Of a stretch of 20,000 bases of DNA, positions 1 through 20,000 are shown one piece after another. A program made the position numbers and the translations under genes. The notes beneath the pieces are model-generated. The model was not told the origin of the DNA. It saw only the letters and a list, made by a program, of their open reading frames with translations, and did no database searches. The stretch is taken from IMG/VR virus record IMGVR_UViG_3300027793_000087. The stretch is one strand, 5' to 3'. This DNA comes from an uncultured virus (IMG/VR IMGVR_UViG_3300027793_000087). Its lineage: Duplodnaviria > Heunggongvirae > Uroviricota > Caudoviricetes. Every line of letters starts with the position of its first letter. Position 1 is the stretch's first letter.

Positions 1-631
1 CAAATCCGCGCTTGAGACGGGCAAGTTCCAACAAAACGCCCCGTACGCCGGGGCCGTAAACCTTGCCAACATCCTCGGAGGCGTAAAGACAGGACAGGAT
101 ATTACCAAGTCCGTGCAGCTGGGCGGGCTAAACCAGATCATGGGCCTCTTGTCCGGTGTGCAGGGTGGTATTGGGGCGCTTACCGGAGACTACATGCGAG
201 ACTCTACCGGCAAGATTCTTACCGACAAACAGGGCAACCCAATTAAGCGACAGGGATTACTTGACCAGCTTGGAATTAAAGGCGGCCTTACCTCGCTCGG
301 AAACTTCTTTAGAAATCCGTCAACTCTTCCGCCTGTCACTCACACAAGCCCCGACTCTGGCGCCGTGTTTGACTCCGAGTCTGGGTTGACGTTTGTCACG
401 GGCGCGGACGGAAACCAGTACTCAATCGACGTCAGCGGAAACTACTACGACGCCGGCGGTAATTTAATATGGTCGCCTGGTGGTGCGTACTCAGACGAGC
501 CAGACTACGGCTACGGTTATGGTGATGAAGCAGAAAATCCAAACTATTACTACGACTTTGGGTACGGTGACAACAACACAAACCAAAGCTATACCTATGA
601 CCCAAACTATGACTTTGGGTACGGGGACTAA
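1..631 (+). CDS. Putative virion/DNA-ejection protein, 5'-partial
   Basis: The frame of the listed 113..631 ORF is open from base 2 (KSALETGKFQQNAPYAGAVNLANILGG...). It is Gly/Gln/Asn-rich with a Tyr/Asp/Gly-rich C-terminus, and its stop lies 2 nt before the next ATG. Function is inferred from composition and context only. Confidence 0.55.
   Translation, partial: KSALETGKFQQNAPYAGAVNLANILGGVKTGQDITKSVQLGGLNQIMGLLSGVQGGIGALTGDYMRDSTGKILTDKQGNPIKRQGLLDQLGIKGGLTSLGNFFRNPSTLPPVTHTSPDSGAVFDSESGLTFVTGADGNQYSIDVSGNYYDAGGNLIWSPGGAYSDEPDYGYGYGDEAENPNYYYDFGYGDNNTNQSYTYDPNYDFGYGD
551..628 (+). repeat. Direct repeat encoding YDFGYGD twice
   Basis: tacgactttgggtacggtgac (551-571) and tatgactttgggtacggggac (608-628), with a degenerate DYGYGYGD copy upstream. 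Confidence 0.75.
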
Positions 632-633
632 CG

Positions 634-2562
634 ATGAGCGGACTTTCCTACTTTGATAACGGCGGCGCAGCGCAATCAGAAGACGCCACGGTAATGGTCA
701 AGCCTACCGCAGGTCGCGGTAGGTACGGTCTTCCAACGGTAACGACAAACTTGCCTGTCAACACCGGCGTCTTGTCCAGCATGGAGCAGCTGTACCAGGA
801 CAAACTGTCGCAGCAGCAGGGTTTTATGGAAGCCATGAAGGACGCCGCGGCATGGTGGTCTGGCGGAATTGAGGGCCCTGGCGCCGCTTTATCTAGAAGG
901 ACCAAAGAGCGCGAAGAACAAACCGCTAACCTGTTCCAGCTCCAGACGCAGATCGCGCAGTACCGCGCGGCGCAGGAGGCACAGAAAAACTTTGAGCGTC
1001 GCAGAACTGGAGAGCTAGGTCAGATTCCAGGAGCTGCGGGACAGCCTCCCTCGCTGGCGTCTCAAATGTTTGGCATGCCTGCCGAGATTCGCCAGGCCCT
1101 TATGAACGCCAAGACAGAGGCGGAGTACGACAAGATATACGGAGAGTGGGCCAAGAAGAAGGCAGAGGTAGAGGCAAGCCCAGAGTTTGACGTTCCGAAG
1201 ATTCCGGTAGTTACTTGGAACGAAGAGACAAATGAGTGGCAGCGCGATGTCATATCCGCTCGCCAGCTTCGTGCCAACCCAAACAAGTACCTCAGCCCGG
1301 AGAGCGTTCCCTCGGCGCCTGCCAAGAAAGAGGCTCCCAAGCCTGCAGCGGCAGCAACACCGCCCGAGGCGGCCCCGCCGCCTGCAGCGGTTGCTGAGGC
1401 CCCGCCCCCGGCAGCGGTCGCGGAGGCACCATCCCCGGAGGCCGCGCCAAGGGCACAACCCGTAAACTACACATTCAGCGAGCTGACTCCCGACCAGATT
1501 AAGAGGATGAGCGAGCAGGGCCGTGCCATGGGCCTAATTAACAACGTCATGGAGCGCCCGGATGCCGCAGAGCTCTTTGACAAGCAGCCACTTGAAAAAC
1601 GCAAGGCCGTTTTCAACGCACTGCAGACTCCTCCGGTTCAGGTTGCAGCAGCACCATCTACGACCATGACGGACGTGACGGCACCGACCACGGGAACGAT
1701 GAGGCCAACGACTCAGGTGGCGCAGGCTCCTGCTGCCGCACCGGCTCCGGCTCCGGCTCCGGCACGTCCACCAAAACCAACAGCTAGCCAGCTCGAGCGG
1801 CAGGCCGAGATAGATAAGCAGGTGGAAATTGCAGCGGCAACCAAAAAGCTTGAGTCTGATAAAACTCAGCGTGATCTTTATGAAAAAGAAGCAGATCCTT
1901 TACTTATTTCAGAAAGAAAAACTCGAGCCGAGGCTGTACAAAAACTTGTAACTGAAGACCCAACAATTGTTGGTGTTTTGATGCAGCCAAACGTTAAGAG
2001 CGCAATTGCAAACGTAATCCAGCAAGGCCTCTCTACTCCGAGCGGATCCATATCTATCTCTGGTTTGAGCGACGCAATCTTCCAGACGCTGCCGACCACT
2101 ATGAGCCTTACCAAGCGGCGCGAGGTGGCTGGATACATTGCACAGATGGAACTAGATGCGGCCAAAGCAATGAACGGTCAGGGCCAGATCTCTGACTCCG
2201 AGCGACAAATTATTAGGGCCGCTTCTATTAGCATTGAGGACCCGGCAGAAGTAGTGGTCAAGAAGGCCATGATGATGCAGGCACGACAAGAGACGCTGGA
2301 GAAGTTAAACCAAATCTACGGCGATGGAAGCAAGTTTATTAAAAACTTTGGGGCGTTTAAGAACGATCCCCAATACAAGGCAATACAAAAAGAATACGAA
2401 GAAAGACTTCGTGCAATTGCAAAACAAGAGATTAAGATTGATCGGTCCATGGTTGGTAAGATCGGCGGAGGGGATCAGAAGCCGCCAACAAAAGTTCAAC
2501 CGTTTGGGGATGCAGAGAAAGAGCGTCGCTATCAAGAGTGGAAACGGAGCCAGGGCAAATGA
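634..2562 (+). CDS. Putative internal virion (ejection) protein, 642 aa
   Basis: Long ORF with Ala/Gln/Glu-rich helical segments and Pro/Ala linkers, tightly coupled to its neighbours. The N-terminus MSGLSYFDNGG carries the xxxGG motif. Confidence 0.6.
   Translation: MSGLSYFDNGGAAQSEDATVMVKPTAGRGRYGLPTVTTNLPVNTGVLSSMEQLYQDKLSQQQGFMEAMKDAAAWWSGGIEGPGAALSRRTKEREEQTANLFQLQTQIAQYRAAQEAQKNFERRRTGELGQIPGAAGQPPSLASQMFGMPAEIRQALMNAKTEAEYDKIYGEWAKKKAEVEASPEFDVPKIPVVTWNEETNEWQRDVISARQLRANPNKYLSPESVPSAPAKKEAPKPAAAATPPEAAPPPAAVAEAPPPAAVAEAPSPEAAPRAQPVNYTFSELTPDQIKRMSEQGRAMGLINNVMERPDAAELFDKQPLEKRKAVFNALQTPPVQVAAAPSTTMTDVTAPTTGTMRPTTQVAQAPAAAPAPAPAPARPPKPTASQLERQAEIDKQVEIAAATKKLESDKTQRDLYEKEADPLLISERKTRAEAVQKLVTEDPTIVGVLMQPNVKSAIANVIQQGLSTPSGSISISGLSDAIFQTLPTTMSLTKRREVAGYIAQMELDAAKAMNGQGQISDSERQIIRAASISIEDPAEVVVKKAMMMQARQETLEKLNQIYGDGSKFIKNFGAFKNDPQYKAIQKEYEERLRAIAKQEIKIDRSMVGKIGGGDQKPPTKVQPFGDAEKERRYQEWKRSQGK
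1366..1440 (+). repeat. Imperfect 27-nt tandem repeat encoding PPPAAVAEA (Pro/Ala linker)
   Basis: Protein reads EAAPPPAAVAEAPPPAAVAEAPSPE. A second low-complexity run, (ccggct)x3 at about 1741-1758, encodes PAPAPA. Confidence 0.7.
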
Positions 2563-4358
2563 CAGACCAGGAACGCGAAGAGTTTGAGTTTCGCCTTAGG
2601 CTAGAAAAAGAGGCCGAGGCCAACAAGTCAGTATCCGATAAGGTTGAAGAGTTTACGGGCGTGGGCGTCTCCAGCCCCCTGTTTGGCGGGGCGGTTGGCG
2701 CCATAGCCGGGATACCGGCGGGTGCCGTAATTGAAGGCGCCACCAAGGGCGCGACGGCCCCAATACAACCGCGGACCGCGGTCGGGGCCGGCACGAGCGG
2801 GGAGAAGTGGCTGAGAAACTATGCAGGCATGGACAGGCCCGGTTTTACTGGCGGAGTGCCTCAGGCATCTGCGGCCTATCAGAGGTCAAAGGGCCAGGGG
2901 CCCGTCTCGTCAAGGGTGACTCAAAGGTTTGGCCCGGCGGCAAAGCTCGATATTGCAGGACAGCTTGAGGCGCAGCAGGCGGCACAAAGGGCGCGACCCT
3001 TTGCCGAGAGAGTAGCCGCAAGCATGCCGGAAAGTTTGCAACGCACTGGCCAAGCGGTACGTGGCGCGGCGGCTTCGGTGCCTACATGGCTCGGTCGTGG
3101 TTTGGCTGGAGGCAGCGCTGGATTCCAAGGCGTTGACGCGGTTAATAGAATAGAGCAAGACGATTATCTTGGAGGTTTAATCAGCGGGCTTGGGGCTGTT
3201 GGTTCAGGCGTGGCAATGATCCCTCACCCACTTACGCGCGGAATCGGCACAGCCGTTGGCGTAGCAGCCCCAGTGCTTAATGAAATTATTGACCGCGCTC
3301 GTAAAAGAGAAACACCAACAGAAATTTCAGCTGATACATATCCAATCGGTGCGGCATCTGGTGGAGCAATTCGTGGATACGCCGGAGGCAAGAGGGCGCT
3401 TGCCGATCTTGCCGTTGGCAAAGCTCCCGCAGGACTTGATTTCTTAAAAAAGGTTTTCGCCCCCGCTGAGTCAAAAGCCGTAAAGCTTAGCGAGGGGCTC
3501 GCTCCGTTTGAAGGTGGGAAGCTTCGCGTAACGCAGGCCGACAGAATGCGTGTCGGTGAGGGCATGAAGGGAGGCTCAGGTTTCCCTGGGCTGCAGCTTT
3601 CAGATCCCGAGCACGCCGCAAGACAAGCCGCCTGGATGACCGACGCTAAAAACGCGGCGACCATTCTCTCCAGGGCCGCACAAGAAAATCCTAAGACGGT
3701 TTTCTCTAACGTCCTTGGCACGCCAACGCAACATCATTCAAACCGCCAAGTGTTTGGAGACCTGCGTGACGCATACTTCCAGGCGTTAGACAAAGGAGAA
3801 GTCAGCCCGGAGTGGATTGAGAAGGCAAACCTACTCATACCTAAGCTGACTACGGGCAAGGAACGCAGCCCTCTGTTTTCACAGCCGTTTGACGTGCGAG
3901 ATAAGTTTGCCGTCCAGGAGCTGGTAGATACATTCGACCGTCGCGGTGCGTTGGCCAGTATGTTTGCCGGCGAAAGAACGGGCGGCGCTAAGAAGGGCGC
4001 GCTTCCGTTCTACTCCAGAATAGTAGAGTCGTACGCCGATCCGGCAACAAAGAACGCTCCCACGTACGCGATTGGAAATCGGTTGTTTACGCTAACCGGA
4101 GAGGCTCCTGAAAAGGTAACGGACTTACATCCGGCTTACGATTGGTTGTTGAAAGGTAAGGACGTAGGAGTGCACTTCGATCCAGTGCCGCAAGAAATCG
4201 CCATGCGAGACTTTTACTCTCAGATGGTGAAAGAAAAAGGACGCAAGCCGGGGACGTTTGAGTACACCCGCGGCTATCCAAGATCGCAAGACGTTACGGA
4301 AGATTACTTAACCTTTTTGCAACGTGAAGGATATAAGGACGGAGGCTTGTCGCGGTGA
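2559..4358 (+). CDS. Two-part putative virion protein: Gly/Ala-rich N-half plus globular C-terminal domain of unknown function
   Basis: The start is more likely ATG 2559 (ATGA overlap with the upstream stop) than GTG 2538. The halves are separated by AASGGAIRGYAGGK and the protein ends GYKDGGLSR. Confidence 0.65.
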   Translation: MTDQEREEFEFRLRLEKEAEANKSVSDKVEEFTGVGVSSPLFGGAVGAIAGIPAGAVIEGATKGATAPIQPRTAVGAGTSGEKWLRNYAGMDRPGFTGGVPQASAAYQRSKGQGPVSSRVTQRFGPAAKLDIAGQLEAQQAAQRARPFAERVAASMPESLQRTGQAVRGAAASVPTWLGRGLAGGSAGFQGVDAVNRIEQDDYLGGLISGLGAVGSGVAMIPHPLTRGIGTAVGVAAPVLNEIIDRARKRETPTEISADTYPIGAASGGAIRGYAGGKRALADLAVGKAPAGLDFLKKVFAPAESKAVKLSEGLAPFEGGKLRVTQADRMRVGEGMKGGSGFPGLQLSDPEHAARQAAWMTDAKNAATILSRAAQENPKTVFSNVLGTPTQHHSNRQVFGDLRDAYFQALDKGEVSPEWIEKANLLIPKLTTGKERSPLFSQPFDVRDKFAVQELVDTFDRRGALASMFAGERTGGAKKGALPFYSRIVESYADPATKNAPTYAIGNRLFTLTGEAPEKVTDLHPAYDWLLKGKDVGVHFDPVPQEIAMRDFYSQMVKEKGRKPGTFEYTRGYPRSQDVTEDYLTFLQREGYKDGGLSR

Positions 4359-5800
4359 AACCCCTCCTAGACCTGCGACGTCTTGCCCTCCTCAAGGACC
4401 CCAAGAAGAGGGCCTACGTCGAGGAGTTTACGCCTGGCTACTACCACGGCTCGCCCGCTCGTGACATCGAGGAGTTTGGGCCCGGCCCACGCGGTGCGAT
4501 ATTCGCAACGCAGGACCCCAAGTTTGCCGAGAGCTTTGTGCCCGGTGGCAAGAAGGGCCAGACGTTTGGAACGGGCGGTACGATGTACCCTCTTTCGATC
4601 CGCAAGGGAAAACACTTCGACCCCGAGGACCCGGCCAACGCCCCGTTCCTTGAGAGGTACATGGAGCAGTACAACGCCAACATTTTGCCAGGTCAGGGGC
4701 GCCTGCTGCCGAACGTGTTTACCGGCCGCAACACCTGGCTCTCGATGGAGAACCCGAAGTTTATGCAGGCGCTAAAAGATGCCGGTTACGACACGTTCTC
4801 CGTGACAGAGGGCGGCGTCAAAAACATTGGAGTGTTTGACCCAAAGAACATCAGGGGCAGGTTCGCCGAGTACGACCCTGCCAAGAAGGAGTCAGGAGAC
4901 TTTATGAAGGCAGAAGGCGGTCTGGCACATCTGGCAGCGGGCGGTAGAGGAGAGCTGGCAAAGCGCGCAGCAAACTTAATCCTTCCACCGGCAGAGAACG
5001 CTGCTCGTACACAAATCATTGGCACACTCCCGACCTACAGAAAGGCCGCGGAGGAGTTTCAGCGTCGCGGGGCGCAGGGTAGGGGCCTGGATTTTGGCGC
5101 CGGGCTTGGCGAGGGCGCGAAGGTCATGCCGGGCCAGTACGAGACCTATGAGCCCTTTGCTCGCGGGTGGAGCCCGACATACTCCGAGATGTCGCAGATC
5201 CCTCAGGGGGCCTACAATCGACTCACAAACCTAAACGTACTAAACGTTGTCCCCCGCGAGGTTCGGGATGAGATCGTTCAGGGCATCGGTCGCAGCATGG
5301 AGCCAGGTGGTCTTGGACTGATTACGACCCGAGGGGCGGATGTTATGAAGGCAACCGGCCGACCCGGTCCGGAGCCGATGTCGGTCATCACCAGCCGCGA
5401 CACTTACCAGAAGGGATTTACTAACCCCGAGCTGCAGGACTACCTGAAGTACATCCTCGGCTCCGGATACGACATCGAGAGGCTGGGACTTGGCCCGGCT
5501 GGTGCCGCGATCCGCAAGAAGGCAGAGGGCGGTCTGGCTCAGATGGCCGAGGGCGGCAAGACACCGGCATGGCAGCGCAAGGAGGGCAAGAACCCCGAGG
5601 GCGGCCTGAACGCCAAGGGTCGAGCATCGTACAAGGCCGAGACCGGCGGGACACTGAAGCGTCCCCAGCCCGAGGGCGGCGCTCGCCGTGACTCGTTCTG
5701 TGCCAGGATGAAGGGCATGAAGAAGAAGCTTACCTCGGCCAAGACGGCAAACGACCCAGACAGCCGCATCAACAAGTCGCTAAGGGCGTGGAACTGCTGA
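4355..5800 (+). CDS. Three-domain protein: ADP-ribosyltransferase-like (polyvalent-protein type) domain, class I SAM methyltransferase, and small basic C-terminal domain (DUF6321-like)
   Basis: GTGA overlap with the upstream stop. Domain 1: YYHGS...GAIFATQDPKFAESF...MYPL...LKDAGYD...VFDPKNIR. Domain 2: motif I GLDFGAGLG, then YEPF and LNVLNVV. Domain 3: AWQRKEGKNPEGGLNAKGRASY...SFCARM...SRINKSLRAWNC. Family names are recalled, not searched. Confidence 0.7.
   Translation: MKPLLDLRRLALLKDPKKRAYVEEFTPGYYHGSPARDIEEFGPGPRGAIFATQDPKFAESFVPGGKKGQTFGTGGTMYPLSIRKGKHFDPEDPANAPFLERYMEQYNANILPGQGRLLPNVFTGRNTWLSMENPKFMQALKDAGYDTFSVTEGGVKNIGVFDPKNIRGRFAEYDPAKKESGDFMKAEGGLAHLAAGGRGELAKRAANLILPPAENAARTQIIGTLPTYRKAAEEFQRRGAQGRGLDFGAGLGEGAKVMPGQYETYEPFARGWSPTYSEMSQIPQGAYNRLTNLNVLNVVPREVRDEIVQGIGRSMEPGGLGLITTRGADVMKATGRPGPEPMSVITSRDTYQKGFTNPELQDYLKYILGSGYDIERLGLGPAGAAIRKKAEGGLAQMAEGGKTPAWQRKEGKNPEGGLNAKGRASYKAETGGTLKRPQPEGGARRDSFCARMKGMKKKLTSAKTANDPDSRINKSLRAWNC
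4907..5556 (+). repeat. Pair of 38-nt direct repeats (4907-4944, 5519-5556) encoding KAEGGLA[H/Q][L/M]A[A/E]GG and flanking the methyltransferase domain
   Basis: aaggcagaaggcggtctggcacatctggcagcgggcgg versus aaggcagagggcggtctggctcagatggccgagggcgg: 32/38 identical by manual count. Confidence 0.85.
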
Positions 5801-5801
5801 C

Positions 5802-6041
5802 ATGGCCTCGTTCTTCGTCGCGGTCATATTCTGGTGCACCCAAGAGGGCTGCATCTTTTCCTATTCCAACGACCAGTTTCCTAACAAGCACGACTGCGTT
5901 ATGTCGATGGACCAGGAGATAGGGAAGATGCGCGACCCGAAGCTGAGGGTTATATCGGCACACGGCTCCTGCCTGGAGTTTAAGCAGGAGCGGCGTGTTT
6001 TATTTACGGTATCGTTTACCTACCCATCCCTCGGCCGCTAG
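5802..6041 (+). CDS. Small hypothetical protein with hydrophobic N-terminus and 4 Cys
   Basis: ATG 1 nt after the upstream stop; FFVAVIFWC...C...C...C. The 3' end overlaps the convergent polymerase gene by 42 nt. Confidence 0.5.
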   Translation: MASFFVAVIFWCTQEGCIFSYSNDQFPNKHDCVMSMDQEIGKMRDPKLRVISAHGSCLEFKQERRVLFTVSFTYPSLGR

Positions 6042-7892
6042 AGGGAAGCCTGGAGCCCACTTAGGTGGCGTGGTCATAACCTCGGTCACGCGAGCTAAGG
6101 CGGACTCGCCGTCTGCCTCCTTGACTAAGAGGAGAATCTCATCGTGGATGCAGTTGACCACTTCAAATCCGTCCTGCTCAAGCCGAAGCATGGACTCGGT
6201 AAGAAAATCACGCGCGGTACCCTGGACAGCGCTCTGAAATACGCTCGACCCAATAAGCTTGTTTCGGCCCCACTTGCGGGTAAAGGTGTTCTGGTTGCGG
6301 ACGGTAACCCCGTCCCTGACCTCGCCCCAGGGAGTCATCTGAGGCTCGACCATCGGGTCTCTCCAGCAGATCAGCCGGCCGCTGGGAAGGCACATCCAAA
6401 GGGCTCCTTTCGCAGCCTTAAAGAGAACTTTGCCTGACTTGATCGGCGTGCCCGGTACACGTATAGCCTCGATGGCGGCACGCTCAAACTCGTACCAGCT
6501 CTCCTTGACCCGGACGTATTCCTCGCGGTAGGCCTTCACGGCCTGCTCGCTCTGCGCCGGGGTCAGCTTTACCCCCATCCCGTCCGCGTACTCGACCAGT
6601 CCCTTGGCGCCTTGTCCGAACATGCAGCCCAGGACGGCAGACTTGGAAACCTGTCGCATGTCCTTGGTAACTTCTTCGTACGGTACCCTGTAAAGGCTCT
6701 TTGATGCAAACGTCTTGTACTCGTCCAGCCCGCTGCGGAACATTTCGACCTTGTCATTTTGCCCGGCAATCCATGACGCCACCCTGTTCTCTATACTCGA
6801 GAAGTCGGCGTCCACAAAAACATGGCCGTAGGGGGCCTTAATTGAGCTCCTGACGAGGCTGGATAGCTCGTCCATGGTGCCACCCCTGCCCTGTACCAAG
6901 ATCCTCTCCACGGCCTCATCAAGAGCCTCACCGTCGAGGTGTGGCCTGGCAAGGTTCTGGAGGTTGAGACCTCCCCTGGAGGCAAAGCGCCCGGTGCTAG
7001 CTCCGTGGTAGACCAGGGTGTTGCGGATCCTGCCACCGACCTGGACCTCGAGCATCTTGTCGTACTTGGCGGTGCTGGTCAGTGAACCCTGACGGCGCAG
7101 CTCCAGTACCCGACTAATCTTGTCGGGCATATCCTTGCGCTCGAGTAGTTTCTGGACGGTCTCCGCGGTCAAGTCCTCGACCTGGATACCTCCCTCCCTA
7201 AGCCACTGCCCGATCTTGGCCGGCTGGTTGGCCGTGATGCCCCCAGTCAGCATCGTGATCTCGGACTCTATCTTGGCCTTGTTGATGGTCACTGTCGCGA
7301 TCGCGCGCTGCAGCTCTGACGGGTCCACGGGCACGCCGCGGTCGTTAATAATTTGGGTCAGGACCCACAGCTCCTGCTCCTGGTCGGACAGGGGCCGGCA
7401 TTTCTCGGCCACGGCCATCTCGGTCCGGACGTCCTGCATGCAGTACTCGTACATCTGGGCCAGCAGCGCGGGGTCCTTGTTGAACTGGCCCTTGCGGTCT
7501 GGCTTGGACAGCTTCTGTATCAGCCTTCGCCCCGTGACGTCCTTCTGCTCGGATACGCCAAGAAAGATCGCGGCCTCCTCGAGCGACTGCGGGATGTTAG
7601 ACGCCGCGGCCATGGCCATGGAGTCGGTAAAGTTTTTCCAGCGGACGGGTAGCTTCAGGACGTGGCGGAGTATGTTGTACTCAAAGGCCGCGTTCCATGC
7701 TGAGAATCTTACCGTGGGGTCGGATAGCCAGAACGGCATCGTCTGGTCCGGAGTCCATATCTTGACTGGTGCCCCGGGGAAGCAGTAGGCCATGCAGATG
7801 ACCTCCGTGCTCTTGTCCCTGGCGTACTTGTCCAGGCCGTAGGTCGGGAGGTCTACCAGGCTTCGTGTCTCAAAGTCGATGCTGATGTTCAT
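6000..7892 (-). CDS. polA: Phage DNA polymerase, family A, with N-terminal 3'-5' exonuclease
   Basis: ExoI IDFETRS, ExoII AWNAAFE, ExoIII YCMQDV; HGASTGRFAS, LNLQNL; motif A DADFSSIENRV, motif B RQVSKSAVLGCMFG, motif C IHDEI. Start reassigned to ATG 7892, preceded by SD AGGAG. Confidence 0.95.
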   Translation of the reverse strand: MNISIDFETRSLVDLPTYGLDKYARDKSTEVICMAYCFPGAPVKIWTPDQTMPFWLSDPTVRFSAWNAAFEYNILRHVLKLPVRWKNFTDSMAMAAASNIPQSLEEAAIFLGVSEQKDVTGRRLIQKLSKPDRKGQFNKDPALLAQMYEYCMQDVRTEMAVAEKCRPLSDQEQELWVLTQIINDRGVPVDPSELQRAIATVTINKAKIESEITMLTGGITANQPAKIGQWLREGGIQVEDLTAETVQKLLERKDMPDKISRVLELRRQGSLTSTAKYDKMLEVQVGGRIRNTLVYHGASTGRFASRGGLNLQNLARPHLDGEALDEAVERILVQGRGGTMDELSSLVRSSIKAPYGHVFVDADFSSIENRVASWIAGQNDKVEMFRSGLDEYKTFASKSLYRVPYEEVTKDMRQVSKSAVLGCMFGQGAKGLVEYADGMGVKLTPAQSEQAVKAYREEYVRVKESWYEFERAAIEAIRVPGTPIKSGKVLFKAAKGALWMCLPSGRLICWRDPMVEPQMTPWGEVRDGVTVRNQNTFTRKWGRNKLIGSSVFQSAVQGTARDFLTESMLRLEQDGFEVVNCIHDEILLLVKEADGESALARVTEVMTTPPKWAPGFPLAAEGWVGKRYRK

Positions 7893-7943
7893 ACGTGCTC
7901 CTGTGGCAAGCCGACGAGTCGGCGGTTGAGAGGGTACTGCCTT

Positions 7944-7978
7944 GGCGCGCTGCCAGTACGCCATACTGGCAGCGCGCC
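7944..7978. promoter_or_regulatory. Perfect 15-bp inverted repeat upstream of polA
   Basis: GGCGCGCTGCCAGTA-CGCCA-TACTGGCAGCGCGCC, with no U-tract on either side. Confidence 0.7.
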
Positions 7979-8083
7979 GGCCACGTCAGCAGAGAGAAAG
8001 GTTGGGGCTGAATCCATAAAGCCCGTTGAGCCCTGCCCGTGACTGCGGATGTTTTGCCCCACCTTCCGCTGGGGGTGTTTTGT

Positions 8084-8111
8084 ATTCTAACAGCTTTTCA
8101 GAATTCTAACA
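8084..8111 (-). promoter_or_regulatory. Candidate extended -10 promoter(s) for polA
   Basis: On the - strand TGTTAGAAT occurs twice (8111-8103, 8092-8084), matching TGn-TAnAAT, in an AT-rich patch just after a U-tract. Confidence 0.45.
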
Positions 8112-8126
8112 TCATCAATGTTACAT

Positions 8127-8230
8127 AAAAAAGTAGGGGGCCAGATTTGGTGGCTGCTACACGCGGCTATGAAGGCAGAAAAATACACCGCTTGCCACAT
8201 CCTCTCGAGGTCTGCCTGACACCCCCCACA
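8127..8230 (-). ncRNA. Candidate structured ncRNA (~100 nt) between nrdJ and polA
   Basis: 5' GUGGGGG pairs with 3' CCCCUAC, followed by U6. Inner stems GUGGC/GCCAC and GCGG/CCGC; AGGCAGA is complementary to the loop sequence UCUGCCU. Confidence 0.5.
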
Positions 8231-8327
8231 AGCTACTTCACCATGCAACACACAAATTAAATGCCTTGCCTCCAACGCCAAGCCATATTCCAATTCCATA
8301 GGTTTAGCGGCGGGCACTTCCAGACGC

Positions 8328-10202
8328 TTAAATCTCGCATACACCGGCCACGCATGCAAGCATCTGCGCCCCTTCGACGTTGTCAGTCTCTTCTTTAAAC
8401 AGCGACCAGTCAAGCTTTGGCATCTTGGCCTTCAGCTCATTGTACTGCGCCTCCGTGCACTCTTCGTACGGGGCCTGGCGGTACGTGCCTCCGTCGTGCG
8501 GCAGGAACGACACGCCGCTGATCTCGTCAAAGTGCTCCCACACCCAGGCACCGACCGAGGGCCAGTCCTTCTCGTGGACCGAGATCGTCACAGAGGGCTT
8601 GTGCTCGCACCACTGTCTCTGATAGGCAAGCCACAGCTCGAGGTGAGAGATTGACGATACGTCGTCTCTGACCAGCCCCGCGGGCGCCTTTTGCGGAAAG
8701 CTGAATACCGTGGTCTGGGTCGGCTTGTAGACGCAGTCCTCTGCCGGCACGCCCTGTTGTACCAGGAACGAGCTGAGCGGGTCCTTCTTGTCGCCCCTGA
8801 CTCGCCTGATGTAATACTTGGAGTGCCTGGGGTGTATCCCGGAGGCCGAGTCGACCAGCTGTGACACGGTGCCCGAGGGCTTGACGCACGTAATCGCGGC
8901 GCTCTTCTCGATCCCAAGCTTGTTGGCCCAGGACTCGTTTGTCAGACGGGCGTGCTCTCTGAGCTGTGACAGGGTCGATGCAAGAGTCTCATTGTTCGCG
9001 CACATCGCGGTGTTGTCGTAGATACCAGTCAGCGACACTCCGAGCAGTCTCTCCTCCTCGGTGTTGCGCTGCCACACCTTTCGCAGATACGGAAACTTTG
9101 TAAAGGTGGCCTGTATCGTTCCCAGAATTGTCGCCAGCTCGACCTTATTCTTGAGGGTCTCCAGCGTGTCATCGTGTCGAACAACGACCTCGGTAAGGTT
9201 GCAAAATTGATACGGCCGTAAAATGATTTCCGAGCAGGGGTTTGTTCCAAACTCATGCGCGGGATCGCGATGGCCATACTTTGCAACAGTCTTGCGCGCG
9301 GCCTCACGATTAAAAATTCCTCGTTCGCCAGAGTGTGAATTGTAAAGGGAAAGCCACTCCTCCATAAACTTTCCAACCGGCGGAGTCTCATTATAAACCG
9401 CGCTATTGTTGGCGAGTGCACGATGTGGTGCGGTCTCCCACCAAGGACCAGCTTTGGCATGTCGGATCCTTTCGTCGTCCAGGTCTGACAACGAGATCAT
9501 GGCGGAGCGACGAACGCCGCCAACAACCACCACCTCGCCGATCTTGCACATCATGTCGTGACACTCCAGGGTGTTCAGTCGCCGACCTTTCGCATTTTTG
9601 AAAGTGTTGACGGTGAACGTAAATAGGTCCACGAGAGGTCCTGGTCCGCTTGCTCGTCCGCCAAAGGTCTTGAGTCTTGCCCCCGCGGGTCGGACGTTGC
9701 TGACGTCCCACTTCGGGATCTCTCCGGCGTAGAGGTGTGCGATGAGGAGCCGGAGCGCTTTCGCCCAGCCTTCTTTGGAGTCGTGGACAGCGATAACATG
9801 TTCGCTTTCAAAAAGTTGCTCCGGCACCTCGGGCAGCTGAGAAGTGTATTTAGATTCAACGCTGAACCCGACGCCAGTACCGCAGAGCAGGATGAACATA
9901 GCTTCATCGAAAGACTTCGGGTCGTCGACGGGGAGATACGAACAGTTATAGATGCAGGTGTTATCACGGTCGGCACTCTTTCCTGCCGTCATCATGGCAC
10001 GCATCGACGGCATAACTTTTAGGTTGTAGATTGCGTCGTAAATCTCGTCTTTCAGTTCTTTGTTTGCGGTGATGGCCGGCGTGCGGCTAAAGATGTAATC
10101 AACGAAGCGCCACACGGTCTCGCTCCACTGCTCCCGGCGACCCTTGTCGTCGATGTAGCGGGCGTAGCGGCTGGCGGCGATGTATTCTTGGTACTGGTCC
10201 AT
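8328..10202 (-). CDS. nrdJ: Class II (adenosylcobalamin-dependent) ribonucleotide reductase, monomeric RTPR type
   Basis: PSMRAM, YNCSY, GTGVGFSV, VVVGGVRRSAMISL, catalytic GTNPCSEI, FCNLTEV, TCVKPSGTVSQL, EHKPSVT and C-terminal CVAGVCEI. No nrdB is nearby. Confidence 0.95.
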   Translation of the reverse strand: MDQYQEYIAASRYARYIDDKGRREQWSETVWRFVDYIFSRTPAITANKELKDEIYDAIYNLKVMPSMRAMMTAGKSADRDNTCIYNCSYLPVDDPKSFDEAMFILLCGTGVGFSVESKYTSQLPEVPEQLFESEHVIAVHDSKEGWAKALRLLIAHLYAGEIPKWDVSNVRPAGARLKTFGGRASGPGPLVDLFTFTVNTFKNAKGRRLNTLECHDMMCKIGEVVVVGGVRRSAMISLSDLDDERIRHAKAGPWWETAPHRALANNSAVYNETPPVGKFMEEWLSLYNSHSGERGIFNREAARKTVAKYGHRDPAHEFGTNPCSEIILRPYQFCNLTEVVVRHDDTLETLKNKVELATILGTIQATFTKFPYLRKVWQRNTEEERLLGVSLTGIYDNTAMCANNETLASTLSQLREHARLTNESWANKLGIEKSAAITCVKPSGTVSQLVDSASGIHPRHSKYYIRRVRGDKKDPLSSFLVQQGVPAEDCVYKPTQTTVFSFPQKAPAGLVRDDVSSISHLELWLAYQRQWCEHKPSVTISVHEKDWPSVGAWVWEHFDEISGVSFLPHDGGTYRQAPYEECTEAQYNELKAKMPKLDWSLFKEETDNVEGAQMLACVAGVCEI

Positions 10203-10235
10203 GTATTTTTCTTATCAAATTAGATGGTGAAAGGG

Positions 10236-10258
10236 CCCGCCGGCACCAGGCCGGCGGG
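10236..10258. promoter_or_regulatory. 9-bp GC hairpin upstream of nrdJ (weak terminator or mRNA stabiliser)
   Basis: CCCGCCGGC-ACCAG-GCCGGCGGG; on the - strand it is followed only by CCCUUUC. Confidence 0.5.
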
Positions 10259-10279
10259 GTACAACACAACAACAAGGAA

Positions 10280-10666
10280 TTACTTCTTGGCTGCTGCCTT
10301 TTTCTTCTTGGCCGCGGGCTTCTTGGGTGCGGGCTTGACCTCCTCCTCATCGTCATCCCTGTCACTGCCAAGTATCGACCAGATGCTCTTGTTGGCCTTC
10401 TTGACGTCCTGCATGGGTAGGCCAAGAGCGGTCTCATAAAAGTCAAGCGCCTGCTGCATGCTGTCTCGCATAACGCGTAGCATGTCAACGGATGACTTCT
10501 CCGACCAGGGGCCAACATAAAAACGGGCCTTGTTCTCTCCGTCGCCGATGTCCAGCGTCAGGTCAAAGTCGGTCGGCGATGTGGCAACCCCACGGAGTAC
10601 TACGTACTCCTGGGTGCCCGGGAAAAACTTGGAGAAAGATACCTTCTCCGTTGCCTTCTTACTCAA
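10280..10666 (-). CDS. Hypothetical protein with acidic patch and Lys/Ala-rich tail
   Basis: Start reassigned to TTG 10666 after SD AGGAG. C-terminus DDDEEEVKPAPKKPAAKKKKAAAKK. Confidence 0.7.
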   Translation of the reverse strand: MSKKATEKVSFSKFFPGTQEYVVLRGVATSPTDFDLTLDIGDGENKARFYVGPWSEKSSVDMLRVMRDSMQQALDFYETALGLPMQDVKKANKSIWSILGSDRDDDEEEVKPAPKKPAAKKKKAAAKK

Positions 10667-10685
10667 TTTATTTCTCCTGATGGGG

Positions 10686-11198
10686 TTAAACTGCAAAATC
10701 CTCAGCGGCCGTGGTGGCACCGCCAAGCTTCTCTCCGTCTTCCATCTTCTGGACGTTGTTTAGTCCGCAGCCCACGCCCTTAGATCCGTTGCTGTTGTAG
10801 GCAAAGAAGCTGATTGAGGCACGGCCAAGACAGCCAGAGTAAAACTCCGAGCGGTCGATAATCGGGTTCAGGTCTGCATCGACCACGCCAGGCTTTTGCT
10901 GGCTGTTGGCGTTGATGAAGTACGAGTTGGCGTATGCCGGGTCGTCCTTCTCTGCATCGCCGTCACGCAGGCCGCCCTTGAGGCCCTTGGGGATGGTGCC
11001 GCCCCAGACAGACTTGTTGTCTTCCTTGACCTGTTCGATAGCCTTGTTGATGCGCTCGATGGTGTCCTTGTCGGACTTGGGGATGATGATTGAAACGGAG
11101 TACTTTGGAACGCCGCCTTCCTGCGCCGCCTGCGGCTCAAACACGTGGGCGTAAGAGAAGCGAACCTTACCTGTTACTACCTTTACTGACTTTGCCAT
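10686..11198 (-). CDS. Phage single-stranded DNA-binding protein (DUF2815 / T7 gp2.5-like)
   Basis: VTGKVRFSYAHVFEP, KYSVSIIIPKSD, GLRDGD, YFINANS, FYSGC, NGSKGVGCGLNNVQK and terminal AAEDF. ATG 11198 has SD AAGGAG. Confidence 0.9.
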   Translation of the reverse strand: MAKSVKVVTGKVRFSYAHVFEPQAAQEGGVPKYSVSIIIPKSDKDTIERINKAIEQVKEDNKSVWGGTIPKGLKGGLRDGDAEKDDPAYANSYFINANSQQKPGVVDADLNPIIDRSEFYSGCLGRASISFFAYNSNGSKGVGCGLNNVQKMEDGEKLGGATTAAEDFAV

Positions 11199-11222
11199 AC
11201 TAGGCTCCTTGTTTAGCGTCAT

Positions 11223-11251
11223 GGCCCTGAGATCCGGCGGGCCTGTCCCGG
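11223..11251 (-). promoter_or_regulatory. Candidate H-type pseudoknot in the SSB leader
   Basis: The - strand reads CCGG-GACA-GGCCC-G-CCGG-AUCUCA-GGGCC: stem 1 CCGG/CCGG and stem 2 GGCCC/GGGCC, just upstream of the SD. Confidence 0.5.
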
Positions 11252-11254
11252 CTA

Positions 11255-11422
11255 CTACTCTGACTTATCACCGACCTCAAACGAGTCGATTATAAGACCG
11301 ATCTGTCCGATAGTGTAACCTATAAAGGCCACCATCATTCCGATGCGTCGCACCTTGAGGTACGACAGCGTCGTGAAGATGTACATCAGACCGACCAGGG
11401 AAAGAAATACGTGTGGGCTCAT
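11255..11422 (-). CDS. Small membrane protein, 55 aa, two hydrophobic segments (not in ORF track)
   Basis: MSPHVFLSLVGLMYIFTTLSYLKVRRIGMMVAFIGYTIGQIGLIIDSFEVGDKSE; ATGA overlap with the upstream stop. Confidence 0.7.
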   Translation of the reverse strand: MSPHVFLSLVGLMYIFTTLSYLKVRRIGMMVAFIGYTIGQIGLIIDSFEVGDKSE

Positions 11423-11697
11423 TGATCGAAGATTGTATCATCAATGAACACCGGGGTGTTGTCTCCAACGTAGGCGCCTACGATGTTGAACTGGTACCAC
11501 TCCATGGCCTCATCGGGGTCCATCCTGTCGTGCTTAATCAGCAGCTGGACAACCTTGGGCTCGCTGTATGCCACGGCCATCATGCCCGAGGCGCTGGTGG
11601 CGACTCCGATGATCGCCTCGTCAAAGTACTCTGGGTCCAGGAAAAGTAGCTCGCTCCCGTCGAGGTAGTTGTCGGCAATCTGCTGTCGTTTGCTCAC
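11419..11697 (-). CDS. Conserved-type phage hypothetical protein
   Basis: GTGA coupling upstream; FDEAIIGV...AVAYS...DEAMEWYQFNIVGAYVGDNTPVF is a pattern familiar from small phage proteins. Confidence 0.75.
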   Translation of the reverse strand: MSKRQQIADNYLDGSELLFLDPEYFDEAIIGVATSASGMMAVAYSEPKVVQLLIKHDRMDPDEAMEWYQFNIVGAYVGDNTPVFIDDTIFDQ

Positions 11698-12827
11698 TTG
11701 AAGTCCTCCTGTGCGGTGTTGTCTTCCTTGACAAGCTTTGGGGCTCCCTCGGGCTTTACGATAAACGCGGAGAGCAGGTCTGCGATGTAGCCCTTCTTGC
11801 CAAGCTTCTCAAGCTTGGCGACAGACTTCAGTGTCGCAGGCTCTGTAATGTCCTCTTCTTTAAAACCTTTGTCAAGCAGAACGGTCTTGGCCAGCAGCTC
11901 GTCGGTGATCTTTCGGTGCGTCTTGGTAGGCACCAAGGCGTAGCCTTTCGGCGTCTTGCCTGTATTGATCGCCCGATCGGTAAAGTAAGCCTCCAGGTCT
12001 GCCACGTAGGACCGCAGGCTTGCGGCTCTGGAAAACACAAGCTCCAACTCGTCGTCGCTTAACAGAGCAGGCTCGCGGAACTCCAGCTTGGCCACCTCGT
12101 TGATGTAGTCTGACCTGGCGCGACAGGTGTGCTTCGCGCGGCAGAATTGGCAGTGATCGCCGGCGATAAACTCCCCGGTGCCTGACCAGGCGCGCTTTGC
12201 TTTTTGTTTTACAAAGGTGTTGGCCCAGTCGAGCAGTCGGGCCAGAGATGTACCGTCGGTCGTTATGCTGTCGAGCCGCGGCTGGACAATCGTGTACTCG
12301 ACCTCTTTGATGTCCGGGAACTCGTCTTTGAACTTGCTCCAGGCGCCGAGCGCGTAGAGCCTGAGCTGCGAGTTGTCTTTCGCCGAGACGGGGATGCCTT
12401 TTCCAAACTTGAGGTCGATGACTCTGACCTTGTGCTGTGAAAGTATGACGACATCAGCAGTACCAAATCCGTCAGGAGCCCAGTCAGAATAATCCACGCG
12501 CTGCTCAAATAGCGGAGTGTCAGCCTCACCAATCTGGCTGCGGACGTATAGAACATAGTTGTCAACATATTCCTCGAACTCCTGGTTGTAGTATGGCGTG
12601 GCCTTGATGATCTCGTACTCGCGCTGAAACTCCTCATACCCAATTTGGGCGTAATGATGCCTAAGCTTGATCTCTGCCAGGGTGTGGGCCATGGTGCCCT
12701 CCTGGCTGTAGTCAAAGCTTCCTGCGGACTTCTTTAGCTCTGGGAGTGTCGCCTCGAGGCGAGCGCTGGGCGTGCAGAGCAGCCAGCGGTGGGACGACGA
12801 TGCGGAAAGGACGGCGTGGGCGGTCAT
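11694..12827 (-). CDS. DUF2800 family PD-(D/E)XK (Cas4-like) nuclease
   Basis: HAVLSASSSHRWLLCTPS, EGTMAH, FGTADVV, VIDLKFGKG, QLRLYALGA, IVQPR, HCQFCRAKHTC; usual neighbour of DUF2815 and polA. Confidence 0.9.
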   Translation of the reverse strand: MTAHAVLSASSSHRWLLCTPSARLEATLPELKKSAGSFDYSQEGTMAHTLAEIKLRHHYAQIGYEEFQREYEIIKATPYYNQEFEEYVDNYVLYVRSQIGEADTPLFEQRVDYSDWAPDGFGTADVVILSQHKVRVIDLKFGKGIPVSAKDNSQLRLYALGAWSKFKDEFPDIKEVEYTIVQPRLDSITTDGTSLARLLDWANTFVKQKAKRAWSGTGEFIAGDHCQFCRAKHTCRARSDYINEVAKLEFREPALLSDDELELVFSRAASLRSYVADLEAYFTDRAINTGKTPKGYALVPTKTHRKITDELLAKTVLLDKGFKEEDITEPATLKSVAKLEKLGKKGYIADLLSAFIVKPEGAPKLVKEDNTAQEDFK

Positions 12828-12870
12828 GTCGGTTTGCCTTGTTAGCGGTTTGTGGTAATACCACTAATGC

Positions 12871-12898
12871 AAAAAGGCACCGCCGCGGGTGCCTTTTT
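12871..12898. terminator. Intrinsic terminator, potentially bidirectional
   Basis: AAAAAGGCACC-GCCGCG-GGTGCCTTTTT, about 30 nt downstream of the 12930 stop. Confidence 0.75.
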
Positions 12899-12929
12899 CC
12901 GACTAAAACGGTTGGTCTTTTTTGGTGCG

Positions 12930-13319
12930 CTACTCTTTGGCGGCCTTGAGCTGCTTGATCAGGTCGTTGACGGCGCCGGAGAAATCTACCACGACGTCGG
13001 CCTTGAGCTCGACTTTGTTCTCACGCGTCTCCCTGTAATCGGATTGGAATTGACCGCGGAGTGCGATCTCCGCCAGCCGTGAGTTGTAGGCCTTGTTGCC
13101 GACGTTTGCCAGCAGCTCGCGCTCCCAATGCGCCTGGCTGTGTACGATGGCCAGCTCGAGGGCGTCGGCGAAGTCTGGGTACTTTTTCTTCCAGTCCTCG
13201 GCCACGCCCTTGGTGATGCCGATCGCGGAGAACATCATCTTCTGCGATGCACCCGTCTTGCCCATCTCGATTAGTGTATCGCACATCTCGGGCTTGAATG
13301 TGTACTTTCGTTTTGACAT
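12930..13319 (-). CDS. Putative terminase small subunit / HTH DNA-packaging protein
   Basis: KYTFKPEMCDTLIEMGKTGAS...AIGIT...WKKKYPDFADALELA...WE pattern resembles small terminases. Confidence 0.55.
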   Translation of the reverse strand: MSKRKYTFKPEMCDTLIEMGKTGASQKMMFSAIGITKGVAEDWKKKYPDFADALELAIVHSQAHWERELLANVGNKAYNSRLAEIALRGQFQSDYRETRENKVELKADVVVDFSGAVNDLIKQLKAAKE

Positions 13320-13507
13320 TACTTTTTGGCCGTCTTGGCCGACTCCCTGAATGCCTTCGCGGTGGGCGCTCCCTCCGATCCGGGCTTACGCATTTTTTCT
13401 CCTGACCCTCTTTCTATCCGCTCTCGTTTGGCGTGGATGTTGGCGTACAGGCCGGGCTTTGCGGACCCGCCGGCTGCCATCTTGGGTAGTGTTTTAAAGT
13501 CGTCCAT
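13319..13507 (-). CDS. Small basic protein (62 aa) with an N-terminal leader ending MAAGG
   Basis: ATG 13507 after SD AGGTGA; MDDFKTLPKMAAGG-SAKPGLYANIHAKRERIERGSGEKMRKPGSEGAPTAKAFRESAKTAKK; TAATG coupling to the next gene. Confidence 0.75.
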   Translation of the reverse strand: MDDFKTLPKMAAGGSAKPGLYANIHAKRERIERGSGEKMRKPGSEGAPTAKAFRESAKTAKK

Positions 13508-13527
13508 GTGTATCACCTGATGATATC

Positions 13528-13563
13528 GAAATGTCGGCACTTATTGATAACTGCCGACATTTC
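13528..13563. promoter_or_regulatory. 12-bp hairpin immediately 3' of the tmRNA-like gene
   Basis: GAAATGTCGGCA-cttattgataac-TGCCGACATTTC, beginning 5 nt after the encoded CCA on the - strand. Confidence 0.65.
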
Positions 13564-13568
13564 CGTAT

Positions 13569-13648
13569 TGGTGGAGCCGCCGGGATTCGCACCCGGGTCC
13601 GCCGGGTTCGCTTCGGTTTTATCCCGTCGTCGAAACTATTCCGGCCCC
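13569..13648 (-). ncRNA. tmRNA-like RNA reduced to the tRNA-like domain (80 nt, no tag reading frame)
   Basis: GGGGCCG GAAUAGUUUCGAC GACGGGAU AAAACCGAAGCGA ACCCGGC GGAC CCGGG UGCGAAU CCCGG CGGCUCC ACCA. It has a 7-bp acceptor stem with a G3-U wobble, discriminator A, encoded CCA, a stemless D-loop ending UUCGAC, and GGAC before a 5-bp T-stem. Confidence 0.8.
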
Positions 13649-13649
13649 G

Positions 13650-13781
13650 TTATTTTTTCTTCTCTGCCTTCTTCTCGGCTTTTTTCTCGGCAGGCTTGTC
13701 TGCCTTCTTGTCGGCGGCAAGGGCCAGGGGTGATGCGGTTACGAATGCCGCTGCCAGCAGAGACGCGATAATCTTTTTCAT
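13650..13781 (-). CDS. Small secreted Lys/Ala/Glu-rich peptide, 43 aa (not in ORF track)
   Basis: MKKIIASLLAAAFVTASPLALA-ADKKADKPAEKKAEKKAEKKK; SD AAAGGA; classic Sec signal peptide with an A-L-A cleavage site. Confidence 0.8.
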   Translation of the reverse strand: MKKIIASLLAAAFVTASPLALAADKKADKPAEKKAEKKAEKKK

Positions 13782-13797
13782 TGGCTTTCCTTTAGGG

Positions 13798-13892
13798 TGG
13801 TGGGTGCCGGGGATTCCACCCGGCCTCCTCTTCGTTTTAGAGCCCGCGAGTCCTGGGCTTGATAGGGCGTCTCACGACGTGCCTACCTCTAC
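13798..13892 (-). ncRNA. Candidate structured RNA / leader with several hairpins, ending in a T-arm-like hairpin and ACCA
   Basis: GGUAGG-CA-CGUC-GUGA-GACG-C-CCUAUC; AGCCC...GGGCU; GCCGGG-UGGAAUC-CCCGGC followed by ACCCACCA. Confidence 0.45.
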
Positions 13893-14084
13893 CTATGCAG
13901 AAATGATACCGTCGCCGCCCTTGATCTGTTCCTTGGCCTGCTCGGCCTTCTTTCTATCGGCGAGTGCCTGGTTCAGTATGACCTTGGTCATGGCCGCGGC
14001 CCGCTCCTGGCGCTCTGCCTCCTTGGTCGGGTCGGTCATAGGTCGCAGGTACTTGGCCAGCTTGCGTCTCATCTCTCGGTTCAT
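13893..14084 (-). CDS. Hypothetical protein, 63 aa
   Basis: ATGA coupling and SD GGAG; helical, charged sequence. Confidence 0.65.
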   Translation of the reverse strand: MNREMRRKLAKYLRPMTDPTKEAERQERAAAMTKVILNQALADRKKAEQAKEQIKGGDGIISA

Positions 14085-14326
14085 ATCTTCTTCTCCCTAA
14101 CCATTTTCTCGTAAATGTCCCACAGCTTCTGGCATCTCAGGTTGTGGATCTCCTGCAGGCCCAGGAGCAGGTTTGCCACCTGGTCCTCGCTCAGCTTATC
14201 CATGCCGTCGTAGTACTGCTCCCAGATCAGCTTGATGTCCTCGCTGGTCGTCCAGGCGGACATGATGGCCTGCTCCAGGTCAAACCTGTCTAGGCTGCTT
14301 TTTAGGCTTTCTGTTTCCTGCTGCAT
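14081..14326 (-). CDS. Hypothetical phage protein
   Basis: ATG 14326 after SD AAGGAGG; DRFDLEQAIMSAW...DQVANLLLGL...LW pattern. Confidence 0.7.
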   Translation of the reverse strand: MQQETESLKSSLDRFDLEQAIMSAWTTSEDIKLIWEQYYDGMDKLSEDQVANLLLGLQEIHNLRCQKLWDIYEKMVREKKI

Positions 14327-14543
14327 TTTCTTCCTCCTTGATTGCGTCAAACAGCTCGTTGAAATTGGAGCGCAGCCTGGCGCTCAGATCTGCCAGCTGG
14401 TCCGATATGTTGTGCAGGGCGTACTCAACGTCTCGCCTGTTTGCCTCCTCGGCACCGTACGAGACGACCCTTACCGTGCTCTCCAGTACGTCGAGCCGGA
14501 TGCTGACGTTCTCGATGTCTGTCAAAAGTTTAAAGTGTTTCAT
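14280..14543 (-). CDS. Hypothetical coiled-coil protein
   Basis: ATGA coupling with the upstream stop; heptad-like hydrophobic pattern. Confidence 0.7.
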   Translation of the reverse strand: MKHFKLLTDIENVSIRLDVLESTVRVVSYGAEEANRRDVEYALHNISDQLADLSARLRSNFNELFDAIKEEENAAGNRKPKKQPRQV

Positions 14544-14848
14544 ACCCCAAGCTCCTTCTGTATCAGCTCCACGCCGCGCTTGAAATGATACCGCCAGTAT
14601 TTCTCGGTCACCTTCAAGTCCGCGGCGCTGTTGCCCATTAAAAATGCCTCCATGACCTCCCTCTGCTTCTGCGGCATTTTGTCCTGGATCACGCGACGTA
14701 TGTCGATCATGTCGTCGTGCGTCCAGGGCAGCCAGCCGTCCGTCATCGAGCCAGAGATGCCCTCGATGTCCTCCTGCTCCATAAGGTCCGGCTCCTCGTC
14801 GGACAGGCGCGGAGCGGCGCAGTTAATTTTATATTTTGTAATGTTCAT
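14540..14848 (-). CDS. Putative sigma-70 region 4-like HTH regulator
   Basis: C-half DIRRVIQDKMPQKQREVMEAFLMGNSAADLKVT...RYHFKRGVELIQKEL resembles sigma region 4; ATGA-coupled to the helicase. Confidence 0.5.
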   Translation of the reverse strand: MNITKYKINCAAPRLSDEEPDLMEQEDIEGISGSMTDGWLPWTHDDMIDIRRVIQDKMPQKQREVMEAFLMGNSAADLKVTEKYWRYHFKRGVELIQKELGV

Positions 14849-16176
14849 GCCTTCAGTGCTTCCAGTACCGCCTCCTGCGCGTCAATTTTCCCGTCCAGGA
14901 CGCGTATCACCTGCTCGTCGATCGTCTTCGCCGCAAGCAGGTGGTGAATGATTACCGGCCTCGTCTGGCCCTGGCGGTACACGCGAGCGTTTGCCTGGAT
15001 GTAATTCTCCGAGCTCCAGGGCAGGTCGTACCAGACCACCTGCGCCAAATCGCCAGCGTTGCACTGTAGGTTCAGACCGATGCCGCCCGATTGCGGATGT
15101 GCGACAAGCATTTTAATTTTTCCGTTTCTCCAGTCCTCCATGTTGTTAGAGTTTAATTCTTGCGCGTCAGGAAACGCGGCCAGTATTTTTGCCAGGGCCG
15201 TTTTGTAGTGATAAAAGACTAGCGTTGGGTGCGGATTCTCCTCAACCAAAGACTCCAAATACTCGAGCTTTGTCTTATGGGCCTCAGCGTCACCATCTTC
15301 GGTGTAAAGGGTGCCACTGGTAAATTGTAAAAGCTTGTTGGCCAGCGCGGCGGCAGATGCCGCAGTAACCTCTTTAAGATCAATCTCACTGACCATCTCC
15401 TTTTTAAGTTGTTTGTACTTCGACATCGCCGAGTCGTCTAGCTCGATGTTGTGGTAGAGCTTTGTCAGCTTCGGCAGCTGCAGGTAGTCCTCGGCGCGCA
15501 GGCTGAAGCAGATGTCGGAGATCTTATCCAGTATCTCTTTGTCCATGCCTGGGCGTACTGCCCACTTGTAAACAACGTGCGTGTGTCGGTTTCGTTCGGC
15601 GGCGTACATGTACCTGTCTCGAAACTTTGTAAGCGTCGTTTCCAATCGCTGTCCGAGGTCCAGTATTCCAATTTGCGACCACAGGTCGCCAAGGCCTTGT
15701 GGCGTTGGTGTGCCCGTGCAGATGATTCGGCGCTTAAACTGTTTTAGCACCTTCTTTATCGCCTTGAATCTCTTCGTGCTGGGGTCCTTGAACCGGCTTG
15801 ACTCGTCGATTACCAAATAATCGAACAGCCCATCTGGCCAGTGTTCCACCAGCCAGGGGACGTTGTCCACGTTGATCACGTAGATGTCTGAGTTGCTGTA
15901 GAGCGCGCTCAAACGCTGCGCGGGTGTTCCCATCACGAGCGCCACTCGGAGGTCTGACAGGTGGCTCCACTTTTGGCACTCCTGGGCCCAGACCGACTCC
16001 GCTACTCGTTTTGGGGCAATCACCAAGGTCCTCCCCAAAGAGCTCTCCTTGATGATGGTGAGCGCCGTCACAGTCTTTCCCAGGCCCGGCTCCAGGAAAA
16101 GGCCAACGTGCGGCAGACTTTTTGCCCGGTGTATCAGGCGGTTTTGGTAGTGGTGCAAGTCTGTCTTTGAAAGCAT
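14845..16176 (-). CDS. SNF2-family (SF2) helicase
   Basis: LHHYQ, LEPGLGKT (motif I), LVIAPKRVA, VIDESS (motif II), TGTP, SGGIGLNLQ, QANARVYRQGQ. Confidence 0.93.
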   Translation of the reverse strand: MLSKTDLHHYQNRLIHRAKSLPHVGLFLEPGLGKTVTALTIIKESSLGRTLVIAPKRVAESVWAQECQKWSHLSDLRVALVMGTPAQRLSALYSNSDIYVINVDNVPWLVEHWPDGLFDYLVIDESSRFKDPSTKRFKAIKKVLKQFKRRIICTGTPTPQGLGDLWSQIGILDLGQRLETTLTKFRDRYMYAAERNRHTHVVYKWAVRPGMDKEILDKISDICFSLRAEDYLQLPKLTKLYHNIELDDSAMSKYKQLKKEMVSEIDLKEVTAASAAALANKLLQFTSGTLYTEDGDAEAHKTKLEYLESLVEENPHPTLVFYHYKTALAKILAAFPDAQELNSNNMEDWRNGKIKMLVAHPQSGGIGLNLQCNAGDLAQVVWYDLPWSSENYIQANARVYRQGQTRPVIIHHLLAAKTIDEQVIRVLDGKIDAQEAVLEALKA

Positions 16177-16564
16177 TTAAAACCTCTTTTCGTTTGTCGT
16201 GCAGCCAGTCGGCCACGGCGTACAATTCTTTTTCTGTTACGTCTTGTTTTATTTTGTTTGCAATAAAGGATATGAATACAACGTTGCCTTGCACGTAACC
16301 AAGCTCTGGCACGACCCTGTCCAGAGACGGAGAATTTTCTTCAGGTCCGTGGCCTTTGTCTGGGGTTTCCCACATAAACTCGGTACCAAAGATAGGGCAC
16401 CGTTCGCCCGCTATCAAATCTAAAAACTCGTAAGTAAGATCAAACGGGATGCCGTTAGTCTTGCAGCGACTTTTTATTTTTGAGAGGCTCGTCCGAAGAT
16501 AACCCTCTCTGGTTTTTCTGTAGCTTCGGTACCAATCACGGTGTTGTTTGTTCGACCAGGCCAT
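15734..16564 (-). CDS. HNH-like endonuclease (domain about 16180-16564) with a long C-terminal run-on into the helicase gene
   Basis: GIPFDLT...CPIFG...SPSLDRVVPELGYVQGNVVFISFIANKIK is typical of phage HNH-type nucleases. AT-richer than its neighbours. Confidence 0.7.
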   Translation of the reverse strand: MAWSNKQHRDWYRSYRKTREGYLRTSLSKIKSRCKTNGIPFDLTYEFLDLIAGERCPIFGTEFMWETPDKGHGPEENSPSLDRVVPELGYVQGNVVFISFIANKIKQDVTEKELYAVADWLHDKRKEVLNAFKDRLAPLPKPPDTPGKKSAARWPFPGAGPGKDCDGAHHHQGELFGEDLGDCPKTSSGVGLGPGVPKVEPPVRPPSGARDGNTRAAFERALQQLRHLRDQRGQRPLAGGTLARWAVRLFGNRRVKPVQGPQHEEIQGDKEGAKTV

Positions 16565-16808
16565 CGACGTCTTCCTTAGATCGCAATACGGTTACCGCAA
16601 AGCCCTGACGCTCTAATTCTCGAAACACGTATTGCTGCCTTTTTGACAGCCTTCCCTTTTCCGTTTTTAGCTCTACCAGAAGTATCTTTTTGTTTAGGAA
16701 TACTATTCTGTCCGGCACTCCCGTCACCGTGCTGATCCACTTTAGGCTCAGTCCCCCCAGCTCCTTCACCCTTTTGTTTAGGTAGCTTTCGACTTGCTTT
16801 TCTAGCAT
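16536..16808 (-). CDS. VRR-NUC domain nuclease (Holliday junction resolvase-like)
   Basis: MLEKQVESYL...GGLSLKW...GVPDRIV...VELKTEKGRLSKRQ; typical partner of the SNF2 helicase. Confidence 0.9.
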   Translation of the reverse strand: MLEKQVESYLNKRVKELGGLSLKWISTVTGVPDRIVFLNKKILLVELKTEKGRLSKRQQYVFRELERQGFAVTVLRSKEDVDGLVEQTTP

Positions 16809-17202
16809 TCTTCTCCATCTCCATCCGTATGCCTGTCGTTATCTGCTTTACGATGTGCTCGGTGAGATAGGCGCGAGACTCTTCGCCGATCTCCTCCGCG
16901 GGCTCGCCTATGTGCTCAAAGACGCGGCAGACGCAGTGCGTTGCCTCGTGCGCGATCACGCCGGCCAGGTATGCGGGGTCCTCGTCGACGCACTCCTTCA
17001 GGTCGAATGCCAGGACGATGACCCCCTCCTTGCCGTCGGTAAGATAGTGCGTCTCTGCAATCCCCTCATCAAGAGCGGAGGCCTTCATGGTGATGCCGTG
17101 GTCCTGGAGGATTTTTTGAAACATTTCGTTGGAGAAACATAGCTTGATCTGTGCCGGGAAGTGGCCGCAGTCTACGTGGTAGTAGCCCCAGTTTTTAGGC
17201 AT
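16576..17202 (-). CDS. Hypothetical protein with HExxH zinc-metallopeptidase-like motif
   Basis: LAGVIAHEATHCV followed by EESRAYL. The last ~77 codons overlap the VRR-NUC gene. Confidence 0.6.
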   Translation of the reverse strand: MPKNWGYYHVDCGHFPAQIKLCFSNEMFQKILQDHGITMKASALDEGIAETHYLTDGKEGVIVLAFDLKECVDEDPAYLAGVIAHEATHCVCRVFEHIGEPAEEIGEESRAYLTEHIVKQITTGIRMEMEKNARKASRKLPKQKGEGAGGTEPKVDQHGDGSAGQNSIPKQKDTSGRAKNGKGKAVKKAAIRVSRIRASGLCGNRIAI

Positions 17203-17395
17203 CGGAGATTATCCCGTTAAATTTTTGGTAGTAGCGAGGCTGGATGATCAGTATGCCATCTTCTTTTGTAAACCTTAGGTAGCAGACGCCGTGACTCTCA
17301 ACAATGCCCAAGACATCACTCAGGCACTGATCCGCGGCTTCGGCAGTAGATGACTCCAACAGCTTATCGACCCCTACCATGACTATTTTTGGCAT
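17195..17395 (-). CDS. Hypothetical protein
   Basis: Fills the gap in the operon with short overlaps at both ends. Confidence 0.6.
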   Translation of the reverse strand: MPKIVMVGVDKLLESSTAEAADQCLSDVLGIVESHGVCYLRFTKEDGILIIQPRYYQKFNGIISDA

Positions 17396-17634
17396 TGTTT
17401 TCTTTCTTCTACGTTTCTCATTATTCGCCTCTTCTCGTCATCGTTGGCGTAATACCAGGCCTCTATCTCGTTCAGCGTACGGAAGCAGCCGTGGCAGATC
17501 TTTTTCTCAAAGTCGATCTCGCACACGCTGACGCATGGCGATGTCGGGCAGCCGAATATCACCTCCCAGTTTTTATCAAACTGCTCCTGGTCCTCGATCG
17601 GTCGCTGCCTGGATCCCTTACCTGCCTCGTGCAT
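17383..17634 (-). CDS. DUF1289-like Cys-cluster protein with a short N-terminal GKGSRQRP module
   Basis: SPCVSVCEID...CHGCFRTLNEIEAW...DDEKRRI; SD GGAGG. Confidence 0.75.
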   Translation of the reverse strand: MHEAGKGSRQRPIEDQEQFDKNWEVIFGCPTSPCVSVCEIDFEKKICHGCFRTLNEIEAWYYANDDEKRRIMRNVEERKQCQK

Positions 17635-17737
17635 TTCTGTCCTCCCTGATCCCGATCCAGACGGCCACGGCCATGACCAGGATCATCCAAAGTAAAAACT
17701 CGGCCGGTCCCTCGTAGTAGGCGTGCTTTCCAATCAC
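17618..17737 (-). CDS. Small single-pass membrane peptide, 39 aa (not in ORF track)
   Basis: GTG start in a GTGA overlap, SD GGGAGG; MIGKHAYYEGPAEFLLWMILVMAVAVWIGIREDRNARGR. Confidence 0.55.
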   Translation of the reverse strand: MIGKHAYYEGPAEFLLWMILVMAVAVWIGIREDRNARGR

Positions 17738-17928
17738 ATCCGCCTCCCGCAGTTAAATGACTGTGTCCCGATCCGAAACGACGAGCTGTACTTGCAGTCG
17801 TCCAGGATCCGGCCCTCGGTCACCAGCATCCCGGCCATCACTCCAATAACTAATGCAAAAATCGGGGCCATGGCCTTTGCCCAGTGCCGTCTTACCCACT
17901 TCTTCAGTGCGGTTATTTCCTCGTGCAT
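17734..17928 (-). CDS. Small membrane protein
   Basis: Start reassigned to ATG 17928 (TGATG coupling); TM segment AMAPIFALVIGVMAGMLV, then two Cys. Confidence 0.65.
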   Translation of the reverse strand: MHEEITALKKWVRRHWAKAMAPIFALVIGVMAGMLVTEGRILDDCKYSSSFRIGTQSFNCGRRM

Positions 17929-18137
17929 CACAGTCTCCCGTTCATGGTATCGGCCTTGATGCACTCGGTGATCCAGACGACCTGCATGTTGGTCGCGTTG
18001 GCCACCCAGTACCTCATCATGCCCTCCTCGTTGTCGATGCTGACAATCAGCAGCGTGTCGTTATCCTTGCAGGCCTTGGTGGCCTCGTCCAGCGCCGACA
18101 GCGCGGTCCACTTTCCTATGCGGTGTATTTCTGCCAT
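17928..18137 (-). CDS. Hypothetical protein
   Basis: SD AGGAG before the ATG; coupled to the downstream gene. Confidence 0.7.
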   Translation of the reverse strand: MAEIHRIGKWTALSALDEATKACKDNDTLLIVSIDNEEGMMRYWVANATNMQVVWITECIKADTMNGRL

Positions 18138-18145
18138 GTTGACTC

Positions 18146-18298
18146 CTAAAAGGGTGCCGGCCCGAGCTTGTCGAGCTGTTTCTTTTTGTCTTCCTTCTTG
18201 GCGCGCTGGTAGTACTTGACGACCAGCTTGCGCTCCTCGGGCGTTTTAAACGGCCAGTCCCAGCGCTCCTGGGTCATGCCTGATGGGTGCAATTTCAT
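18146..18298 (-). CDS. Small basic hypothetical protein, 50 aa (not in ORF track)
   Basis: ATGA coupling, SD AAGGAG; MKLHPSGMTQERWDWPFKTPEERKLVVKYYQRAKKEDKKKQLDKLGPAPF. Confidence 0.65.
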   Translation of the reverse strand: MKLHPSGMTQERWDWPFKTPEERKLVVKYYQRAKKEDKKKQLDKLGPAPF

Positions 18299-18537
18299 TT
18301 TTCTCTCCTTCGCATCATCGCACGAGCAATCCAGTCGGCGACTTGAGCTATTTTGTCTGTTTCGCTTCCGGGAATGGTTTCGTGGTTTCTTACTTCTTTC
18401 ATAGATTCCGGGTTTGCTAATAATCCTTGCAAGGCATGCGCAGCAAAATAGTCGTGTAAGGTTATGCCTTTGTTGATGTAGTTGTACTGTTTGTCTGCAT
18501 CATTAGCGAATGGGAATGCGTATTCAGTGCGTGTCAT
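18295..18537 (-). CDS. Common-type phage hypothetical protein (AFP...GxTLxDYFAA family)
   Basis: ATG 18537 after GGAG; YAFP...GITLHDYFAAHALQGLLANP...IARAMM. Confidence 0.75.
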   Translation of the reverse strand: MTRTEYAFPFANDADKQYNYINKGITLHDYFAAHALQGLLANPESMKEVRNHETIPGSETDKIAQVADWIARAMMRRREK

Positions 18538-18745
18538 TGTGTTTCTCCAGTTTAGTGATATACCGATCAAGGTACCAGCGCGCCTTTTTGAGGTCCTCGA
18601 TCGGGCAGTGTGATTTGATCCCGGCGCGCGAGATGTACTTTACCACGTTGCCAAGGTGGTACCCAAGACGTTTGGACTCGATAAAATCAATGGTCTCGAT
18701 CCCTCCGGACTTGTAATGGGGTGGGTGGTTGATGATGTCGCTCAT
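18524..18745 (-). CDS. DUF3310 family protein
   Basis: DIINHPPHYKSGGIETIDFI...GNVVKYISRAGIK...EDLKKARWYL. Confidence 0.9.
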   Translation of the reverse strand: MSDIINHPPHYKSGGIETIDFIESKRLGYHLGNVVKYISRAGIKSHCPIEDLKKARWYLDRYITKLEKHNDTH

Positions 18746-18918
18746 GCCTGCTCCTCAAAGTCGAACCACTCGTAGATCTGTTCCATGACAGCCGATTCGA
18801 TGTGGTGCCGCACGTCGTGCTCGGAGGGGTTGTCGTTGTGCTTGTGCGCTCGGTTCCAGCCGATCTCGGTGCCGTCCTCGACGCACATCAGAAGCACGCT
18901 CTCAAACTTTGGTTTCAT
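18742..18918 (-). CDS. Hypothetical phage protein
   Basis: Start reassigned to ATG 18918 (ATGA overlap with the acpS stop); VEDGTEIGWNRAHKH...IYEWFDF. Confidence 0.7.
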   Translation of the reverse strand: MKPKFESVLLMCVEDGTEIGWNRAHKHNDNPSEHDVRHHIESAVMEQIYEWFDFEEQA

Positions 18919-19301
18919 GTTGCCTTCCTTTCGCATATAACCGTTGCCGTTACGTAGTCGTCGCTGTCGGAGATGGTGACGTGGTGCACCCACTCCAGCG
19001 AGCCCATCTGGATCGTTGCCTTGCCAGACAGTGCCAGGTAGGGCGCGCCGTCGTCGTGGTTGAGTACTTCCACCTGTCGAACATCGAGCTGTGGGATCCT
19101 GGAGGCCTTGACGAATGCCTCCTTTGCCGCGAATCTCCTGGCCAGGTAGTTCACGGCCAGTAGCTTGTCATCCACCATCTCCGCGTAGACCTGCAGCTCT
19201 CGGTGCCCGAGTACCTGGTGCGCCAGGGCCCACCCCATCTTCTTGGACATGTCCGCGATTCTTTTTATCTGCAGTATGTCGGTGCCAATGCCGTGTATCA
19301 A
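18915..19301 (-). CDS. acpS: Holo-[acyl-carrier-protein] synthase (4'-phosphopantetheinyl transferase)
   Basis: IHGIGTDI...RI, LARRFAAKEAFVKA, VEVLN...GAPYL, HVTISD...ATVI; 128 aa, typical AcpS length. Confidence 0.92.
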   Translation of the reverse strand: MIHGIGTDILQIKRIADMSKKMGWALAHQVLGHRELQVYAEMVDDKLLAVNYLARRFAAKEAFVKASRIPQLDVRQVEVLNHDDGAPYLALSGKATIQMGSLEWVHHVTISDSDDYVTATVICERKAT

Positions 19302-20000
19302 AATATCTCCTCCCTGAAATCGCCCAGCGTGTTGACGTACTGCTGCGCGCGCTCGGTGAAGCGTACGCCGCGGTACACGTTGCGCCGCTCGCCGTTGACG
19401 CGGCTGACGGTGCTCTCGATCTGCTTGTCCTGCGTCGCGGCCATGAATCGCCGCTTGAACGTCAGGTCGGTCCCGGGGTTGATGCTCTTGCGGTGTGCCC
19501 AGTGCTTGAACACGGCAAACAGCTCGTCCTTGTCGACCTCTCCGGCAGAGTCCAGGATTAGCACGTCCTCGATGAAGATCTTCAGCGGATTGGACAGCTC
19601 CTCCATCACCTCCAACAGCTCGAGACCGCTCTTGGGCTGCAGGAAGTGACCCCCTCGAGATACGCGGCGGTGCTCGCCCTCCATGGCCCAGTTAAAGATG
19701 CCCGAGAGCTCCTTCATCAGCTTGGTCGCGAGATCCGTATCCTCCCTGCCGTAGAACGAGTGAGTCATCTTCAGGACGATCATGCGGCCCGTGAGCGCGT
19801 TCGAGTTTTCTGTCAGCTGCAGCACCTCGTTGGAGTAGACCACGATACGAGTCGGCAGGTATCCGTTCCATGCCTCCTTGTTCTTGCGGTTTACAGTAAC
19901 AGTGTCACCGCCAACAATACGCAGCAGCTGAGAAACAACAGCATTGCGATTTCGATCGGGCGCACGCGCGTCCGTAAACGATGCAAGTAATTTTCCAAGC
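19298..20000 (-). CDS. P4/D5-type primase-helicase, C-terminal SF3 helicase part (5'-partial)
   Basis: Frame is open to the window edge: LGKLLASFTDAR...LLRIVGGDTVTVNRKNK...IVVYSNE...ALTGRMIVL...ELSGIFNWAMEG, then a winged-helix-like C-terminus. Confidence 0.85.
   Translation of the reverse strand, partial: LGKLLASFTDARAPDRNRNAVVSQLLRIVGGDTVTVNRKNKEAWNGYLPTRIVVYSNEVLQLTENSNALTGRMIVLKMTHSFYGREDTDLATKLMKELSGIFNWAMEGEHRRVSRGGHFLQPKSGLELLEVMEELSNPLKIFIEDVLILDSAGEVDKDELFAVFKHWAHRKSINPGTDLTFKRRFMAATQDKQIESTVSRVNGERRNVYRGVRFTERAQQYVNTLGDFREEIF

What the first reader, a model, noticed from the sequence alone, without database searches (positions are those of the whole stretch)
13569..13648. Phage mini-tmRNA: complete tRNA-like domain with no mRNA-like domain
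Seen: an 80-nt - strand element with the tmRNA 5' end (GGGGCCG, 13-nt stemless D-loop ending UUCGAC) and 3' end (GGAC, T-arm, CGGCUCC-A-CCA). The two ends are joined by only 28 nt: a short imperfect helix (GACGGG/CCCGGC) and a loop. The G3-U pair and discriminator A are intact. Established: these are the AlaRS determinants, the D-loop/GGAC elbow is the SmpB-binding region, and bacterial tmRNAs are ~350 nt with pseudoknots and a tag ORF. Natural tag-less forms are known mainly from jakobid/oomycete mitochondria. Inference: the phage makes an alanylatable SmpB/EF-Tu ligand that cannot tag. It could be a decoy inhibiting host trans-translation, a tag-free rescue factor, or a decoy against anti-phage tRNA/tmRNA nucleases. 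Retention of both paired ends argues against a simple attP remnant.
Basis: partly seen in the sequence, partly recalled or inferred. Interest (0 to 1): 0.9.

Follow-up and report, generated by a model that had tools for sequence, protein, structure and literature searches.

The report
Phage tag-less mini-tmRNA gene
This freshwater phage carries a real 80-base gene for only the alanine-accepting, tRNA-like end of the bacterial ribosome-rescue RNA (tmRNA); the type is already known from mycobacteriophage DS6A, and this copy imitates the two-piece tmRNA of an alphaproteobacterial host and probably interferes with the host's rescue-and-tagging system.

Summary
Window 13569-13648 (- strand) matches Rfam tmRNA end to end (54.5 bits, cut-off 47, E 4e-19). 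About 300 internal model positions are replaced by a short stem-loop, and ARAGORN finds no tRNA or tag.

It is a conserved gene, not debris. Ten of 41 related phage loci carry it in the same slot, with compensatory changes in the acceptor and T stems. At least 120 further viral contigs hold 62-90-nt elements of the same design. Across 89 distinct sequences 97% of cells pair, against 73% in shuffles.

Three complete relatives have no integrase, so an attP remnant is unlikely.

New here: the acceptor stem, GGAC, T arm and ACCA are identical to two-piece alphaproteobacterial tmRNAs, and the D-loop/T-loop signature (AUAG/UGC) is the alpha type. The phage RNA is therefore a one-piece mimic of a two-piece host TLD. 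Freshwater metatranscriptome contigs cover it.

The kind is already published: the DS6A "TLD only" tmRNA (Hudson 2014, citing Mao 2009, where a similar RNA inhibits tmRNA). This scan has also flagged such elements on many other genomes.

Most likely function: competition with host tmRNA for SmpB and stalled ribosomes. This is inferred, not tested.

Verdict: new member of a known kind, moderate interest.

The parts
13569..13648 (-). TLD-only (tag-less) mini-tmRNA gene, 80 nt. Acceptor 5' strand 13648-13642; D-loop 13641-13629; helix 2a 5' strand 13628-13623; 16-nt A-rich loop 13622-13607; helix 2a 3' strand 13606-13601; GGAC 13600-13597; T arm 13596-13580; acceptor 3' strand 13579-13573; discriminator A 13572; encoded CCA 13571-13569.
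   Evidence: Rfam RF00023 54.5 bits, E 3.7e-19. Own model R1 finds it in 10 of 41 related loci. Covariation shown. The 32 nt at 13569-13600 are identical to two-piece tmRNA genes.
13650..13781 (-). Small ORF of 43 aa (signal peptide plus Lys/Glu/Ala-rich tail). Its TAA stop lies 1 nt before G1 of the mini-tmRNA. It is an optional part of the inserted cassette.
   Evidence: ORF list. A 44-aa homologue sits in the same place in L039/L040, and is absent in L032, L034 and L036, which still carry the RNA. No Pfam or PHROG family.
13806..13824 (-). Leader hairpin (6-bp GC stem, 7-nt loop) between the conserved motif and the cassette.
   Evidence: Read from the sequence. The same hairpin, with loop changes, is present in L034 and L039. 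No Rfam match.
13866..13887 (-). Conserved single-copy motif just after the stop codon of the upstream 63-aa ORF. RNA contigs begin inside it, at about 13873. It looks like a promoter or a processing site.
   Evidence: One match in the window. One copy each in G001, G002 and G003, none in G005. Present in all relatives inspected, with or without the RNA. Metatranscriptome contigs end at 13873, 13859, 13872 and 13815, with no cover from 13880 to 14200. This is a weak hint only.
13529..13562 (-). Hairpin with an 11-bp stem 7 nt downstream of the CCA. It could be a partial terminator or a processing site.
   Evidence: Read from the sequence. RNA contigs run through it into the next gene. Rfam tmRNA_permuted gives a weak sub-threshold match across 13526-13599 (25.8 bits, E 0.01).
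13319..13507 (-). Next gene downstream (phrog_16028, DUF6321-like core). The probable start is the ATG at 13507, preceded by AGGUGA.
   Evidence: PHROG hit 6e-28. Syntenic in 37 of 41 related loci.

Best explanation
The element is a functional phage gene for a tag-less, TLD-only tmRNA.

Shown:
- It is conserved under structural selection in a lineage of roughly 64-68-kb phages with terminal repeats and no integrase.
- Its acceptor stem, GGAC, T arm and ACCA are identical to those of two-piece alphaproteobacterial tmRNAs.
- RNA contigs from freshwater metatranscriptomes cover it together with its neighbours.

Inferred:
- It is transcribed from a start near 13873 as part of a longer RNA.
- RNase P and the 3' tRNA-trimming enzymes cut it out as an 80-nt CCA-ended RNA.
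- Host AlaRS charges it with alanine through G3:U70 and A73.
- Host SmpB and EF-Tu bind it.

Because it has no resume codon or tag frame, it would compete with the host's two-piece tmRNA for SmpB and for stalled ribosomes. That would lower or block tagging of nascent proteins for proteolysis during infection. I put confidence that it is a selected TLD-only tmRNA gene at about 0.9. I put confidence in the interference mechanism at about 0.5. The single figure given for this field (0.55) is for the whole statement, mechanism included.
For: Identity: Rfam tmRNA 54.5 bits against a cut-off of 47, matched globally. ARAGORN finds no anticodon arm or tag.

Conservation in relatives: of 41 loci found through the neighbouring exonuclease, 10 carry the element. 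It is identical in L007 and L008. It is 81 nt in L032 and L034-L040, with paired changes in the acceptor stem (CCG/CGG, UCG/CGA, UUG/CAA) and the T stem (CCGGG/CCUGG). The flanking leader and trailer are not conserved.

Of the 97 unique elements, 89 have a perfect 7-bp acceptor stem starting GGGG. Eleven of 13 sampled loci pass the Rfam tmRNA cut-off. On 89 distinct sequences, 97.0% of cells pair against 73.2% in shuffles (0 of 500 shuffles reach it). Sixteen of 18 pairs change on both sides, and slid controls give 54-64%.

Charging determinants: with a pattern that left the 3' end free, G3:U70 is kept in 80 of 88 elements, A73 in 80 of 88, and CCA is encoded in 37 of 88.

Elbow: D-loop AG goes with T-loop UGC in 24 of 24 elements, and GG goes with U or C in 64 of 64.

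Host mimicry: the 32-nt 3' half occurs exactly in 18 metagenome loci. Sixteen of these are two-piece tmRNA genes: 13 called by ARAGORN with tags such as ANDNYAEEMALAA, and 3 more by Rfam alpha_tmRNA at 211-232 bits. The other 2 are the element itself. The host-type coding piece starts with the same GGGGCCG.

Not an attP: there is no tyrosine integrase in 0 of 4 records, 3 of them complete genomes with terminal repeats, and no serine recombinase in 0 of 5.

Expression hint: contigs from four RNA libraries cover 13200 to about 13815-13873 at 100% identity and nothing beyond 13880.

[quoted passage not shown] 2009, which I could not read).
Against: - No experiment here shows a mature 80-nt RNA, alanylation, SmpB binding or any effect on tagging. 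Contigs cannot show ends, strand or level, and RNA libraries can contain DNA.
- The cited inhibition did not need charging. The strong retention of G3:U70 and A73 is therefore not explained by pure SmpB titration, and points to a step on the ribosome.
- The element is dispensable. Thirty-one of 41 related loci lack it within the DNA fetched, including most of the group at 81-90% exonuclease identity, whose slot goes straight from the motif into the next gene.
- No benefit to a phage of blocking trans-translation has been shown.
- The alignment used for covariation was fitted to the model, holds a few true tRNAs, and many rows are related. The retrieval patterns also fixed part of the T loop and, CTCCACCA.
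- The host assignment is an inference from RNA identity. No bacterial genome was named.
Confidence: 0.55

Rival explanations
1. Tag-free rescue factor. Ala-TLD with SmpB and EF-Tu enters ribosomes stalled at mRNA ends and takes over the nascent chain. The peptidyl-TLD is then released (ArfB, Pth after drop-off, or a second rescue round). Ribosomes are freed and the protein gains one alanine but no degradation tag. This could matter when phage or host nucleases create many truncated mRNAs.
For: The alanine identity elements are kept when not imposed by the search: G3:U70 in 80 of 88 elements and A73 in 80 of 88. This suggests charging matters. CDS-less mitochondrial tmRNAs that co-occur with SmpB are thought to help with incomplete mRNAs (PMC11915505, passage read).
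Against: The phage brings no SmpB of its own (0 of 5 records over the cut-off), so the RNA must share the host pool with tmRNA. No release factor, Pth, ArfB-like or AlaRS gene lies among 133 ORFs flanking such elements in 50 loci. The only reported test of a similar RNA showed inhibition, not rescue.
Confidence: 0.2
2. RNA punctuation signal. The tRNA-like fold serves mainly to recruit RNase P and 3' trimming enzymes, so that the polycistronic transcript is cut at defined sites. In the window the cut would fall right after the stop codon of the 43-aa ORF. The excised RNA itself would have no job.
For: In the window the stop codon lies 1 nt before G1. Fifteen of 62 unique elements have a same-strand frame of at least 40 codons ending -1 to +5 nt from G1. 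The figure is 4.1% for random positions and 7 of 76 for tRNA genes in the same loci.
Against: RNase P needs only an acceptor/T minihelix. That would not explain retention of the tmRNA-specific D-loop, the GAC...GGAC junction, the D-loop/T-loop covariation, G3:U70 and A73, or identity to the host TLD. L032, L034 and L036 keep the RNA with no ORF in front of it. Many elements sit in tRNA arrays (13 of 60 loci have tRNA genes nearby).
Confidence: 0.1
3. Decoy against host defence. The RNA would soak up or mislead a defence component that recognises tmRNA-like or tRNA-like RNA, for instance nucleases that cut tRNA or tmRNA, or predicted systems with SmpB-like domains.
For: Type II and III-A CoCoNuT systems are predicted to carry SmpB-like domains that may bind tmRNA (PMC11090510, passages read). 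A phage anti-CRISPR protein associates with tRNA and tmRNA fragments (PMC11662646, passages read). The patchy, accessory distribution among close relatives is typical of counter-defence genes.
Against: No defence system is known to be triggered or blocked by a TLD. No anti-defence gene was recognised next to the element. This is wholly speculative.
Confidence: 0.07
4. Integration site or decaying remnant. The 32-nt identity with host ssrA would be an attP core, or the element would be a deletion derivative of a once full-length phage tmRNA that is drifting.
For: Phages often integrate into tmRNA genes and carry their 3' ends (PMC9004378 and PMC10865867, passages read). The 3' 32 nt are identical to bacterial tmRNA genes. 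The 5' D-loop and helix differ from the host type.
Against: No integrase or serine recombinase in three complete relatives with terminal repeats. The element lies in the replication module. The 5' acceptor strand is present and covaries with the 3' strand among relatives. None of the 41 related loci holds a full-length tmRNA.
Confidence: 0.03

Closest known systems
'TLD only' (CDS-less) tmRNA of Mycobacterium phage DS6A (Hudson, Lau and Williams 2014, PMC4131195; Nawrocki, Petrov and Williams 2025, PMC11915505; Mao et al. 2009, not read)
   Same: Both are phage-encoded, one-piece RNAs of about 80 nt. Each has an acceptor stem with G3:U70 and discriminator A, a stemless D-loop, a short helix 2a closed by an A-rich loop (both contain AAAACC), and a T arm. 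Neither has a tag frame or pseudoknots. I located the DS6A element in record JN698994 at 28478-28560, unannotated, between gp33 and gp34. It matches Rfam tmRNA globally at 43.2 bits and my model R1 at 44 bits.
   Different: The phage lineage and host are unrelated: an actinophage of a host with one-piece tmRNA, against an uncultured freshwater phage whose RNA copies the alphaproteobacterial two-piece type. The window element encodes CCA and passes the Rfam cut-off; the DS6A element does neither. DS6A is temperate (its integration site is listed in PMC10865867), whereas relatives of this phage have no integrase.
Alphaproteobacterial two-piece (permuted) tmRNA, Rfam RF01849 alpha_tmRNA
   Same: The acceptor stem (GGGGCCG/CGGCUCC), GGAC, T arm (CCGGG UGCGAAU CCCGG) and ACCA are identical. 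The D-loop is of the same AAUAG type.
   Different: The bacterial RNA is made from a circularly permuted gene as two chains and carries a tag frame (ANDNYAEEMALAA and similar) and pseudoknots. The phage RNA is one continuous chain in standard order, with nothing beyond helix 2a.
CDS-less organellar tmRNAs (jakobid and oomycete mitochondria, RF02544; about 65-bp plastid forms of Mallomonadaceae)
   Same: They are natural tmRNA derivatives reduced to the tRNA-like domain. Jakoba libera has a 're-permuted' one-piece gene (PMC11915505, passage read).
   Different: They are the organelle's own and only tmRNA, working with its own SmpB. The phage RNA is an extra copy introduced beside an intact host system, so it is a competitor rather than the resident rescuer.
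Full-length phage tmRNAs (for example mycobacteriophage Bxz1 group, Bacillus phage G, two-piece tmRNA of methylophage Melnitz, PMC9004378)
   Same: They are phage-borne ssrA-derived genes, often near tRNA genes. Marine phages carry alpha-type two-piece forms.
   Different: Those keep a tag reading frame and can perform full trans-translation. This one cannot.

Membership tests
tmRNA (Rfam RF00023, standard one-piece) | tRNA-like domain: 7-bp acceptor stem with G3:U70, discriminator A, CCA, stemless D-loop ending UUCGAC, GGAC junction, T arm | tested here: met
   Global match at 54.5 bits against a cut-off of 47. Each part was read in the sequence.
tmRNA (Rfam RF00023, standard one-piece) | mRNA-like domain: resume codon, tag reading frame ending in a stop codon | tested here: not met
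   Only 28 nt lie between UUCGAC and GGAC, and 12 of them form helix 2a. ARAGORN reports no tmRNA or tag peptide. 304 model positions are missing.
tmRNA (Rfam RF00023, standard one-piece) | Pseudoknots PK1-PK4 and long helix 2 | tested here: not met
   There is no sequence to form them.
Phage TLD-only (CDS-less) tmRNA, type DS6A | Phage-encoded one-piece RNA consisting of little more than the TLD, with helix 2a closed by a short loop | tested here: met
   The phage context is shown by PHROG and Pfam hits to primase, helicase, exonuclease, SSB, RNR and PolA.
Phage TLD-only (CDS-less) tmRNA, type DS6A | Structure maintained by selection (compensatory changes among homologues) | tested here: met
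   (the phage's own lineage). (89 distinct sequences, 16 of 18 pairs with two-sided changes).
Phage TLD-only (CDS-less) tmRNA, type DS6A | Inhibits host tmRNA / binds SmpB | not testable with these tools
   Known only from the citation of Mao et al. 2009 in PMC4131195, and that was for a 'similar molecule' in E. coli.
Alphaproteobacterial two-piece tmRNA (RF01849) | Circularly permuted gene giving an acceptor piece and a coding piece with a tag frame | tested here: not met
   The element is in standard 5'-to-3' order and is one piece. Only a weak sub-threshold tmRNA_permuted match (25.8 bits against 47) spans its 3' half and the downstream hairpin.
Alphaproteobacterial two-piece tmRNA (RF01849) | Alpha-type TLD sequence (D-loop AAUAG, T loop with G at position 2) | tested here: met
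   The consensus lines of RF01849 and the loci L313, L317, L319 and L320. The 32 nt are identical.
tRNA-Ala | D stem and anticodon arm with an alanine anticodon | tested here: not met
   ARAGORN finds 0 genes. No RF00005 match at E up to 10.
attP core of an ssrA-integrating phage | Integrase gene in the phage, with only the 3' part of ssrA needed | tested here: not met
   0 of 4 records have PF00589 and 0 of 5 have PF00239, including 3 complete genomes. A covarying 5' strand is present.

The most novel reading that the evidence does not exclude
The mini-tmRNA and the gene in front of it may form a self-contained translation-termination module. RNase P excision of the RNA would leave the upstream mRNA ending at its stop codon, or even inside it. 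In the window the mRNA would end 1 nt after the TAA of the 43-aa ORF. In 6 other lineages the G of TAG is G1 of the RNA. Ribosomes there would face a nonstop-type end. The Ala-TLD made from the same transcript would then resolve that end by adding one alanine with no degradation tag, protecting the phage product from the host's tagging system. On this reading the phage uses a one-piece copy of its host's two-piece TLD as a private, tag-free terminator.
Probability: 0.1. Interest if true: 0.85.

Novelty: new member of a known kind. Interest (0 to 1): 0.5.

Why it matters
Trans-translation is the main ribosome-rescue and protein-quality pathway of bacteria, and it is a drug target. The held literature names one phage RNA that strips tmRNA down to its tRNA-like end, and cites one functional test from 2009. 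This instance shows three things. Such genes occur in uncultured freshwater phages of Gram-negative hosts. They are kept by selection, including the alanine identity pair. They can be tailored to the host: here a single chain copies a domain that the host builds from two RNAs.

Together with at least 120 similar elements in viral contigs, this suggests that manipulating host ribosome rescue is a common phage strategy that genome annotation misses. ARAGORN does not report these elements, and the DS6A element is unannotated in its record. The 80-nt RNA is also a ready natural probe for SmpB, AlaRS and stalled-ribosome biology in bacteria with two-piece tmRNA.

Tried and rejected
1. My first three collection patterns required 7 nt, rather than 6, between the T loop's TCC and CTCCACCA. 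They therefore missed the window's own type. Their counts (0, 4, 4) are artefacts and were replaced.

2. MFE folding gives z-scores of -0.3 to -1.8 and mispairs the T arm in the window RNA. It is not informative.

3. The blastn 'distant' search of 13300-14100 against cultured phages matched only the downstream protein gene, not the RNA.

4. A genome-contig scan for the 5' 20-mer pattern gave 21 hits. By inspection, 20 are chance matches in unrelated DNA and 1 (L291, a 2.9-kb contig binned in a MAG) is another mini-tmRNA. No full-length bacterial tmRNA shares this exact 5' pattern, because the host type has a D-loop one base shorter.

5. The search for T7-type RNA polymerase (PF00940) found nothing, but its control rang nowhere, so it says nothing.

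6. The conserved motif at 13866-13887 is not a repeated phage promoter. It is single-copy.

7. The class-level genome search found the 32-mer at 1 mismatch or fewer in 2 of 401 genomes.

8. The nearest cultured phages share at most 36% PolA identity, so they give no host clue.

9. Pfam on 133 ORFs flanking such elements showed no recurrent partner. The neighbours are HNH endonucleases, terminases, DnaB helicases and lysins.

10. L316 looked like a possible tandem intermediate (RF00023 47.1 bits upstream of a coding piece). By its sequence it is an ordinary GC-rich permuted tmRNA.

11. The parts of the window without RNA-contig cover (13880-14200) are not evidence of absence.

12. Paper searches for 'mini-tmRNA' and for TLD-only, tagless, CDS-less, minimal or truncated tmRNA found no paper describing a broad phage class. 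The supplement of PMC11915505 held as text had no match for 'no CDS' or 'Phage'. Its tables may list further phage forms that I could not see.
Full report
**What is there.** On the - strand, window 13648-13569 reads GGGGCCG, GAAUAGUUUCGAC, GACGGG, AUAAAACCGAAGCGAA, CCCGGC, GGAC, CCGGG-UGCGAAU-CCCGG, CGGCUCC, A, CCA. Rfam's tmRNA model (RF00023) matches exactly these 80 nt from model position 1 to 374. The score is 54.5 bits (cut-off 47) and E is 3.7e-19. Ten nt stand in for 304 internal positions. It is the only gathering-level RNA hit in the 20-kb window. ARAGORN reports no tRNA or tmRNA, and a permissive Rfam scan shows no tRNA match. MFE folding does not distinguish the RNA from shuffles (z -0.58), so the argument rests on homology and covariation.

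**Context.** The window is 100% contained in a 21-kb linear IMG/VR record. On the - strand it holds a phage replication module: primase, SNF2 helicase, DUF2800 exonuclease, Enc34/gp2.5-type SSB, class II ribonucleotide reductase and family A DNA polymerase. The nearest cultured phages share at most 36% polymerase identity.

The RNA gene sits between a 43-aa ORF and an 11-bp hairpin (13562-13529). The ORF encodes a signal peptide plus a Lys-rich tail, and its TAA stop lies 1 nt before G1.

**Relatives of this phage.** The neighbouring exonuclease retrieved 41 related viral loci. Gene order from helicase to exonuclease is conserved. A covariance model built from the element (R1) finds it in 10 of the 41 loci:
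- It is identical in L007 and L008.
- It is an 81-nt homologue in L032 and L034-L040, where the exonuclease is 71-76% identical.

The homologues differ by paired changes. The acceptor stem reads GGGGCCG/CGGCUCC, GGGGUCG/CGACUCC or GGGGUUG/CAACUCC. The T stem reads CCGGG/CCCGG or CCUGG/CCAGG. The sequences before and after the RNA are unrelated or rearranged.

The RNA always lies just downstream of a conserved single-copy motif (13866-13887) that follows the stop codon of the 63-aa ORF. In most relatives at 81-90% exonuclease identity, this motif is followed directly by the next gene. The RNA, with or without the small ORF, is therefore an accessory cassette in a fixed slot. None of the 41 loci has a full-length tmRNA or a tRNA by ARAGORN.

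Three complete relatives (64-68 kb, direct terminal repeats), two of which carry the RNA, have no tyrosine integrase and no serine recombinase. They also have no SmpB hit above the cut-off. This, together with the covarying 5' strand, disposes of the attP-remnant reading.

**A large class.** My first three collection patterns were mis-specified for the window's type, and their low counts are void. A corrected pattern fixed UUCGAC, a 10-40-nt gap, GGAY, part of the T loop and CTCCACCA.
- Of 97 unique elements (62-90 nt), 89 have a perfect 7-bp acceptor stem beginning GGGG, although the 5' strand was not part of the pattern. One has 6 of 7 pairs, and 7 have 5 or fewer. Several of those 7 lie in full or permuted tmRNA genes.
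- Eleven of 13 sampled loci pass the Rfam tmRNA cut-off at 47.9-74.5 bits.
- Some close helix 2a with a UUCG-type tetraloop. Others, like the window, have an A-rich loop containing AAAACC.
- Thirteen of 60 loci have tRNA genes within 2.5 kb, some directly adjacent.

R1 aligned 107 matches, 89 of them distinct. On that alignment:
- 97.0% of cells form standard pairs, against 73.2% in shuffles (0 of 500 shuffles reach the observed value).
- Sixteen of 18 pairs show changes on both sides.
- Slid controls give 54-64%.

There are caveats. The alignment is fitted to the model, it holds a few true tRNAs, and many rows are related.

Of its 91 unique elements, 88 have at least 6 of 7 acceptor pairs. 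Among these 88:
- G3:U70 is kept in 80, and G3:C70 occurs in 8.
- The discriminator is A in 80.
- CCA is encoded in 37.

The alanine identity set is therefore retained when the search does not demand it.

**The alpha-type signature and the likely host.** In 90 unique elements, a D-loop with AG instead of GG always goes with a T loop reading UGC (24 of 24). GG goes with U or C at that position in 64 of 64, and 2 elements have neither. The window belongs to the AG/UGC type.

The exact 32-nt 3' half of the element occurs in 18 metagenome loci:
- Thirteen are permuted tmRNA genes by ARAGORN, with tags such as ANDNYAEEMALAA, ANDNYAEEVALAA and ANDNFAQEYALAA.
- Of the 8 loci I gave to Rfam, 5 match alpha_tmRNA (RF01849) at 211-238 bits, including three that ARAGORN missed.
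- Two (L310, on a 65.6-kb contig, and L324) are the element itself.

So 16 of 18 are two-piece tmRNA genes, many of them on contigs of 100-700 kb. In L313 the coding piece begins GGGGCCGAAUAGGAUCGAC. The acceptor stem, GGAC, T arm and ACCA are thus identical between phage and bacterium. The D-loop is one base longer in the phage, and helix 2a differs. The RF01849 consensus itself shows the AUAG D-loop and a G at the second T-loop position.

The phage RNA is therefore a single-chain, standard-order copy of a domain that the presumed alphaproteobacterial host assembles from two RNAs. In a sample of 401 genomes of that class, 2 have the 32-mer with 1 mismatch or fewer.

**Expression.** Seven freshwater metatranscriptome runs hold part of 13300-14100. 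Contigs of four of them, laid on 13200-14200, match at 100% from 13200 up to 13873, 13859, 13872 and 13815. None covers 13880-14200.

The shared boundary falls inside the conserved motif, at GAGACGCC. The contigs bridge the small ORF, the RNA, the hairpin and the next gene. By the tool's own standard this is only a weak hint of a transcript starting near 13873. Contigs show neither ends nor strand nor level.

In two runs, short contigs of depth 180-225 match the element's last 33 nt plus 2 nt downstream with one mismatch. They continue upstream into sequence like the acceptor piece of L317-type alpha tmRNAs. An abundant bacterial tmRNA with nearly the same 3' half is therefore present in the same waters.

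**What is known.** In the papers held, Hudson, Lau and Williams (2014) list 'Mycobacterium phage DS6A (TLD only)'. [quoted passage not shown]

Nawrocki, Petrov and Williams (2025) count 79 phage tmRNA sequences and 9 'standard, no CDS' forms. They mention DS6A, about 65-bp plastid forms and the re-permuted Jakoba gene (PMC11915505, passages read). Its held supplement had no match for my terms. Mao et al. 2009 is not held.

I located the DS6A element, unannotated, at 28478-28560 of JN698994. It scores 43.2 bits, below the Rfam cut-off.

Searches for 'mini-tmRNA' (0 papers) and for six synonyms found no description of a broad phage class. This scan's own earlier notes report the same kind of element on many other genomes: 203 notes in at least 163 genomes. 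I reached the DS6A precedent independently before reading them.

**Mechanism.**

*Shown:* a selected, TLD-shaped, host-matched RNA gene with alanine identity elements.

*Inferred:* excision by tRNA-processing enzymes, charging by AlaRS, and binding of SmpB and EF-Tu.

The best-supported function is competition with host tmRNA for SmpB and stalled ribosomes, reducing tagging. This rests on the cited E. coli experiment with a similar RNA. That experiment did not need charging. Retention of G3:U70 and A73 therefore suggests an additional step on the ribosome, which keeps the tag-free-rescue rival alive.

A pure processing-signal role does not explain the tmRNA-specific features. A decoy role towards defence proteins with SmpB-like domains (PMC11090510, passages read) is possible but has no support here. 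Pfam on 133 ORFs flanking such elements in 50 loci shows no SmpB, Pth, release-factor, AlaRS, RtcB or integrase partner.

**An observation worth a test.** In 15 of 62 unique elements with enough upstream DNA, a same-strand frame of at least 40 codons ends -1 to +5 nt from G1. In 6 of these the G of TAG is G1 itself. The rate is 4.1% (518 of 12,700) for random positions, and 7 of 76 for tRNA genes in the same loci. The 15 come from about nine lineages by my reading of the list.

RNase P cleavage would then leave the upstream mRNA ending at or inside its stop codon. That is the kind of end on which tmRNA acts. The window (TAA, C, then G1) fits this pattern. Whether the RNA protects its upstream gene product from tagging is the most novel reading left open.

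**Verdict.** The element is real, conserved and correctly read by the first stage. It is a new member of a known but barely studied kind. Its distinctive feature is that it is a one-piece imitation of a two-piece alphaproteobacterial TLD. Function remains inferred.

Noticed in passing
window 13866-13900 (-); same motif in L009-L047: A motif of about 35 nt (TCTGCATAAGTAGnAGTAGGCACGTCGkGAGACGCC) follows the stop of the 63-aa ORF in all relatives inspected. It is single-copy per genome. RNA contigs of four runs begin at or just downstream of it, three of them at 13859-13873. It may be a dedicated promoter or an RNA processing site.
   Followed up: partly
window 13650-13781 (-); L039 4065-4199: A 43/44-aa ORF encodes a signal peptide with an ALA-AD cleavage-like site and a tail of the KKAEKK type. 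It ends in an A-rich run (AAGAAAAAATAA) that abuts the mini-tmRNA. It is conserved in two sub-lineages and absent in three others that keep the RNA. It matches no family.
   Followed up: partly
window 13526-13599 (-): Rfam tmRNA_permuted gives a weak match (25.8 bits, E 0.01). It aligns the 3' arm of the downstream hairpin plus UUUCGA with the 5' end of a coding piece. This could be chance, or a relic of an ancestral permuted gene. Relatives do not share it.
   Followed up: partly
loci L048-L167 (viral contigs): A D-loop AG pairs with a T-loop UGC in 24 of 24 elements, and GG with U or C in 64 of 64. This is a tertiary-contact covariation that marks alpha-type TLDs. About a quarter of the sampled phage mini-tmRNAs are of this type.
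   Followed up: partly
loci L052, L053, L063, L064, L076, L117, L122, L061, L066, L084, L107, L119 and others: Upstream ORF stop codons abut or overlap G1 of the mini-tmRNA in 15 of 62 unique elements. In six cases the two share the G of TAG.
   Followed up: partly
L168 (DS6A record JN698994, 28478-28560): The published TLD-only tmRNA of DS6A is not annotated in the GenBank record. It scores 43.2 bits, under the Rfam cut-off of 47, and does not encode CCA. Standard pipelines would miss it.
   Followed up: yes
L291 (2.9-kb contig binned in an uncultured-bacterium MAG): Another mini-tmRNA has the window's acceptor stem but a different interior, a CGCAAUU T loop and no encoded CCA. It is probably a phage contig placed in a bacterial bin.
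   Followed up: no
L055 2230-2572, L081 2501-2843, L106 2501-2824: ARAGORN calls full-length tmRNAs with odd tags (a 30-aa Gly/Ser-rich tag, and AWDYNPMWVQCSA) that end on elements my scripts read as 83-85-nt mini forms. Either these are real long forms or they are ARAGORN over-extensions.
   Followed up: no
window 15734-16564 (-) and relatives L009, L014, L020-L023: An HNH/endonuclease VII-like ORF (phrog_3322) overlaps the start of the SNF2 helicase frame by about 440 nt in the window. In the 82%-identity relatives an extra 1.4 kb lies between the helicase and the 102-aa ORF, which the window lacks.
   Followed up: no
window 18915-19301 (-) and 17383-17634 (-): The phage encodes a 4'-phosphopantetheinyl transferase (ACPS, 1.5e-13) and a DUF1289 protein (9e-19). 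These are unusual auxiliary genes for a phage replication region.
   Followed up: no
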